From the sequence record MN709127.1: DNA of 64,000 nucleotides. The stretch is one strand, 5' to 3'. Source of the DNA: Escherichia phage Ec_Makalu_002. Shown in pieces: positions 1 through 64,000 of this stretch; position 1 is the first letter of the stretch; the number at the start of each line of letters is the position of its first letter. Both the position numbers and the translations under genes were made by a program. Under the pieces are notes generated by a model. It made no database searches. It saw only the letters and a program-made list of their open reading frames with translations, and was not told where the DNA came from.

Positions 1-134
1 GAGCAGGTGATCGCCGGAGATTGCCAAACATCAACATTAATTTGCTCAATCAGAGTAACACCGCCCTGATCAACTGCTTTGAATGCTTCGAACATTGCCT
101 TTTTCATTGCTACGTGGTTTTTACGGAATTTCAT
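1..134 (-). CDS. hypothetical protein, partial (N-terminal part in window; gene runs off the window start)
   Basis: ATG at about 134 preceded by GAGGTG RBS; open frame to position 1 (MKFRKNHVAMKKAMFEAF...). Confidence 0.3.
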   Translation of the reverse strand, partial: MKFRKNHVAMKKAMFEAFKAVDQGGVTLIEQINVDVWQSPAITC

Positions 135-180
135 AATTAGTCACCTCTATTGATTAGTTATTCAGAATATTAATTACAAA

Positions 181-456
181 TCAGGACATTGCCCGTTTGA
201 ATGCGTCCATTATAACAGTGTTATTTGGCTTGTCAACACGTTTTTGAACTTTATTTTTAAATTTTTTGTTTATGTGGTGTTTACGATAAACAACCTTTTC
301 ACGGCTGGCGTAAGCCTCGCGTGCATCTTTTACCATCAACCATGCCTTAGCCGCATCTTGTCCGCTGATCCCGCCAATCTTCTTAGCAATATCAACAAAA
401 TTAAGACCGTGATCTTCGCGTAGCATGTAAACCATTAACGCTGTTTTCTTGTCCAT
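181..456 (-). CDS. hypothetical protein (91 aa)
   Basis: ORF track; compact minus-strand arrangement downstream of hoc. Confidence 0.4.
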   Translation of the reverse strand: MDKKTALMVYMLREDHGLNFVDIAKKIGGISGQDAAKAWLMVKDAREAYASREKVVYRKHHINKKFKNKVQKRVDKPNNTVIMDAFKRAMS

Positions 457-653
457 TACTTCGCCTCATTGACGATTAACAGGATAGTGATCAGTACCGG
501 AAACTGGATCATGACAGTACCAATAAACCGGATAAACGCATTTTCTGACTTCCACACATGACATGCGACTAGCTGATAGACCATTGTTGCAACCAAAGCC
601 AGAAAATACATCTCGATTGGCGTTTCTTTGATCAATCGTACAATCTCATTCAT
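456..653 (-). CDS. hypothetical small membrane protein (65 aa)
   Basis: ORF track; hydrophobic segments; start overlaps stop of next gene. Confidence 0.4.
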   Translation of the reverse strand: MNEIVRLIKETPIEMYFLALVATMVYQLVACHVWKSENAFIRFIGTVMIQFPVLITILLIVNEAK

Positions 654-810
654 ACTTCACCTCATACATTCATAAACACAACAACGAATAGGACAGTAAC
701 AGTTATTAAAGCCATTTTCAACCCCATATTCATAATATTTTCTTCGCCTCACGATGACAGTAGCATGTCGATGCGTGCCATTATAGGCATCTAAATCGCT
801 CTGTCAAGCA

Positions 811-841
811 CAAAAACAAAAAAGCCACCCCGAAGGATGGC
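811..841 (-). terminator. rho-independent terminator after hoc
   Basis: Hairpin GCCATCCTTCGGGGTGGC on minus strand followed by T-run. Confidence 0.55.
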
Positions 842-853
842 TGATAGATTTCA

Positions 854-2056
854 TTAATCACGAATGCGTAGAACTCGCTCTAACGTCTCTCGGTCCAGTT
901 TATGTAACTCTTTGGAATGATACATGAAACCATTGCGAGATTCCATGCAAGTGCAATCACTATATTTTTCTTCCGCTGCCGCGATTGTCTCCAGATCTTT
1001 GGCGTACTTGCTGGTTGAATAAACTTCTCGGTTACGCCACTCTAACCCAGCCTCATTGAATTTAACAATCTCGTCAAATACCCACCATCCAATGTAGATA
1101 AATGAAGTTTTGCGCCACGGGATCGGGTGTACGTAACGAAACATTTTAACAACTTCCATTGAACATTTTCTACTTGTACTTGTTGCAACTTCTACTGTTT
1201 CATCTTCGATCTGTTGATATAGTTTAGCAACACACCAGAATTTGGCTGTGTCATCGTAAGTAGCACTCTCTTTGAACAGATGACCGTCTGGCATGATAGA
1301 AAATCCTTCCAGTGCTTCGCCGACCTCACTACCGATTAGAGTCGGTGACAGTTGTCCTTCGCGCTGCAAATACCAGTTATGTTTGATCGTCAATGTAGGC
1401 ATACCGCTAGAATCGCCTACAATGTCCTCTGACACAACATAATTAAGTGAGATCTCATTACCTAGTGCCACGGTCTTTGATTCCACCACATCCTGTTCTA
1501 CGTTCATTGTTGCCAGCATGATTTTAGTCGATGCGCTATCGGCTGAATCTTCCGACTCACCCCACACTTTTACAGTATACACGCCGTTTTTATCTGCTGT
1601 AAATTTTTGGATCGTAATATCCTGTGTTGTGTCTATAACTTCTTCGCCCTTACTCCAACTATAATGTAGTTCATAGTTGTCTGCTGGAGTCTTCCCACCC
1701 GAAAATTTTACTGTTGCATGTAATTCTACGTTTGTTTGTGATGATACGTAGAATTGCTGCGGTTCGGTGATATTTACGATTAATTCAGCTTCTTCCATGA
1801 GGAAAACTTCAGATTCTACTGATTCCATCGTATCGGTATCTTGTACCGTTACTTTATAGCTACCCGCATTTTCACTTGTTGCGTCTGCTACAGTTAGCGT
1901 AGCTGTGCTATTTTCATGCGGTTGGTCGTCTTTTGTCCATGTATATGTCAAATTGCTGGGTAATGGTTCGTCACCCGCTACAGTCGCCGTTAAGGTGAAA
2001 CCATCTCCAGCAAGAAAACATCTTTTGTTGGATTGTATTGATACTGTGAAAGCCAT
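854..2056 (-). CDS. hoc: Hoc-like outer capsid decoration protein (Ig-like repeats)
   Basis: 400 aa; repeated Ig-like segments; C-terminal YVHPIPWR...GWWVFDEI...ESRNGFMYH matches remembered T4 Hoc capsid-binding tail; position next to inh/uvsW. Confidence 0.85.
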   Translation of the reverse strand: MAFTVSIQSNKRCFLAGDGFTLTATVAGDEPLPSNLTYTWTKDDQPHENSTATLTVADATSENAGSYKVTVQDTDTMESVESEVFLMEEAELIVNITEPQQFYVSSQTNVELHATVKFSGGKTPADNYELHYSWSKGEEVIDTTQDITIQKFTADKNGVYTVKVWGESEDSADSASTKIMLATMNVEQDVVESKTVALGNEISLNYVVSEDIVGDSSGMPTLTIKHNWYLQREGQLSPTLIGSEVGEALEGFSIMPDGHLFKESATYDDTAKFWCVAKLYQQIEDETVEVATSTSRKCSMEVVKMFRYVHPIPWRKTSFIYIGWWVFDEIVKFNEAGLEWRNREVYSTSKYAKDLETIAAAEEKYSDCTCMESRNGFMYHSKELHKLDRETLERVLRIRD

Positions 2057-2154
2057 ATAAAGCCACTCCCATAGAAAATCCGAATTTAATTAATTGAAAT
2101 AGTTGATTGCCATCAACCAGATAACCATTGCGAGATTCCAATACATGAGTATTA

Positions 2155-2316
2155 GAATAGTGATGTAACGAGGCCGAAATAGTATCGATCTCGTCTTGGT
2201 ATTTGTTCTGTTATAAAGTCTGCTGTACTAACAACAATCTTTAACAGAAGTGGATGACCAACGGAGCCATAAACCGGACCTTCTGTTTGATGTAATACAT
2301 TGATTTTGTTAGACAT
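2155..2316 (-). CDS. hypothetical small protein (about 54 aa)
   Basis: Hand-translated minus ORF (MSNKINVLHQTEGPVYG...) between hoc and inh; below ORF-track size cutoff. Confidence 0.3.
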
Positions 2317-2394
2317 GTAGTATCCTCTTTTAATTGCATAACGGAACTACAATTAAAATTATAACAAATATTTCACAACTTTTATCACCCAAAA

Positions 2395-3120
2395 TTACTT
2401 GAGTGTGTGGAATTGGCTATGTTTAGTCTCTCGCACCTTGACAGACCCATCGCGTTTGATATAATAGATCAGTGACTTGAGGGTGTCGTGTACATACGCG
2501 TGCGGGAAACGCTCTGGATACTTCTTCCAATCTGGAGTATTAACGATCCAGTCGAAAATCCACCACGGGCAGGAGTAGTAACCACGACCGCCACCGATCA
2601 AGCAAATGGTCGGACGGAAACCAGTAAGATCACAAAATGAATCAGTGTCATGTGCAGGAGAACGATGCTCTGCTTCGTCAGAGAAAATGTTTGCTACCGG
2701 AGATTCCACTTTAACTTCCGGTGCTTCTTCAACATCTGACTTAACTTCTTCGACCACTGGTTCAACTGCTGGAGATTCTTCTTTTGTTTCTTCAATGACG
2801 ATCTCAGGTTCTTTCATTGCTTCAACCAGAGACGGATCAACTTCGTCGAATACCACTTTATCATCTGCGGTATCTGCTGCCAGAATAAGGTCGTTAATAC
2901 TGGTTCCTTCTGCCGGAGTTTCTTCTTCCATTTCGGAAGCCAGTTTAGTTAATTCGGTTTCTACGAACTCGATCATGTTCTCTAGTGATAAAGTCTTTTT
3001 GACCTTGATATCAAATTGTTTTGCATAGTCTGCTAATTCTGTTTTAGCTGTTTTCTGTGCTTCTTTGTCGTCGGACGCCGCAATAGCGCGGAGTTCTTCG
3101 AAATATTCTTTATCAAACAT
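2395..3120 (-). CDS. inh: Inh-like protein (putative prohead protease inhibitor); acidic middle, Hoc-like C-terminus
   Basis: 241 aa; C-terminal CPWWIFDWIV... resembles Hoc C-terminus; synteny between hoc and uvsW. Confidence 0.6.
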   Translation of the reverse strand: MFDKEYFEELRAIAASDDKEAQKTAKTELADYAKQFDIKVKKTLSLENMIEFVETELTKLASEMEEETPAEGTSINDLILAADTADDKVVFDEVDPSLVEAMKEPEIVIEETKEESPAVEPVVEEVKSDVEEAPEVKVESPVANIFSDEAEHRSPAHDTDSFCDLTGFRPTICLIGGGRGYYSCPWWIFDWIVNTPDWKKYPERFPHAYVHDTLKSLIYYIKRDGSVKVRETKHSQFHTLK

Positions 3121-3146
3121 GCTATTCTCCTGATTGGGGGTGTTTG

Positions 3147-3154
3147 TATAAATA
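3147..3154 (+). promoter_or_regulatory. T4-type late promoter box TATAAATA upstream of uvsW
   Basis: Exact TATAAATA about 37 nt upstream of the ATG at 3191. Confidence 0.55.
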
Positions 3155-3175
3155 TTTGTATACTGTATTTATTGA

Positions 3176-4693
3176 GTGAGGCTATTCGCTATGCAAGATA
3201 TTAAAATTCACTTTCTGAACTACTCCCACGTTCAAATTGAATGTAGCGATTCAATTTTATTAGAAATGCGAGATTATTTTAGTTTTGAAGTCGAGGGAGC
3301 GCGGTTTCAAAAAAGATTTAAGTATGGCGGATGGGATGGGCGTATTCGTCTTTTAGATTACAATGGAAAGTTGCCAATCGGACTAACTAAAACCGTTGGT
3401 ATCTTCGCTAAAAATATGGGTTATTCTGTTTGGGTAGACCCTCGCTTATTCGAGAAAGAACAGGTTACAGAAGAAGAGATCACAAAATGGTGTAACGACT
3501 TAGAATTATATTCCGGTGCTAACAGGATCACCCCGCATTGGTATCAATCAAAGGCTGTCTTTGAAGGTATTCATCATAAACGCCGTATGTTAGTTTTGCC
3601 TACGTCCGCTGGTAAATCTGCGATTGCTTGTATGTTGTCTCGCTGGTACTTAGAGAACTACGAAGGGAAAGTGCTGATCATCGTTCCTACCACGTCTCTA
3701 GTGCTGCAAATGCGAGATGACTTTGTTGATTATCGCCAGTTTCCTTATGAAGCAATTCATACTATCATGAGCGGTACTAGTAAACACGTAGGTGATCGCC
3801 TGATCGTTGTTAGTACGTGGCAATCTGCATGTAAACAACCTCGTGAGTGGTTCCAACAATTCGGGATGGTTATTGTTGACGAATGTCACAAGGCCACGGC
3901 TAAAAACCTGCTAAACATCGTTACTGATATGGATCATTGCCAATTTAAGATCGGTATGACTGGTTCCCCTCGTGACGGGAAAGCTAACATGATGCAGTAT
4001 GTCGGGCTTTTCGGTGATATTTCTAAGATCGTGAGTATTGACCGCCTGATGGAAGAAGGTCAAGTGACAAAACTGAAAATTAACTGTCTTTTTCTTCGTT
4101 ATACCGATGAGGAATGTAGCGCGGTTAAGGGGAGAGAATATGCGGAAGAGATCAAGTATATTACATCTAACCCACGACGTAATAAGTTTGCTTGCAATTT
4201 GGCGCTAAAACTCGCTAAGAAGGGCGAAAACGTATTCCTGATGTTCCGCAACACTAAGCACGGAAAACTTATGTATGATGCGTTACAGAAGGTACATGAC
4301 AAGGTTTATTATATTGACGGTGGAGTTAAGACAGAAGAACGTGATGAATTTAAGAAAATGGCGGAAGGTGACACCGGGATCATTTGTGTTGCGTCTTATG
4401 GTGTGTTCTCTACTGGTGTTTCCATCAAGAACTTGCATCATGTTATTTTCGGTCATCCAGTGAAGGAATCAACCATCGTTCGTCAGAGTATCGGTCGTGC
4501 ATTGCGTAAACATGGTTCTAAGGATATTGCTACCGTTTGGGATCTTATCGATCATTTGGCGGTGAAGACAAAGAGCAAGAATGCTAAGAAACAGTTTAGT
4601 CACCTTAATTATGCTCTTAAACACGCGCTTTTGAGGATACAGCTTTACAATACCGATAAATTTGAGTATGCCACGAAAACCATCGAGATTTAA
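3176..4693 (+). CDS. uvsW: UvsW DNA/RNA helicase (SF2)
   Basis: Aligns with remembered T4 UvsW from MQDIKIHF; Walker A LPTSAGKS, DECH box; track start 3176 is GTG, ATG at 3191 more likely. Confidence 0.9.
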   Translation: MRLFAMQDIKIHFLNYSHVQIECSDSILLEMRDYFSFEVEGARFQKRFKYGGWDGRIRLLDYNGKLPIGLTKTVGIFAKNMGYSVWVDPRLFEKEQVTEEEITKWCNDLELYSGANRITPHWYQSKAVFEGIHHKRRMLVLPTSAGKSAIACMLSRWYLENYEGKVLIIVPTTSLVLQMRDDFVDYRQFPYEAIHTIMSGTSKHVGDRLIVVSTWQSACKQPREWFQQFGMVIVDECHKATAKNLLNIVTDMDHCQFKIGMTGSPRDGKANMMQYVGLFGDISKIVSIDRLMEEGQVTKLKINCLFLRYTDEECSAVKGREYAEEIKYITSNPRRNKFACNLALKLAKKGENVFLMFRNTKHGKLMYDALQKVHDKVYYIDGGVKTEERDEFKKMAEGDTGIICVASYGVFSTGVSIKNLHHVIFGHPVKESTIVRQSIGRALRKHGSKDIATVWDLIDHLAVKTKSKNAKKQFSHLNYALKHALLRIQLYNTDKFEYATKTIEI

Positions 4694-4698
4694 TAAAT

Positions 4699-4722
4699 AG
4701 GGGCTTTAATGCCCCTTTATTC
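4699..4722 (+). terminator. terminator hairpin after uvsW
   Basis: AGGGGCTTTAATGCCCCT followed by TTTATTC. Confidence 0.5.
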
Positions 4723-4736
4723 TACGGAGATTAAAA

Positions 4737-4973
4737 ATGATTAGCTTTAAACGTTTTTTGGTTGAGGCCGCTATTGACGGTTTCATGAGTAAGATTTATT
4801 CTTGTAATACTATCGAGGGATTGAATGAACTTGAGGCATATTATGAGAAGCGCAAGAAAGAAACAGAATTGAAACCTGCTGATGATATTTCGATCCGTGA
4901 TGCCATCGCCGGACGCCGTAAGCAACTGGAGGCCGACAACGAGCCAGAAGAGGAGCCGGAAGAGGATTTTTAA
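4737..4973 (+). CDS. uvsW.1: UvsW.1-like small acidic protein
   Basis: 78 aa ORF immediately downstream of uvsW, same size and position as T4 UvsW.1. Confidence 0.6.
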   Translation: MISFKRFLVEAAIDGFMSKIYSCNTIEGLNELEAYYEKRKKETELKPADDISIRDAIAGRRKQLEADNEPEEEPEEDF

Positions 4974-4977
4974 GATA

Positions 4978-5003
4978 TAAAAAAGCCCCATCAATGATGG
5001 GGC
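4978..5003 (-). terminator. terminator hairpin for minus-strand small gene
   Basis: GCCCCATCAATGATGGGGC with U-run on minus strand. Confidence 0.45.
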
Positions 5004-5036
5004 AAAATAAACCAATTAAAATCGGTTATCAACAAA

Positions 5037-5213
5037 TTACATTAACAGCATTGTTTGCTCTACGAGTTGTTCTTGTTCTTCGCCGTTCGCATCTTCACTA
5101 ATCGAACGTTCTGTTACTAGCTGTAAGCAGTAGCCAGTGTGAACAACGCCGTTTTCTGTCTGGACGGCTAACGCATCCTCGACAGGTTGTTTACAACAAA
5201 TACAGATTTTCAT
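5037..5213 (-). CDS. hypothetical small Cys-rich protein (58 aa)
   Basis: Hand-translated (MKICICCKQPVEDALAVQTENGVVHTGYCLQ...); sits where T4 has small uvsY-adjacent ORFs. Confidence 0.4.
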   Translation of the reverse strand: MKICICCKQPVEDALAVQTENGVVHTGYCLQLVTERSISEDANGEEQEQLVEQTMLLM

Positions 5214-5233
5214 AAAATTCCTCCTGCATGTAT

Positions 5234-5641
5234 TTAGCGACCAGATTCCAGCATACGCAATTCTATTGCATTCTTGATCGCAAAGCCACGAGATTTAACG
5301 ATATCAAGTGCGCGACCAGCGAAATCCATTACCATCTGGTAATATGCAATTTTCGTATCAAGTGGTAAGATCTCGTCATCTGCTGCCATGACAACTTTCA
5401 ATTCTGATTTCTCATACTCAGCGCGACACCAGTCATCACTACGGTTAGTGTAAAAGTCAAGACGATTTTTCATAGCCTTTTTCTTTTTAGCCTCAAGAGC
5501 AATCGTCTCTCGCTTCGCCTCGCTGTAAATCCTTAACCACTTTGAGTATACTACCGGATTATTCAGCGCCTCCCATTGCAACTTAGTCGCATCGATCTTC
5601 ATGTCAGCTTCTAATTGTTCTTTCAAATCGTTTAGGTCCAT
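5234..5641 (-). CDS. uvsY: UvsY recombination mediator
   Basis: 135 aa; close match to remembered T4 UvsY along whole length (e.g. KSRGFAIK). Confidence 0.9.
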   Translation of the reverse strand: MDLNDLKEQLEADMKIDATKLQWEALNNPVVYSKWLRIYSEAKRETIALEAKKKKAMKNRLDFYTNRSDDWCRAEYEKSELKVVMAADDEILPLDTKIAYYQMVMDFAGRALDIVKSRGFAIKNAIELRMLESGR

Positions 5642-5688
5642 AATATCCCCTTATTCACACTAAGACCTATATCATATCACACGCAAAA

Positions 5689-6087
5689 TCATTTTGCAAG
5701 TCTTATGCGTAGTTGTTCAAGATCATCTGGGTTATCTATTACTGAAAAGTAGATTGATACTATGATTGAATTATCGTCGTACTGCGGAGTTACTTCTACT
5801 GTCAGGTTTCGGACCCGTGGTTCATAGTTTCGGATTGCCTCATTAATGTTTTTTGATAAGGTATCCACTGTCAGTGGGTTCATGTTCTCAAACAGTGATT
5901 TATTGAGGTCACATCCAAACAGTGGATCAAATGGACGAGATCCCTTGCGAGTAGTCACGATCAGTAGAATAGAATCCTTAACCGCTTTAATTCCTATGTT
6001 CTTTTTAACGTCGTTATTCCACGATCTGGATATATTGAGATCCAAATCAGTATACATCTGATTAATTGTTGCCATGTTATACCTCAA
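5689..6087 (-). CDS. 25: baseplate wedge protein gp25
   Basis: 132 aa; TTRKGSRPFDPLFGCDL and FSVIDNPDD match remembered T4 gp25. Confidence 0.9.
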   Translation of the reverse strand: MRYNMATINQMYTDLDLNISRSWNNDVKKNIGIKAVKDSILLIVTTRKGSRPFDPLFGCDLNKSLFENMNPLTVDTLSKNINEAIRNYEPRVRNLTVEVTPQYDDNSIIVSIYFSVIDNPDDLEQLRIRLAK

Positions 6088-6713
6088 AGAATTTTAAGGA
6101 AACTGGATAGACCTGATAATGAATATACACCAGATTCCCCGCATTCGCATTTGATCGGTACTGCCAGCGTGATTTGATTTCTTGTTAGCTCGTCGATCAC
6201 TTCTTCCACTTTATCCGTGGTAAGCATATCCAACACGCGGTCAAAGTCCTGCGCGTTCAGGTCGTCTATATTGAATTGCTGATCGCCGATCACGATATAT
6301 TCGATACATGCAATTACCATCTGCATAATATCAACATCTTCTGTAAACTTAGGTTGACGAAACTTGATTTTTACTTGTCCTAAGTCTAGAATATACGGTT
6401 CGACTTCTGGTATCTGTGTGCGTGAAACATCAAGAGAATATACTTTCTCTTTATTGCATACACCACACACCCAAGTAGCATCAATTTTCATCTTATTGAG
6501 GCTGTGACACCATAAGAGAAGAAAAATATATTCTGCTTCGCATTTCTCTAGCTCTAATGCATTGATCCCCGTACATTCGTATATAATCTCTATAACAACA
6601 TCTGACAGCTTGCCAGTCTCTTTTGCTGCTACCAGTTTTTGAAATTCGCCGAAGGTGAAAGCACGGGCGTGTATCAACTTTTCGCCTATTTGGATCTTGA
6701 AAAAGTATTGCAT
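6084..6713 (-). CDS. 26: baseplate hub protein gp26
   Basis: 209 aa; position between 25 and 51; Cys pairs; paralogous to adjacent gp51. Confidence 0.7.
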   Translation of the reverse strand: MQYFFKIQIGEKLIHARAFTFGEFQKLVAAKETGKLSDVVIEIIYECTGINALELEKCEAEYIFLLLWCHSLNKMKIDATWVCGVCNKEKVYSLDVSRTQIPEVEPYILDLGQVKIKFRQPKFTEDVDIMQMVIACIEYIVIGDQQFNIDDLNAQDFDRVLDMLTTDKVEEVIDELTRNQITLAVPIKCECGESGVYSLSGLSSFLKIL

Positions 6714-6755
6714 AATAAAACACCCTTTATAAACACATAGAATTATTTAGTATTT

Positions 6756-6763
6756 TATAAATA
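6756..6763 (+). promoter_or_regulatory. late promoter box TATAAATA upstream of gene 51
   Basis: Exact TATAAATA about 20 nt upstream of ATG 6784. Confidence 0.6.
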
Positions 6764-6783
6764 CCCGAAAGGGGGATTATACC

Positions 6784-7554
6784 ATGAATATTATCCGAAT
6801 AAAACTACCGGAAGGTGTACAGCGATTTAAACCATTCACGGTAAAAGATTATAGAGATTTCCTTCTGGTGTCAACTGAAATTAAGATGAATCCAGAAGAA
6901 GAACAAACTATACTGGATGAGCTACTAGAAGAAATATATCCAGACGTAGACCCTGCATTTCGTGAATATATTTTCCTGAACGTTTTTACTAGCTCAATAG
7001 GTAAAACAAAGATACCGCTTTGCTTTACTTGCCCGACTTGCAACAAAGAAAGAAAAATGTTGCTCAACTTACAGGTCGAAGCACTAAAACCAATCGTTCT
7101 GGAGGCCGCAGGGCTTAAAATAACTTTCCGGTATGTGAAACCATCAACCGACTATGCAAAAACGTTTCTAGATGCGATAGAGCGTGTCTCTGATGGTGTT
7201 AATGATTATCTATGGACTGAATTACCGGAAGAAGTTAGAGATCAGGTTATCGATTCAATCTCATTTGCTGAATTTGAAGAAGTTGTTAAGCAGATGCACA
7301 CGATCAAGATCGAACAAAAGATATCTTGCTGTGAAAGTCATGACCTGAAATACATAGGTCTTCTTCCATTATTCAAATTGTTGTTGAATCCAGATGAGTT
7401 ATTCATCTTTTATCGAATAAACCATCTATTGGCAAAATCAAATTATTCTATCAGTGATCTTATGGACATGTTACCCGTCGAGAGAAACATTGCACTGACA
7501 CTGGTCGAGAAAGACGTAAAAGAGGCAAACAATGCAAAGAACGGGGTTTCCTAA
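6784..7554 (+). CDS. 51: baseplate hub assembly protein gp51
   Basis: 256 aa; first gene of the 51-27-28-29-48-54 block; synteny and size. Confidence 0.7.
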   Translation: MNIIRIKLPEGVQRFKPFTVKDYRDFLLVSTEIKMNPEEEQTILDELLEEIYPDVDPAFREYIFLNVFTSSIGKTKIPLCFTCPTCNKERKMLLNLQVEALKPIVLEAAGLKITFRYVKPSTDYAKTFLDAIERVSDGVNDYLWTELPEEVRDQVIDSISFAEFEEVVKQMHTIKIEQKISCCESHDLKYIGLLPLFKLLLNPDELFIFYRINHLLAKSNYSISDLMDMLPVERNIALTLVEKDVKEANNAKNGVS

Positions 7555-8641
7555 TGTCTCAATAAAACTTTATCAGGATTATGAGGCATTTCTAAATCAT
7601 CGCTTTATAGAATTGGGTGCTACCTTTGTTACAATGACTCTGCGTGATTCGATTCGTGGGGTGAACGAAGGATTGTTGCAATTCTATGATAATAAAGCGA
7701 TGCATACAAAATTAAACGGGCGGGAGATCATTCAGATTTCGTTATCTACTGCCAACACAGATGAAGTGTTCAACCGAATCTATGGGATCTCTCATAGTAA
7801 TGTAACGATTGACCAAAAATCCGACAACATTTTAACATTCCAGTTAAAGAGCTATCACGAAACACTAAACCTTAAATTTTCTCGCGCATTGACAAATAAC
7901 GCTGTTAATAACGTAACCAGTATGATTGATGCCATCTATAAGGAAGTCCCTTTATGGAAACCAGCTATAAAAGGTGATAACGTTGTTATTCCTCGTTGTC
8001 CGTGGGTTAGTACCATAAATGACTATATGGATTTTGTGAGGGCATACGGGCAAAGCGTAGAAACCGAGTCTTTCGTGTATTGTTGGGAAGATTTTGATGG
8101 TATAACTATAGCCGGACACGATACAATATTAAAAAATGAGCCAATACCAGCTATAATCTGTGAGCCTAGACTCATGGGGCAATTTATTGATATGTCACCT
8201 AATCTGATGGTTTTTAATTTCGAGTGGCAGACTAAGAGCAATGCTAAAGTTAAAAATTCATTTAACAATGTGACATACACGACTATTGATTTTGTTACTA
8301 AGCAGTATAATAAAATTGTTGTTGGTAACGGGGATAACATTGCTCATTTTGCACATGGTGGCGCTTATGGGGAGTTGACTTATAAGAATGCATTTTTGGA
8401 AGGTTCTAAACTTGCCACAATAGAACAGTATGATTCATATGCTACCGCCGTGTGTCATGGTAATTTTTCATTGCGTCCTGGTATGGTAATTCGATTCTTT
8501 GACGAGAAGCAACAAGCACGCAATGATTTTATTGTTGACGAAGTGGTGCATGAAATTAGCCGAGAACAATCATTAACTCACCTGTATATGATCGGTAACA
8601 GCGAAGAATTACAGGAAGTCAAATTTGAAGGTAAGATATAA
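7532..8641 (+). CDS. 27: baseplate hub protein gp27
   Basis: N-terminus and HTKLNGREI...ISHSNVTIDQKSDNILT match remembered T4 gp27. Confidence 0.9.
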   Translation: MQRTGFPNVSIKLYQDYEAFLNHRFIELGATFVTMTLRDSIRGVNEGLLQFYDNKAMHTKLNGREIIQISLSTANTDEVFNRIYGISHSNVTIDQKSDNILTFQLKSYHETLNLKFSRALTNNAVNNVTSMIDAIYKEVPLWKPAIKGDNVVIPRCPWVSTINDYMDFVRAYGQSVETESFVYCWEDFDGITIAGHDTILKNEPIPAIICEPRLMGQFIDMSPNLMVFNFEWQTKSNAKVKNSFNNVTYTTIDFVTKQYNKIVVGNGDNIAHFAHGGAYGELTYKNAFLEGSKLATIEQYDSYATAVCHGNFSLRPGMVIRFFDEKQQARNDFIVDEVVHEISREQSLTHLYMIGNSEELQEVKFEGKI

Positions 8642-9159
8642 TGACAGAAACTAAACCTATGTTAAAATTTGTTGTTCCTGTAAAAACTTTAGAGATAAAC
8701 GGGAAACATATCAAGATCCCAAAAATGGGTATTAAGCAACATCGATTATTAAAAGATGTTCGTAGCTGCGATGAAACATTAAAGATTCTTCTTGATTCAA
8801 TCTGCCCTGGGTTAAACGCTGCTGAGTCTGAATTGGTTATGCTTAATCTTTGTGCGTTTAATGGTAAATGTCTGGAAGAAAAAGACGGTCTTAAACTATC
8901 TGATGTGTATATTTGTACAGAAACTGAATTTGATTTAAATGGCAAAACATTTAAATTTAAAAATCCGATGTATACTTCTGACCCCATTATCGATGACGCT
9001 GATTTCTTGAGTCATCATTATCACGATCCTAGTGTAGACTTCCATGACTTCCCAGCTTTTATTATGGATTGGGCTACAGGATTAAGAAAAACTATTGCAC
9101 TGGATACGCCGGAAGGTACTATCTATGGTGGAATTAACATATTGGATCGCCTATCATGA
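8641..9159 (+). CDS. 28: baseplate hub distal protein gp28
   Basis: 172 aa; INGKHIKI...KQHRLLKD...CDETL matches T4 gp28. Confidence 0.85.
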   Translation: MTETKPMLKFVVPVKTLEINGKHIKIPKMGIKQHRLLKDVRSCDETLKILLDSICPGLNAAESELVMLNLCAFNGKCLEEKDGLKLSDVYICTETEFDLNGKTFKFKNPMYTSDPIIDDADFLSHHYHDPSVDFHDFPAFIMDWATGLRKTIALDTPEGTIYGGINILDRLS

Positions 9160-10889
9160 ATGACGCATTAACATCATTTCGCGGGATGCGCAAGGAAGCG
9201 GAAGAAAATCCGATTGATAAACTTAACAAATTAGATAAACTTGATTCTATTGATAATTTGCAAGCCGCTACCGAATTGGTGGCGGAGACAGTAGAACAAA
9301 AATCTAATGAAGTTGTTGGTGCGGTAGAGGATAACACCGCAGCCAATGAATTAACGGCAGAGAATACACAATCTACCGCTGGCAATACCCAAAAAACTTA
9401 TGAAGAATTGCAAAAACTCAATAATTTCTCTTCTCAGATGAATGAGAAATTACGTGGTTTTGGCGTTATGATGGAACGTAGATTTGGTGTTGTCAGTAAA
9501 ATGGCGAGCGGTATTGGTGCGATTGAAGAAGCACTGAAAAAACCGGAACAACCGCAAACAATGCCATCACCTCAGCCAGTTTTGCCTACTGTACCGGAAC
9601 AGCCTAATAATGACAACTATCAAGGTCTTCCAAAGAAAAAACCAGATGTTGATGACCGAAAGAAAAAGAACGCCACAGATAAGCGTAATGCGGATTCTAT
9701 GGAGAATCTTATTAAAGTTGTTCGTGGTGGATTTAAAGAAACCATAGGAATCTCTAATAAGGTCTTAGGGATGTTATTTAAGATCACCTTAACCGCAATG
9801 GCAGAAGCCGCAAAATGGGGTGCTATTTTGATGGGTATTGTTTTCGTCATTGATACCCTGATGGTTCATTTCAGATATTGGAGCGATTTATTCGAAACAA
9901 AATTCGATGATTTTATGGATAAGGCCGGAGAATGGGCTGGACCAATTAGTGATATTCTAACAACTATTCGTCAAGTTCGAGATTATTGGTCTAAAGGCGA
10001 ATATGGAGAATTAATTAAATCTCTTGTTATGGGTATTGGTGATGCATTCTATAAAACCTTTATCCAACTTGATCGAATTATCACTACTGGTATTGCTAAA
10101 ATTCTTCGCATGATTCCTGGTATGGGTGATTATGCCGATAAGTTAGAATATGGTGCTTTAAAATCTGCTGTCGCTCAAGGATATACGCCAAATGAAAGAG
10201 AACTCGAATTAATGGATAAGGTCGAGTCTGAACACGAAAAAGACAAGTATGGAGAGCGCACAGGGTGGACCGGAAAAGCCCGTGATATTGGCGAAGCTAT
10301 CGGGGATTCTATTAAGGATAAAGTTAACGAAGGTCTTGTTAGTCTGGGTTGGCGAGATCAAAAGGATGTTGACGCAGAGAAGCGACAAGAAGAATTAAAG
10401 CGCGGAGAATATGAGTCTGTTTCTGCTGAACAACGATCTGCTAGTCGTAAACTTAGAATTAAAAGTGAGGGCGCGATCAACAATATTAATGAAGTTATGG
10501 AGAATTTGAGCGGTGACTATGACAAAGAAAGAATGGGAGAGTTGAAAAAGGATATTGATGTTTACCGTGAGAAAGTTCAAGATCCTACATTAGTTGAAAG
10601 TGATCGTTCTCAGTTAGAGCGTCTTATTGAAAAATTTGATGAGATGTATGCTGATAAAACTAAGGGTGTTGTGCAAACACAGCCAGTTCCTGCAACTGAA
10701 ACGGAAACAGCAAAACAAGCGGAACGTACTGAACAAATGCAGAAACAAGCTGCAATCCAGCAACAAACGACAAATCAGACCTCAAACGTAAATAATACAC
10801 AAATTGTAACAAACAATAGAACTATTAAACAGGGTGCACCAACAACTAGAATTGATGCCCCAGGTACAATTAATATGGGGAACTTTTAA
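9156..10889 (+). CDS. 29: baseplate hub / tail-length determinant gp29
   Basis: 577 aa; synteny, size, ATGA-coupled to gp28. Confidence 0.8.
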   Translation: MNDALTSFRGMRKEAEENPIDKLNKLDKLDSIDNLQAATELVAETVEQKSNEVVGAVEDNTAANELTAENTQSTAGNTQKTYEELQKLNNFSSQMNEKLRGFGVMMERRFGVVSKMASGIGAIEEALKKPEQPQTMPSPQPVLPTVPEQPNNDNYQGLPKKKPDVDDRKKKNATDKRNADSMENLIKVVRGGFKETIGISNKVLGMLFKITLTAMAEAAKWGAILMGIVFVIDTLMVHFRYWSDLFETKFDDFMDKAGEWAGPISDILTTIRQVRDYWSKGEYGELIKSLVMGIGDAFYKTFIQLDRIITTGIAKILRMIPGMGDYADKLEYGALKSAVAQGYTPNERELELMDKVESEHEKDKYGERTGWTGKARDIGEAIGDSIKDKVNEGLVSLGWRDQKDVDAEKRQEELKRGEYESVSAEQRSASRKLRIKSEGAINNINEVMENLSGDYDKERMGELKKDIDVYREKVQDPTLVESDRSQLERLIEKFDEMYADKTKGVVQTQPVPATETETAKQAERTEQMQKQAAIQQQTTNQTSNVNNTQIVTNNRTIKQGAPTTRIDAPGTINMGNF

Positions 10890-11947
10890 TGAAAATTAGT
10901 GTTATCAATGATGCCGTTGATAGCTTTAAAGCGGGGGTTAAAACCTCCGCTGGTTTTACCTCAAAAAATAAAGGGAAAACATTAACCGCTCAATTCCCCG
11001 CTGAACGTGCTAGCGGTAATGATGCTAGCGGTTATTATATCAACGACTTATATAATAATGGTCTGTTATTCACTGCATACGATTATACATCTCGTACTAC
11101 CGGATCGTTGCGTGATTTCAGGAAAAAGAAAAATGTTGCTAGTGGTTTTGGTGGTAGCGTTAATATCGCTGGTTTTGATTTAAATTTGGGTGGGAGAAAT
11201 GCTGCATTTGACCGAGAGGCAATTGCTAATATTCTTCTTCCTCGTAGTCAATCTGACGTTGACGCTGCTAGCCATAAGTTTAATGATGTTGGTGAATCTG
11301 TTATTTCTCGCGGTGGTGGTACTTTAGGAGGTGCTCTTTCTAATATGGCATCTACTGCCGTTTTTGGTGGTATCGAAAGTATTACTGGTGGATATCTTGC
11401 CGATCACGGTGAACAGATTTATAATACTGCTCGAAGCATGTATGCTGGTGCTGACGCACGAACTAAAAACTACGTATGGCATCTAACCCCACGTAGTATT
11501 GAAGACCTTCGCAATATTCTAATCATATACGAAACGTTTTTAGAATTGTCTTATGGTTCTAGTGGTATTTCCAGCACCGCAAAAGAATTAAAAGCGGAAG
11601 TTGATGCGTGGTATAAAAATACACTATTGAGAAAATCCACCCCAGAGGAAGCGAAGAGAAACGATACTCTGTTTGAAGGGATCACCGATTTTCTATCAAA
11701 CGTAATTACTGTATCTAACCCGACAATATGGATGATCTCTAACTTCGGCAAGCGTACATCGTTTGAAGGGCGTAGCGATGCATTTGGTCCCGCTCAGATC
11801 TCAAGTGTACGTCTGGACAAGTCGCCTGATGGTAAGTTTAATGGCCTTGCTATTTCTCCTAACTTGCCGAGTACCTTTGTTCTGGAAGTATCATTTAGAG
11901 AGATCTTGACACTTTCCCGTGGTACTATATTTGGGAGTGCGGCATAA
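10889..11947 (+). CDS. 48: baseplate tail-tube junction protein gp48
   Basis: 352 aa; synteny and size. Confidence 0.8.
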   Translation: MKISVINDAVDSFKAGVKTSAGFTSKNKGKTLTAQFPAERASGNDASGYYINDLYNNGLLFTAYDYTSRTTGSLRDFRKKKNVASGFGGSVNIAGFDLNLGGRNAAFDREAIANILLPRSQSDVDAASHKFNDVGESVISRGGGTLGGALSNMASTAVFGGIESITGGYLADHGEQIYNTARSMYAGADARTKNYVWHLTPRSIEDLRNILIIYETFLELSYGSSGISSTAKELKAEVDAWYKNTLLRKSTPEEAKRNDTLFEGITDFLSNVITVSNPTIWMISNFGKRTSFEGRSDAFGPAQISSVRLDKSPDGKFNGLAISPNLPSTFVLEVSFREILTLSRGTIFGSAA

Positions 11948-12879
11948 TGTTTGATTTAAATGACTTTAACGAACAAGCCGCTAACCTTGACTTTCAGCGA
12001 TCTAACTTATTCAGCGTGGCATTTGCCACCACTCCAAGTAATAAGACACAAGCGATCCTAGAAAGTATGGGCGGTGCGGTATATGATATTATACCAAATG
12101 CATTAAATGACTATTTCGGGATTACTCGTGGTGATTATACTGACGCATTAACAAATCTTGCTGTACAGGGTGTTAGGCGTGCTGTTGATTCATCCGGTGT
12201 CAAAAAGTATCTTTTAGGTGCAATGTCATCCCGCGTAGTTCAATCTCTTCTGGGGCAATTTGATGTTGGTACATATGCGCTTGACTGGTTCAATATGGCA
12301 TATAAGACAAGCGGTCTTCTGGTGTATGCTGTTAAGGTTCCAGAAAACAGATTGAATTATGAAATAGACCGCAACCACAATGCGCCAAACATTCGAATTA
12401 CGGGACGTGATTTTGATCCGCTTGTATTGAGCTTTAGAATGGACTCTAGCGCATCAAACTATAGAGCAATGCAGGATTGGGTTAACTCAGTAGAAGACCC
12501 CGTTACAGGGCTTCGTGCGCTTCCTGTTGACGTTGAAGCAGATATTCAGGTTAACTTACATAACCGAATGGGAGTTCCTCACACGATCATGATGTTTAAT
12601 GGTTGTGTTCCTGTTGGTGTGAGTGCACCGGAATTAACCTATGAAAATAACAACGAAATTACAACATTCGATGTTACTTTTGCGTATAGGACTATGCAAA
12701 CTGGTGCTGTAGGAGAGCAAGCCGCGCGAGAATGGATTGAGGATAAGGCAATAAACGCAATAACAAACACTTTCGGCAACAATTTACTTGATAGTGGGTT
12801 ATCTGCTGCTGGTAATGCTTTATCGCGTCTAAATGGCGTCGGTGGGCGTGTGGTGAATACTGTCACTAACTGGTTCTGA
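11947..12879 (+). CDS. 54: baseplate tail-tube initiator gp54
   Basis: 310 aa; synteny and size. Confidence 0.8.
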   Translation: MFDLNDFNEQAANLDFQRSNLFSVAFATTPSNKTQAILESMGGAVYDIIPNALNDYFGITRGDYTDALTNLAVQGVRRAVDSSGVKKYLLGAMSSRVVQSLLGQFDVGTYALDWFNMAYKTSGLLVYAVKVPENRLNYEIDRNHNAPNIRITGRDFDPLVLSFRMDSSASNYRAMQDWVNSVEDPVTGLRALPVDVEADIQVNLHNRMGVPHTIMMFNGCVPVGVSAPELTYENNNEITTFDVTFAYRTMQTGAVGEQAAREWIEDKAINAITNTFGNNLLDSGLSAAGNALSRLNGVGGRVVNTVTNWF

Positions 12880-12885
12880 TAAGCG

Positions 12886-12919
12886 AAAGGCGGGGGACAA
12901 TCCCCCGCCTTTTTATTTT
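12886..12919. terminator. strong GC-rich hairpin terminator (bidirectional)
   Basis: AAAGGCGGGGGACAATCCCCCGCCTTTTTATTTT between convergent gene 54 and lipoprotein gene. Confidence 0.6.
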
Positions 12920-13398
12920 GCTAAATCATTGCAATATTTTAGTGCCTTAGTTTGAAACTCTGCGCTGTTAAGTTCTTCATAACGGTCATAATCACCGTTT
13001 AATGCTGCCTTTCTTGCTTCTTGTTCTATCTGCATGTCAGACATGATAATACAACGATCCCGCGCTTTCATCTTCTCAAGTTGTATAGACTCTTCTTGTT
13101 GCTTGCGCAATTCTTCTTGATGCTTCTTTTCTTCTCGTGCTTTCTCTTCCCGCGCTTCTTTGATTGCATCTTTGAACATCTGCGTTTGTGGTGCTAAACC
13201 AACTTTAACGCGATCCACGTCTCGACGTTCCATTTTAGAAATAAAACATGATTCGATCTGGTCATCGCTTGCATATGCTGCTTTACATTCACGAAGCAAG
13301 AAAACCGGATCTGATTTAGCATTCATCATAGCTTCCATGTTAGTACAACCAGTAAGCATGAATGCAGCCGCAAGACCAATCAGTTTAATCATTTTCAT
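12913..13398 (-). CDS. predicted lipoprotein (signal peptide, lipobox LTGC), coiled-coil rich
   Basis: MKMIKLIGLAAAFMLTGC N-terminus; Lys/Glu-rich middle. Confidence 0.55.
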   Translation of the reverse strand: MKMIKLIGLAAAFMLTGCTNMEAMMNAKSDPVFLLRECKAAYASDDQIESCFISKMERRDVDRVKVGLAPQTQMFKDAIKEAREEKAREEKKHQEELRKQQEESIQLEKMKARDRCIIMSDMQIEQEARKAALNGDYDRYEELNSAEFQTKALKYCNDLAK

Positions 13399-14219
13399 TT
13401 AGTCACCTCACCGAAAATTGTAAATTGTCTACGATTCTCATCGCCGAAAGATTCTACTACGTCGTTTACCTTGATGCAAGTCCCGCGCGGTAAAATTACT
13501 TCACATTCGCAAGGATTCCATGCAATAGACCCAACAACAAAACCTTTATGATCTTTTACGTCAATTACCCATGATACATTACAAGAATGTTGCATCTTTC
13601 CGGTCATTGATTCATATCGATTCTCACAATAAAGGCTAGTGCTGTTTGAAAGCCATCCTCCAAAGATGATCGGTGTCATGCTGGTCGATACAAAGTTTTT
13701 AAAGGTAAATTCCTTATCTTCAATAATACGCTCTATTGTCTGAATGTCAAGATGTTGACCGCGATAAAGAGTACCGTTTAACTTTTCGGTTTTATCCATG
13801 ACACAATCCATCAAATCGACAATCTCTGATATCTCATCGGTCATGTCTTCTTCCCCTAAGAGAGCACCATTTACCCATTCGTATTGTTCAGACACATAAT
13901 CGCAGATTGCATTATATTCTGCTGGGGTTATGTTGTTATGTTTGTAATGTTTGAATACATTATCTCCAAAATCTTCGGAATGTACTTCATACATCACATT
14001 AATGATTTTCTTGACAAATCCATAATCTTGCGTTTCTTGCTCAAGGAAACGGATAACTTTCACGTAATCATCAAAGTTAATATGATCGCTGATCATTTCA
14101 GTGATCATGTAACCATTAATCCCCTCAATGCCATATGTTTCGATGTAATTATCCATACGTTCCATCATTGATTCGCGTGATTCTTCGGAAAGGCGAAAAT
14201 CCTGTAATTTCTTGAACAT
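13395..14219 (-). CDS. ADP-ribosyltransferase, Alt-like paralog
   Basis: LYRG...FVSTS...ECEVILPRG (R-S-ExE motifs) parallel the ART region of adjacent Alt. Confidence 0.7.
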   Translation of the reverse strand: MFKKLQDFRLSEESRESMMERMDNYIETYGIEGINGYMITEMISDHINFDDYVKVIRFLEQETQDYGFVKKIINVMYEVHSEDFGDNVFKHYKHNNITPAEYNAICDYVSEQYEWVNGALLGEEDMTDEISEIVDLMDCVMDKTEKLNGTLYRGQHLDIQTIERIIEDKEFTFKNFVSTSMTPIIFGGWLSNSTSLYCENRYESMTGKMQHSCNVSWVIDVKDHKGFVVGSIAWNPCECEVILPRGTCIKVNDVVESFGDENRRQFTIFGEVTK

Positions 14220-14240
14220 TTTAAACCTCCCATATAACAG

Positions 14241-14271
14241 AAAACGGGGCTAGTATAAAACTAGTCCCCGT
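14241..14271 (-). terminator. terminator hairpin after alt
   Basis: ACGGGGACTAGTTTTATACTAGCCCCGT followed by TTTTCTGTT on minus strand. Confidence 0.45.
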
Positions 14272-14298
14272 TTGAGTCAACCATTATTTCTTAAAAAA

Positions 14299-16350
14299 TT
14301 ACATTTTAAATTTATCCGGCATAGCGTCTACAGACACAAGATCAGCGATAAGCTGACGTAGAGTTGCCTTATCTGCTTTCTTACGTTCGGTTTTAGCTTC
14401 GGTAATGAAGCTGGAGAAAGACAGGTCAGAAGCAGGTTTAACAACACCTTCACGGATGAATGCATCACCGTCCGCGATCATCTCACCAGATTCTTGTAAT
14501 GCTGCCAGTTCATTTTTGTTCATAATATGTGCCTCGATGTAATAAGTTTCTTGTGAATCCGTCGATGCCGTAGCACGAGTTACCGTATCAAAGGATAACA
14601 CAACACCGCGAGGAAGTAAAATCTCGCATTCTTTGTAAGCAAATGCTTTGTTACCTACTGGCAATACAGGGATGTTTTCCGCGCCAGCAATGGAGAAAGC
14701 AACATTAGCGCCACCTTCACCGCGAGATCCCGCCATAGAATCAACACCAGCAACGGCACTAGCCACGTTTGCATTCCAGCCACCAAAAATATTAGGTGCA
14801 AGGGAAGTGCTCACATAGTTTTTAAAGTAAAACGCTTTTTGCTTACGTGCAGTTTCCCACATTTGCGACCGGAAGTCCATACCACGATACAAGATAGTAC
14901 CTGGATCAAGTTTAACACCATAGTTAGCAAATGCGTTATCCAGTGCATCACACATCTTGACCAATTCTTCTGGGTCTGCGATGCCTTCAAACTCTTCCAG
15001 CTTACGGTCGGTTAGGAAGTTGTTCATATTGATGTATGCTGCATCCGCATATTCGCTCAACACAAAACCTTCCGCGCCAGGCAGATCAAGATCAATATCT
15101 GCCATCATTTCACCCATGTTGCTAGCAATTGCTTCAAACATACCGGAAGCAACATTACGCAGGGCATCGGTTTTAATCTGCGTGATGTGACTACGCAGCA
15201 TTTCAGCTTTTACATCTGCTGGCATAGACTGGTCGACGCGATCCATTGCCAGGGCGGTGATCTTGTTTTCGAATACTTCCTCGCTCATGATTTCTTTTAA
15301 GCGTTTGATTGATGCTGCGATGACTTCCGCAGACAACGGATCATATTGATCCTGAACTTTTACCAGTTCGCTTACTGCATATTTTGCATCGGCTTCGCTT
15401 TCAAAAATAGTACGCATGAAACCATAGCGAGTGATAATATCACTTGTCCAGTCATTCAGAGAACGGGCGGTTGAACGTTCTAAGGCTTGACGGTCAATCA
15501 GAGTATTAAACTGTTTCTTAGGTTCTGCTTCGGTGATATCTTCTTCCGGTTTAAGATTAATTTTTTCTGGATGATTCACATAGTCGCTGTTATAGGTCGC
15601 TTGAGTTTTCAGCATTTCTTCTTTAGTCAAACGAGATTTAGCCGCTACGCGTTGTTCTGCTTCCGCGTTTCGTTCTTCTTCCGACACAAGACTAGCCGCA
15701 TACGCCTCATCTTTAGTCAGAGATTCACCAGTAGCCTTAGATACCCAGCGATCACCTAAATCACTTTCTACTTTAGTGAACAGGGATTCATCGAGTTTAA
15801 TCCCTTTAATCTTATCAATCGCCATCCCGCGACGTTTGACAACAACTAAAGCGATCTTTTTGCTGGTCATTACTTCCTGCTGGAATACTTCAAACTTCGG
15901 TGTACGACGCACCAAACGCTCTATAACGCGCTTAACCAGTTCGGTCTTACCTTTCATGCGGGATACGTTAAAACGGAACATAACAGCGTCTAATTGCGCT
16001 TTACGGGCTGTTTCCATGACCACATCAAAAGCACTTGACATAACTGCAATCGGGTTATCTCCTAGACCATTTTTAAGCTGTACAATACGACCGCTTTTGT
16101 TCATTTCGCACAGTACAACATGTGCGGTCTTGTCACCCATACGAATGATTTTAGGTGTTTTGTTGGTGAAGTTACAAAGACGGACAATCACATCTTTATC
16201 GCGTGTCTGTACTGCAAAAAGCTGTTTAGGATTCTGCTTAGGCTTTAAGCACTGTACCGGAGCAATACTGCCAAAGTTTTCTTCCTCTTCCGTCAACAGC
16301 CATTTCTCGAAAGATTCAATCATTAGATCGTCGATTTCTAAGTTAAACAT
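14299..16350 (-). CDS. alt: Alt ADP-ribosyltransferase (head-packaged)
   Basis: 683 aa (T4 Alt about 682); ART motifs YRG/STS/ECEILLPRG; position after gene 54. Confidence 0.85.
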   Translation of the reverse strand: MFNLEIDDLMIESFEKWLLTEEEENFGSIAPVQCLKPKQNPKQLFAVQTRDKDVIVRLCNFTNKTPKIIRMGDKTAHVVLCEMNKSGRIVQLKNGLGDNPIAVMSSAFDVVMETARKAQLDAVMFRFNVSRMKGKTELVKRVIERLVRRTPKFEVFQQEVMTSKKIALVVVKRRGMAIDKIKGIKLDESLFTKVESDLGDRWVSKATGESLTKDEAYAASLVSEEERNAEAEQRVAAKSRLTKEEMLKTQATYNSDYVNHPEKINLKPEEDITEAEPKKQFNTLIDRQALERSTARSLNDWTSDIITRYGFMRTIFESEADAKYAVSELVKVQDQYDPLSAEVIAASIKRLKEIMSEEVFENKITALAMDRVDQSMPADVKAEMLRSHITQIKTDALRNVASGMFEAIASNMGEMMADIDLDLPGAEGFVLSEYADAAYINMNNFLTDRKLEEFEGIADPEELVKMCDALDNAFANYGVKLDPGTILYRGMDFRSQMWETARKQKAFYFKNYVSTSLAPNIFGGWNANVASAVAGVDSMAGSRGEGGANVAFSIAGAENIPVLPVGNKAFAYKECEILLPRGVVLSFDTVTRATASTDSQETYYIEAHIMNKNELAALQESGEMIADGDAFIREGVVKPASDLSFSSFITEAKTERKKADKATLRQLIADLVSVDAMPDKFKM

Positions 16351-16417
16351 TTTATATCCTCTAGTTGATAACCTATAAACCTATATTTATGAAAAAGGGG
16401 CTTAACACCCCCATTTA

Positions 16418-16630
16418 TTATAATGCACCATCGAGCAATTGCTCTAAGGTGTATCCTGAATAGTCTTTTTCAATCAGGATATATTTTCCTACTCGTTTAA
16501 TACAACCGCGCATTTCAACGTATTCTGCGTAGTTGATGGTGCGAGTTGTTCCATCTTCTAGTAAAGCAGTACCGATTTCGTTAATGCGGTCATAAGTTAC
16601 GTCGGTAATGATGATTTCGATGTTAGCCAT
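16418..16630 (-). CDS. hypothetical small protein (70 aa)
   Basis: ORF track; ATG with RBS; own upstream promoter. Confidence 0.5.
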   Translation of the reverse strand: MANIEIIITDVTYDRINEIGTALLEDGTTRTINYAEYVEMRGCIKRVGKYILIEKDYSGYTLEQLLDGAL

Positions 16631-16666
16631 TTGATACTCCTTAGTAGTTCGTTTCGGTATGGGTGT

Positions 16667-16695
16667 ATTATGATATACACCCTCTGTTATGTCAA
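16667..16695 (-). promoter_or_regulatory. sigma70-like early promoter (TTGACA-17-CATAAT)
   Basis: -35/-10 hexamers at 17-nt spacing on minus strand, upstream of conserved leader and RBS. Confidence 0.45.
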
Positions 16696-16701
16696 CAACT
16701 T

Positions 16702-16881
16702 TTAGAACATTTTTGAAATTAATTCTGCTTTGATTTCGCAGAGAACATCTAAAGATTTCTCGTCACCCGCTTTTGCTGCTTCTGCTTGCATTTTTGAAAT
16801 GGCTTCAATGTCAGTGCAATTATAAGCCGCTTGAACTTTAGCGATTGCGATGATTGCCGATTCGATGGTTAAGTGTTTCAT
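16702..16881 (-). CDS. hypothetical small protein (59 aa)
   Basis: Hand-translated (MKHLTIESAIIAIAKVQAAYNCTDIEA...); RBS AGGAGA; own promoter. Confidence 0.45.
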   Translation of the reverse strand: MKHLTIESAIIAIAKVQAAYNCTDIEAISKMQAEAAKAGDEKSLDVLCEIKAELISKMF

Positions 16882-16913
16882 GTTTGATTCTCCTTTCGTT
16901 TCGGTATGTGTGC

Positions 16914-16942
16914 AGTATAGGGGATCGCCGATCCCCTGTCAA
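16914..16942 (-). promoter_or_regulatory. sigma70-like early promoter with palindromic spacer (TTGACA-GGGGATCGGCGATCCCC-TATACT)
   Basis: Consensus -35, 17-nt GC-rich palindromic spacer with two GATC, -10 TATACT. Confidence 0.5.
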
Positions 16943-16949
16943 CAACTTT

Positions 16950-17504
16950 TTAGTTATTTTTTAATTGCTCATCTTGCAATAATGCAATCACATGCTGGCG
17001 ATGTTCTTCCGATTGAGGAACACCGAAAAAGTTTGTTTTGTAGAAATACTCTAATCGGTCTTCTCGTGTGCTCTCTTCCATCATGATCGCGGGTAGTCCA
17101 AGATTTCGGAAACGTCGCTTTTCTGCTGGCGTAAAATCACTGTAATACAACATAGAATCATCATTACCAGCAATGCTAAACTCATCCTTCATAAAGGAGA
17201 ATATTGCGTTTAAACGCTGTTTACCGTCCACGATTTCGATCTCATAGCGAGAGCCATCATCAATCTTAGCCATTGCGATAGCACCAACCGGAAAATCATT
17301 AATCAGGTTTTCGATAAACATACGTTTGTTTTCGGTGTCCCATACCAAAGGACGCTGATAATCTGGGTTCATGTTGATATAGCCATCTTCTAACCACGCC
17401 TCATAAACAGAGATGACAAAGTTTTTAGTATTGGTATAGTAACGGCGTTTAGGCGTTAAACGGTTCATGTTATAGTCTCCTGAATGGATCATCACGTAAA
17501 TCAA
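16950..17504 (-). CDS. DUF262 / ParB-like nuclease-domain protein (GmrS N-terminal-like), short form
   Basis: PDYQRPLVWD and DGKQRLNAI motifs; track start is TTG, ATG at about 17468 with AGGAG RBS more likely (172 aa). Confidence 0.65.
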   Translation of the reverse strand: MIYVMIHSGDYNMNRLTPKRRYYTNTKNFVISVYEAWLEDGYINMNPDYQRPLVWDTENKRMFIENLINDFPVGAIAMAKIDDGSRYEIEIVDGKQRLNAIFSFMKDEFSIAGNDDSMLYYSDFTPAEKRRFRNLGLPAIMMEESTREDRLEYFYKTNFFGVPQSEEHRQHVIALLQDEQLKNN

Positions 17505-17802
17505 TATCTTTTAAGAACTCATCCCATGAATGGCGGATAATGTTCTTAATTCTCCAGATAAGCGCAGGGATTGAACGCTCTCCCATCTGGAAGTAAGGAT
17601 CATATGATCCATATGCCCAATATGCTACTACAATTCCACAATCGGCGCAATAATATTCTATTTCACTTGCTGGCGACCAAAGTCCATCAATATGATCACG
17701 GATCTTGCTTTCGATGTTATGGCTATGGCAATCAGGGCAACGGATGCAATGACCTTGTTTATCGTAATTTGACGTTAGCGAATACTTAAACAATCTCATC
17801 AT
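17470..17802 (-). CDS. zinc-ribbon protein (two CxxC pairs)
   Basis: CIRCPDC ... CADCG; ATGA-coupled to upstream gene. Confidence 0.5.
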   Translation of the reverse strand: MMRLFKYSLTSNYDKQGHCIRCPDCHSHNIESKIRDHIDGLWSPASEIEYYCADCGIVVAYWAYGSYDPYFQMGERSIPALIWRIKNIIRHSWDEFLKDIDLRDDPFRRL

Positions 17803-18515
17803 AGATCCTTATTGGCTTCAAATACTGCCTTTGCGAATCCTCGCGGGGTAAGTGACCTGATAGTCTTTGTTCTGGTTCCTTTCCCGCCTAGCTTAGAATG
17901 CTGTTTACTGTACCCTTTATTAATCTGCAACGGTTTCTTTTCTGGCATTATAAAGCCTTGTCCGGTCCATAAGCAAGTCTTTTTCGGGTACATATCACGG
18001 GCGGCAATATACTCAGGAAACGTAGGATGCTTATCATCTTCCGGCAAATAACCGCCATATTCCCACGGATGGAACATGTAATCAGGCTTACGCCACATGC
18101 TAGAGATAACGCTTACAGGATTCTCTATCATGTAGGGAACTCCTAGCCATTCACCCAAATAAGCGGTTATTTTAGCTGCCCTTACATCATGAACTTGAAT
18201 TAATGGTCCTTGTTCTCGTTTCTTTCGTTCAAAGTGCGCAGCGCCACTAACAGCTAAATTGGTGCATGGTGGGAATGCAAAGATAATATCCGGTTTCCCC
18301 CATTCAAGGTCCATTGCTCTTTCCAGCCAATTTAAATCAATCCATGTGTTTACATATGTAATGTTTGGATGTTCAAATCGGGTATTATATTTTTTGTATG
18401 TACCGTGGTCGCCATCGTCAGCATTAAAGCAGATCACCTTATGACCTGCTTTAGCCCATTCTAACCCCATTATCCCCGATCCGTCAAAGTTGCAGAATAT
18501 TAATTTTTGTTTCAT
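17799..18515 (-). CDS. C5-cytosine-methyltransferase-like protein (SAM-dependent MTase fold, no obvious target-recognition domain)
   Basis: Motif I-like FDGSGIMG, motif IV-like FPPC with catalytic Cys, motif VI-like IENP; 238 aa. Confidence 0.5.
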   Translation of the reverse strand: MKQKLIFCNFDGSGIMGLEWAKAGHKVICFNADDGDHGTYKKYNTRFEHPNITYVNTWIDLNWLERAMDLEWGKPDIIFAFPPCTNLAVSGAAHFERKKREQGPLIQVHDVRAAKITAYLGEWLGVPYMIENPVSVISSMWRKPDYMFHPWEYGGYLPEDDKHPTFPEYIAARDMYPKKTCLWTGQGFIMPEKKPLQINKGYSKQHSKLGGKGTRTKTIRSLTPRGFAKAVFEANKDL

Positions 18516-18757
18516 ATACGCCCCTTTAACCCAACACAGATTTTAGAAGGTTCTTTGCCGTGCCACATTAAGTAAATTCCGTTAATGCGTCCTTGTTTTG
18601 TATATGATTCTTTTCTGATCTTCTTATAGTGTCGTGCTTCCTCAGCCGATTGTTTAGAATGTCGATCATAAAGGAAGAGGAACAAAGGCCAACCATTAGC
18701 GGCCTTAATGCAGTTATTCAAAAATTCCTTATTTCGTTTAATTAATTTTCTTTTCAC
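18512..18757 (-). CDS. hypothetical basic protein (81 aa)
   Basis: ORF track; apparent GTG start overlapping upstream stop. Confidence 0.4.
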   Translation of the reverse strand: MKRKLIKRNKEFLNNCIKAANGWPLFLFLYDRHSKQSAEEARHYKKIRKESYTKQGRINGIYLMWHGKEPSKICVGLKGRI

Positions 18758-19005
18758 GCTGCCCCCATTGGTTTGATAGTAACAGAATCTAAAAGACCTT
18801 TGTTAGCCAGTTCGCGGCAAGTTTTCAGATCCGCAACTTCCCAGCCAGCCGCAATAAGGTTATCAATGAGGCTGTTAGCAACTTCTTCGCTCATGAAAGA
18901 GCACTGTTTGCCGATGGTGTAGCGTACACGCTGTAATTTCAGTTTACGGAAGCCTTTAACGTTCAGGTCTTTAGCGATTTTCTTTGCGGTTTCGATGTTA
19001 GCCAT
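18754..19005 (-). CDS. hypothetical protein (83 aa), first gene of the 5-gene operon
   Basis: ATG with RBS and promoter just upstream. Confidence 0.5.
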   Translation of the reverse strand: MANIETAKKIAKDLNVKGFRKLKLQRVRYTIGKQCSFMSEEVANSLIDNLIAAGWEVADLKTCRELANKGLLDSVTIKPMGAA

Positions 19006-19045
19006 TGTTTGATTCTCCTAAGTGGTATCTCGTCTTGATGGTTGT

Positions 19046-19074
19046 ATTGTAGGGGAGTTATCCTCCCCTGTCAA
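19046..19074 (-). promoter_or_regulatory. sigma70-like early promoter for the 19005-16950 operon (TTGACA-GGGGAGGATAACTCCCC-TACAAT)
   Basis: -35/-10 at 17-nt spacing; palindromic spacer; conserved leader. Confidence 0.5.
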
Positions 19075-19088
19075 CACTTTTTATAAAA

Positions 19089-19256
19089 TTATTTGTTAAT
19101 TTCTGGTGCGTTGCTAGGATAGTAACCTTCTTTAACTCCGAGGTATTTCGCAACCATCCCTACAATCTTCTGTGCTACTACAATGTCAAATTTCAGATAA
19201 TCTTCGCCGTGGGTTTCAATGATATATGCTTCACATGCTGCTTTAGTCTCGAACAT
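19089..19256 (-). CDS. hypothetical small protein (55 aa), paralog A of the 22372-22539 gene
   Basis: Hand-translated MFETKAACEAYIIETHGEDYLKFDIVVAQKIVGMVAKYLGVKEGYYPSNAPEINK. Confidence 0.5.
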   Translation of the reverse strand: MFETKAACEAYIIETHGEDYLKFDIVVAQKIVGMVAKYLGVKEGYYPSNAPEINK

Positions 19257-19289
19257 TTTGATTCTCCTATTTCGTTTCGGTATGTGTGT

Positions 19290-19318
19290 ATTATAGGGGA
19301 TCTCCCGATCCCCGTCAA
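19290..19318 (-). promoter_or_regulatory. sigma70-like early promoter (TTGACG-17-TATAAT)
   Basis: Palindromic GC spacer GGGATCGGGAGATCCCC. Confidence 0.5.
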
Positions 19319-19332
19319 CAACTTTTTTAAAA

Positions 19333-19614
19333 TTATTCGTGATTAGTTTCGATATTGTGCATTTTGCACCAGTTCAGCCAATCGCCAAGATCTTGATAGT
19401 TGATGCTTTTATCTGCTGCCATCGTTTTTGTCTTGATACCCATATGTGCGTTATGAGTAAGCATTTTTACAGTGAACTCAATTTTATCGCCTTTAGCTTT
19501 AACATCAACCAGTTTGGTCCACTGGCTACCAGCACCGCGAATGTTCATACCAACGATGTTTCCGATGTATGCTTCTTTGTTGTTCAGGATTTCGGTTGCT
19601 TTGATGAATTTCAT
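19333..19614 (-). CDS. hypothetical protein (93 aa)
   Basis: ORF track; ATG, RBS, own promoter. Confidence 0.5.
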   Translation of the reverse strand: MKFIKATEILNNKEAYIGNIVGMNIRGAGSQWTKLVDVKAKGDKIEFTVKMLTHNAHMGIKTKTMAADKSINYQDLGDWLNWCKMHNIETNHE

Positions 19615-19647
19615 TTTTGATTCTCCAGTTCGTTTCGGTATGGGTGT

Positions 19648-19676
19648 ATTATGCTATGTTCTTACTTTGGTGTCAA
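19648..19676 (-). promoter_or_regulatory. sigma70-like early promoter (TTGACA-17-CATAAT)
   Basis: Hexamers at 17-nt spacing upstream of conserved leader. Confidence 0.4.
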
Positions 19677-19684
19677 CAACTTTT

Positions 19685-19954
19685 TTAGATATTTTCAGAA
19701 ATAAATTTTAAAACTTGACGTAAATGTTTCTCATCTTTGATAGTCGCCGGAAGTTCTTCTTTTACTTCCTGTGCAAGATAGATATTTCCGTTCCAAGTGA
19801 AAGACCCGTCTTCGTTTACGCGATAGCTGAACATCCATTCGCAATCATTTTCGATTTCATATACACACAGAAGGGTGTAATCTTCAAAGCTATTGATTTC
19901 AAGGTCGAAGCCGTGGCGTTTTGCAAAGTTGGTAGTGGTTTTAGTCAGTGCCAT
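19685..19954 (-). CDS. hypothetical protein (89 aa)
   Basis: ORF track; ATG and RBS. Confidence 0.5.
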   Translation of the reverse strand: MALTKTTTNFAKRHGFDLEINSFEDYTLLCVYEIENDCEWMFSYRVNEDGSFTWNGNIYLAQEVKEELPATIKDEKHLRQVLKFISENI

Positions 19955-19994
19955 TGTTTGATTCTCCTAAGTGGTATCTCGTTTCGATGGGTGT

Positions 19995-20023
19995 ATTATG
20001 CTATAGGCGTGATCAGGTGTCAA
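19995..20023 (-). promoter_or_regulatory. sigma70-like early promoter (TTGACA-17-CATAAT)
   Basis: Hexamers at 17-nt spacing. Confidence 0.4.
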
Positions 20024-20047
20024 TGCCTTTTTTAAAATTTTATGCAA

Positions 20048-20072
20048 TAAAAAAGCCGACACTAAGGTCGGC
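20048..20072 (-). terminator. rho-independent terminator
   Basis: GCCGACCTTAGTGTCGGC followed by TTTTTTATT on minus strand. Confidence 0.55.
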
Positions 20073-20080
20073 TAATAAAA

Positions 20081-20536
20081 TCATTTAGACAAATAATCAT
20101 TCAGTGCAATCCGGTCGGCATGTTCCGGCGTTACATCAATCGCAATCACTTTAACGCGTGCTTTCTTGCGACCTGGGTTTTCTCGTAACCAGTGCTCATG
20201 ACCGTGAACATTTTTATACTGCGATGCTTCTTCGAAGGTACGGATCGGACCAGGGTAATCAGCGTAAAGGATCTCTAGGTCATCGGTGATGTAAAAATAT
20301 ACGTTGTAATTACTGTTCTCTAGCTTAAGCAGAGACTTTCGGAACATTGGGAGATTTTCGCGGGTAAATTCAAAAGTAATATCTTTCATAGTATTATCCT
20401 CAATAGTTGGATGAAAAGGGGGCTTAACGCCCCATATATTAAAACAGTCCTTCCTGTACACCGTAGTAGAGTTCGTCGCTGATAATTTCATTAATGCGAC
20501 GGTGTGCATATTCCTGATTTGCGAAGTTGTCAGCAA
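20081..20536 (-). CDS. His-motif family small protein, member 1
   Basis: YFYITDDL ... HGHEHW ... VIAIDV; ATG at about 20389 with GAGGA RBS more likely (102 aa). Confidence 0.5.
   Translation of the reverse strand: MLTTSQIRNMHTVALMKLSATNSTTVYRKDCFNIWGVKPPFHPTIEDNTMKDITFEFTRENLPMFRKSLLKLENSNYNVYFYITDDLEILYADYPGPIRTFEEASQYKNVHGHEHWLRENPGRKKARVKVIAIDVTPEHADRIALNDYLSK
20414..20433 (-). terminator. terminator-like hairpin
   Basis: GGGGCGTTAAGCCCC followed by CTTTTC on minus strand. Confidence 0.4.
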
Positions 20537-20726
20537 GTTCTACTTTAGTTTCACCGTCATGAGTCCATTTAGTGATAACTTTACCATCTGCAAATTTGAA
20601 GTTGAACTCTTTAGCTACTGCATCGCGTACCAGACGTGCGAACTTGTTGTTACGGATTGCATTATCGGTTTCGTGTGCAGCGTGAGCAAATTTGTTAACT
20701 TTCAGAGTGATAGTGATGTATGCCAT
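20439..20726 (-). CDS. hypothetical protein (95 aa)
   Basis: ORF track; ATG, RBS, own promoter. Confidence 0.5.
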   Translation of the reverse strand: MAYITITLKVNKFAHAAHETDNAIRNNKFARLVRDAVAKEFNFKFADGKVITKWTHDGETKVELADNFANQEYAHRRINEIISDELYYGVQEGLF

Positions 20727-20772
20727 AATTTGATTCTCCTAGTTAGAAAGTGTATCTCGTTTCGATGGGTGT

Positions 20773-20801
20773 ATTATGCTATACACCCGATCTTATGTCA
20801 A
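20773..20801 (-). promoter_or_regulatory. sigma70-like early promoter (TTGACA-17-CATAAT)
   Basis: Hexamers at 17-nt spacing; palindrome GGGTGTAT..ATACACCC. Confidence 0.4.
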
Positions 20802-20809
20802 CACTTTTT

Positions 20810-21103
20810 TTATAAAATAATTTTTTGATATTTTTCTATGATGTTTGTGTAATCCACATCAACCGCTATCACCGTTGCTTCGAATCCACCGTTTAGCCAA
20901 TGGCTATGGTCATGATCGTGAAAGAAACCAAGACCAGTACGAAGACCTTCTTTATATTCGGCGCGTACATTTAGATCATCATCGATAAACAGATAAAACC
21001 ATGAATTTTTACTAGGATTGATGATACAACCTTTCAGATTAGGGAGAATATCACGACTAAGAATAAACTTATCACCTACTTTGAACATAATATTAGTCCT
21101 CAC
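20810..21103 (-). CDS. His-motif family small protein, member 2
   Basis: FYLFIDDDL ... HDHDHSHW ... VIAVDV; ATG at about 21088 more likely. Confidence 0.5.
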   Translation of the reverse strand: MRTNIMFKVGDKFILSRDILPNLKGCIINPSKNSWFYLFIDDDLNVRAEYKEGLRTGLGFFHDHDHSHWLNGGFEATVIAVDVDYTNIIEKYQKIIL

Positions 21104-21494
21104 TTATAAGGTCAAACCAATTGTTTTTCGCATAATGCTTAATGCGTGCTTGATCTGCTTCCGCTGGTGATAGATTCCATGCAACCACTACAACTTCTGA
21201 CGCGTCGTCATCCGTTTCTGATACCCAATGATTGTGATTCATACAGTTATTTGCGATCGAGTGAGCAAATGATTTCATCACTGGAGACGTATAATCATAG
21301 TAACGGATTTTCAGATTTTCATCAACATACAAGTAGATCGTATAAGGTTTATATTCAGTAACCAGTAACAGACAGTTACGCAATTCTGGGAAAATCTTTT
21401 TAGTTAATTTCATTTTATAATCCTCGGTCGCGGCTATAGTACACGGTACGCCATACAATTTCATGTTTCGTGTCGCTCCAGCACACGATCTCAT
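21093..21494 (-). CDS. His-motif family small protein, member 3
   Basis: IYLYVDENL ... NHNHW ... VVVVAW; ATG at about 21413 more likely (106 aa). Confidence 0.5.
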   Translation of the reverse strand: MRSCAGATRNMKLYGVPCTIAATEDYKMKLTKKIFPELRNCLLLVTEYKPYTIYLYVDENLKIRYYDYTSPVMKSFAHSIANNCMNHNHWVSETDDDASEVVVVAWNLSPAEADQARIKHYAKNNWFDLISED

Positions 21495-21654
21495 TTACTC
21501 TTAAATCTTTGTTATCAACAAAAGATGAACATTGTGACGCTTCTTTCATCATTTTATCTGCTGTTTTCTCATCAAATACAGCACAGATTTCTTTATACAC
21601 TCGATAATCTTTGAATTGACTCTGGATACCCATAATTAACACCATTCCAACCAA
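21415..21654 (-). CDS. hypothetical small protein, tandem paralog of 21593-21850
   Basis: Shared motif FKDY.VYKEI...F(D/A)EK.A(D/E)KMM(K/E)(E/D)AS.C.SF; likely start about 21633. Confidence 0.45.
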   Translation of the reverse strand: MVGMVLIMGIQSQFKDYRVYKEICAVFDEKTADKMMKEASQCSSFVDNKDLRVNEIVCWSDTKHEIVWRTVYYSRDRGL

Positions 21655-21850
21655 TTGTTTTTGAGAAAACGTTTATCCACTGTTGAGTGTAGCATGTTTC
21701 TTTCCATGATACAATACGAGTAGAATAATGGTTTTTGTTTCCAGAAAAGGACGGGCATTTTGATGCATCTTCCATCATCTTTTCGGCGAACTCCGCGTCA
21801 TATACCCGCAGGATCTGTTGATATGCTTTATAATCTTTAAATTTGCTCAT
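21593..21850 (-). CDS. hypothetical small protein, tandem paralog of 21415-21654
   Basis: ORF track; see paralog. Confidence 0.45.
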   Translation of the reverse strand: MSKFKDYKAYQQILRVYDAEFAEKMMEDASKCPSFSGNKNHYSTRIVSWKETCYTQQWINVFSKTIGWNGVNYGYPESIQRLSSV

Positions 21851-22115
21851 AATTGTTAACTACCTTATCAGCTTCTTTTATTGTTTTTACATCAACTGCG
21901 ATAATCCGTAAAGGTTCGTCGAAGGTCCACCAGTGGTCATGAATATCAGCTTGTGATTTATCACCAAAGGAATCACGAATATCATTTTTACATTTATAGC
22001 TAATATGGCCTTCATAGTCAACATAAAGGTAATTATCGAAAATCGGCGTTTTTAAGATCATACCGAAAAATCTTTCTTTGTGTGTCTTATCAAGTGTTGC
22101 AGTAATTCGCATCAT
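21837..22115 (-). CDS. His-motif family small protein, member 4
   Basis: YLYVDYEG ... HDHWW ... IIAVDV; ATG with GAGGA RBS. Confidence 0.55.
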   Translation of the reverse strand: MMRITATLDKTHKERFFGMILKTPIFDNYLYVDYEGHISYKCKNDIRDSFGDKSQADIHDHWWTFDEPLRIIAVDVKTIKEADKVVNNYEQI

Positions 22116-22127
22116 AATATATTCCTC

Positions 22128-22307
22128 TTAGAAAGGGATGGTCATTTCTTGAGCTTGTACATTCTCGTTAGGATTAAACTTCATCCAACCGATATTGTCT
22201 ACCAGCATATGTACATTTTTATCATATCCTACGTGAGTAGTCAACACTAAATGTGCTTTACCTTCAACGATGATTTCCATGTACTTCTGAACTTCGATAG
22301 CTTTCAT
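22128..22307 (-). CDS. hypothetical small protein (59 aa)
   Basis: Hand-translated (MKAIEVQKYMEIIVEGKAHLVL...); RBS GGAGAA; own promoter. Confidence 0.4.
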   Translation of the reverse strand: MKAIEVQKYMEIIVEGKAHLVLTTHVGYDKNVHMLVDNIGWMKFNPNENVQAQEMTIPF

Positions 22308-22339
22308 TTTGATTCTCCGTTTGTTGTCTTGATGGGAGT

Positions 22340-22368
22340 ATCTTACTACTCCCTTTAATCATTGTCAA
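22340..22368 (-). promoter_or_regulatory. sigma70-like early promoter (TTGACA-17-TAAGAT)
   Basis: Hexamers at 17-nt spacing; palindrome GGGAGTA..TACTCCC around -10. Confidence 0.4.
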
Positions 22369-22371
22369 CTA

Positions 22372-22695
22372 TTATTTGTTAATTTCCGGTGCGTTGCTCG
22401 GATAGTAACCTTCTTTAACACCCAGATATTTTGCAACCATTCCGGTGATCTTCTGTGCTACTACGATATCGAATTTCAGGTAGTCTTCACCGTGGTTTGC
22501 TACAATGTATGCTTCGCATTCTGCTTTAGTCTGGAACATTTTTGATTCTCCTATATCTCGTTGGTATGTGTGCATTATAGGGGATCGGTGATCCCCTGTC
22601 AACAACTTTTTATGATTTTTCTTTATATGCGTATTGAATAAATTGGTCCGCCACTTCGTCGGCTTTTTCGGGTTTGACTTCTGACGCCAGGACAA
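22372..22695 (-). CDS. hypothetical small protein, paralog B of the 19089-19256 gene
   Basis: Upstream part of track ORF is read-through of the leader (MHTY..GES); real gene probably 22372-22539 (55 aa, 49/55 identical to paralog A). Confidence 0.5.
   Translation of the reverse strand: MSWRQKSNPKKPTKWRTNLFNTHIKKNHKKLLTGDHRSPIMHTYQRDIGESKMFQTKAECEAYIVANHGEDYLKFDIVVAQKITGMVAKYLGVKEGYYPSNAPEINK
22574..22602 (-). promoter_or_regulatory. sigma70-like early promoter (TTGACA-GGGGATCACCGATCCCC-TATAAT)
   Basis: Consensus hexamers, 17-nt palindromic spacer. Confidence 0.5.
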
Positions 22696-22906
22696 TAGCT
22701 AGATCGGTTTCGTCGTTCCCGTCATACCAATGATTATGAGTGTCTTTTTCTTTGATATAGAATGAGTCATTTGGAGTTGGACGACAATATACGTCTAAAT
22801 TCTCGTCGATGTAAAAGATCCAATCTTCATAAAGAATAACCGTATTAGCAAGGTTCTTATTACCTTCAACGAAAGGTTCGGTTACAAACAAATCAGTACG
22901 TTCCAT
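22610..22906 (-). CDS. His-motif family small protein, member 5
   Basis: WIFYIDENL ... THNHW ... AIVLASEV. Confidence 0.55.
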   Translation of the reverse strand: MERTDLFVTEPFVEGNKNLANTVILYEDWIFYIDENLDVYCRPTPNDSFYIKEKDTHNHWYDGNDETDLAIVLASEVKPEKADEVADQFIQYAYKEKS

Positions 22907-22921
22907 AGTATTTTCCTCAAA

Positions 22922-23083
22922 TTAAGAAAAAGCGTTGAAAACAACCGCCAACACAACTACGTTAGCGATAAGGCTTAAAAAGCATTTCTTGAAACTTTCA
23001 GTGCAGATACCAATACTGGCAGGAATTACACCGATCACGATAGCATAAAGAATAACTGCGATTTCTTGAAATACACCGTTCAT
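22922..23083 (-). CDS. hypothetical small hydrophobic protein (53 aa)
   Basis: Hand-translated (MNGVFQEIAVILYAIVIGVIPASIG...); predicted membrane peptide. Confidence 0.35.
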   Translation of the reverse strand: MNGVFQEIAVILYAIVIGVIPASIGICTESFKKCFLSLIANVVVLAVVFNAFS

Positions 23084-23140
23084 AATATTATCCTCAAAGT
23101 ATGGGAGAGTGTTACCCCTCCCGATGATTGTTATATTGCA

Positions 23141-23473
23141 TCACACAAAATGGCGTGTCAATGCTTCTTTTGCGGTTCCGCTAAGATTCTCGATCTCTCC
23201 TGGCATAACATCAACCGCCAGAACTTCTACAACATCCTCTGTTCCTAACCAGTGAGTATGACCTTTGTAGAACTTGATGCCCATATTGCCTTCTTCGTCC
23301 CATTTAACGCCCCATTTAACGTTATCACTAGCCCACCACACATCACCGTCGATAAAGTTGATGTAAAGCACACTACGCCACATTGAATTAGTTACTTTCA
23401 ATACCGCGCCTTTCATCTCTTCCACGGTGTGGTCTTCCATTTTGAAGACCTCGCCTACCTGAACTTTTGCCAT
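23141..23473 (-). CDS. His-motif family small protein, member 6
   Basis: LYINFIDGD ... GHTHW ... VLAVDV. Confidence 0.55.
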   Translation of the reverse strand: MAKVQVGEVFKMEDHTVEEMKGAVLKVTNSMWRSVLYINFIDGDVWWASDNVKWGVKWDEEGNMGIKFYKGHTHWLGTEDVVEVLAVDVMPGEIENLSGTAKEALTRHFV

Positions 23474-23490
23474 TTAGTCACCTCTCTTTA

Positions 23491-23706
23491 TTACATAACA
23501 ATCACGCCAGCCGTTGAAAGTTGATGTTTCAACTGAGCATTTTCTGCTACTGTCAAATCAATGATTTCTTGTGACGCTGCAATCATATAGCCATTGGTGA
23601 TATTGTTTTGCATCAGTTCAATGGTTTCTTCGTTGTAGCGGATTTTAGCGATGATTTCGTTGAAGTTCATGTTTGATTCTCCTAGTTCGTTTCGGTATGT
23701 GTGCAT
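23491..23706 (-). CDS. hypothetical small protein
   Basis: Track ORF includes leader read-through; likely ATG at about 23670 (59 aa, MNFNEIIAKIRY...). Confidence 0.45.
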   Translation of the reverse strand: MHTYRNELGESNMNFNEIIAKIRYNEETIELMQNNITNGYMIAASQEIIDLTVAENAQLKHQLSTAGVIVM

Positions 23707-23734
23707 TATAGGGGATCTCCCGACCCCCTGTCAA
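23705..23734 (-). promoter_or_regulatory. sigma70-like early promoter (TTGACA-18-TATAAT)
   Basis: Palindromic GC spacer GGGGGTCGGGAGATCCCC. Confidence 0.45.
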
Positions 23735-23747
23735 CAACTTTTTTGAA

Positions 23748-24224
23748 TTATTTTTCTTGATGCTCGCGCTCGTACTTTTCGAAATAAAATTCTACTGGCT
23801 GATCGTGGATTGAAAGCAAGCCAAAGCGTTTAGCCGCACGTAATCCCATGTTACGTTGAATGTACTTCTGGAAGTTCTCGCGTATACACTTACGCCAGTA
23901 TTCTAAGCCCATACAGCTTTTGTAAAGATTGCATTGCACACAAGCCGGATTCATGTTGTCAAGTATATCGTGCTCCGGTTTATGCATTCCTACAACCTTA
24001 TACTTCCACGACCCATCATCATTACGGGCAATTCGTCCATTTTCATCATAGACTACTTTTGAGCGTCGCAATACTGGTTTGATGTGGTCTGCGTGCCAGC
24101 GATCCCCTAGTTCCTCGCCACAATAGGCACAACGTCCACCGTATTTCATTTTCAGGATCTGGCGTTGCTCTTTCTTTGACAATTTTTTAGGTTTAGGGGC
24201 TTTCGCCCCTTCATTATCACACAT
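23748..24224 (-). CDS. HNH endonuclease
   Basis: CAYCGEEL...WHADHIKP...N...CVQCN (HNH with Zn-ligand Cys pairs); 158 aa. Confidence 0.7.
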   Translation of the reverse strand: MCDNEGAKAPKPKKLSKKEQRQILKMKYGGRCAYCGEELGDRWHADHIKPVLRRSKVVYDENGRIARNDDGSWKYKVVGMHKPEHDILDNMNPACVQCNLYKSCMGLEYWRKCIRENFQKYIQRNMGLRAAKRFGLLSIHDQPVEFYFEKYEREHQEK

Positions 24225-25719
24225 CGAATACCTCTTTTACTGTATTTGCAGTGGTCTTGTCGTAGCGAATACGTTTGATGATTGGGAGAAATAAAGAGAA
24301 CTCCGGTTCATCTTCTTTACGTGATTTGCTGCGGATATATCCGTTGCATGTCATCTCAATGACTTTTCCAATCAGGTTATGACGGTCAGCCCATAACATT
24401 TCTCGGTCAAGTTCATTTCGACGATCGAACGGAATTACACGTTCAATACCATCATCACCTTTTTCGGTTGTGGTGTCTGTCAATCCCGATCCGGTGTTAG
24501 TCATCATTCGTCCGCACGCACTACGGACAGTAAAACCGCCTACCTTGTTAGGTTCTTTACTGTGCGGATATACATCAACAATTTCCGCGTCGAAGTCAAT
24601 CACTTCTTTAAATTTAACCTGGTCTTTACTGCGACGATCTTCAAATACACCATGTAAATTTTTAAGGATAATACCTTCTAATCCCATGTTGACATAACGA
24701 TGATATACTTCGCGAGCTTCATCGATATTGTTAACTACAGTATTTTCGATTATCTGAACACGAGGATCGTTAAGTTCTTCAACAATCTGTTTTAGTTCTT
24801 CGAATCGATCTTTATATTGCTTCGTTGCTTTCTCGTTTCCGTAATACACATCACGGTCGATAACATCCCAGACAGTGTAAACAATACATTGGGCTTCTTC
24901 TTTTGGAATAGTTCCTTTCAGTGATTTGTTGAGGATACCATTTCCGGTCTGACGGTCTGCAACAACGGATTCTTTCACTGCTTCCGCTACTGGCGTTAAT
25001 GGCATTTCCTCTTCTTCAAATATCCATGATAGAGTACCATCATAAACGCTCTCAACGAAGTTCTGCGCTGGTGTTTGAGAAAGGGTAGGCATATATACCA
25101 ACTCACCATCTAAAACAATTCCACGGCCTCGTAGACGCTCTAAAACAGCAAACAAATCATCCAGCCCCTGATAGGTATTACCTGAACGGGTATAGATTGC
25201 TAATGTTTCTCCGTCAATATCAGCCATACCACGAGCGCCATCGCTTTTAAGTTGTGCATACGCCGGATATTTGATATTGGCAATAGTCTTATCAGAACAT
25301 GACGATGCAAGGTGGCACGGCTGCTGAGGAATCAGCTTCTTCCATACCTTGTTTGCGGTGGTAGCGGAACAACCGCATTCCAGATCACGATTCAGGACCA
25401 TCATTGCAACTTTAGCATCATCTTCTGACAAGCAAGTCAGAGTATCGGTAACTAGCTGTAATGCAGCATTACCAGTTACTTGACGCGTGGCAAGTTTATT
25501 TTTAAAGACCTGTAATGCACCGGATAAAGACAATACAGACGAATAGCGAGACGGTTTATCGTATTTCTTTACGCCAAACGTAACCTGCTTGCAATATGCC
25601 AGATAAAAGCATTCTTTCAGCGTTTCATTGCTTGCAGATTCTTTCAGGATCTTTTCTTTCAGCGATGTTTTGTCAGTAGCTGCAAGCTGATTAATGATAT
25701 TAAGAATTGACATTTTCAC
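24217..25719 (-). CDS. 30: ATP-dependent DNA ligase gp30
   Basis: AQLKSDGARG adenylation motif with catalytic Lys; aligns with remembered T4 ligase; ATG at about 25713 likely. Confidence 0.9.
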   Translation of the reverse strand: MKMSILNIINQLAATDKTSLKEKILKESASNETLKECFYLAYCKQVTFGVKKYDKPSRYSSVLSLSGALQVFKNKLATRQVTGNAALQLVTDTLTCLSEDDAKVAMMVLNRDLECGCSATTANKVWKKLIPQQPCHLASSCSDKTIANIKYPAYAQLKSDGARGMADIDGETLAIYTRSGNTYQGLDDLFAVLERLRGRGIVLDGELVYMPTLSQTPAQNFVESVYDGTLSWIFEEEEMPLTPVAEAVKESVVADRQTGNGILNKSLKGTIPKEEAQCIVYTVWDVIDRDVYYGNEKATKQYKDRFEELKQIVEELNDPRVQIIENTVVNNIDEAREVYHRYVNMGLEGIILKNLHGVFEDRRSKDQVKFKEVIDFDAEIVDVYPHSKEPNKVGGFTVRSACGRMMTNTGSGLTDTTTEKGDDGIERVIPFDRRNELDREMLWADRHNLIGKVIEMTCNGYIRSKSRKEDEPEFSLFLPIIKRIRYDKTTANTVKEVFDV

Positions 25720-26179
25720 CTCGTTTTGTTAAACGTTCACGAATATCGTTTAGGATACTACAAAATTCCGATTCGGTCAATATGGTCTTTAACGGATCAG
25801 TTCCACCTATGCTATGACGCAATTTCTTATTTCCGGTAGCGAGCAATGCTTTACAAAAATCTGGGTTATTTCGTGCCATCGTAACAAATGCCAGATGTAC
25901 CAGTCTGTAATAATGCTCACTCATTCGATGAATCGGGCGACCCTGAAAATATAGCATGTGATTCTCTATCTTTTCAGTCCTTCCGGTTCTTTTTGCTTTG
26001 CAGCCGTGCATCAAAAAGATTTCTCTTTGTCTCTGAGGGTTCTTAAATCTTAGCCCCTGTAAAAATCCTTCTGTGCTGTTAATATCGCAACCAAATAGAC
26101 GGAATGGCCTTTTATTGAAATTACTCAACTCGCCAGATGGATAAGGTCCACCCGCATAGATATCAATTTCAGAAGTCAT
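25700..26179 (-). CDS. NADAR-domain (YbiA-like) protein
   Basis: GELSNF...P...STEGF.QG.RF and ALLATGNKKL resemble remembered E. coli YbiA; 159 aa. Confidence 0.6.
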   Translation of the reverse strand: MTSEIDIYAGGPYPSGELSNFNKRPFRLFGCDINSTEGFLQGLRFKNPQRQREIFLMHGCKAKRTGRTEKIENHMLYFQGRPIHRMSEHYYRLVHLAFVTMARNNPDFCKALLATGNKKLRHSIGGTDPLKTILTESEFCSILNDIRERLTKRGENVNS

Positions 26180-26333
26180 TGAAACTAATCTCGCTAATCA
26201 GAGAGAACGGATCATAATCGTCATGAGGAATATCGATAGTAATCGAGTGAGGATTTACCCATACACCAAACTGGTCTTCTTCGGTGAATACTTCGGTATG
26301 GATTTCGTGGATGTTTACATTCATAGTTTTCAT
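26169..26333 (-). CDS. hypothetical small protein (54 aa)
   Basis: Hand-translated (MKTMNVNIHEIHTEVFTEED...); overlaps start of downstream gene by about 11 nt. Confidence 0.3.
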   Translation of the reverse strand: MKTMNVNIHEIHTEVFTEEDQFGVWVNPHSITIDIPHDDYDPFSLISEISFNDF

Positions 26334-26378
26334 AATAAAAATTCCTTAATAATCAATAACTTACAAAATCATATAGCC

Positions 26379-26405
26379 AAAATATAGGCGGGATTATTTC
26401 CCGCC
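26379..26405 (-). terminator. terminator hairpin after gene 31
   Basis: GGCGGGAAATAATCCCGCC followed by TATATTTT on minus strand. Confidence 0.45.
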
Positions 26406-26416
26406 GTTTAAACTCA

Positions 26417-26740
26417 TTAACCGTAAACTACCACAATATTCTGTTTGTGTGTTACAGTCCATTTCAGGTCGATCTCTTCTTCCTTCTTAACGCCGTTAAT
26501 AACGTCTGGATGAGGAACTTTATTCATCTTGCCGTGTGGCAGTAGAACAGTTTTACCCAGCAATTCTTTATCTACAGTTTCACCAATATCAATAATCTTA
26601 CCTACCAGCGGAATCTCGCCCATAGTGCGCTTTTGCTCAATAATGATCCCCATAGAGCTTTTTACTTCGGTTCCTGCGCTTTCTGCTTTAGCTTCGATAA
26701 TTACATAATCACCAAGTGCTTTAGGAGTTTTAACGGTCAT
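26417..26740 (-). CDS. 31: co-chaperonin gp31 (GroES-like)
   Basis: 107 aa; GroES-like pattern; position between cd and gene 30 as in T4. Confidence 0.75.
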   Translation of the reverse strand: MTVKTPKALGDYVIIEAKAESAGTEVKSSMGIIIEQKRTMGEIPLVGKIIDIGETVDKELLGKTVLLPHGKMNKVPHPDVINGVKKEEEIDLKWTVTHKQNIVVVYG

Positions 26741-26780
26741 AATTTCTTACCTCTTCAAATCAATACAGTTTAATGATGAA

Positions 26781-27101
26781 TTATTTATAAATTTCGACGA
26801 TCTGCGCTGGAGTCAGCCCGTCTACATTAATCAGACTATCAAGCCCAAAACTACGGAAACCTTCAACTGCAATTTCATATACTGGCAAAGATGTTTCTGA
26901 TTCTTTACGCGGTTTTTCTACATTAGGAACTAACCACTTTTCGTATGTTTCAAAAGGCATCAGTGCCGGATCTCGCGTGGCGATCATCTCGCGGACAGTA
27001 CCATCTTTCTTAGTAAACTGCAAAGAGTGAGTACCGACCGAAAACATTTTCTTTAGTGCTTCACGAAGTGCGATAATATCAATTTGTTCAGTCATTATCA
27101 A
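26781..27101 (-). CDS. hypothetical protein (about 104 aa)
   Basis: ORF track; ATG at about 27095 likely; overlaps cd stop. Confidence 0.5.
   Translation of the reverse strand: MIMTEQIDIIALREALKKMFSVGTHSLQFTKKDGTVREMIATRDPALMPFETYEKWLVPNVEKPRKESETSLPVYEIAVEGFRSFGLDSLINVDGLTPAQIVEIYK
26782..26789 (-). promoter_or_regulatory. late promoter box TATAAATA upstream of gene 31
   Basis: Exact TATAAATA on minus strand about 40 nt upstream of gp31 ATG, inside 3' end of upstream ORF. Confidence 0.4.
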
Positions 27102-27615
27102 TACCCTTCAAATCAGTCAGTAATGCTTTTGGAATACGCGTAACCGTAATGTCGGCTTTATCCAAAATATCAGCCCAATCACGCCCACCATTTCGATCAT
27201 ATGTGTCGCAATAGTATAGATGTTTAATTCCACTGTTTGCAATTGCTTTAGCGCAATCTGGACACGGTGAAGCCGTACACCACATACTAGCTCCTTCAAT
27301 CGATACACCGCTACGGGCAGCAAACAAAATAGCATTTAATTCAGCATGGATCTCGTTTTTCTGTGACCATGCACTATGCTCTGGTCGTTTTTCTGGGATC
27401 ATTTTACCTTCATCATCCAGCCAACCGCTTTTATGTGCATGACAGCTACAGTTTTCTTGTCCTGCTGGAGTACCATTAAATCCAGTAGAAATGATTCGCC
27501 CGTCTTTTTCAATTAGTGCGCCTACCTTCCACGAAACACATTTAGAGTTCTTTGCGATCAGGTAGGCGATCTGCATGTAAGTTTGTGATAACATAATATA
27601 ATCCTCACATATCAA
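27088..27615 (-). CDS. cd: dCMP deaminase
   Basis: HAELNA ... PCPDCAK zinc-binding motifs; aligns to T4 Cd from internal Met (about 27594). Confidence 0.85.
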   Translation of the reverse strand: MICEDYIMLSQTYMQIAYLIAKNSKCVSWKVGALIEKDGRIISTGFNGTPAGQENCSCHAHKSGWLDDEGKMIPEKRPEHSAWSQKNEIHAELNAILFAARSGVSIEGASMWCTASPCPDCAKAIANSGIKHLYYCDTYDRNGGRDWADILDKADITVTRIPKALLTDLKGIDND

Positions 27616-27819
27616 TTAACCGTATACGCGAAAGTATTCTACTGACCCGTCGCTATACTGTTTTACATTGAATGTATTCACACCATGATTATTTCTCATG
27701 ATGACATATAAACTACGACGTTCATCGCTAAACGGCATAACTGGTGCTGGTTCAATGTCAACATTAAAACCACGTTTAGCAAGTGCGTCGCCTAATTTCT
27801 TGATTTTATCGGTAAACAT
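27616..27819 (-). CDS. hypothetical small protein (67 aa)
   Basis: ORF track; between pseT and cd. Confidence 0.45.
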   Translation of the reverse strand: MFTDKIKKLGDALAKRGFNVDIEPAPVMPFSDERRSLYVIMRNNHGVNTFNVKQYSDGSVEYFRVYG

Positions 27820-28697
27820 TAAAAGTCTCCGTAGTTAACCTGAAAACATTCTACACCGATTGTGCGGTACATGTCAACCACTTGGTCACGGTCATCCACT
27901 GCCAAAACAACATGATAACGTGGTGCAATTTCCGAGAAAAAGATCTCTTTCTTCACTTCATGATCTGGACGTCGATCATTAGTTTCACGTTGAAAGTGAT
28001 CGCTAGGTTCAATACCCTGTTCACGCAACCATTGCAGAGTATCTTCTTCGCAAACATCCTCACGCCCTGAGCATGTAATGATACGATAACCATTATCACG
28101 ATACAGTTTAAGCATTTCGATCACTTGCGGACGCGGTTTATCTTCTTTGACCTTTGTCCAGTCAAACGGATGACGACCGCCCTTATCCGCTAATGTTCCA
28201 TCAATATCAAAGATCACTGCCTTTGGCAGCATGGTATTCGGTTTGTATACTTCTTGACCCATATATTCCTGCATCAGATAAAATTGGTTACGTAAATGAG
28301 ATAGCGGAATTGCTTTCTCGCCGCGATAGAAATTACGTTTCTTTAGTGTCTCAAACGGTTCATTGAACACTTGTTCAGTATACACCGCGTTAAATTCTTT
28401 TGCAAGTTCTTTGTAGAATACACGATGTTTTTCTTTCAGGTTGGTATCAGAGATAATTATACTCAATCCGCGCGATAGAGTCTCGCGAGCAATCATTCTC
28501 TGAACAGACTCTACCAGCTTTTCCTTTTCCTTAGTATATTTGTATTTCAAAGGTGAGTCAACACCAAACAACATAAGACGAAGATCATCACGATTCACAT
28601 TACGATAATTACTAAACCGTTTACACGTTTCCATAGCCCATGTAGTTTTACCGGACCCAGAACAACCAACGGTTAAAATCACTTCACATTTCGGCAT
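27819..28697 (-). CDS. pseT: polynucleotide 5'-kinase / 3'-phosphatase
   Basis: P-loop GCSGSGKTT; phosphatase DxDGT (FDIDGTLA); aligns with remembered T4 Pnk. Confidence 0.9.
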   Translation of the reverse strand: MPKCEVILTVGCSGSGKTTWAMETCKRFSNYRNVNRDDLRLMLFGVDSPLKYKYTKEKEKLVESVQRMIARETLSRGLSIIISDTNLKEKHRVFYKELAKEFNAVYTEQVFNEPFETLKKRNFYRGEKAIPLSHLRNQFYLMQEYMGQEVYKPNTMLPKAVIFDIDGTLADKGGRHPFDWTKVKEDKPRPQVIEMLKLYRDNGYRIITCSGREDVCEEDTLQWLREQGIEPSDHFQRETNDRRPDHEVKKEIFFSEIAPRYHVVLAVDDRDQVVDMYRTIGVECFQVNYGDF

Positions 28698-29149
28698 TAT
28701 TTCTCCTTCGGTTTACACCGTTCCTCATTGAGTTCTTTGCGATAATAACACATGATCAACTTACTTTCAAGTGTATATCTCTTAATATCAGCCAACCAGA
28801 CTCTAAATTTTTGGGAGTCCTCCCATGACATAGAAACTCTAGGCTTACCGTCTATTGTATCCACATTCAGGTCAATGTCAACTTTTTCTATTGGTGCTGG
28901 TAGTGGTGGATGTAATTTCGGTTCCTGTGAATAATGGTCCAGTGTACACGAAGAAAGCGCAAATACAATAGGCACAGCGAAGACATGGATTATGGCGGTC
29001 TGAAAATTCTTATGTGCTTTCTTAAATATCCAGTGTATCACGAAAATTGAAAACACCATCAGGATAATAATGCTTGCACCTATCCACAGATAATCAACCA
29101 GATTAAAATTGCTTATCTGCTCTTGCGTAGGCAATATTTCTATGCTCAT
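28697..29149 (-). CDS. hypothetical membrane protein (150 aa)
   Basis: Two hydrophobic segments; where T4 has alc, but no similarity I can assert. Confidence 0.45.
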   Translation of the reverse strand: MSIEILPTQEQISNFNLVDYLWIGASIIILMVFSIFVIHWIFKKAHKNFQTAIIHVFAVPIVFALSSCTLDHYSQEPKLHPPLPAPIEKVDIDLNVDTIDGKPRVSMSWEDSQKFRVWLADIKRYTLESKLIMCYYRKELNEERCKPKEK

Positions 29150-29520
29150 TTAGTAGCCTCCTTTAATTCTTCGGTAAACTCCTTAAATGAGTCATTAAGC
29201 TGTTTCTCTACCAACTTGGGTTTTTGTGCTACTACATAGCCTCGTGTAGCGTCTTTCATTGCTTTGTTTTGTTCTTCTGCAAACTTAGTTCTTATTCCGT
29301 ACATATCCTTTTGTAGTGAGTCTACGACCTTCATCTTTTCATCTGTCTTTTTCTTATACTCTGTAAATTCCTGATTCAGTCGATCTACCTCCTTTTTATT
29401 TTCCCACCACATATTGCCACCTACCCCCAGCAACACAGATATGATAACAATGTATATCAGCTTTGACATATTACCCCCAACGACAAAAGGCGGGGAACTA
29501 GCCCCGCTTATTATTACCAA
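29146..29520 (-). CDS. hypothetical membrane-anchored protein
   Basis: Likely ATG about 29469 (MSKLIYIVIISVLLGVGG...), N-terminal TM helix then charged domain. Confidence 0.45.
   Translation of the reverse strand: MVIISGASSPPFVVGGNMSKLIYIVIISVLLGVGGNMWWENKKEVDRLNQEFTEYKKKTDEKMKVVDSLQKDMYGIRTKFAEEQNKAMKDATRGYVVAQKPKLVEKQLNDSFKEFTEELKEATK
29485..29507 (-). terminator. GC hairpin (terminator-like) after rnlA
   Basis: GCGGGGCTAGTTCCCCGC followed by CTTTTG. Confidence 0.4.
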
Positions 29521-30683
29521 TCAATCTTATCAGCCGGAATAAGTTTCTTATAATTCCGTAGATAGTAAGTTTTCATTGAATCCAGAATACGGTCATAATC
29601 AAGACCATCAAATGCAATCATCAGACACATGAAAATATATGCTTGTGCATCACCATGTTTACGTGATTCGATAGTCGCATTGGATGCATATGTCTTTCTG
29701 TCTTCTCCCGCGTGTGCGTTATAAAATTCTGTTGCTGTCGTGAATGCATTGCGAAGAATAGACCTGAATGCTTCCTCGAATAGCTCGATTCGTTCCAGTG
29801 CTTCCGGTTCACCTTCATATGCAGCACGCAAATCATCGGTTTCGCTTTCTACGACATAGTAGATCAGGTTATTAGGAAACATCGATGTGTTTTTAATGTT
29901 ATGCACACCAATATACCATTCACTTTTCACCTTGAACATCTGACCGTCTTTGGTTCGTGCAACAATTCCCTCGATACCTTCCGCTACCCGAACTTCATCA
30001 AGAATATTGCTAAAACGCGCTGAATCAACCTGTAACGCATTTACCAGATGAGGACGCAGGATTGCATCAGCGAATAGTATTTGATGCGGTACATACTCTC
30101 CTGTGACGTTATGGCGTACATTCAGAAGTGTTAGCGACGGTTCAGAATATTCTACAACAATTCGGTTGCTGGGTGCTGTATATTCAAAGTTGAAAGTATA
30201 ATCAGATCCAATATCGGCGATCTTAGCACGTAGTTCCGCATACTTCTCTGAATACAGAAGACCGTTTGCTCTCTCTGCCTGGCTTGAGTACAAGGCCGCT
30301 TTAGACTTCAACTGAACATAGCCGTTATCAATGTATGTGCTTACTAGACTACCGTCCATTTTGTCCATGACCATTTCCACATCTTCCGGCTTAAAGCGAG
30401 CGCGATCATTCTCGCCTAAATTAAAAAACTTCTCCATAGGACGAGATGCAATGCGGACCGGACGACCTTTATCGTCAATTTCAAACATGATCCCGCGACA
30501 CTCTAACGCATCTGGTTTATTCCACATTTCCGGTTTGCTCAAGTACAGATAGCTAAAAATGCGCATATGGGTTTGCATCGCCGTAATTTCATCTTTGTAA
30601 TAGAACGTATCAGATCCGTCACATAGTGCCATCAGATTTTTGAACAATGCTAAAACTTTTTTGTTGTTTTCTTTTGTTGACAT
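29514..30683 (-). CDS. rnlA: RNA ligase 1
   Basis: Aligns with remembered T4 Rnl1 (ECRGIMFE, EDGSLVS region); 389 aa. Confidence 0.9.
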   Translation of the reverse strand: MSTKENNKKVLALFKNLMALCDGSDTFYYKDEITAMQTHMRIFSYLYLSKPEMWNKPDALECRGIMFEIDDKGRPVRIASRPMEKFFNLGENDRARFKPEDVEMVMDKMDGSLVSTYIDNGYVQLKSKAALYSSQAERANGLLYSEKYAELRAKIADIGSDYTFNFEYTAPSNRIVVEYSEPSLTLLNVRHNVTGEYVPHQILFADAILRPHLVNALQVDSARFSNILDEVRVAEGIEGIVARTKDGQMFKVKSEWYIGVHNIKNTSMFPNNLIYYVVESETDDLRAAYEGEPEALERIELFEEAFRSILRNAFTTATEFYNAHAGEDRKTYASNATIESRKHGDAQAYIFMCLMIAFDGLDYDRILDSMKTYYLRNYKKLIPADKIDW

Positions 30684-31080
30684 AATTTGTGTTCCATTCT
30701 GGTTTAAATTTGGTGATCAAAACAGGTTCTTCGATATCGGCAGTGCTTATAATATCCTTACCCGTTGGATTCTCAATATATAACTCAAAGCACTGGCGGT
30801 AATAGAATGTTACTGTCTTACCTTCCTCTAGCGCCTTATGAATATTCTTACTCTTGCGAGTATCCGCTGTTGGTGTTTGTCTGTTAATGCTAGTCCGATA
30901 ATAATTGATCCTCTTTCTGAGATTGACAGTCTGACCAATGTATACCAGTTCATCATCAACCGCAATAGCGTAAAGAACGTTTAAACGGTTCTTCTGAGGA
31001 GGCAGAATCACATCACCATCTTTACACTCTAAACATGAATATTTAACGAATCCATAGTTTTCTATTAGCTCATTAACCAT
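30619..31080 (-). CDS. denA: endonuclease II (GIY-YIG)
   Basis: NVLYAIAVDDELVYIGQTVNLRKRINYYRT nearly identical to remembered T4 DenA; 3' end overlaps rnlA start by about 65 nt. Confidence 0.85.
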   Translation of the reverse strand: MVNELIENYGFVKYSCLECKDGDVILPPQKNRLNVLYAIAVDDELVYIGQTVNLRKRINYYRTSINRQTPTADTRKSKNIHKALEEGKTVTFYYRQCFELYIENPTGKDIISTADIEEPVLITKFKPEWNTNYVNKRKQQKSFSIVQKSDGTM

Positions 31081-31100
31081 TATCCTTTCCTCACGTCACA

Positions 31101-31123
31101 ACAAAGGCGGGATTTCTCCCGCC
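31101..31123 (-). other. intergenic GC hairpin
   Basis: GGCGGGAGAAATCCCGCC between upstream ORF and denA. Confidence 0.35.
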
Positions 31124-31130
31124 CACCTTA

Positions 31131-31529
31131 TTAACTTTCCAGAATATCGCGAGCTTCGTTACGCTCCTTGATGATTTTCAGGACAAATTCCAGTTTTTCT
31201 TTGTTTAGTGTTCCGTTTTCCATTGCTTCTTTGACGGTAAACACTCCGCCACCTTGCCCGTATACAGTGACAGTGATTTCACCTAACATCGTGGTATGAA
31301 AACCTCCAATTTTCGGTGATTCGAAAGAAACAATTACCTCGCGGACAGTATTACCGTCGTTGATTTCTGAGAGGGTAATGTCGTTTTTGTAGGCGGTTGC
31401 TTTAACCATACGGATCAACATAGTCTGATCTGGGGAGATGGTCATTTTGTCCATTGCATGTTGCAATGCAGCGTAACCGAAAACTTTAACGAAGTCCAGA
31501 ACGTCTTTGCGAGTTTGAAATTTAATCAT
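31131..31529 (-). CDS. hypothetical protein (132 aa)
   Basis: ORF track; ATG, own promoter. Confidence 0.5.
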   Translation of the reverse strand: MIKFQTRKDVLDFVKVFGYAALQHAMDKMTISPDQTMLIRMVKATAYKNDITLSEINDGNTVREVIVSFESPKIGGFHTTMLGEITVTVYGQGGGVFTVKEAMENGTLNKEKLEFVLKIIKERNEARDILES

Positions 31530-31562
31530 CTTGATACTCCTTAGTTGTTTTGGGATGGGAGT

Positions 31563-31591
31563 ATCTTACTACTCCCGTGATATGCTGTCAA
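31563..31591 (-). promoter_or_regulatory. sigma70-like early promoter (TTGACA-17-TAAGAT)
   Basis: Hexamers at 17-nt spacing. Confidence 0.4.
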
Positions 31592-31599
31592 CTGCTTTT

Positions 31600-31749
31600 T
31601 TATGCAACCGCAAACATCAACATTTGAACATTCTTGGCTGTCTGGCTTTCAAAGTTCTGACATTCTTTGATAATGTCCTCTACTTTCTCGCCGGAGATCT
31701 CCGCGTAAGTTTCGATTGCCATTTTCAGTACCGCGTCAAAGTTGTTCAT
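31600..31749 (-). CDS. hypothetical small protein (49 aa)
   Basis: Hand-translated (MNNFDAVLKMAIETYAEISGEKVEDII...); RBS GGAGAA. Confidence 0.35.
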   Translation of the reverse strand: MNNFDAVLKMAIETYAEISGEKVEDIIKECQNFESQTAKNVQMLMFAVA

Positions 31750-31787
31750 TTGATTCTCCTTAAAGTGTATTTCGTTTCGATGGGGGT

Positions 31788-31816
31788 ATATTAATACCCC
31801 CGTTTCATGCTGTCAA
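31788..31816 (-). promoter_or_regulatory. sigma70-like early promoter (TTGACA-17-TAATAT)
   Basis: Hexamers at 17-nt spacing. Confidence 0.35.
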
Positions 31817-32035
31817 CTACTTTTTAATGACAAGTTCGAATTTTGCTACCTTGCGTCCTCGTTTATTGAAAGCAACCCACGGACGGTTTTCAATGTAGAA
31901 CAATTCTTCGCCAATAATGAATACTGGCTGATTGTAAAGGCGACCCATCAGGTCACGCTGGCGAATGGTATTAGATTCGTATACTTCGCCTACTACAAAG
32001 TGCTTGCTGATAGAGTCGGTGCAAGTAAATTTCAT
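31817..32035 (-). CDS. hypothetical small protein (72 aa)
   Basis: ORF track; ATG, RBS. Confidence 0.45.
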   Translation of the reverse strand: MKFTCTDSISKHFVVGEVYESNTIRQRDLMGRLYNQPVFIIGEELFYIENRPWVAFNKRGRKVAKFELVIKK

Positions 32036-32068
32036 TTTGATTCTCCTTTGTTTCGTTTCGATGGGAGT

Positions 32069-32097
32069 ATCTTACAACTCCCAATATTCAGTGTCAA
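32069..32097 (-). promoter_or_regulatory. sigma70-like early promoter (TTGACA-17-TAAGAT)
   Basis: Hexamers at 17-nt spacing. Confidence 0.4.
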
Positions 32098-32104
32098 CTG
32101 CTTT

Positions 32105-32323
32105 TTACTTGTTGTATTCATTCCACCAACGAGTAAGTTTATCGATTATTTTTGTGTTTCTATCCAATTTCTCCCACCGTTTACGCGGGTTTATAAGCCG
32201 GAATAGGTAGGGTGTACTTGTTAAGTGAACTCGGTCAAAATAATGGTTGATAAGCTGGCATTCAATTCTCAATTTCATCTTTTTACGATGAAAATATGCA
32301 ATTACTTGTTCTTCTGTTTCCAT
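32105..32323 (-). CDS. hypothetical small protein (72 aa)
   Basis: ORF track; ATG, RBS. Confidence 0.45.
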   Translation of the reverse strand: METEEQVIAYFHRKKMKLRIECQLINHYFDRVHLTSTPYLFRLINPRKRWEKLDRNTKIIDKLTRWWNEYNK

Positions 32324-32347
32324 ATGTTCCTCCGTTTCGATGCGTGC

Positions 32348-32376
32348 ATTATGCTATGGCAAGATCCGATTGTCAA
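32348..32376 (-). promoter_or_regulatory. sigma70-like early promoter (TTGACA-17-CATAAT)
   Basis: Hexamers at 17-nt spacing. Confidence 0.4.
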
Positions 32377-32382
32377 CACCCA

Positions 32383-32412
32383 ATAACAAAAAAGTCGCCA
32401 CTATGGGCGACT
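32383..32412 (-). terminator. rho-independent terminator
   Basis: AGTCGCCCATAGTGGCGACT followed by TTTTTGTTATT on minus strand. Confidence 0.5.
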
Positions 32413-32423
32413 TAGGTTAAACA

Positions 32424-32900
32424 TTAATCATGACCGTGGTTGGCAAGATCCGCTCGTGTCTTATCTTTGTGATTTCCTACGTCAAAGACACGATAGCCGT
32501 TTTCTCGGAGAACTTTAATCACTTCTGGGTTATCCTCAAAGACTCCCACCACTTCATCTTTATCAAATGATTTAATTACCTCTAATTTGATGTGATAGTC
32601 TTTACGGGAATCGGTACGGCCTCTCATAAAGATTTTATCAAAACACACCCCGTTAGAAATTAACCAATCAATTGTTTCCATGTAAGCATGTGAACTTCGT
32701 CCGGTGAGGATGTAAATCAAATGACCGTTGTCCGAAAGAGCATTGATAACACGAATTACATCGTAAATGGGGGAATCTCCCCCACATGCCTTGTTATATT
32801 CGATCCATGACTCGACTTTATCAAGATTTTCGGTTGGCATCTTTGCTAGTCGATGCGTTGGATCTGTGATCGTAAAATCTAAATCGACAAAATATATCAT
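32424..32900 (-). CDS. HAD-superfamily phosphatase-like protein
   Basis: N-terminal DxDxT motif (VDLDFTIT), later GRSS and terminal GD; ATGA-coupled to nrdB. Confidence 0.5.
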   Translation of the reverse strand: MIYFVDLDFTITDPTHRLAKMPTENLDKVESWIEYNKACGGDSPIYDVIRVINALSDNGHLIYILTGRSSHAYMETIDWLISNGVCFDKIFMRGRTDSRKDYHIKLEVIKSFDKDEVVGVFEDNPEVIKVLRENGYRVFDVGNHKDKTRADLANHGHD

Positions 32901-34057
32901 AGATATTTCCCGAATCGGTTGTAGTCGTCGTCTGTTAAATCGGTATTAACCTGAGATACCAGATACATAATCTCTACTTCTTGCGCCGCGTTTTGAACTT
33001 CGTCAGAGTTTAACCACTTACGCATCCACGGTAAAGGATGACGACGAACACTAAACGGGCTTTTCAGTCCGGCAGCACGCATACGGGAATCTGCCAGGTA
33101 TTCTACATAGGTTTTCAGAATTTCCGGTGACAGGTTAGGAATTGCCCCCATTGCGAATAAGTGATCTACCCATTCTTTTTCTTGCTCGACAACATCCAGA
33201 AAGATTTTCGTTGCTTCGTCTTCAAGTTCTTCCGCAATCTGTTTCCACTCATCACCATCAGCCCCCGTTTGCCATTGACGAATAATGTATTGTGTTCCTT
33301 TTAAGTGAAGTTGTTCATCACGCGCAATAAATTTCATGATCTTCGCGTTACCTTCCAGTAAACCACGTTCGGCAAAGCTGAAAGTACATGCAAAGGACAC
33401 ATAAAAACGGATTGCTTCCAAAGCATTAACGCAGTGTGCACACAGATAAATCGACGCCATCAGATCTCGTTTTGTATCTTCAAAAACTCTTCTTGCATCA
33501 TCTAATGCTGTCTGGTCGTCTCGTTCTTCCCAATAGCGGAGATCTTCTTTTGCGTTCTCATACTTACGAATCCAATAAAGAACATCATCATAATATTGCC
33601 CGATAGATTCCGCTCGCTTCATGATCGCAGGGTTATCGATGATCTGGTCAAACTCACTAGCCGGATCAATGAAACAGTTACGCATGATGTGAGTATAACT
33701 GCGGCTATGAATTGTCTCGCTGAATGTCCAGGTTTGTAACCATGTATCGAGAGTTGGATCAGATACAATTGGACCAAAGGCTGCGGACGGTGCGCGACCT
33801 TGAATAGAATCAAGTAATGTCTGATACTTCAAGTTTTCTGTAAAGAAACGTTTTTCAACATCGCCCATATTCAGATATTGAATGCGGTCGGTTGCAAGTG
33901 AAATCTCTTCTGGACGCCAGAAAAATGACAGAGATTTTTCAATTAATTCTTCAAATACTTGATGACGCTGAATGTCATAGCGAGCAATCCCTAAATCACT
34001 ACCCAGAAACATTGGTTCGTTCATAATATCAACATGTTCGCGGTTAAATACGCTCAT
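32897..34057 (-). CDS. nrdB: ribonucleotide reductase small subunit
   Basis: 386 aa; di-iron/tyrosyl radical R2 pattern; next to nrdA. Confidence 0.9.
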   Translation of the reverse strand: MSVFNREHVDIMNEPMFLGSDLGIARYDIQRHQVFEELIEKSLSFFWRPEEISLATDRIQYLNMGDVEKRFFTENLKYQTLLDSIQGRAPSAAFGPIVSDPTLDTWLQTWTFSETIHSRSYTHIMRNCFIDPASEFDQIIDNPAIMKRAESIGQYYDDVLYWIRKYENAKEDLRYWEERDDQTALDDARRVFEDTKRDLMASIYLCAHCVNALEAIRFYVSFACTFSFAERGLLEGNAKIMKFIARDEQLHLKGTQYIIRQWQTGADGDEWKQIAEELEDEATKIFLDVVEQEKEWVDHLFAMGAIPNLSPEILKTYVEYLADSRMRAAGLKSPFSVRRHPLPWMRKWLNSDEVQNAAQEVEIMYLVSQVNTDLTDDDYNRFGKYL

Positions 34058-34060
34058 TAA

Positions 34061-34240
34061 TTCACCTCACTATCACTTTTTAATACAAAAGAACTTAGTA
34101 TTTCTGTTTATGTCTCTATCCTGTTGCAATTCCTGCATGGCTTCAAAACAACTTTGATGTGATGAAAACTCTACGCTGGTAACAGTTCCTTTATTATATA
34201 CCCCGACACTAACGGACAGCAATAACCATAATGTAGCCAT
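34061..34240 (-). CDS. hypothetical small protein with hydrophobic N-terminus (59 aa), tandem paralog
   Basis: Hand-translated MATLWLLLSVSVGVYNKGTVTSVEFSSHQSCFEAM... Confidence 0.35.
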
Positions 34241-34413
34241 TAGTTCACCTTCTGCTTTTCAATGCAATACAGATTCATAAAGCGTTTATTGTCTTCGCGG
34301 ATAATCTCGCGAGCTTTAACGCAATCCTGCTTTGTTGCAAACTCAATGCTTGACATATTTCCGTAATTATACATTGAATTGCTTATTGCAATCAATAACC
34401 ATACAGTAGCCAT
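34240..34413 (-). CDS. hypothetical small protein with hydrophobic N-terminus (57 aa), tandem paralog
   Basis: Hand-translated MATVWLLIAISNSMYNYGNMSSIEFATKQDCVKAREII...; TAATG overlaps on both sides. Confidence 0.35.
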   Translation of the reverse strand: MATVWLLIAISNSMYNYGNMSSIEFATKQDCVKAREIIREDNKRFMNLYCIEKQKVN

Positions 34414-34643
34414 TATCCGACAACCTCAAAACATTTATCATCAGGAAGAATAGCCCATTCTACGCCGTATTCATCCTTAACGTAGTAGCAAGTCCCATCA
34501 TGTCGAGCATCATATTCATCACCGACAACAAAGCTATCAGCTAGCTCAAAATCTACAGCAACACATTTTAATTTTGCCATAATAAAATCCTCATTTGTTT
34601 TTGATGGTTGCATTATAGCGGGGATTTCTCCCCGCGTCAACAC
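34413..34643 (-). CDS. hypothetical small protein
   Basis: Track ORF starts upstream of the promoter; likely ATG about 34580 (MAKLKCVAVDF..., 55 aa). Confidence 0.45.
   Translation of the reverse strand: MLTRGEIPAIMQPSKTNEDFIMAKLKCVAVDFELADSFVVGDEYDARHDGTCYYVKDEYGVEWAILPDDKCFEVVG
34612..34640 (-). promoter_or_regulatory. sigma70-like early promoter (TTGACG-CGGGGAGAAATCCCCGC-TATAAT)
   Basis: Consensus -10, 17-nt palindromic spacer. Confidence 0.5.
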
Positions 34644-34648
34644 TTATT

Positions 34649-36892
34649 TTACAGTTTGCAAGATGAACATTCGCTAGCGTCTTCCGTACCATCAGCACCA
34701 TCACGCACGTTAGCGTAATACAGTGTCTTGAGGCCGTAATATTGAGCAAACAGCATATCATCTAACACATCAGCAATATCGACTTTACCAGTCTTATAAG
34801 TGCTTGGATCGTAGGATGTATTGGAACTAATCGCCTGATCTACAAACTTCTGCATGATCGCTGCCAGTGTCAGATAAGGTTTGTTACCTTTCTTGATCAG
34901 TGTCCAAAGCAGGTCAATAACATCAGCATTATTCTCTACGTTCGGAATAACCTGATTAAATTGTCCTTCCTTTGATCCTTTAACCGATACAATCCCGCGA
35001 GGCGGTTCTATTCCATTGGTGCTATTAGATACCTGAGAAGACGACTCACAAGGCATCAGCGCCGATAGTGTACTGTTACGAATGCCATATTTTTTCAGGT
35101 CTTCGCGCAGTTCTTCCCAATCCATCTCATACACCGGGTCAACCAGTTCATCTACTGTCTTTTTGTACCAGTCAATAGGAAGTTCACCGCGACCATAACG
35201 TGTTTCGTGCATCAGTTCGCAAGCGCCCTTCTCTTTTGCTAGCTGCACACTAGCTTTAATCAGAGCATATTGCAAGCGTTCAAACGTTTTATGCGTAAAC
35301 TCGTTAGCGTCTTCATATGTGAAGAAATTATCCGCCAGATATGATGCAAAGTTAGTCACACCAACACCCAGAGAGCGACGTTTCTTAGCTGTCAGTGCTT
35401 GTTTTACAGGATAATCCTGATAATCTAACAGGTTATCAAGTGCACGCACCATAACCATAGCGATCCGCTCTACTTCTTCCATGTTTTCGATATCGAAATT
35501 ACCTAAAACATATGCTGCCAAAGTGCATAGGCTGATCTCTGAATCATCACGACCCATCGGTTTTGTCGGCAGAGCGATTTCACAACACAGGTTAGATTGT
35601 TTAATCGGTGCTACATTACGAATAAACGCCCCGTGATTGTTCATGTTGTCTGTGAACGCTGGATAGATTCGACCAGTGTTAAAACGTTCAATTGCCACCG
35701 CTAAAAACAGGTCTTCGGCTTTAACACGAGTTTTACGCACACTCGGATCTTTTTCCAGTTTTTCGTAAAGCTGGCGGAAACCTTCCTCATCTCGGAAGTA
35801 CAGATCCCACAACAAGCCACCCGCAACATCTGGACTAAACAGAGTAATGTAATCGCGTTTAAGGAATCGCTCTACCATCAGGTTATTAATCTGTACGCCG
35901 TAGTCAAGATGACGAATGCGGTTATCTTCTACCCCTTTGTTGTTCTTCAACACAATAAGACTTTCAAACTCTAAATGCCACATTGGGTAATAGAGAGTCG
36001 CCGCCCCGCCACGAATACCGCCTTGTGAGCATGACTTAACAGCAGTCTGAAAATGTTTCCAGAATGGGATAACGCCAGTATGACGAACTTCACCATACCC
36101 GATCTTAGATCCTTCCGCTCGAATCATACCAGCATTGATACCGATACCAGCACGCTTACTAATATACTTGATGATTGCATTTGCTGTTTCGTTGATGCCC
36201 TGCAATGAGTCATCACTTTCAATCACCACACACGAACTAAATTGTCGTGTTGGAGTACGCACACCAGCCATGATCGGAGTAGGCAGAGAAATTTGCTTAT
36301 TCGCAACAGCATTATAAAAATCAATCACATGTTCAAGTCGATTTTCTGTCTCTTCTTGATGTAAGCACATACCGATCAGCATATAAGCAAATTGCGGTGT
36401 TTCAATGATTTTCTTAGTGCTGCGATCCTGAACAAGATATTTCTCTTTTAACTGCATTGCACCAGCATAGGTCATTTTAAAATCAAGTTTATGATCGATG
36501 AATTTCTCCAGATATTCCACTTCTTCACGGGAATACTTTTGCAGAATTTCGCGATCATATTTTCCGGTTGCAATATTACGCTCAATATGGCTATAAAAAT
36601 CAATCGGTTGGAATTGACCGTATACTGATTTACGAAGCGCGAACATTGCAAGGTTACTTGCTACATATTGATAATCAGGTGTTTCTACAGTAATGTTATC
36701 TGCGGCGACCTTAATCAATACTTTCTGGATATCGTTAGTAGACATACCTTCTGTCAGAAGTGGTTCAACCATATCAAACAATTCATATGGATCAACGTTA
36801 TGACCTTCGGCTGCCGCTTCCAGAATTTTCATTACTTTTTCTTTTTCAAACGGAACAGTCAGACCGGAAGACTTAACAACATTTTTAATCAT
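34649..36892 (-). CDS. nrdA: ribonucleotide reductase large subunit
   Basis: 747 aa; N-terminal ATP-cone region; active-site NLCCEIALPT; C-terminal CSSC. Confidence 0.95.
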   Translation of the reverse strand: MIKNVVKSSGLTVPFEKEKVMKILEAAAEGHNVDPYELFDMVEPLLTEGMSTNDIQKVLIKVAADNITVETPDYQYVASNLAMFALRKSVYGQFQPIDFYSHIERNIATGKYDREILQKYSREEVEYLEKFIDHKLDFKMTYAGAMQLKEKYLVQDRSTKKIIETPQFAYMLIGMCLHQEETENRLEHVIDFYNAVANKQISLPTPIMAGVRTPTRQFSSCVVIESDDSLQGINETANAIIKYISKRAGIGINAGMIRAEGSKIGYGEVRHTGVIPFWKHFQTAVKSCSQGGIRGGAATLYYPMWHLEFESLIVLKNNKGVEDNRIRHLDYGVQINNLMVERFLKRDYITLFSPDVAGGLLWDLYFRDEEGFRQLYEKLEKDPSVRKTRVKAEDLFLAVAIERFNTGRIYPAFTDNMNNHGAFIRNVAPIKQSNLCCEIALPTKPMGRDDSEISLCTLAAYVLGNFDIENMEEVERIAMVMVRALDNLLDYQDYPVKQALTAKKRRSLGVGVTNFASYLADNFFTYEDANEFTHKTFERLQYALIKASVQLAKEKGACELMHETRYGRGELPIDWYKKTVDELVDPVYEMDWEELREDLKKYGIRNSTLSALMPCESSSQVSNSTNGIEPPRGIVSVKGSKEGQFNQVIPNVENNADVIDLLWTLIKKGNKPYLTLAAIMQKFVDQAISSNTSYDPSTYKTGKVDIADVLDDMLFAQYYGLKTLYYANVRDGADGTEDASECSSCKL

Positions 36893-36903
36893 ATTACCTC
36901 ACT

Positions 36904-37206
36904 TCATATATCAAGCGTATTTTCTGGAGTATCGCCGAAAACTCTATTAACGAGATCCGCCAATACTTCACCGTGGCATTTCTTAGGGTAGCAAGTACAA
37001 CCTAAGCGCATATGTCTTAATACTTCTAAATGCGCCCGTGTTATCTCACCATTTCGAATCTTATTATACAACCACTCTTTGTATAATGCAATAGCTTTCT
37101 CTCGTCCGTATTCTTTGGCGGTGTATGGATTTCCCCACATAGTACCACGCTGAATATTAACATCAAAATCGCTATTGTATTTGTTTACAACGCGGCATAT
37201 TTTCAT
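36904..37206 (-). CDS. hypothetical protein, DUF4326-like
   Basis: WGNPY ... LGCTCYPKKCHG pattern as I recall for DUF4326; RBS AAGGAG. Confidence 0.45.
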   Translation of the reverse strand: MKICRVVNKYNSDFDVNIQRGTMWGNPYTAKEYGREKAIALYKEWLYNKIRNGEITRAHLEVLRHMRLGCTCYPKKCHGEVLADLVNRVFGDTPENTLDI

Positions 37207-37218
37207 TTGATACTCCTT

Positions 37219-37236
37219 GCGGGGATTCCTCCCCGC
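37219..37236 (-). other. intergenic GC hairpin (no U-tract) between td and downstream gene
   Basis: GCGGGGAGGAATCCCCGC directly upstream of RBS. Confidence 0.35.
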
Positions 37237-37242
37237 ATTTGT

Positions 37243-38475
37243 TTATACTGCCATTTGAGCGGTGATTGCCGGATGGCTTTGATAGTTGTGAATTTTAAAG
37301 TCTTTCGGAGTTTTTGTCAATACCTCATCTAAAGATTTAAATTCCGGCAACTCAATTGTTGGTTTATCAAACGGAACACGGCTTAACTGTTCCATCACTT
37401 GGTCAAAGTGATTTTTGTAAATGTGAGTATCTCCGCCGGAGAAAATCAGTTCTCCTACTTCGAGATCACACATTTTCGCTATGATGTGAGTTAACAGCGC
37501 ATAGCTGGCGACGTTAAAGGGCAAGCCCAAAAAGCTGTCTACGCTTCGCTGAAACCACATACAAGACAGTTTACCCTCATTGACATAGAATTGCACGAAC
37601 GGATGACATACACCTAATACAGCATTATGTGTTCCTTGTACGTTCCATGAGTCAATAATGATCCGGCGATCCGTTGGATTGTTTTTAATTTGTTCAATCA
37701 CGTTTTGTAACTGGTCTTCCCAAATCTTCGGGCGATAGACATATTCTTCATCGTCTTTAGTGCTCGATGTGTCTATGTCCATACTAGCAAAGATCGTGGT
37801 ATCTGGCGCTAAAATATCCCCGCCTAGATAATCACTATCAAGCAGATAACCGAAATAACCATCATCTACCCATTCCTGGAATCCCCACAAGCAATATGCA
37901 TCATTAACAAAATTAGATTGAGTCTTCCAGTGGTCTGCTACTAAGAATTGATTATATTCAGAATCAAACTCTTCATAACGCATACCACGCCAGATAGCAC
38001 ATAAACGGTCTTCTGTGTCGTTGGTTGGCGTAAAGTCTTCTACCCACGGGTGTTTAAATGTATGTGTATATTTGCTCTTAACGCGCTTAATTTTGATTTC
38101 ACCGTGTGGATGAATCGGTTTGCGTCGCCACGCCATACCATACATATTGCCGACATTATAACCATTGAATCGCAAGGGATTCTTTTCTTTCATATCAAGA
38201 CAGTTGCCGCGCCAAATATCAAATGCTTCCTCGTCAAACTTTCCGCGTGTAATTTCCTGTAAGCGACGGCGGTCAAGTGATCCCTCCATAAACCATAGCA
38301 ATTCGCCAATTACAGAGGCTGTAGCCATCTTTTTAGTGGTCAGTAATGGGAAACCCTTGCTTAAATCAATTCGCATCTCTGTGCCGAATTTAGAGAGCGT
38401 ACCTACCCCCGTTCGGTCTTCACGAGGCCAGCCATTATCAAGAACATCACGCAATAGTTTCAAATATTCTTTCAT
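37243..38475 (-). CDS. td: thymidylate synthase with about 125-aa internal insertion
   Basis: DRTGVGT, DRRIIIDSWN, catalytic CH, QRSVDSFLGLPFNVASYALL, GGDTHIYKNH; 410 aa vs about 265-286 for typical ThyA. Confidence 0.85.
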   Translation of the reverse strand: MKEYLKLLRDVLDNGWPREDRTGVGTLSKFGTEMRIDLSKGFPLLTTKKMATASVIGELLWFMEGSLDRRRLQEITRGKFDEEAFDIWRGNCLDMKEKNPLRFNGYNVGNMYGMAWRRKPIHPHGEIKIKRVKSKYTHTFKHPWVEDFTPTNDTEDRLCAIWRGMRYEEFDSEYNQFLVADHWKTQSNFVNDAYCLWGFQEWVDDGYFGYLLDSDYLGGDILAPDTTIFASMDIDTSSTKDDEEYVYRPKIWEDQLQNVIEQIKNNPTDRRIIIDSWNVQGTHNAVLGVCHPFVQFYVNEGKLSCMWFQRSVDSFLGLPFNVASYALLTHIIAKMCDLEVGELIFSGGDTHIYKNHFDQVMEQLSRVPFDKPTIELPEFKSLDEVLTKTPKDFKIHNYQSHPAITAQMAV

Positions 38476-38743
38476 CCCACATCACCTTTTTCTTATTGAT
38501 TGCTTTCTTACGCAGTTTTGCTACTGTCTCGTCAATATCGATAAAGACAACGCCACGGTTGAATATAGTAGCAGGTCTTGAGATATCGCTATTTTCTTGC
38601 ACAGGAAGCCATGATGCGCTCGCTTCATCATAGAGATATTGTAAACCGTAATAATCTACGGCTACTGCGTAGTTTTCACTGGTAGCCGTCCATAATTGAA
38701 TAATACCGACTTTCATTATTGTTCCCGTCCGCAATGTAAGCAC
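38447..38743 (-). CDS. hypothetical protein
   Basis: ORF track; likely internal start (MKVGIIQLW...). Confidence 0.4.
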   Translation of the reverse strand: MLTLRTGTIMKVGIIQLWTATSENYAVAVDYYGLQYLYDEASASWLPVQENSDISRPATIFNRGVVFIDIDETVAKLRKKAINKKKVMWDERIFETIA

Positions 38744-38809
38744 CGACTACCAGCAAACATCAAAGATTCACCACAATGTTTGCACTCATAATCTGTAAGA
38801 ATTTTCATG

Positions 38810-39379
38810 TTACGCCTTCTTACGTTCTAAAATTTGTTCGCTGATCAGGTAATTATCAAGGAAGTAATTATGTTCTTCTTTGGTTACAAAGTCAAAATAC
38901 AATTCCTGAATCATTTCCTTAGAGATACCAACATCATATTCAAATGGATCGTTGATCCCTGAACGCTGAACATACGTTAACACAATACGGTCCGCAAAGT
39001 CAACCGCTTTTTCAATCAGGGAAGGTCCGCCGATAACACTTACCAAACCTTGCGTTTTCTCCAGGACTTTTAACAGATCCTTTAATTCAATTCCAGTATA
39101 CACATTAGGCTGGTCGCCGTTTTTGGCTTTCGGTGTCGGCTTGCTGGCATCGGTACTAATAACCACATTAAGACGACCTTCCAGTGCTTTAGGGAGACTT
39201 TCAAAGGTATTACGTCCCATTACAACCGCCGCAAGATCAACATCTCCCATAGTGCGCATTTTAAAGTTTTCCATGTCCTTTTTGATTGGACGACCCCACG
39301 GTAAACCACCTTTAAAACCAAAAGCCCAATTTTCATCTGACATTTTAGTGTCACCAATCGCAAATACACATTGAATCAT
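38810..39379 (-). CDS. frd: dihydrofolate reductase
   Basis: 189 aa; GLPWGR-type motif; adjacent to td. Confidence 0.8.
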   Translation of the reverse strand: MIQCVFAIGDTKMSDENWAFGFKGGLPWGRPIKKDMENFKMRTMGDVDLAAVVMGRNTFESLPKALEGRLNVVISTDASKPTPKAKNGDQPNVYTGIELKDLLKVLEKTQGLVSVIGGPSLIEKAVDFADRIVLTYVQRSGINDPFEYDVGISKEMIQELYFDFVTKEEHNYFLDNYLISEQILERKKA

Positions 39380-39394
39380 AATATAAATCTCCCA

Positions 39395-39724
39395 TCAAAT
39401 CAGTTTGAAATAGTTTTCGTTTACATTTTCTTCTGTGATTGCTGTCTTAAATTCAGCTTCATCATCAGGCGAAACATAATAGCGTTCGGAATAATCACGC
39501 CACATTTTCAGTAAGCTAACACCAACATTAACACCGTTTTCCCAGAAACGGAATACAATTTTATGTGCGGTGTAACGGTAATCACTTTGAATCAAGCTAC
39601 CATCCCCGCGACGGGCTTCATAAACCGTAATACATTCACGATTAGCGGCTTTAAGGCATTCTTCAATAGTTCCGCATGAGACAATTTCGGTTGATTCGTC
39701 TACGATTTTTTCTACTGTCCACAT
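39395..39724 (-). CDS. hypothetical protein (109 aa)
   Basis: ORF track; between frd and gene 32. Confidence 0.45.
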   Translation of the reverse strand: MWTVEKIVDESTEIVSCGTIEECLKAANRECITVYEARRGDGSLIQSDYRYTAHKIVFRFWENGVNVGVSLLKMWRDYSERYYVSPDDEAEFKTAITEENVNENYFKLI

Positions 39725-39779
39725 AATATAATCCTCTCTTTGTTTCGATGTTTGTATTATACATCATCTGTATTCGGTG

Positions 39780-40148
39780 TCAACCTTTTTGTTCCATGAA
39801 AAGCGGTGCTGTTTCTTCTTTCAGTTTAATAACTAGCGCGGAAACTTCATCAAGAAAATCTTTTTCCATATGAGCAAGCATTGATTTAGAATCTTTGATG
39901 ACTTTCAAAGAATATTCACTTAGATTTCCTTTTCCTAACAATAATGCAGGATACACACTATGTGGGATCTCGATTTCATGATATTCGCTCATAGTATAAT
40001 ATTTGTGAATTTTTAAATCTATATTTCTTCGTTGTACGTCCACATCAGCAATGACATACAGAAGTTCGATTTTATCACTTTTCTGGGAAAGGGTAGCATT
40101 CAAAAACATTGTTAATCCTCCGTTGTTTCGATGTGTGGTATTATACAT
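39780..40148 (-). CDS. hypothetical protein (122 aa)
   Basis: ORF track. Confidence 0.45.
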   Translation of the reverse strand: MYNTTHRNNGGLTMFLNATLSQKSDKIELLYVIADVDVQRRNIDLKIHKYYTMSEYHEIEIPHSVYPALLLGKGNLSEYSLKVIKDSKSMLAHMEKDFLDEVSALVIKLKEETAPLFMEQKG

Positions 40149-40192
40149 TACCGCGCCAGAATGTCAATACATTTTCATAAAATTTTAGGCAA

Positions 40193-40216
40193 TAAAAAAG
40201 CCTCCCCGAAGGGAGG
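40193..40216 (-). terminator. rho-independent terminator after gene 32
   Basis: GCCTCCCTTCGGGGAGGC followed by TTTTTTATT on minus strand. Confidence 0.6.
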
Positions 40217-40228
40217 CCATAAAATTCA

Positions 40229-41203
40229 TTACATCGCTAACAGAGAATCCAGGTCATCCAGATCAGAAGCGGAGGAAGTACCGCCACCCAGGTCCAGAGA
40301 TGCCATCAGGTCATCAGCGGAAGAATCTAACGCCGTGCTAGCTGCGTTAATACCAACTACAGTGCTAGCTGCGGTAGTACCAGCGTCGAATGCATTCATC
40401 TGTGCGTCAAAATCATCAAGCTGGCTGTTAATCGCTGCCGCAGCACTGGAAGCCGCAGCACCAGCTACCATAGAAACGCCCATAGTTTTCTTAAATTTGG
40501 TTTCCAGTTCATCGAACGGTTTAAACTGGCTAGGCGCTACAATCTCACTCAGATCAACCATGTTTTCCATCAGATATTTCTGATATGCTTCGTCTTCAAT
40601 TTTCGGAAGCTGTGATTGCTGCATGAAACGAGAATCATCATAGTTCTGGTGTTTATCAACCTTCTTAGCTTTCAGGAGGAAGTTAGCACCGGAGAACACA
40701 CAAGTTACATCTACCGGAACTTCGCCCATGTCGGTATTCACGTTAACCATCGCAACGATCTTATCATAAATTTTCTGACCGAAGCGGAATTTAAATACCT
40801 TACCTTCGTTTTCTGGTGCTTGAGGATCTTTCAGTACCAGAATGTTTGCGTAGTAAGACGCTTTACGCTTAATCAGTTGCCATTCGGTTTTATCGGTATT
40901 GTACAAATCTTTTTCGTTAATATATTTGCACACAGGGCAAGAATCAAAATCACCGTGGGTGCTGGAGCAGTTTTCCCAATACCATTTTCCATTAACTTTG
41001 AAGGAATGGTTTACCAGTTTCACAATCGGCAGACCGTCTTCTGTCTTAGACGGCAGGAAGCGAATCAGGGCTTCACCGTTACCTGCTGCATCAGTCTTAA
41101 TCTTCCACTCTTTCGGGTCTTCTTTGGAGAAACCGTTGCCACCTTTCAGTGCGGCCAGTTGAGCTTGCAGTTTGGAAGAATCTTGACGACGGAACATGTT
41201 CAT
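40229..41203 (-). CDS. 32: single-stranded DNA-binding protein gp32
   Basis: FLPSK, zinc site HGD.DSCPVC, acidic C-terminus; aligns with T4 gp32. Confidence 0.95.
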
Positions 41204-41263
41204 AATTATACCTCTTTATATATTAACTATTGATTAATTTACGTTTTATACTATATCAGATAC

Positions 41264-41860
41264 TTAATTGCTTGTCAATATTTTATCAATTATATCTAAC
41301 AGTTTTGGTTTTCTATTTTCAAATTCTAACATCTCTTCGGGAGAAATGTCAACTACTTCTGTTTTGTTGAAAAAGTTTGGGTCTATAGCATCAGCAACAA
41401 AGTTTCTCGCAAGTGCTGCCGCTTTCTCATGAACATATATTCCCAAATATATCAACTTCTTTCTTTCGACCTGAATATTGGCAACATATTTACCATCTCG
41501 TTTATAAAGACTAACGCCGATATATTCAGATGATCGACCTTTCTGTTTACCCATATTTCTTGAGTTTTGTTGCTCGTTCGCATCTCTCAAGTTTTCAATC
41601 CGATTATCTGTTATAATTCGGTTAATATGGTCAACGTATTTTGGCATGTATCCATGATGCATAAAGAAAATTATTCTATGCTCCTTATGATGTTTACCAT
41701 CGATACACACCAATCTGTATCCATGACTAGGATTAACTCCACCCGCTCTAGATCCGACTTTATGCTTTCTGTTTGTCGATATCTTGCGAATCAGCTTACC
41801 GTTATCATATTTAAAGAGTTCATGACAACGGGCATACAATTCAGGATCATATGTTTTCAC
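41264..41860 (-). CDS. HNH homing-type endonuclease with AP2-like DNA-binding domain
   Basis: HHGYMPKYVDHINRIITDNRIENLR (HNH) plus SEYIGVSLYKRDGKYVANIQ (AP2-like); 198 aa. Confidence 0.7.
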   Translation of the reverse strand: MKTYDPELYARCHELFKYDNGKLIRKISTNRKHKVGSRAGGVNPSHGYRLVCIDGKHHKEHRIIFFMHHGYMPKYVDHINRIITDNRIENLRDANEQQNSRNMGKQKGRSSEYIGVSLYKRDGKYVANIQVERKKLIYLGIYVHEKAAALARNFVADAIDPNFFNKTEVVDISPEEMLEFENRKPKLLDIIDKILTSN

Positions 41861-42524
41861 CTTTTAACCTCGATATTTCTTTACACTCTTTAACTACTTT
41901 AACAAATAATGCTCTTGCTTTTGTGGCGTCAATAACAAGTAGTTTCTTGTACGCCTTCATTTTAACACTATAAGTTTGCCAAATCAAGTCTTTGGCTACC
42001 TTGTCGTGTTCGTCGATTATATTTAGAAAGCTATCTAACAACATAAACGACTCAAACGATATAATCCGATTTTGCAGTAGTTTAAAGATACCGCTAGTTT
42101 CGGTTGCGGGATTGTATGTAATTAGCTCTTTAAGAGTAACCCCGCGTTTCTCTGAGAAATATACAAGACTTTTAATGTCATCGTCAAATCGTGTTGCCGC
42201 ATCGGTTATCTTTCCTATGTATTCCATATAAAAGCCGTATGCGTCAACATCAGTGATTTCACCTACCCATGCATCGGTATTAGCTACCAGATTGCTTAGG
42301 AATAGGAAGTATAATTCTCTTAGATTGTACTTTTCCGCTAATTTCGCGAAATAATACTTATCTCTGCGTTTATTGAATGCGGCATCAGATAACCGCATCC
42401 TCCAATTGTATTTTACGCAATCATAACGCCCGTTCATATGAGCTTTCATCATGCAATATAACATATACACAGATTTAGCATTAATTCGCATATCTGGATC
42501 TGGAGGAAGACGGTTTCTGATCAT
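41847..42524 (-). CDS. 59: helicase loader gp59
   Basis: Strong match to remembered T4 gp59 (KSVYMLYCMMKAHMNGRYD, ISFESFMLLDSFLNIID). Confidence 0.9.
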   Translation of the reverse strand: MIRNRLPPDPDMRINAKSVYMLYCMMKAHMNGRYDCVKYNWRMRLSDAAFNKRRDKYYFAKLAEKYNLRELYFLFLSNLVANTDAWVGEITDVDAYGFYMEYIGKITDAATRFDDDIKSLVYFSEKRGVTLKELITYNPATETSGIFKLLQNRIISFESFMLLDSFLNIIDEHDKVAKDLIWQTYSVKMKAYKKLLVIDATKARALFVKVVKECKEISRLKGENI

Positions 42525-42533
42525 ACATACCCC

Positions 42534-42803
42534 TTAAATATCGAGAGTGTTGGTCGGTTCGTCGATCACTCCCTTCCTGAGCGTTCTATTTACTATACAT
42601 TCTTGTGTGATCTTGTCAATAATGGACACCGGAATATACTTCTGATAGTGACCATATTCGATAGAGTTTTCCTCTACAAACTGAGTGGTCGCTTCAAGAT
42701 AAGTCAATCCCTCTTCAACAACCAGTTTTTCGATTGCAAGACCGTTTGCTGTTTTGTTCGCGGCTTTTACCGCATGTTCATTAAGCATTGAACACCCGAT
42801 CAT
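42534..42803 (-). CDS. 33: late-transcription co-activator gp33
   Basis: EEGLTYLEATTQFVEENSIE matches T4 gp33 core; synteny. Confidence 0.75.
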   Translation of the reverse strand: MIGCSMLNEHAVKAANKTANGLAIEKLVVEEGLTYLEATTQFVEENSIEYGHYQKYIPVSIIDKITQECIVNRTLRKGVIDEPTNTLDI

Positions 42804-43056
42804 AGAGTTCTACCGCTTCGTCGCGTTCTGCTTCGAAGGTTTCGCGCTGTTGCTGGTGATATAGTTTAAACAGAATACCCCACATTTTACCATCTACGCC
42901 TAATTCTTCTTTAGCACGCTGTTTGATCTCTTTGATCTTATCGCCATATGCTTCTTGAATGGTTTTCTGATCGCTGGCTTCTTTAATCAGTTGTGCCAGT
43001 GTATTTCCGTGTACTGCTTCATCAAATACTACTTTTTCTTTTTTCTGTTCAGTCAT
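42781..43056 (-). CDS. dsbA: DsbA-like dsDNA-binding protein
   Basis: 91 aa ORF in the T4 dsbA position between 33 and rnh. Confidence 0.55.
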   Translation of the reverse strand: MTEQKKEKVVFDEAVHGNTLAQLIKEASDQKTIQEAYGDKIKEIKQRAKEELGVDGKMWGILFKLYHQQQRETFEAERDEAVELYDRVFNA

Positions 43057-43060
43057 AATA

Positions 43061-43657
43061 TTAACCCTCTTTAGTCATTAATTGAAAACCACGTTCAGCT
43101 TTTGAGATTTCGCTAGGACTTAAATCGTCACCCACATATTCTAGCATCATTTCTCGGATAATGTCAAGTGCTTTTTCATCACCTGATTTTAACTCGAACT
43201 CAAGTTCATAGTGAGCCTCTCCCATTCTTTCGCCGACTTTGCAATAATAGAAAGTGTCTTTGCACATTTCCACTATAGCACCCTCAAGGTCAAGTGTCAA
43301 TGACTTGCGGTATGTCATTACTTGCAATAAAGGAACGATAAGGTCGGAGTTTACGCCTAGACTATCAACATAATGATAGAAATCATCCATTGTTGAAAAA
43401 GTGATTTCTTCTCGGTTGAATAGTCCAGATTCACTATCACCTATTTTGACCATGATCAATGATCTATTAACGTCAAGTCGAGCATAAATTCCTTTTCGAC
43501 GCAGTGCATGATCTTCGGTATCATAATAAAATTCGTGTTTTAGTGTGTTAGCATGATCTACGATATTGTACCCGTCATACATTGCTACCAACAAATCACA
43601 GATTGTTTCGACGCCAATTTGTGAGTGTGCATAGTATTTTAATTCAAGTTCTTTCAT
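43061..43657 (-). CDS. CYTH-like (triphosphate tunnel metalloenzyme) domain protein
   Basis: N-terminal ELELK (ExExK) and C-terminal ELEFE acidic strand; 198 aa. Confidence 0.5.
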   Translation of the reverse strand: MKELELKYYAHSQIGVETICDLLVAMYDGYNIVDHANTLKHEFYYDTEDHALRRKGIYARLDVNRSLIMVKIGDSESGLFNREEITFSTMDDFYHYVDSLGVNSDLIVPLLQVMTYRKSLTLDLEGAIVEMCKDTFYYCKVGERMGEAHYELEFELKSGDEKALDIIREMMLEYVGDDLSPSEISKAERGFQLMTKEG

Positions 43658-43667
43658 ATGTCAACCC

Positions 43668-44615
43668 TTAGAACTCACCAATTTTCTGCAACATTTTAAC
43701 TAACGCATTTGTTACAAAATAGTTATAAATTTTACCGCGTGGTGCTGGTTTAGATTTCTCCCATGCTAACAAAATTTCATATTCGATGTTATCAGGAATA
43801 AATTCAAAATCAATAAGTTCGCGGTTTTCGTCAAAGCGTCGTGCTTCTTCCTCTGTCATCAAAGACTTTGGATCTTCGGCATCGAAAATTTGCTCTAACC
43901 ATTTGGTTGCAATTGGTTTAGCTCGTTCCCCTTCCAGTCGTGAGATAATGAAATCACTACGGCACTTGATAGAAGCTACACCGTCTTTTGCGTCACCCTT
44001 AACACATTTTACCATAAGGTCTTTGTAAGGACTACCATATTTGCATTTCTTCCATGCTTTCTGTACTGGTGCCCACTGTTTCACATTTTTGTATTTGTGC
44101 AACTGTGTGTAGTCACCATCGCCGGAGTTGATTAGCACTTGGCGACCTTCTACAGAAAACTTTTTAGTTAACACAGCGATTATATCATCCGCTTCAACTT
44201 TGTCAACCTTAATAACGTGATAAGGCATGTTCTCTTTAAACTCTTCGGTGATCTTATTGATCGCAGCAAAGATCATATCCCAATCACGCGGATCTGCGTC
44301 TCGTTTTTCCTTACGGTTGCGTTTATAGTAAGGTGCGATATCACGTCGCCAGTAACCTTTGCTTGAATCAAAGGCAAGTACCGTAATTGGGTATTGCTCT
44401 TTGAATTTTGTCATATTATAACGCATGGTGTCAAGAATAAGATGACGGATCATACCTTCACTAATAGGATCTTCCGGTTTAAAGGTATGCGAGATAGTAG
44501 CAATCATAAGCTGCGACATATCAATCAAATGCACACCTTCCGGTAGTTTATCTTCTGGATCATCGAAGAAATCATTAAGTGTAGCGGTCGTTTTTGTAAA
44601 CGGGTTATACGTCAT
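43668..44615 (-). CDS. rnh: RNase H / flap endonuclease
   Basis: Aligns with remembered T4 RNase H (SGYWRRD, INSGDGDYTQLHKYKNVKQW). Confidence 0.9.
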   Translation of the reverse strand: MTYNPFTKTTATLNDFFDDPEDKLPEGVHLIDMSQLMIATISHTFKPEDPISEGMIRHLILDTMRYNMTKFKEQYPITVLAFDSSKGYWRRDIAPYYKRNRKEKRDADPRDWDMIFAAINKITEEFKENMPYHVIKVDKVEADDIIAVLTKKFSVEGRQVLINSGDGDYTQLHKYKNVKQWAPVQKAWKKCKYGSPYKDLMVKCVKGDAKDGVASIKCRSDFIISRLEGERAKPIATKWLEQIFDAEDPKSLMTEEEARRFDENRELIDFEFIPDNIEYEILLAWEKSKPAPRGKIYNYFVTNALVKMLQKIGEF

Positions 44616-44617
44616 AA

Positions 44618-44803
44618 TTAAGTTCTCTCCACTCTCACAACAACAGACTCATCAAACGAGTTAGATACTTCACGGTCATACCCGTATTTCTCCATAACTC
44701 GCAGAATTGCATTGTTTAATTCGGCACGGAAATAATTATAATCCTTATCAGGGATTCTGTCAACTACCCATTTTGCACCTTCTGACAAATCAACTTTAAC
44801 CAT
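44618..44803 (-). CDS. hypothetical small protein (61 aa)
   Basis: ORF track; ATGA-coupled upstream of rnh. Confidence 0.4.
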   Translation of the reverse strand: MVKVDLSEGAKWVVDRIPDKDYNYFRAELNNAILRVMEKYGYDREVSNSFDESVVVRVERT

Positions 44804-44841
44804 AATATATCATCCTCTTTTGTTTCTATCAAGCCTCATTT

Positions 44842-44849
44842 TATAAATA
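44842..44849 (+). promoter_or_regulatory. late promoter box TATAAATA upstream of gene 34
   Basis: Exact TATAAATA about 29 nt upstream of ATG 44878. Confidence 0.65.
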
Positions 44850-44877
44850 TGAACATACTATAAAAGGAGACCCAATA

Positions 44878-47800
44878 ATGGCAGATTTTTCTCAACATTT
44901 CAAGGCCACATTTGGCTTTGACGCTGGTAATGAAAAGGTCGTCAATGTAGCATTGGCTGATAAAAACACATCAACGGATGCGGTCAACGTTGAGTTTTTC
45001 AATTACCATAATGGTATTACTCAGTATGACACAACTCGCGGTTATGATCAATACGGAACTACAATCTATCAAAACCGTCCGTATTATGCAAAAGAAGATA
45101 TCACAAAGCCAGCAGGTGATTTTGACCCGACTAAATGGCAAGCACTGCGCACGGACCCACGTTGGGATTATATTGCAGCAACTTCCGGTGATACTCCTTT
45201 AAAGTCTGGTGATTATATCGCAGCAGATGGTCAATTTGCAAACTTGACTTTCTCTATGCCAACTAAACCAGCAGAGGGAGACACTATAACAGTAAAAGAT
45301 ATCGGTGGCAAGTGTGGTGTTAACGAATTATCGTTCTTGAGTTCAGGACATGAGTTTTACCATAACGGTAATGTGTATAACCGAAAATGGTATTGCACTA
45401 CCCCGTATGCAATGAACTATTTCATCTTTGTTCGTAATCGTTGGCATGTTTATCAGACAGGAACAGAGCCACGCGGTGTGTACGCACAGCCAGCGATTGA
45501 TGCTATTCAAATGCAGAATGGTGATCAGGTATTTCGTCGTAGTTCTTTGGGTAATATTACCTTAGTGCTTCCTAAGTTTGCCAACAATGGCGACATGATC
45601 CAGACTACAGACCTTGACGGATTAACCGTAACCAACCACGTTACGGTTAAAGTTCATGAGCACGCAGAAGAACAATCAATTGGCACGTCCGGTCTAAAAG
45701 AGATTATCGGTAAGCGTAGCGGTCATGGTGTATTCATCTTTGACAAGACGGAAAACTTATGGCGTTTGTGGGATGGTGATCAGTCTGTTCGTCTTAAACC
45801 GATCATCGATGACACTCGCTTGCAACCTAATAGCTATGTTGCCGTATTTGGTGATCGTGATGTTACTCTGACGCTGCCGACCAATGTCGAGCCGGGTGAT
45901 CGTATTCAAGTTTCTATGCAGTATATGCACGGAAACCAGAATTGCCGTATTATCACCGCCACAGAGGATACAAAAATCCTCATGTCGAAAAACATGGTTC
46001 AGTTTCCGAAGCGTAGCGAGTACCCATTCAACGGGACCGACACATGGAAGGAAGTGTCTGAATTGTCGTTCAATGCGGCTAGTGATTATGTACCTTATCT
46101 GGAGTTCTCTTATTCAGAAGGTGATGATGGTAAGAAACATTGGCTGGTAGCACACTCTCATCCGATCGTCGAACGAGTAGACCCTACTCGTAAAGATCGT
46201 GTTGGTGTCATTGCACTGGCTACCCAGACTGAAACGAATAAAAACCATGAAGAGAATCCTAGCGACGAAGTTGCCGTAACACCAAAAATGCTGGCTAATA
46301 AAACAGCCAACGAAACTCGACGCGGTATTGCTCGTATTGCTACTCAGGCGGAAACGCATCAAGATACTGGTTCCAGCTTCCTGGATGATGTTATCGTTAC
46401 ACCTAAAAAGTTAAATGACTGTGTTGCTACCGAAGCCCGTCGTGGTGTGATGGAAATTGCAACCCAGCACGAAACCAATGAAGGTTTAGACGATACACGC
46501 GCTATTACTCCTAAGAAATTAGAAGAACGTCGCGCTTCCGAAGACCTCGCTGGTATTGCTGAAATTGTTCAGGTAGGCGGTCGTGCTGCCGCTCGACGTG
46601 GTGAAGCTGGTACAGGGATCTATAACATCAATGACCATGCTAAAATTGTTACACCACAAAACATCAACGAGGTCAAGGCGACCGAAACTTCCCGTGGTGT
46701 TGGCTATCTGGCAACTGACGCGGAAGTGCAAGGGGCTACAGAATCAACACCGCAAGATGCTTTACTAATCACGACTCGCACGCTAACGAAACGTACTGCT
46801 ACCGAATCGCGCACTGGTATCGCTGAAATTGCAACTCAGGAAGAAACAAACTTAGGTCAAAGTGATAACCATATCATCACGCCTAAAAAGCTGCATACTC
46901 GCCGTGCGACGGAAACTCTACACGGTTTAGCAGAAATTGCAACTCAGCCGGAATTTGACGCAGGTCTTGACGATGCTCGCATTTCTACCCCATTGAAGAT
47001 TAAAACCTTCTTTGAGAATGCACAGCGTTTGAAAGTAGATCCGACTCAGGGGCTTAACCTTACTGGTGATTTGTGGCAAGGTATCATGATCAGCGGTCTG
47101 GACGCAACCGAAGACACAAAAGGTGTCGCTAAAGTTGCTACTACTCAGCTTACTGACGCTGGTCAAGATGATACTACAATCATCACGCCTAAAAAGCTGC
47201 AAGGCAAAAAGGCCACCGAAGGTAAAGAAGGTATTATCCGAGTTGGTACTCAAGCCGAAACCGTGGCTGGTACACTGGCTAATGTAGCAATTTCTCCGAA
47301 GAACTTCAAATATGTTGTTCAGACAGAGGATACATGGAAAGCAACCGAAGCTCGTCGTGGTTTCTTGAAAGTTGCTACTCAGGAAAACTGTTTTGTTGGT
47401 GACAATCTGCAAGGTTCTACTCAAGAACTAGGAAACTACCAGCATGACGGAATTGCTGTTACTCCGAAAGGATTAAACTACGCACTTGCTAATTTCTTGC
47501 CTAAGATGGCAACCGCTCAGAATAGTTTGAAATTGGGTAACGTAGAGGCCGCTAAATGGGCGCGTAGAGACATTGACCAGACCATAGAGAGCAATTACAC
47601 GTTTAATAAAAACGTTAACGTGAAGGGCGATTTAGAGTGCTTAAAATCAGGTTCCTTTGAAACTCTGTATGTGACTAAGAACTCTACTGATGATCCGAGT
47701 AATGGTCATCTGGTGTTGGGTGAGCGTGGAGTTGACGGTCACACCGGAATTACTCTGCATGGCACAACCGCATCGGAAGGCATGAAAAACTCCTGGTCTA

Positions 47801-48618
47801 TTATCGTTGGTGGTACTGGAACGGCGCAAGCAGTTAATAGTGGCGCTATCGCTTTCGGTCAAATCAATGATGGTGGAGTCGTCGAGCATTACGCCTTTGC
47901 TATGGAACACAATGGCGACGCGACAGCATATAGAGACTTTATTGCAGGTCGTAACCTGTATGCGAAACAAGGCGGTTTATACATTGTTGACCAGTCTAAT
48001 CCGGCAATGACTCGTTCCCCAGATGGTATGCTGAATATCGGTCACGGTGGAAGTGTTAACATCAAGGCAGGTTCTCAAACGTTAACTACAGAGATCGCCG
48101 GACAGAAATATCAGATCGTACACGCAGGAAACGCCGACGAAGTTCTTAACCGTCGGTTTGTTAAGAATGCTGGCGATACAATGGTCGGTAAGCTGACTAT
48201 GGATAATGCGCCTATTGTTTCTGTTAAACATGAAGCTAGCGCGGCAACCGCTCCGGCAATTGGTAACATCGGTTTCTGGAATATGCGAGTTACTACCCAG
48301 AACATCAAAGAAACTTATCCAGAGAAGAAAAACGGTACTCTGATGCAATGGGGTACTGACGCGGACGGGCTTACCCAGCTTTGGTCCCCTGATGGTACTC
48401 ATAAACATTATATCCGTTCCGGTACTGGTGGTCAATGGACCGCATGGGGTGAAATTTACACCAAACAGAATAAGCCTACCGCTCAGGAAATCGGGGCGGT
48501 AGTTGCAGAAGGTGGTTTAATGAACTCTATGACGGTTCGTGATTGGATTAAAGTTGGTAATGTTAAAATCATCGCCAATAATCTGACTCGTACCGTAGAC
48601 TTTATCTGGGAAGACTAA
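44878..48618 (+). CDS. 34: long tail fibre proximal subunit gp34
   Basis: 1246 aa; repetitive ITPKKL segments; synteny rnh-34-35-36-37. Confidence 0.9.
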   Translation: MADFSQHFKATFGFDAGNEKVVNVALADKNTSTDAVNVEFFNYHNGITQYDTTRGYDQYGTTIYQNRPYYAKEDITKPAGDFDPTKWQALRTDPRWDYIAATSGDTPLKSGDYIAADGQFANLTFSMPTKPAEGDTITVKDIGGKCGVNELSFLSSGHEFYHNGNVYNRKWYCTTPYAMNYFIFVRNRWHVYQTGTEPRGVYAQPAIDAIQMQNGDQVFRRSSLGNITLVLPKFANNGDMIQTTDLDGLTVTNHVTVKVHEHAEEQSIGTSGLKEIIGKRSGHGVFIFDKTENLWRLWDGDQSVRLKPIIDDTRLQPNSYVAVFGDRDVTLTLPTNVEPGDRIQVSMQYMHGNQNCRIITATEDTKILMSKNMVQFPKRSEYPFNGTDTWKEVSELSFNAASDYVPYLEFSYSEGDDGKKHWLVAHSHPIVERVDPTRKDRVGVIALATQTETNKNHEENPSDEVAVTPKMLANKTANETRRGIARIATQAETHQDTGSSFLDDVIVTPKKLNDCVATEARRGVMEIATQHETNEGLDDTRAITPKKLEERRASEDLAGIAEIVQVGGRAAARRGEAGTGIYNINDHAKIVTPQNINEVKATETSRGVGYLATDAEVQGATESTPQDALLITTRTLTKRTATESRTGIAEIATQEETNLGQSDNHIITPKKLHTRRATETLHGLAEIATQPEFDAGLDDARISTPLKIKTFFENAQRLKVDPTQGLNLTGDLWQGIMISGLDATEDTKGVAKVATTQLTDAGQDDTTIITPKKLQGKKATEGKEGIIRVGTQAETVAGTLANVAISPKNFKYVVQTEDTWKATEARRGFLKVATQENCFVGDNLQGSTQELGNYQHDGIAVTPKGLNYALANFLPKMATAQNSLKLGNVEAAKWARRDIDQTIESNYTFNKNVNVKGDLECLKSGSFETLYVTKNSTDDPSNGHLVLGERGVDGHTGITLHGTTASEGMKNSWSIIVGGTGTAQAVNSGAIAFGQINDGGVVEHYAFAMEHNGDATAYRDFIAGRNLYAKQGGLYIVDQSNPAMTRSPDGMLNIGHGGSVNIKAGSQTLTTEIAGQKYQIVHAGNADEVLNRRFVKNAGDTMVGKLTMDNAPIVSVKHEASAATAPAIGNIGFWNMRVTTQNIKETYPEKKNGTLMQWGTDADGLTQLWSPDGTHKHYIRSGTGGQWTAWGEIYTKQNKPTAQEIGAVVAEGGLMNSMTVRDWIKVGNVKIIANNLTRTVDFIWED

Positions 48619-48623
48619 TTAAA

Positions 48624-48639
48624 GGGGGCGAAAGCCCCC
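48624..48639 (+). other. intergenic GC hairpin between genes 34 and 35
   Basis: GGGGGCGAAAGCCCCC, no clear U-tract. Confidence 0.3.
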
Positions 48640-48651
48640 TATGGGGTTATT

Positions 48652-49791
48652 ATGACACAAGATATAGAATTACGCAACACTGGAATTAGGTTTGCGCATT
48701 TCGATGAGGACTCCGCGACATTTACCAGCATTTCAGAAAACAACTCTGTGATGTATAAGCTGGAAGTGCGCGGATCTAATGCGGATTCTACCAAACCAGC
48801 AAGGATTAGATTTAATGGAGTGGAGATCGTTGGCACTGGCTATGAAAATGGCCTAAATTTTAAAGTTCTTACTCCAACTGGACAACTACACGAAGAAAAG
48901 GTATTCTATGGTCGCGGTGCTGTTTTGGCAATGCGTGATTATCTTTCTTTGCTGAAAGGCGACTATATCATTGCGATGGCAACGCATGGAGAATTGTTCG
49001 CAGATCCGATAAGTGATGTTGTATTTTCTAAGATGGGATCTGTATCATTCCCGAATCACATTTTGTTACAGCAAATGCCTCGTGTATCATATGCAGCAAT
49101 TTATTCTACTAAAATGGGTAAAATTGTTTGTGAGGGTATGCAAGCGACCCACGGGGAAGGACAAGATTCGTCTATACAAATTGAGAAGGTTTATGATACT
49201 ATAGATGATCTTGCGATCACAGGAACACCGCAGAGATTTTTAGATTATCCGGTTGAGTATGTTAGCGAAGATGCCGAACATTTCGAGCTAATACAATGGC
49301 CTCACGATGAGATCAGCGCCCCACTTGAGGATTTTAACATAAAGGCAGGTGACAAACTATCAATATCCTTTGAATTGTTCCGTGATAGTGCCGCAGCCGC
49401 AGCCAACGTAACAGCGCGTTTCTATCACAACTACTTCACCGATGGACAATATAAAACTGGTGTTCGATACAATGCCAGCAAAAAAGATCAATGGGAAAAG
49501 TTTGAAGCCGTCTATACCGTACCGGAAGGAGTTGATAGTGTAGTAACTGGTTGTATCAGATATCCAACCAACTCAAATGAAGGTATTGTTAAAATTAGAA
49601 ACATACTAATAACGCCGATCAGTGGAGTCGTCAAAACTACTGGTCCTACTTCATTTGGTGTTAATGGTGTTAGAACAACTCATATTCAGGATAACGGTGA
49701 TTTTACTAACCCTGTAATGAGTCTTCTTAAGCTGCCTAGAGACAATAAACATATCACATCCAACAACTTTAAAGAGTTCGATGTTGATTAA
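48652..49791 (+). CDS. 35: long tail fibre hinge protein gp35
   Basis: 379 aa; synteny and size. Confidence 0.8.
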   Translation: MTQDIELRNTGIRFAHFDEDSATFTSISENNSVMYKLEVRGSNADSTKPARIRFNGVEIVGTGYENGLNFKVLTPTGQLHEEKVFYGRGAVLAMRDYLSLLKGDYIIAMATHGELFADPISDVVFSKMGSVSFPNHILLQQMPRVSYAAIYSTKMGKIVCEGMQATHGEGQDSSIQIEKVYDTIDDLAITGTPQRFLDYPVEYVSEDAEHFELIQWPHDEISAPLEDFNIKAGDKLSISFELFRDSAAAAANVTARFYHNYFTDGQYKTGVRYNASKKDQWEKFEAVYTVPEGVDSVVTGCIRYPTNSNEGIVKIRNILITPISGVVKTTGPTSFGVNGVRTTHIQDNGDFTNPVMSLLKLPRDNKHITSNNFKEFDVD

Positions 49792-49812
49792 CATTTTTTA
49801 CAAGCCGATCCA

Positions 49813-49842
49813 TGTGGTCGGCTTTATTTTTATACAGTTGGT
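49813..49842 (+). terminator. rho-independent terminator after gene 35
   Basis: AGCCGATCCATGTGGTCGGCT followed by TTTATTTTTAT. Confidence 0.6.
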
Positions 49843-49952
49843 TAAAATGTAACCAAAACGAAGAAAGATCTTTAGAATAATAGAAAATTTGTTTCGGTTA
49901 AAAATTAGTCAGTGCCTACGGCACGTCGCGAAGCGATATTTTGTTAACATTC

Positions 49953-49960
49953 TATAAATA
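49953..49960 (+). promoter_or_regulatory. late promoter box TATAAATA upstream of gene 36
   Basis: Exact TATAAATA about 34 nt upstream of ATG 49994. Confidence 0.65.
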
Positions 49961-49993
49961 CTCGGAACTATAACTAATTTTTGAGGTTACTTT

Positions 49994-51484
49994 ATGGCAG
50001 ATTTGAAATATGGATCTACTGTAGGTGGATCTCCCATTTGGACGCAAGGAAACTTGACGATCCAGCCAGCGGGGGACCAGCTTTTCTACAAAGGTCATAA
50101 AATATATACCGCTTTTGATAGACCTTCGGCTACCGATTTTGATGCTGTTAGTGCATCCGAAGGTGGCACATTTCAAAAGCAAGTTCATTTCGAGGAAGGT
50201 TTAAGCGTAGGTAGCGCATCGGCTGGAGAAACCAAAAAGAATGGTATCTTTAAAGGTCAGAGTGACGCTGCTAATTTTGACGGTGTAAGCTGGGGTTTTC
50301 ATTCATGGAAGTCAATCGGCTTTGTTAATGCCCGTGATGGCGTTATCATGGCTTATATTGACACCACAACGGGCGAATTTAAGTCTAAAGGGACTATCGA
50401 AGGGACAACCATTAAAGACACAGGTCAACGCGTCTATAGCCCTGTTAATAAACCAACGAATAATGATTTAGATTTGGTGTCTCGTCGCGGTGATACCCTC
50501 ACAGGAACATATAATTTAAACACTGTCACTGTTAAACTATCGGTTGATTCGAAATTAATTGCAAGGGAACGTGATTTAATTAATTTTGATGCGACTAAGA
50601 TCTATTATGGTAACGTTCTTGATACGTTGGTATTCCGAAGTAAAGATGAGCCTACCATTTTTGTTAATGGCAAAGAAGGTCGTTTTTATCACACCAACAA
50701 TAAACCAACTAAAGCCGATGTGGGACTAGGCAATGTCACCAATGATGCACAGGTTAAACGTGCTGGTGATATTATGGAAGGTAACTTGCAAGCGCCTAGA
50801 ATGTTGGCGACAAACGATCCTGGTGGTCCGAATGAATTGGTTCGTTTGAGCTACTTTGAGAGAAAATCAATGGTAGCAAATCCAACCATCATAGGAAACG
50901 TTGATTGGAACACTCTTATTAATCGCGGTATCTATCGTGTGGAAAATGCGGGATCAGGTACTAATAAACCGTCTGATAGCTATTATAACGGCGTTTTGAT
51001 GGTATACCGCCCAGAAGATGCGGTCGGTACTCGTCGAATTGTTCAGGTGTATTATCCTGAATCTATTGACCATCCGATGTGCTGGCGTTCTTGTTCTAAT
51101 GAATCATGGACTGCATGGAACTATGTAGATCACCGTAAATTAGCCGATATTCGCTATGTTAACGTAACTGGCGATACCATGACAGGACCGTTAACTGTTC
51201 CGGCTGCAAACGGTGTTAGAACGGCTAGAGGTGCATATAATGGTGATAACTATTATGCCGGGTTAAATAGTGCTGATGGTACTGCTATGATTCACCGCAT
51301 TAGTGATATTAAAGGGACCGAAAAGCTGGGGATCACCCACGACTCAAAGGTCGTGTTTTTCCGTTCTAGAAACAATACTCAAACCGTGGATCGCTATCAG
51401 CTTTATCATGAAGGTAATAAACCTACTCCGGCTGATGTTGGTGCGGTTCCACTTAATGCGGTGATTGATTTTGGTACTTTCTAA
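49994..51484 (+). CDS. 36: long tail fibre distal connector gp36 (expanded, 496 aa)
   Basis: N-terminus MADLKYGSTVGGSPIWTQGN matches T4 gp36; about twice the T4 length. Confidence 0.8.
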   Translation: MADLKYGSTVGGSPIWTQGNLTIQPAGDQLFYKGHKIYTAFDRPSATDFDAVSASEGGTFQKQVHFEEGLSVGSASAGETKKNGIFKGQSDAANFDGVSWGFHSWKSIGFVNARDGVIMAYIDTTTGEFKSKGTIEGTTIKDTGQRVYSPVNKPTNNDLDLVSRRGDTLTGTYNLNTVTVKLSVDSKLIARERDLINFDATKIYYGNVLDTLVFRSKDEPTIFVNGKEGRFYHTNNKPTKADVGLGNVTNDAQVKRAGDIMEGNLQAPRMLATNDPGGPNELVRLSYFERKSMVANPTIIGNVDWNTLINRGIYRVENAGSGTNKPSDSYYNGVLMVYRPEDAVGTRRIVQVYYPESIDHPMCWRSCSNESWTAWNYVDHRKLADIRYVNVTGDTMTGPLTVPAANGVRTARGAYNGDNYYAGLNSADGTAMIHRISDIKGTEKLGITHDSKVVFFRSRNNTQTVDRYQLYHEGNKPTPADVGAVPLNAVIDFGTF

Positions 51485-51488
51485 TTTT

Positions 51489-51513
51489 AGCGGGGATTAT
51501 CTCCCCGCTTTTC
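51489..51513 (+). terminator. terminator hairpin after gene 36
   Basis: AGCGGGGATTATCTCCCCGCT followed by TTTTCT. Confidence 0.5.
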
Positions 51514-51554
51514 TAAATAATGTTATTCTAATAACCGTTTAAGGATTTTATAAA

Positions 51555-54323
51555 ATGGCAGATTTAAGCAGAATCCAATTTAAACGTACTAGCACTAAAG
51601 GCCGTCGACCTGATGCTGGTACGATGAATCCGGGGGAATTGGCAATCAACCTTGCGGATCAATATCTTCTTACTAAAAATGATTCCGGCGCTATTATCAA
51701 TTTAAGTTGTCCTCCGGTTTATGACCGTGATGTTACAATGGCGGGTAAGGTTAAAGGAAATAATTATATTTTAAGTAAAACCGCCAATTATCTGGAAGAC
51801 CAGACAGCGAGAGATCTTAACTACTTTGGTGCTTTCCGTACCAATAGTCTAGATGGACTCATGGATCTAACCCTTAACGTTCCTCACTCTTCCGGTAAAG
51901 CGCATGGTCGAGGATTTACTTTCCGTTATGGGACTGGCGGATCTCGTGTTGAAACCTATGGTTTTGATGTTCAGGGACAAAAAGCATTTAGTTATAAAAT
52001 GTATCATGAAGGGGATAAACCGACTCCCTCAGAATTGAACGTTTATAGCAAACAAGAAGTTGACCGTATGTTTGTTAAAACCGTTAAACTTGCTACAGTT
52101 CCTGTTGATATCGTTGACGGTTATTTTAAATTAGCAACTGCATTGATTCCGCAAAACGGTCGTAGTGTATTTTTCCGTATTCATGGTGGTAACGGATATA
52201 ACGTTACTGCATACGATCAAGTTGATATTGTAGAAATTGTTATTCGCAGTGGAAATAATCGTCCTAAAGGTGTTAACGTTATTGCATACCGCCGAAATAC
52301 AAACAAAGCATTTGATGTTTTGGCTGTTAATACTTCTGGTGATAACTATGATATCTACGTGAAATATCAGCGTTACACTGATAACGTTATTGTTGAATTT
52401 GGTAAAAGTGTTGATGTTGATCTGGTAGTCCATGACGTTCCAGACTTTGTTGTTGATCGTCCTGTTGGCGATAATGTTATTGGCGGTCGCGCGGTAACTC
52501 TTTTTAACACCGAAAACAAACGAGGTGTGTTGAGTTTTGACGATAACACACAAAATAGTTATGATATTGTTCACTTGAGTAATGATAAAGGTACTGGACG
52601 GAAATATATTCGTAAATTCCGTAGTAACTATAATGAAATGATCTGGCATGAGACTGTTCAAGGTTCTACTTATCGACTCGCCACGGGTAGTACAGATGCT
52701 CAGGAAATTATAACTATTGAATCTAGTAGCTCAATTGCTGGAACTCATAAAGGTAATATTATTTCTGGTCGTATGCTGTTAAATGGCGGATCTAATGCCA
52801 TTACACTACGCCGACCTGCTGGTCAATCTAATCATATTGCGTTTCAAGATAATCGTACTGGAGATATTACCCGTCAAGGTTGGCTGGGCTACGCAAACGC
52901 CGATACTGACGTTTTTGAATGGTATAGTGATGTAGGTGGCAGTTCTATTCGTCAACATATCGACGGACAGATCGAATTTCAGACAGGTAACATGAAGCGA
53001 GTCTATACCAACGGTCAATTCATTTCTTTATATGCTGATGGCTTCCGTACTGTATATGGTAACTATGGTTCATGGTGGCGAAATGACGGCAGCAACGTTT
53101 ATCTGATGAGCACAAAATCAGGCGACACTATGGGTCCGTGGAATACCTTTAGGCCGTTCATCTATAGCCTAGCCAATGGAAACGTTACACTAGGTGGTAG
53201 CGACGCTGGCAACCATTTAATGCGTCTCAACAATGAAAATCGTCAAGTAGAAATAAATGCAACAACACATTTAGGGTCTCGATTATATTGGGAAGGTAGC
53301 GAAGGTTCTGCATCTAGATTTTTTATTAAGAATTGGGGTGATGGAACTTCTCGCGCTCAGGTGTGGGAACTTGCAGACGAAACAAGCTATCATCTATATT
53401 CTCAGCGTGATTCTAACGGTTCGATTCAATTCCGAGTTGCTGGTAGTTTAGAAACGGGTGGTCGTGCTCAGATAAATGGTGATTTGGTGGTTACTAATGT
53501 TTTGCGTACCAATAACCAAATTCAGATTTATCGCGATAACAACAAAGAAATCTGGTTTAAGGATGCTGATGGTACTAACCGTGGTGTTATCTGGGGTGGC
53601 GCTGACGGTAAAATGAGACTGCGCAATTATTCTAGCGGAGAGTATGACCATGTGTTTGAAGCTGGTATGATTCGCCTTGAGCGTGGTTATGCTAATGGAC
53701 AAGGTGCTGGCTTGATTCGTGGTGAGGTTCAAGGTGGAGCGTGGTCCGACTGGAGAACTCGTGCTGCTGGTTTATTAGTTGACTGCCCTAATGCTCAAAC
53801 TTCCGCATATAACGTATGGAAAGCGACCAAATGGGGATTAGACCACATCGCGGCAATGGGCGTTCATATTCCTAGCGGTGTTGTTGGTAACTCTATTGCG
53901 CGTTTGCATGTTGGTGGCACTAACTTTGATTTTAGCGCTACTGGTGACTTTACCGCAGGTCGTAACGGTTCGTTTAACGATGTGTACATTCGTTCTGATG
54001 CTCGCCTGAAAATCAATAAGGAAGAGTATAAAGAGAATGCCACCGATAAAGTTAATCGCTTGACTGTGTACACCTACGATAAGGTTAAGTCTTTGACGGA
54101 CCGCACTGTTATCGCTCATGAAGTTGGTATTATTGCTCAGGATCTTGAGAAAGAATTGCCGGAAGCAGTAACAACTTCTAAGGTCGGCGATCCTGATAAG
54201 CCAGAAGAGATCTTAACAATTTCTAACTCTGCTGTCAACGCTCTTTTAATTAAGGCGTTTCAGGAAATGAGCGAAGAATTGAAAGCCGTTAAAGCTGAAC
54301 TAGCGGAACTTAAAAAGAATTAA
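51555..54323 (+). CDS. 37: long tail fibre distal subunit gp37 with C-terminal intramolecular chaperone-like domain
   Basis: N-terminus matches T4 gp37; C-terminus SDARLKINKEE...IIAQDLEKELPEAV...coiled coil resembles S74-type auto-cleaving chaperone. Confidence 0.85.
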   Translation: MADLSRIQFKRTSTKGRRPDAGTMNPGELAINLADQYLLTKNDSGAIINLSCPPVYDRDVTMAGKVKGNNYILSKTANYLEDQTARDLNYFGAFRTNSLDGLMDLTLNVPHSSGKAHGRGFTFRYGTGGSRVETYGFDVQGQKAFSYKMYHEGDKPTPSELNVYSKQEVDRMFVKTVKLATVPVDIVDGYFKLATALIPQNGRSVFFRIHGGNGYNVTAYDQVDIVEIVIRSGNNRPKGVNVIAYRRNTNKAFDVLAVNTSGDNYDIYVKYQRYTDNVIVEFGKSVDVDLVVHDVPDFVVDRPVGDNVIGGRAVTLFNTENKRGVLSFDDNTQNSYDIVHLSNDKGTGRKYIRKFRSNYNEMIWHETVQGSTYRLATGSTDAQEIITIESSSSIAGTHKGNIISGRMLLNGGSNAITLRRPAGQSNHIAFQDNRTGDITRQGWLGYANADTDVFEWYSDVGGSSIRQHIDGQIEFQTGNMKRVYTNGQFISLYADGFRTVYGNYGSWWRNDGSNVYLMSTKSGDTMGPWNTFRPFIYSLANGNVTLGGSDAGNHLMRLNNENRQVEINATTHLGSRLYWEGSEGSASRFFIKNWGDGTSRAQVWELADETSYHLYSQRDSNGSIQFRVAGSLETGGRAQINGDLVVTNVLRTNNQIQIYRDNNKEIWFKDADGTNRGVIWGGADGKMRLRNYSSGEYDHVFEAGMIRLERGYANGQGAGLIRGEVQGGAWSDWRTRAAGLLVDCPNAQTSAYNVWKATKWGLDHIAAMGVHIPSGVVGNSIARLHVGGTNFDFSATGDFTAGRNGSFNDVYIRSDARLKINKEEYKENATDKVNRLTVYTYDKVKSLTDRTVIAHEVGIIAQDLEKELPEAVTTSKVGDPDKPEEILTISNSAVNALLIKAFQEMSEELKAVKAELAELKKN

Positions 54324-54363
54324 GGAAACTCCCAGGGAAGGGAACTACTAAGGAGAAACGGCT

Positions 54364-54603
54364 ATGGTCTATAATATCGTCATTGGTGCTTTGTCTAATT
54401 TCGGAATGAAATTATTGTCAAAGTTAATTAGTGAAAAGATGCTCACTAAAATTTTCTTCTATTGCGCTCGTCGTCTTGCGGCTTATACCAATACGCCAAT
54501 TGATGATCGTTTTGTGGAAGAACTTTATAAGGAGTTTAATAAAGATCAGTCAGAAGATAGTAACGAGCAAGATAAACCTAGTGATAGTCAACTACCTAAA
54601 TAA
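54364..54603 (+). CDS. hypothetical small protein (79 aa) in the gene 38 position
   Basis: ORF track; hydrophobic N-terminus, acidic C-terminus. Confidence 0.4.
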   Translation: MVYNIVIGALSNFGMKLLSKLISEKMLTKIFFYCARRLAAYTNTPIDDRFVEELYKEFNKDQSEDSNEQDKPSDSQLPK

Positions 54604-54636
54604 GAGTACACTGTCATAGTTATCTTAGGGCATTAT

Positions 54637-55293
54637 ATGCAAGTTTCTGAAAAAGGGAAAGACTTTGCTATCTCAAATGTCCTGCGCGCTATTTTCACAA
54701 CTAAAAGCACGGAGTTGCTCGTACTTCGTGTTTTTGCTGCCGTCGTGTTGTCCATATTAGCATTTGTCGTTTATAGTAAAAACGAGTTATTCGCGCTTTA
54801 TAAAGAGACTCGTTATGAGACTTATGCTCACATTCTCCAGGTAGAGAAAGACCGCAATTTTGATAATGCAGCACAGGAGCAGTTACAGATAGTTCATGTA
54901 TCGGCTGATGCCGATTTTTCTGCTGTTTTTAGTTTTCGTCCGAAAAACCTAAACTATTTTGTTGATTTGGTGGCATATGAAGGAAAGCTACCGCATACAA
55001 TCGATGAAAAAAATTTAGGCGGATTCCCTATCAATAAAACGAGTGAAGAATATCGTAGGCATCTTTTAGGTAAATCATATTTTACCGATAAAGATTTCCA
55101 GTATATTCCATCAAGAGAAAAGAAATTAGAGAATATCGATATAGGTTTCATGTATTCTTGTCCTATATTCAATCTCGATAATGTCTATTCTGGTAGTATC
55201 GCCATTTCATGGAAGAATAAACCGGATATTGACATTGAGAATTTAGATACTCTTTGCAATCAATCTGCCAGAATCCTCGGAAGGATTAGATAA
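54637..55293 (+). CDS. t: holin
   Basis: 218 aa; one N-terminal TM; EQLQIVH.SADADFSAVFSFRPKNLNYFVDLVAYEGKLP nearly identical to T4 T. Confidence 0.9.
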   Translation: MQVSEKGKDFAISNVLRAIFTTKSTELLVLRVFAAVVLSILAFVVYSKNELFALYKETRYETYAHILQVEKDRNFDNAAQEQLQIVHVSADADFSAVFSFRPKNLNYFVDLVAYEGKLPHTIDEKNLGGFPINKTSEEYRRHLLGKSYFTDKDFQYIPSREKKLENIDIGFMYSCPIFNLDNVYSGSIAISWKNKPDIDIENLDTLCNQSARILGRIR

Positions 55294-55299
55294 ATTAAA

Positions 55300-55330
55300 G
55301 GGGAAGCCTTTCGGCCTCCCCTTCTTTTTT
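55300..55330 (+). terminator. rho-independent terminator after t
   Basis: GGGGAAGCCTTTCGGCCTCCCC followed by TTCTTTTTT. Confidence 0.55.
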
Positions 55331-55577
55331 ATTGGCGCATAGAAGCCCCTGAATCGCATTTTGACGCTGTATGATGAAAACAGGTAGCGTACCAGTCATC
55401 GGCTTGTTTGTCTTCGTCAGAAAACGCGTAATTTCGTTGTATGTCGTTTTCTACTTTGACCAGTGCAATAGCTGTTTCTGGAAGATCAATTAATCTGACA
55501 AAATCACCATCTTCCCACTCTACACGAGCAATATCATAGCCCATCTCAAAGTATACAATCGCTTGTTCTAGTTTCAT
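55329..55577 (-). CDS. hypothetical protein (82 aa)
   Basis: ORF track. Confidence 0.4.
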   Translation of the reverse strand: MKLEQAIVYFEMGYDIARVEWEDGDFVRLIDLPETAIALVKVENDIQRNYAFSDEDKQADDWYATCFHHTASKCDSGASMRQ

Positions 55578-55906
55578 TTTGGAAACTTCCCGTAAATGTT
55601 TTCTGCCAGCTTACGTGCATCGATGATAATGTCATTCATGCTATGCCCGTAGTGTTCAGCCATTGACATAATACAATCAACAAAGAAATTATATCGGCAA
55701 CGATTCAAGATTTGCTCTTTGCTGTAAACTTCATACTTGACGGTCGCGTGTACTTTCTCGATTGCCTTAATCGCTGTATTGACTTCACTGATAATGGTTT
55801 TCGCATTGTATGCACCACGACGGATCAGGATTTGAGTCAATTCTCTTGCAATATCTTGCATTTCTTCATATTCATGTTCAAGCATAATTAACCTCTCAAA
55901 ATACAA
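55574..55906 (-). CDS. hypothetical protein (110 aa)
   Basis: ORF track; ATGA coupling. Confidence 0.45.
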   Translation of the reverse strand: MYFERLIMLEHEYEEMQDIARELTQILIRRGAYNAKTIISEVNTAIKAIEKVHATVKYEVYSKEQILNRCRYNFFVDCIMSMAEHYGHSMNDIIIDARKLAENIYGKFPK

Positions 55907-55909
55907 TAA

Positions 55910-56242
55910 TTACAGATGAAACCCTGTTACGATCACCGCGTCGATCATACCGCTAGGGATAAACGGTTCACCCTCTTTTATCTCAACTTTGAATTGATGC
56001 CATTTCGCTAATACTTCTTCCGGTACACCCAGCGATTCGGCATCTGCTTTAGTTTCATCCATAATCCAGCTAGGATGCATGAGAGCATAGTTTACATAGT
56101 CCATTTCTGGGGTCATGTCATCAATGTTAATATATTTGCAGTTGACGCGTTTCAGAATTTCAAATTCTTTTTCATCAACCTGTACCATGTATAATTCAGT
56201 AGTTTCTGGAATCAGTTCCCACACAATCAGTACATTTTTCAT
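55910..56242 (-). CDS. hypothetical protein (110 aa)
   Basis: ORF track. Confidence 0.45.
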   Translation of the reverse strand: MKNVLIVWELIPETTELYMVQVDEKEFEILKRVNCKYINIDDMTPEMDYVNYALMHPSWIMDETKADAESLGVPEEVLAKWHQFKVEIKEGEPFIPSGMIDAVIVTGFHL

Positions 56243-56250
56243 AGTTCACC

Positions 56251-56619
56251 TCACTTAACAAAGATTTTCTTTAATGCTTTCAGGATCGTTGCTTCCGGCG
56301 CTTCTTCCGGTGGAGGAAGCAATTCTACCACTTCCTCTTCCAACTCGATATAGTCTACCAGATATTCTACATAGAATGCAAGTGCTTCCATGAAATTAGA
56401 TGCTACATCCGATTCACCACAAGCGCCTACATGCATTGTATAAACATCACTGCGATCAAGTTTGTGGATGCTTCCCAGATAGTTCCGGTTATACCAGACT
56501 TCCCACACTTTCAGTTTTCCGGTTTTGGTTGCTGTCTTATAATCTGTTTCGTAGTGGTGCAGTTGACGTTGCAGATCATTGATAATAACACATTTTTCGT
56601 AATTGTTTTGAATTTCCAT
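56251..56619 (-). CDS. hypothetical protein (122 aa)
   Basis: ORF track. Confidence 0.45.
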   Translation of the reverse strand: MEIQNNYEKCVIINDLQRQLHHYETDYKTATKTGKLKVWEVWYNRNYLGSIHKLDRSDVYTMHVGACGESDVASNFMEALAFYVEYLVDYIELEEEVVELLPPPEEAPEATILKALKKIFVK

Positions 56620-56629
56620 GATGTAATCC

Positions 56630-56821
56630 TCACTTATCGTTAAGAAGTTCTAAAACTTTCTGTCGTACTTTGTCAATATTAGTTGACTCAAATACTGTAC
56701 GGTATCCCCAACTTTGACCGTATGATCGAGAGCAATCCCCGTATCCCCATTGTTCAACCTGATAGTATTCAAGGAATGGGTGTTGCCGAACTATGATACC
56801 ATCGCGATTAAAAATTACCAT
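56630..56821 (-). CDS. hypothetical protein (63 aa)
   Basis: ORF track. Confidence 0.4.
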   Translation of the reverse strand: MVIFNRDGIIVRQHPFLEYYQVEQWGYGDCSRSYGQSWGYRTVFESTNIDKVRQKVLELLNDK

Positions 56822-56844
56822 AATATAATCCTCACGTCAACAAA

Positions 56845-57123
56845 CTATTTTCGGTTATACTTCTGCCACTTTCGGTAATACTGCTTGTAATGTTGTTTAA
56901 TGTTTGGCGGTTCGTCACTATACATGTTATCAACCATCATGTCAATAAGACCCTCCGGTGTTTGATAGCTCCCCGCTCGAATAAGTTCCTTAATTAAAAG
57001 ATCTTGTGTCGCTTTATACTCTACAATAACAACTGTCTTTTCTGCCTTTCCAATTCCGATCCGGTCGTTAGCTCTCATAGCATCCCACCAGTCTTTTTTA
57101 AACTTCATGTTATTGAATTGCAT
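56845..57123 (-). CDS. hypothetical protein (92 aa)
   Basis: ORF track. Confidence 0.45.
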   Translation of the reverse strand: MQFNNMKFKKDWWDAMRANDRIGIGKAEKTVVIVEYKATQDLLIKELIRAGSYQTPEGLIDMMVDNMYSDEPPNIKQHYKQYYRKWQKYNRK

Positions 57124-57134
57124 AATTTAACCTC

Positions 57135-57893
57135 TTACTTGCAAACGTATTGATCTACATCAATTGCGCCACCGAATGTAGGATGACGTTTTTCAAATCG
57201 AATAGTTCCGTCGTTTGGTTCGAAAACGGAGTATTCATATAGATCTTTCTTGCCAACATTCTTATAAAACCCGCCTTTAGTCATAACGGTTTCTTGTACG
57301 TTTGCTTTGTGTACATTGTATTCATCAATGTACACAAAATCAACCATCTTCCCATTTTTAATAGTTACTTTAAGATCCCCTGGCTGGTTTCCATATTTTG
57401 CATACAGTGGAGATTCTTTAATTTTGGTGGAAATTCCATCTTTCATACTCCACTCATAACGAACGGTGCATTGATAGGTAAAAGTTTCGACCTTCGGTTC
57501 TTCCACCACTTTTGCTTCCTGTTTCGGTTGTTCTTCTTCAACCTTCGCAGAAGTCTCTGAATCGCTTTCTGACGCGGTTTCTTCTTTAGGTAATACATTC
57601 ATCAAGTTTTGGATTTGAGCGTTATATACAGCCTCCAGTGGCTGAATCTGCCCGATATTGATCATTGTATCACGAACAGTTTTATTCCAGTTGCGTTGCT
57701 CTTGTTTCAGAGACGGATCAATCTTAACAGCCTTAACATATACTTCATGAAGTTTAGAATCAAGTGCGGAGATTGACTCGTTAGCACAAATAAACTTCTC
57801 TGATTTGGTAGTAGCCTTAGTGCAATCAAAGGACGCAGCATTAGCACCGATGGCAGTAGCAGAAAGAAAGATAGCAGCGATAATGTTTTTCAT
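57135..57893 (-). CDS. secreted protein with LprI/DUF1311-like N-terminal domain and Cys-bracketed C-terminal domain
   Basis: Signal peptide MKNIIAAIFLSATAIGANA; CANESISALDSKLHEVY...QRNW pattern; C-terminal domain bounded by Cys. Confidence 0.5.
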   Translation of the reverse strand: MKNIIAAIFLSATAIGANAASFDCTKATTKSEKFICANESISALDSKLHEVYVKAVKIDPSLKQEQRNWNKTVRDTMINIGQIQPLEAVYNAQIQNLMNVLPKEETASESDSETSAKVEEEQPKQEAKVVEEPKVETFTYQCTVRYEWSMKDGISTKIKESPLYAKYGNQPGDLKVTIKNGKMVDFVYIDEYNVHKANVQETVMTKGGFYKNVGKKDLYEYSVFEPNDGTIRFEKRHPTFGGAIDVDQYVCK

Positions 57894-57927
57894 AATATAT
57901 TCCTCAATGTCTTGTCTTGATGGGAGT

Positions 57928-57956
57928 ATCTTACTACTCCCTTAATCCGGTGTCAA
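57928..57956 (-). promoter_or_regulatory. sigma70-like early promoter (TTGACA-17-TAAGAT)
   Basis: Hexamers at 17-nt spacing. Confidence 0.4.
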
Positions 57957-57963
57957 CTACTTT

Positions 57964-58119
57964 TTAAATTTCTTCTACAGTAAAGTCTTCAATGTTGTTG
58001 TGCTCGGAGAACGTTGCCAGACCAGCATTCCATGCATCATCCTCAGAGAAGAATACACCGTAACGTTCATATCCTTTAGCGCCTTCAAATTTAATCATTA
58101 ATTTGTGAGTATGTTTCAT
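57964..58119 (-). CDS. hypothetical small protein (51 aa)
   Basis: Hand-translated (MKHTHKLMIKFEGAKGYERYGVFF...); RBS GGAGAA. Confidence 0.35.
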   Translation of the reverse strand: MKHTHKLMIKFEGAKGYERYGVFFSEDDAWNAGLATFSEHNNIEDFTVEEI

Positions 58120-58150
58120 TTTGATTCTCCATCGTTGTCTTGATGAGTTT

Positions 58151-58179
58151 AGTATAGGGGATCACCGATCCCCTGTCAA
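58151..58179 (-). promoter_or_regulatory. sigma70-like early promoter (TTGACA-GGGGATCGGTGATCCCC-TATACT)
   Basis: Same palindromic-spacer architecture as 16914 and 22574. Confidence 0.45.
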
Positions 58180-58188
58180 CAACTATTT

Positions 58189-58401
58189 TTAATTTTTACC
58201 CACGCGTAAATTAATGCGCATTTTCTGCATAGCCATGATCTGGTTTACTGCTTCTTCTTTACGCTCTTTCGTGATAATGTGACCAGATTCCGCAAACGCT
58301 CCCGCAACTTCTTCTACGATCTCGCGAACTTGAGAACGTCCAAAGATGCGATTTCCTTCGTAGCTCATAAACTCGGTTACTACTTGCTCAATAGATTTCA
58401 T
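58189..58401 (-). CDS. hypothetical small protein (70 aa)
   Basis: ORF track. Confidence 0.45.
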   Translation of the reverse strand: MKSIEQVVTEFMSYEGNRIFGRSQVREIVEEVAGAFAESGHIITKERKEEAVNQIMAMQKMRINLRVGKN

Positions 58402-58470
58402 GTGATTCTCCTTCTTTCGTTTCGGTGTGGGAGTATGTTAATACTCCCGTTTCTTTACATCAACCAGTTT

Positions 58471-58776
58471 TTAGAAATTTTTCGCTTCTTCTTCGGTCAT
58501 CATAACCGCGCATTCGTGCATAACTTTGAAAACCGGATCAATCATGTCGAATGCTTCGCGAGACAGTTTACGAGAAGCGATTTTGATTGCTTCAACGTCT
58601 TCTACTACAGGAACAAAAACAGTTTTCAGTTCATCGAGCACAGCAGCTTCTTTTTCATTCAGGAAGATTCCAGCGTCGTACAGTGCAACTTCGATAACAT
58701 TAACTTTAACCATTTTTATTTCCTCCAGTTCGTTTCGGTATGTGAGTATAATACTACCGATGACCTTTGGCGTCAA
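58471..58776 (-). CDS. hypothetical small protein
   Basis: Track ORF includes leader read-through; likely ATG about 58713 (MVKVNVIEV...). Confidence 0.4.
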   Translation of the reverse strand: MTPKVIGSIILTYRNELEEIKMVKVNVIEVALYDAGIFLNEKEAAVLDELKTVFVPVVEDVEAIKIASRKLSREAFDMIDPVFKVMHECAVMMTEEEAKNF

Positions 58777-58977
58777 CTAGTTTTTGTTATTTTCGTGAAA
58801 ATTTTTCGTCGCCTCATGTGCTTTTCGCTGGGCTTCTTGTTGTGCTTGCTGGCGTGCTGCCTCTTGTGAAGCCATAACGGAAGCATTTGCAGCAGTTACA
58901 GCCGCTACCATCGCTGCGGTATTAGCATTTACAGTACATGCACTAGCCAGCAAAGCAATTGCAATCATTTTCTTCAT
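58777..58977 (-). CDS. small secreted or lipoprotein-like Ala/Gln-rich protein (66 aa)
   Basis: Signal peptide MKKMIAIALLASAC. Confidence 0.45.
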   Translation of the reverse strand: MKKMIAIALLASACTVNANTAAMVAAVTAANASVMASQEAARQQAQQEAQRKAHEATKNFHENNKN

Positions 58978-59159
58978 AGTTTCCCCTTTAGGTTATCTTC
59001 GACCTTCATCCATTCCGCGTATTCTTGCGCAGCTACTTTCGGATTTAGTCCGTCTTCGTACATTGCATCGAGTAATTCTTCGTCGGTGGGCTTATACCCT
59101 AGATAAGCCTCCACCTGATTTTTCCAAATTTTATACCAGTTCATATTATCACCAATCAA
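58974..59159 (-). CDS. hypothetical small protein (61 aa)
   Basis: ORF track; ATGA coupling. Confidence 0.4.
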   Translation of the reverse strand: MIGDNMNWYKIWKNQVEAYLGYKPTDEELLDAMYEDGLNPKVAAQEYAEWMKVEDNLKGKL

Positions 59160-59481
59160 GAGCGCGTGTCTCTGCGTCTTCCCATGCTTGATCCATTACA
59201 GCCTTAAAAACATACTCTAAGGTATCATCTTTAGAGAATCCGAAGACTTTAGACGGAATATCTTCGATTGCCACTCCCGAAACTTCTGCATTACGCGCTT
59301 GGCAATAATGCAACTCTAAGTTATCGAGATAGCGACCGCCTAATTTCTCCATATCGTCCCAGCATTTCCAATAACCGACTTTATCGGCAATTGCTAACAC
59401 TTTGCTGTTTTTGTTGCTCATCTTTGATTCTCCTTTTGTTTGGTGTGGGAGTATTTTACTACTCCCTTGTTCTGGTGTCAA
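59149..59481 (-). CDS. hypothetical small protein
   Basis: Leader read-through in track ORF; likely ATG about 59421 (MSNKNSKVLAI...). Confidence 0.4.
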   Translation of the reverse strand: MTPEQGSSKILPHQTKGESKMSNKNSKVLAIADKVGYWKCWDDMEKLGGRYLDNLELHYCQARNAEVSGVAIEDIPSKVFGFSKDDTLEYVFKAVMDQAWEDAETRALDW

Positions 59482-59487
59482 TAGACT

Positions 59488-59736
59488 TTATTTGATTATT
59501 TCAAATTTTGCTACCGGGTCGCCGTTTCTTTTGTTGGCAGTAAGTTGTTGCTTGTCAAAGTAAAACCAAATATAGTCACCATGAACTACATCAAATGTAT
59601 TTCCGCTATTGTCCGTGAATACATCAACATCATAATCACACCCGACACTAAAGCTATAATTGATGTGGTCGGTTTCAATGCAACGTACTTTCATTTTTTG
59701 ATTCTCCTGTTGTTTCAGTTTGGGTGTATTATGCAA
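59488..59736 (-). CDS. hypothetical small protein
   Basis: Likely ATG about 59694 (MKVRCIETDH...). Confidence 0.4.
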   Translation of the reverse strand: MHNTPKLKQQENQKMKVRCIETDHINYSFSVGCDYDVDVFTDNSGNTFDVVHGDYIWFYFDKQQLTANKRNGDPVAKFEIIK

Positions 59737-59768
59737 TGTTTGATTATGGGAGTCAACAACTTTTCAAA

Positions 59769-59795
59769 TAAAAAAGCCGACCACAAGGATCGGCT
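59769..59795 (-). terminator. rho-independent terminator
   Basis: AGCCGATCCTTGTGGTCGGCT followed by TTTTTTATTTG; near-identical stem to terminator at 49813. Confidence 0.55.
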
Positions 59796-59805
59796 TAATA
59801 ATCAA

Positions 59806-60201
59806 TTACTTACTAAATTTCTTTTTGGCTTCGTCTACTGCATGAGATGCTAGTACCGCTGCCGCATGTGCACTTTTATCTGTGTTACAGAGAACACCCA
59901 GATAAACATCACGCCAAAGTTTAATCATCTCGTAGATCATATCAATATCATTTTCTTGTTTGTTGGCGATGTTATTCGTCGTTATCTGGTAAGGCAACGG
60001 TTTGATCTGTACTGGTTCCGCCATCGGGCTAATCGGTTTCGGATCGGTCATAATAGGTGCTGTTGTCGGTGATGTTTTCCATACGCCATTATCCCACGGT
60101 TTAATCGTTGTATCGTACAGTTTATAAGGATTTTTGTCTGGATTAACCATCCATGCATGATGATTACCCAAACCATTTGCAGTGATGCGTCGTTCAGTCA
60201 T
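59806..60201 (-). CDS. hypothetical protein (131 aa)
   Basis: ORF track; downstream of gene 52. Confidence 0.45.
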   Translation of the reverse strand: MTERRITANGLGNHHAWMVNPDKNPYKLYDTTIKPWDNGVWKTSPTTAPIMTDPKPISPMAEPVQIKPLPYQITTNNIANKQENDIDMIYEMIKLWRDVYLGVLCNTDKSAHAAAVLASHAVDEAKKKFSK

Positions 60202-60204
60202 AAT

Positions 60205-60408
60205 TTATTTCCTCTCTGATAATTCTTTCATCAAGCTGTCGATCTTTGCTCTGTGTTCTGGCGTGTTTGTCATCTCTGCTAATTTGCTCAGAGATTCACT
60301 GGTGATCCGGTTGGATTCTTCCAGTGTTTCAACGACCATTGGCACAATCTTTTTATTATTGTACACAAATGCAATATAACCGCCTTCTGGATACTCTTTC
60401 ATAATCAA
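60205..60408 (-). CDS. hypothetical small protein (67 aa)
   Basis: ORF track; ATGA-coupled to gene 52. Confidence 0.4.
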   Translation of the reverse strand: MIMKEYPEGGYIAFVYNNKKIVPMVVETLEESNRITSESLSKLAEMTNTPEHRAKIDSLMKELSERK

Positions 60409-61784
60409 CCCTTCTTAAGTTCTTTAAGATCTTTCTTATATTCCTTCATTGCGGTCGTCTTTGTCCAATACTCATATTCACTATGATGTTTATCGGCATC
60501 TTTGACCAGTCGATCATACTCTTCTTGGGTAACGCTGTACAATGGCATAGAAACTAGCTTATCGGCGTATGGACGCAGTTTTTCATGTCCATTGATGGAT
60601 TGCATTACCTCGGCCTTTTTCTTTCCCTGTAGCTCGATTTCGCCCTTAATTACGCGATCGATAAATTCTGCTTTAGCCATTGCATAATTGTATGCTTCCA
60701 GCGTTTCGGCTTGCATCAATTCAATGCGTTTATCTACATAGCCTAATCGGATTTCGACGAATCGACGGATCAGATCGCTCGCTTTCTCGAATACTTCAAC
60801 TAAACCACGTTCGTTAACTACTACGATATTTTGGGCTACTAACTGCGTTAGTTTAAAATCCTTCATGATTTGCTCATGTCGAGCGGATTCATCTTCGCTT
60901 TTGAAATAATCGCGTTTCAGTGTTACTTCAAATCTGAATCCATCCTTAGAGCAACGGTCATTATACGATACAATCAGATCTTTTTCTTCCAGTGCATCCA
61001 GTACCGCTACATATTCTTCACGGTCGAACTTATAAGGAACTTCCGTTATTGTCAGCTTAGTCTTGCCGTTTAGTTCATATGTACCCTCAAGAATCACACC
61101 ATCGCGATCATCTCGCGGGATAACTTTACCCGTGAATTTCGGGAATTGAACAGTAGGTTCTTTATCCAGTTTTCCGGCAAGTGCTAGCTCTGTGCATTCG
61201 ATGAGGCTTTCCAGTGAATGCGGTAAAATGTCAGTTTTATACCCTGTAGCAATACCACTAATACCATTAGCCAATACCATTGGTACAACTGGCAAGTAGA
61301 ATGCTGGCGGGATGTGTTCCAGATCTTCGTGCTTAGGTGCGCAATTCATATCTTTATAGATTTTAAAGAAGTTTTCATGCACACGAGCAAAGATATAACG
61401 TGCTGCCCCCGCTTTCTGGACTAAACGCGATCCAAAGTTACCTTGACCGTCAAGCAGCGGAGTATTATTGCTCCATGTATTCGCCATGAGTGATCCGGCT
61501 TCTACGGCATTAGTTTCCCCGTGATGATAACCTAACTCAGCAACACCAGATCCAATATCTGCCATCTTACGGAATTTTTTACGGTCGCCTTTACTCTTTT
61601 GCAAAGCACATTCCATAACAAAGCGTTGCACTGGTTTAAGCCCATCTACTAATTGAGGAATCCCGCGTTCCTCGGCAGAATAGATCGCATATTCCTTAGC
61701 TTCATTGTGTACAATGCTTTCAAGGCTACGGTAAGTAATTGTGTTTATAATTTGACTAATTTTATCCATCTTCACCTCATACAC
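60405..61784 (-). CDS. 52: DNA topoisomerase II medium subunit gp52
   Basis: GLKPVQRFV and GQGNFGS GyrA/ParC-type motifs; 459 aa. Confidence 0.9.
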   Translation of the reverse strand: MYEVKMDKISQIINTITYRSLESIVHNEAKEYAIYSAEERGIPQLVDGLKPVQRFVMECALQKSKGDRKKFRKMADIGSGVAELGYHHGETNAVEAGSLMANTWSNNTPLLDGQGNFGSRLVQKAGAARYIFARVHENFFKIYKDMNCAPKHEDLEHIPPAFYLPVVPMVLANGISGIATGYKTDILPHSLESLIECTELALAGKLDKEPTVQFPKFTGKVIPRDDRDGVILEGTYELNGKTKLTITEVPYKFDREEYVAVLDALEEKDLIVSYNDRCSKDGFRFEVTLKRDYFKSEDESARHEQIMKDFKLTQLVAQNIVVVNERGLVEVFEKASDLIRRFVEIRLGYVDKRIELMQAETLEAYNYAMAKAEFIDRVIKGEIELQGKKKAEVMQSINGHEKLRPYADKLVSMPLYSVTQEEYDRLVKDADKHHSEYEYWTKTTAMKEYKKDLKELKKG

Positions 61785-62139
61785 GCTTACAAATCACATT
61801 CTTTACTTTATCAGATTTATCAGCCCAATCCAATAGCCATTTTAACGGAAGGATTGAAACAATAAACGGGGCAGCAATCAAAGCAAACATGATACACCGG
61901 ATAATCAGGAAAACGCAAGTAACAAAGCTAGCGATAGTGATCCCGACAAAACAAAATACCATAGAAAACAGAGTAATGATATAGAAAGGCCAGAATACCC
62001 ACTCCCGCATCTTAACGCCTTTGTATTCCCTGAATTGCTTAAAATCTACAAACAACTCTCGGATAGACGCATACAGAACAGAAAAATCATCTTTCATTGC
62101 TCTGAATGAGCAATCTTCTATTTTAGAATGACCTAGCAT
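61777..62139 (-). CDS. hypothetical membrane protein (120 aa)
   Basis: Several hydrophobic helices. Confidence 0.45.
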   Translation of the reverse strand: MLGHSKIEDCSFRAMKDDFSVLYASIRELFVDFKQFREYKGVKMREWVFWPFYIITLFSMVFCFVGITIASFVTCVFLIIRCIMFALIAAPFIVSILPLKWLLDWADKSDKVKNVICKRV

Positions 62140-62141
62140 TA

Positions 62142-62435
62142 TTAACCGCCTTTCATCATTGATACTGGAATTGTTTTCTGGTTTGTGTATAGGTGTCCTA
62201 CTTCAAATTTTTCTTGAATCACCACAACGTTACAATATCCGCTGTCTTTAAGTTTTCTGATAATGTCTCGCTTTTGTTCGTCGGTGATAGGATTGACGGT
62301 TCGAACAAGTTCACCGCAAATAATAGCACCATCTTTACAATTACCAGTAACTTTCATGCTACGACCGTGAACAACAACCACATCACCGTAAATCACATTT
62401 TCGTCGTCGTACTTGGTAATAATCGTGACCGTCAT
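62142..62435 (-). CDS. hypothetical protein (97 aa)
   Basis: ORF track. Confidence 0.4.
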   Translation of the reverse strand: MTVTIITKYDDENVIYGDVVVVHGRSMKVTGNCKDGAIICGELVRTVNPITDEQKRDIIRKLKDSGYCNVVVIQEKFEVGHLYTNQKTIPVSMMKGG

Positions 62436-62480
62436 AATATATTCCCTCTAAGAAAGGCCGCGCAAAGCGGCCTACGTTGA

Positions 62481-62804
62481 TTATTGTTCTACAGTATAAC
62501 CGTTGTTTTCAAGCCATGCAATAACAATCTTTTCGCCAATTTCATCGAGCATTTCATCAGCGCCATATTCTTTAATGAAAGTCGATGGGTCATTATTGCT
62601 TACTACATGCTGAATAACAACATGTTCAGGGATTGCGTCTAACAGTTCATCATGGTCATACTCGTTAGCAATATCTTCAACGGTAACATTATTAGCCAGA
62701 TCCACATCGTCTAAAGTCACCGTAACGCGATGAGATGGATATAATACCTGTTCTACTTCAACATGTGCACTTTCGCAAGTAACCTTCATATCAATCATAA
62801 TCAA
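62481..62804 (-). CDS. hypothetical acidic protein (107 aa)
   Basis: ORF track. Confidence 0.4.
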   Translation of the reverse strand: MIMIDMKVTCESAHVEVEQVLYPSHRVTVTLDDVDLANNVTVEDIANEYDHDELLDAIPEHVVIQHVVSNNDPSTFIKEYGADEMLDEIGEKIVIAWLENNGYTVEQ

Positions 62805-62812
62805 TTCCTCTG

Positions 62813-63814
62813 TTAGTAATGGCTAAAACCTTCGGTTACATCTTCAACCACATAGTAACGATGACAGCGCATTTTGGCATTCGCATAATCTTTCGGGATA
62901 CTTACAACGTGACGCGGGTCAACTTTACATTTAATGATTCGGCCTCGTCCACCGCCATAGTGTGGAATATAGTGTTTCGCTGCAACGTGGAGGCCATTAG
63001 AGCAAGTGCGATCATCATCTGGGTCCACGTCTTTACGCTTCATTTTAACCGTGCGCCCTGGGCTATTATCAAACGTATGCGTAAAGAAATCTTTATAATC
63101 AACATCAACACGTTTCCATGCATAGAAACAACCATCTTCCCCGATCTCAATGTCGTTGTGCTCTAAGAAGTCAAACAGACGATCTACCGCCTTACGGCTA
63201 GGATTCTTCTTGCACTTCTCAAAGAAGTTCAGATAGTGCGTATATGGCTTATTCTCTTTAATCGACTCAACAACTCGACGAGTCAGATTATTATCAAGAA
63301 CAATATTATGATAATACACAATACCATTTTCGATACGGAAAGCGCCGTGATAATATACTTCAACCGCTTTCTTAATGTCAATCAGCGTAATAGCTTTGAT
63401 GAAATCATTTTGTTTAATCGCTTCCAGTGCTTCATTAAAGTTAACATGTGATGGGTCAGCAGTATAAACAATGTCACCACATGTAATAGTAATGAATTTA
63501 GATGAGGCTATTGCTACGATTTTTGAGGAAGTGGTCACGGGCTTTTTTGCGCGTTCACCGCCTTTTCCTTTACTGGTTTTACGGCGTGCTTTACGGTTTT
63601 CCAGTGCCTTGCGACCTTCCGCTACTGCGTCTTTCTGAATCAGTAATACACGGGAGGCAGTGCGACGAGATACACCAAATGCTGCCGCAAGTGCTTCGCG
63701 GGTAGTAAACTTACCTTCGCCCCACTGTTTAGCCAGTTTGATTTGTTTCGCAGAGTCCAGGCATTGAACGTTACGGTCAGAGACGGTGATTTTTGCTTTA
63801 GTCATAGTATTCAT
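62813..63814 (-). CDS. rIIB: rIIB membrane-associated protein
   Basis: C-terminal two-thirds match remembered T4 rIIB (RLFDFL..NDIEI.EDG.FYAWK, TFDN.PG..V.M, CS.GLHV); N-terminal HTH. Confidence 0.85.
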   Translation of the reverse strand: MNTMTKAKITVSDRNVQCLDSAKQIKLAKQWGEGKFTTREALAAAFGVSRRTASRVLLIQKDAVAEGRKALENRKARRKTSKGKGGERAKKPVTTSSKIVAIASSKFITITCGDIVYTADPSHVNFNEALEAIKQNDFIKAITLIDIKKAVEVYYHGAFRIENGIVYYHNIVLDNNLTRRVVESIKENKPYTHYLNFFEKCKKNPSRKAVDRLFDFLEHNDIEIGEDGCFYAWKRVDVDYKDFFTHTFDNSPGRTVKMKRKDVDPDDDRTCSNGLHVAAKHYIPHYGGGRGRIIKCKVDPRHVVSIPKDYANAKMRCHRYYVVEDVTEGFSHY

Positions 63815-63866
63815 TCCTCTATTAGTGGGCGACTATCGCCGCCCGATTCACAACATTATACCAGAA

Positions 63867-63998
63867 TTATTTTGCTTCGACAACCTTGCGGATCGTGCGG
63901 TCTGATACATTATAGATTCGTGCCAGTTCGCCTTTAGTCAAGCCGCGAGCGTATTGTTTACGGATGGTTTCTTTCTGGATAGCGGTCAGTTTAGTCAT
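63867..63998 (-). CDS. small HTH ORF resembling the rIIB N-terminus (may extend past window end)
   Basis: Hand-translated MTKLTAIQKETIRKQYARGLTKGELARIYNVSDRTIRKVVEAK; pattern like remembered T4 rIIB N-terminus; ATG only 2 nt from window edge. Confidence 0.3.
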   Translation of the reverse strand: MTKLTAIQKETIRKQYARGLTKGELARIYNVSDRTIRKVVEAK

Positions 63999-64000
63999 AA

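Follow-up and report, generated by a model that had tools for sequence, protein, structure and literature searches.

A probable RB49-type early accessory gene cluster between holin t and gene 52 of Escherichia phage Ec_Makalu_002

Genes and transcription signals at the t-proximal end of the t-52 interval

The window analyzed here is a 64,000-nucleotide stretch of Escherichia phage Ec_Makalu_002 (MN709127.1). It is a Krischvirus (RB49-like) genome, with 99.5% identity to Escherichia phage Ec_Makalu_003. The interval between the holin gene t and gene 52 spans positions 55294-60404 and contains 16 small ORFs of 82, 103, 110, 122, 63, 92, 252, 51, 70, 80, 66, 56, 90, 68, 131 and 65 aa (Table 1). 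Its right boundary is identified by tblastn with T4 gp52 (51% identity, E 1e-146), and the gene carries the same label in Ec_Makalu_003 and in phage GEC-3S. An earlier note, made from the sequence alone, placed six minus-strand ORFs of 63-122 aa and a secreted protein in the interval. All of them are present, the six ORFs exactly where the note put them, but the interval holds 16 small ORFs rather than seven; the stretch described in the note (55329-57123) is only the t-proximal third of it. The observation that no ORF has a length near that of MotA (211 aa) holds for all 16.

Table 1. Genes, promoters and terminator in and around the t-52 interval (positions in the window).
Feature	Position	Strand	Remarks
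Holin t	54637..55293	+	left boundary of interval; Pfam Phage_holin_T, E 4.5e-61
GC-rich hairpin terminator	55297..55324	both	12-bp stem; between convergent t and ORF1
ORF1	55329..55577	-	82 aa; start overlaps ORF2 stop (ATGA)
ORF2	55574..55906 or 55574..55885	-	110 aa from TTG or 103 aa from ATG
ORF3	55910..56242	-	110 aa; phrog_4658
ORF4	56251..56619	-	122 aa; phrog_1594, T4 Arn.4 homologue (by sequence)
ORF5	56630..56821	-	63 aa; phrog_6957
ORF6	56845..57123	-	92 aa; phrog_15915; basic C-terminal tail
252-aa gene	57135..57893	-	first gene of unit; N-terminal LprI/DUF1311 (lysozyme-inhibitor) domain; phrog_14799
PeSL early promoter	57928..57956	-	TTGACA, 17 nt, TAAGAT; start of seven-gene unit
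Upstream PeSL promoter	58151..58179	-	TTGACA, 17 nt, TATACT; GGGGATC/GATCCCC stem between -35 and -10
Further PeSL promoter in t-52 interval	59453..59481	-	TTGACA, 17 nt, TAAAAT; GGGAGTA/TACTCCC stem
Gene 52 (topoisomerase II medium subunit)	60405..61784	-	right boundary of interval

Judged by their sequence arrangement, seven tightly packed genes, running from that for a 252-aa LprI-domain protein through ORF6 down to ORF1, form one transcription unit. Every one of the six ORFs either has a Shine-Dalgarno site of the GAGG type or shares an ATGA with the stop codon of its neighbor, and all six carry a CDS annotation in Ec_Makalu_003 and GEC-3S, which are the nearest records. For ORF2, the ATG at 55885 carries a GAGAGG Shine-Dalgarno site, and the 103-aa version is the one annotated in the nearest genome. 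The promoter at the head of the unit has an AT-rich tract upstream and a GGGAGTA/TACTCCC stem-loop over its -10 box; next come a Shine-Dalgarno site and the start codon (ATG) of the 252-aa gene. This is the architecture of the PeSLs of RB49 and phi1, sigma-70-like promoter/stem-loop cassettes for which Arbiol et al. 2010 (PMC2839356) report strong promoter and terminator activity. Such a cassette is defined by an AT-rich tract, sigma-70 consensus -35 and -10 boxes with a GC-rich stem-loop lying over or between them, and the ATG of a small ORF behind a Shine-Dalgarno site (PMC2839356). Every element is present at each of the three promoters in the table (at 59481, 58179 and 57956), with folds of -13 to -17 kcal/mol. 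A similar sequence inside ORF6, TTGACA-17-TATAGT at 56945-56917, was set aside as an internal promoter because, unlike the real cassettes, it has neither an AT-rich tract nor a stem-loop. At the other end, the GC-rich hairpin closes both the t unit and the ORF1 unit, and the annotation of GEC-3S and Makalu_003 has a terminator on both strands. How the promoters are used, how far transcription reads through and when the unit is expressed are predicted from the sequence and from published work on RB49 and phi1 rather than on this isolate.

The six ORFs had been described as orphans with no recognizable motifs. The genes are indeed mostly without functional annotation, but the description is overstated for ORF1, which has a Pfam Tad2-like match, for ORF3, whose family occurs in 247 phage genomes (including ~190 straboviruses outside Krischvirus), and for ORF4, which by sequence is a member of the T4 Arn.4 family. 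ORF4 matches phrog_1594 over the full profile with E 8.8e-26, the same profile that T4 Arn.4 matches with E 1.1e-26; BLASTP aligns the two proteins at 26% identity over 89 aa (E 3e-9), and tblastn agrees. ORF4 is the only gene of the T4 asiA-motA block with a homologue detected here, and would be a retained copy. A member of the ORF3 family lies in the same t-adjacent cluster of the RB43-like phage Margaery. The 252-aa protein matches Pfam PF07007 with 26.3 bits (cut-off 22; residues 24-76, profile positions 1-71 of 106), which places it by sequence in the LprI/DUF1311 lysozyme-inhibitor family as a putative inhibitor. Its translation has a signal-peptide-like N-terminus, judged by eye, in keeping with its earlier description as secreted. 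Single-sequence searches of the PDB with the 252-aa protein, ORF3, ORF4 and ORF6 returned nothing significant, Rfam and tRNA scans of the whole window gave no matches, and neither did an NCBIfam scan.

AsiA, MotA, Arn and the transcription programme

Does this phage have the means for T4-type middle transcription? In T4, asiA, arn and motA do lie between t and 52, as the earlier note held. AsiA is an anti-sigma factor, helical and ~90 aa long; MotA, the activator of middle transcription, combines an activation domain with a double-wing DNA-binding domain; and Arn is an anti-restriction protein. The note staked its case on profile searches for these three proteins; run on the ORFs and on the whole genome, they found none of them. 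No Pfam or PHROGs match to AsiA, MotA or Arn was obtained for 20 ORFs (the 16 of the t-52 interval and four flanking ones), while the T4 proteins, as positive controls, match phrog_1166 (AsiA), phrog_1345 (MotA) and phrog_3151 (Arn). A tblastn search with T4 AsiA and MotA against 50,697 phage records gave 1173 and 1143 matches, with no recognizable Krischvirus among the matches listed. It was replaced by a local HMM search covering all 2552 six-frame ORFs of the window and the rest of the 99.5%-identical genome. For AsiA, the top match in this search has E 0.047 and lies inside the DNA polymerase ORF; the best for MotA has E 1.1, and the best for Arn E 0.33, the last from an HMM of limited sensitivity built from two sequences, one of which is perhaps not a true Arn. 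The method is sensitive, because leave-out controls with HMMs made from T4 and one relative recover distant homologues: AsiA in an Otagovirus of Pseudomonas (E 3e-8), and MotA in an Acinetobacter phage (E 3e-22) as well as in PspYZU05, a strabovirus of Pseudomonas (E 2e-35). A weak match to a two-sequence AsiA HMM at 6084-6713 of the window (209 aa, E 0.01) was rejected because that ORF is a T4_baseplate protein (PF12322, E 3e-44). At the level of sequence homology, then, AsiA, Arn and MotA are absent from the six ORFs and from the rest of the genome.

The promoters tell the same story. The Mot-box pattern, (a/t)3TGCTTtA followed after 11-13 nt by TAnnnT, was found 4, 1 and 2 times in three counts, against 2.5, 2.3 and 3.2 expected (7 against ~8 genome-wide). 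The same pattern is five-fold enriched in positions 1-50000 of T4, with 16 occurrences against 3.2 expected. Conversely, TTGACA-N16-18-TANNNT is about ten-fold enriched here (25, 11 and 32 sites against 1.9, 2.3 and 3.4 expected, the last pair being the window alone), versus a single site in T4 against 3.3 expected. The host-type TTGACA -35 elements on which the earlier note remarked are thus strongly enriched, and Mot boxes, for which it suggested a motif analysis, are at chance level here and enriched in T4. Several T4 factors are retained, namely gp55 and gp45 of the late machinery, Srd, ModB and RpbA. Together these features are consistent with a two-stage programme, in which all prereplicative genes would be under strong host-type early promoters, with gp55-dependent late promoters acting afterwards and no sigma appropriation. 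Host RNA polymerase, still unmodified, would transcribe the seven-gene unit as soon as infection begins. The different middle-mode strategy at which the note hinted is supported by the missing AsiA, MotA and Arn and by the chance-level Mot boxes, yet it had already been published for RB49: Nolan et al. 2006 (PMC1524935), who cite Desplats et al. 2002, report neither a motA orthologue nor a consensus for middle promoters in that phage.

The reading that we favor, with a probability of roughly 0.85 for the whole, is that the six ORFs lie at the end nearest t of a hyperplastic region in an RB49-like phage (Krischvirus gec3s) and belong to an early accessory cluster of RB49 type, in a genome that lacks AsiA, MotA, Arn and Mot-box promoters. 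Chance open frames in non-coding early-region DNA would also be short and mostly without functional annotation, as these ORFs are. That explanation can be discarded with near certainty, being already refuted by the start signals, by a PHROG family match for each ORF (E<=1e-18), by the ORF3 relatives and by an excess of synonymous change. In the comparison with GEC-3S, synonymous and non-synonymous differences number 5:1 in ORF1, 9:2 in ORF3, 12:0 in ORF4, 5:2 in ORF5 and 10:5 in ORF6, so by sequence the six ORFs mostly appear to evolve by synonymous change. The end-to-end packing, with a Shine-Dalgarno site or ATGA overlap at each start, and the existence of ORF3 and ORF4 relatives in distant straboviruses also argue against chance. 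A second alternative grants that the genes are real and supposes that at least one of the six proteins is a non-homologous functional replacement for AsiA and MotA, and that by remodeling sigma-70 or RNA polymerase it sets up a cryptic middle class of transcription. The six genes do occupy the asiA-motA position of T4 and are apparently expressed early, ORF2 has the size of AsiA and is predicted to be an all-helical, four-helix bundle, and ORF6 ends in a basic tail. Moreover, Aeh1 and KVP40 have AsiA without MotA (Nolan et al. 2006, PMC1524935), and the system is therefore evolutionarily flexible; the phage studied here differs from both in having neither protein. Nevertheless, such a replacement is very improbable. 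None of the six resembles AsiA or MotA in sequence, nor was a resemblance in fold seen: for the ORF2 model, Foldseek found nothing in the PDB below E 0.58 and no AsiA among the 50 matches listed. Published hunts for a middle-promoter consensus in RB49 failed (PMC1524935), and with TTGACA consensus promoters plentiful throughout the early regions, the prereplicative promoters call for no second conserved motif. An essential regulator would also not be expected to be absent from many Krischvirus genomes, as ORF6 is, or to be mosaic, as ORF2 is.

A variable, probably accessory cluster and its known counterparts

The RB49-type accessory cluster that we favor varies extensively among its relatives. 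DNA matching the six-ORF region is found in 62 Krischvirus records, and at least 80% of the region is covered in only 27 of them. ORF6 is the variable member: in many Krischvirus genomes, RB49 and ECD7 among them, no DNA aligns with it. Outside Krischvirus-like phage genomes and contigs no member of the ORF2 family was found, and between strains the gene is mosaic in its 5' part. GEC-3S differs in having two ORFs between ORF2 and ORF3 that are absent from this isolate. In RB49 and phi1, PeSLs cluster with ORFans in the hyperplastic regions, and there has been shuffling between the two phages (PMC2839356). Those clusters come from the same genus, combine sigma-70 consensus promoters, AT-rich tracts and GC-rich stem-loops with small ORFs, and undergo insertions, deletions and replacements from strain to strain (PMC2839356); there is no difference in kind, and this isolate has its own particular gene assortment, with ORF6 present. 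PeSL-mediated recombination may swap such genes in and out of the region, and the six proteins would be dispensable early accessory proteins of the host-takeover or anti-defense kind. The accessory or anti-defense role is suggested by their location and by one marginal family assignment.

The t-52 interval of T4 (asiA, asiA.1, arn, arn.1-arn.4, motA, motA.1) has the same position and orientation, converging on holin t upstream of 52, and it too consists of small early genes, of which arn.4 is shared as ORF4. In contrast, unrelated genes here take the place of AsiA, MotA, Arn and the remaining T4 ORFs, and host-type TTGACA promoters stand in place of T4-type early or Mot-box promoters. In RB43, too, MotA and the middle-promoter consensus are missing (Nolan et al. 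2006). RB43-like phages also have the ORF3 family in the same place next to t.

What does the cluster add to existing knowledge? RB49 is reportedly without the MotA/AsiA middle-transcription system of T4, a description attributed to Desplats in 2002. The absence of MotA, AsiA and Mot boxes, the strong host-type early promoters and the ORFan-rich variable regions were all published for RB49-like phages between 2002 and 2010. The finding made here is thus correct but ordinary, and has little significance beyond confirmation. The by-products are annotation refinements for a phage genus that is now common in therapy collections: an Arn.4 homologue can be named, the ORF3 family proves to be common to RB43-like phages and to Klebsiella and Enterobacter straboviruses, a lysozyme-inhibitor domain is predicted in the adjoining secreted protein, and ORF1 is a marginal Tad2-like protein.

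ORF1 and the Tad2/DUF2829 superfamily

ORF1 is 95-99% conserved in 58 Krischvirus genomes. A search of 1.84 billion representative proteins found only four true relatives; the long matches P0003, P0008 and P0009 are spurious, being repetitive proteins (RTX, fibronectin type III and similar). ORF1 matches Pfam PF11195 (DUF2829) with 27.5 bits, a small margin over the cut-off of 25, and its relatives P0004 (48% identity) and P0005 (41%) do so with 26.1 and 25.5 bits, in each case over profile positions 1-71 of 73. Compared with the Tad2 sponges SPO1 Gp34.65, HgmTad2 and ModTad2, ORF1 is of similar length (82 versus 89 aa) and similar predicted topology, and it has the N-terminal helix-G-x4-R-x2-W and C-terminal S-x-x-D-x4-DW motifs. 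The ORF1 model (pLDDT 74) has a helix, then an antiparallel sheet and a short helix, an order compatible with the published description of Tad2. In BFVD, DUF2829/Tad2-like models are among the best matches (TM 0.5-0.64, probability 0.82-0.99, E 0.1-0.9). W21 and D56 correspond to W25 and D79 of SPO1 Tad2, and the equivalent of S76 is kept. The pocket differs at N26 (E22 in ORF1), W73 (Y50) and T78 (E55), turning WNG into WED. Of the 11 invariant columns in 39 canonical Tad2 sequences, ORF1 keeps six, and the ligand-contacting Asn of WNG is Glu.

By its Pfam match, ORF1 is a divergent DUF2829/Tad2-like protein and a candidate immune-signal sponge. Most likely, it would be a ligand-binding member of the DUF2829/Tad2 superfamily that is small and forms oligomers, with pocket residues that differ from those of canonical Tad2 and do not point to a particular ligand. 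A bolder proposal is that ORF1 works as a Tad2-type sponge, a tetramer sequestering a nucleotide-derived immune signal (gcADPR, His-ADPR, N7-cADPR, cCMP/cUMP or a cyclic dinucleotide) against Thoeris, Pycsar or CBASS in E. coli. The full-length Pfam match, obtained independently for ORF1 and two relatives, speaks for it, as do the compatible predicted topology, the BFVD matches, the retained equivalents of W25, S76 and D79, the replacement of W73 by another aromatic residue (Tyr), the early-operon location and the functional versatility of the family (bioRxiv 2025.08.24.671296). Outside Pfam, however, the Tad2 link is weak in both sequence and model: similarity to the canonical clade is very low (~9 bits against the canonical HMM, 22% probability in hhalign), no more than six of the 11 invariant residues are kept, and Glu replaces both the WNG Asn and T78. 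Model confidence is moderate, and the solved Tad2 structures were recovered neither by single-sequence and profile searches of the PDB, which gave nothing significant, nor by Foldseek with the ORF1 model, which gave no Tad2 among the 50 matches listed and nothing below E 1.7. A working sponge is therefore a tentative suggestion, less likely than not. More doubtful still is that ORF1 founds a divergent, Krischvirus-specific branch of Tad2/DUF2829, whose WED/Tyr pocket binds a signal relevant in E. coli that canonical Tad2 does not. If this were true, ORF1 would be an unrecognized counter-defense gene of RB49-like coliphages, located at the asiA position of T4.

AsiA, MotA and middle transcription

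In T4, as the earlier note said of AsiA, Arn and MotA, the interval between t and gene 52 carries asiA, asiA.1, arn, arn.1-arn.4, motA and motA.1. What became of these genes in Ec_Makalu_002? A megablast search with 54300-60300 matched 62 phage records, all RB49-like coliphages and, where taxonomy was checked, members of Krischvirus. The closest, Escherichia phage Ec_Makalu_003, is 99.5% identical over the entire query, and matching coordinates place the window at about positions 98,966-162,966 of its 162,966-bp genome. In Pfam and PHROGs scans, none of 20 ORFs in or around the interval matched AsiA, MotA or Arn; T4 proteins, as positive controls, strongly match phrog_1166, phrog_1345 and phrog_3151. 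Profile searches of the whole genome likewise recovered none of the three. Specifically, among all 2552 stop-to-stop ORFs 30 aa or longer (the window plus the other 99.5 kb of Ec_Makalu_003), the best matches were E 0.047 for an AsiA HMM (T4, UPEC01, ZZ1, Aeromonas 31, PspYZU05 and Astolliot), falling inside the DNA polymerase ORF, and E 1.1 and 0.33 for MotA and Arn HMMs (four and two sequences, from T4 and diverse phage homologues). Leave-out controls indicate that the approach is sensitive: an AsiA HMM from T4 and UPEC01 alone recovered distant AsiA proteins of Acinetobacter, Aeromonas and Pseudomonas phages and of a non-strabovirus Otagovirus (E 7e-24 to 3e-8), and a two-sequence MotA HMM recovered MotA of ZZ1 (E 3e-22) and PspYZU05 (E 2e-35). 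The only marginal Krischvirus match to AsiA (E 0.01, from a small AsiA HMM), at window 6084-6713 (-), is instead a baseplate protein. This gene and 6784-7554 (+) are divergent and both match Pfam T4_baseplate (PF12322; E about 1e-44).

Promoter motifs were counted as TGCTTNA-N11-13-TANNNT (Mot-box) and TTGACA-N16-18-TANNNT (host-type), with expected counts being means over dinucleotide-preserving shuffles. T4 1-50000 has 16 Mot-box matches (3.2 ± 1.7 expected) and 1 TTGACA-type match (3.3 expected). The corresponding counts are 4 (2.5) and 25 (1.9) for Krischvirus 1-50000, 1 (2.3) and 11 (2.3) for Krischvirus 50001-99500, and 2 (3.2) and 32 (3.4) for the window. The genome keeps gp55, gp45, RpbA, Srd and ModB, and MotB, ModA, Srh, Mrh, AsiA and MotA have no tblastn match in it. 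Together, the negative homologue searches and the motif counts argue that the earlier note was correct to suggest a different middle-mode strategy: sigma appropriation by MotA and AsiA would be absent, with prereplicative genes presumably driven from host-type promoters. Desplats and colleagues, in 2002, reportedly distinguished two temporal promoter classes in RB49, not three.

The observation and its interpretation are thus upheld, and for RB49-type phages the absence of the MotA/AsiA system is already published. Searches of RB49 for a motA orthologue and for a consensus of middle promoters were unsuccessful (Nolan et al. 2006, PMC1524935), as were, according to the account in that paper, those of Desplats et al. 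2002; AsiA is listed there only for RB69, 44RR, Aeh1 and KVP40.

Gene content and transcription of the interval

Features in and around the t-52 interval
Feature	Coordinates	Strand	Details
gene 37, distal tail fibre	51555-54323	+	
79-aa ORF	54364-54603	+	phrog_402; between gene 37 and t
holin t	54637-55293	+	Pfam Phage_holin_T, E 4.5e-61
terminator hairpin	55324-55297		GC-rich, 12-bp stem; annotated for both strands in related genomes
series of small ORFs	between t and gene 52	-	
ORF1	55329-55577	-	82 aa
ORF2	55574-55885	-	103 aa
ORF3	55910-56242	-	110 aa
ORF4	56251-56619	-	122 aa
ORF5	56630-56821	-	
ORF6	56845-57123	-	
motif inside ORF6	56917-56945	-	perfect TTGACA-17-TATAGT
252-aa gene	57135-57893	-	
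promoter	57956-57928	-	perfect TTGACA, 17 nt, TAAGAT
upstream cassette, like design	58151-58179	-	TTGACA, 17 nt, -10 box and stem
upstream cassette, like design	59453-59481	-	TTGACA, 17 nt, -10 box and stem
gene 52	60405-61784	-	51% identity to T4 gp52

The six minus-strand ORFs have the coordinates and lengths first assigned to them, and they are real genes. All six match a PHROG family (E<=1e-18), and a ribosome-binding site of the GAGG type stands before each gene, within a few bases of the preceding stop codon. An ATGA joins the end of ORF2 to the start of ORF1, and ORF2 itself most likely starts at the ATG at 55885, behind a GAGAGG Shine-Dalgarno site; a TTG start would give 110 aa. Codon differences from the near relative GEC-3S are mainly synonymous (synonymous:non-synonymous 5:1 for ORF1, 9:2 for ORF3, 12:0 for ORF4, 5:2 for ORF5 and 10:5 for ORF6). 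The interval is not complete with these six, since it extends to 60404 and holds 16 small ORFs; these span 51-252 aa, with none near the 211 aa of MotA, as originally noted.

The promoter ahead of the 252-aa gene has an upstream tract, AAAAAGTAG, and a GGGAGTA/TACTCCC hairpin over its -10 box; downstream come the leader, the Shine-Dalgarno site and the ATG start codon. Between it and the terminator hairpin there is no other credible promoter or terminator, which argues that the 252-aa gene and the six ORFs most likely form a single early operon. The motif inside ORF6 matches the host-type pattern perfectly, with neither the AT-rich tract nor the hairpin seen in the intergenic cassettes; it is probably there by chance, though it could drive ORF5 to ORF1 from within the operon. 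All three cassettes of the interval are near-identical, their stems being GGGG..CCCC or GGGAGTA..TACTCCC, and they correspond to what Arbiol et al. 2010 (PMC2839356) called "promoter-early stem-loop" (PeSL) elements in phages RB49 and phi1.

As a locus it is unremarkable: a cassette of early accessory genes within a hyperplastic region. Consistent with the PeSL account, no more than 27 of 62 Krischvirus genomes cover 80% or more of the six-ORF DNA, ORF6 DNA is unaligned in RB49 and many others, and GEC-3S has two additional ORFs, of 41 and 110 aa, separating ORF2 from ORF3. The surroundings of ORF2 (L001 3776-4546 in GEC-3S) are a local hot spot of mosaicism and indels. ORF2 itself aligns with GEC-3S over just its 3' 123 nt, at 76% identity. 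On the other side of t, the 79-aa ORF holds the position of T4 gene 38; the annotation of Ec_Makalu_003 puts a "receptor-recognizing protein (tail fiber adhesin)" at a distant site, 45280-46059 of that genome. Nothing in the 64-kb window reaches the gathering score of any Rfam family, and it contains no tRNA gene.

Relatives of ORF2 to ORF6 and of the 252-aa protein

What can be added is at the level of annotation: Arn.4 homology, a broader ORF3 family, a marginal Tad2-like ORF1 and an LprI domain next door. ORF4 and T4 Arn.4 share phrog_1594 (E 9e-26 and 1e-26) and align directly (26% identity, 89 residues, E 3e-9). These matches place ORF4 in the Arn.4 family, so that one gene of T4's asiA-motA block is kept in place. 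The similarity extends upstream of the annotated arn.4 start (T4, L003 5628-5900, minus strand), and the phrog_1594 match of T4 Arn.4 is confined to profile positions 43-111; perhaps the annotated T4 protein lacks part of its N-terminus, or the T4 copy is truncated.

ORF3 is no orphan, having relatives in 247 phage genomes by tblastn. Some 190 of them belong to straboviruses outside Krischvirus (36-43% identity) infecting Klebsiella, Enterobacter, Cronobacter and Citrobacter. For example, in Citrobacter phage Margaery, an RB43-like Pseudotevenvirus, the homologue (L012 1291-1620) lies in a matching early cluster adjoining holin t. No asiA or motA is annotated in that cluster. Straboviruses without MotA may typically carry this family. 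ORF2 is restricted to Krischvirus and is modelled as a four-helix protein; its all-helical AlphaFold model (pLDDT 85) found nothing in the PDB better than E 0.58, with no AsiA entry among the 50 matches listed. ORF5 and ORF6 matched only PHROG families without assigned function. The 252-aa protein, whose N-terminus resembles a signal peptide, has an LprI/DUF1311 lysozyme-inhibitor domain that scores 26.3 bits in Pfam against a cut-off of 22. Neither T4 spackle (sp) nor imm finds a tblastn match in the genome; the 252-aa protein could therefore be a periplasmic lysozyme inhibitor or superinfection-exclusion analogue.

ORF1 and Tad2

ORF1 is the sole gene among the six with a functional lead. 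Described earlier as having no recognisable motif, it passes the threshold of PF11195, "Thoeris anti-defense 2-like", over its full length (27.5 bits, gathering threshold 25, E 4.7e-6), as do two relatives merely 48% and 41% identical to it. It is 95-99% conserved across 58 Krischvirus genomes, with almost no relatives beyond them among 1.84 billion representative proteins. Its AlphaFold model (pLDDT 74), a helix, a four- or five-stranded antiparallel sheet and a short helix, agrees in topology with the published description of Tad2, and the best non-self matches in BFVD include several DUF2829/Tad2-like proteins (TM 0.5-0.64, probability 0.82-0.99, E 0.1-0.9).

The link to characterised Tad2 is weak. 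Against a profile of 39 canonical Tad2 proteins ORF1 reaches just about 9 bits, hhalign gives 22% probability, and no solved Tad2 structure was recovered by sequence profile or among the 50 PDB matches listed by Foldseek. In a pocket comparison based on the SPO1 Tad2 sequence from PDB 8SME and its reported ligand contacts, W25, S76 and D79 are retained as W21, S53 and D56, and N26, W73 and T78 are replaced by Glu, Tyr and Glu; of the 11 columns invariant in canonical Tad2, ORF1 keeps only 6. Signals bound by Tad2 relatives are very diverse, including gcADPR, His-ADPR, N7-cADPR, cCMP/cUMP and cyclic dinucleotides (bioRxiv 2025.08.24.671296, among other sources). Given this diversity and the altered pocket, it is plausible, though rather unlikely, that ORF1 is an immune-signal sponge with another ligand; a divergent sponge is the sole reading of the locus with some upside. 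A marginal Tad2-like assignment for the ORF1 cluster was already precomputed in a protein database.
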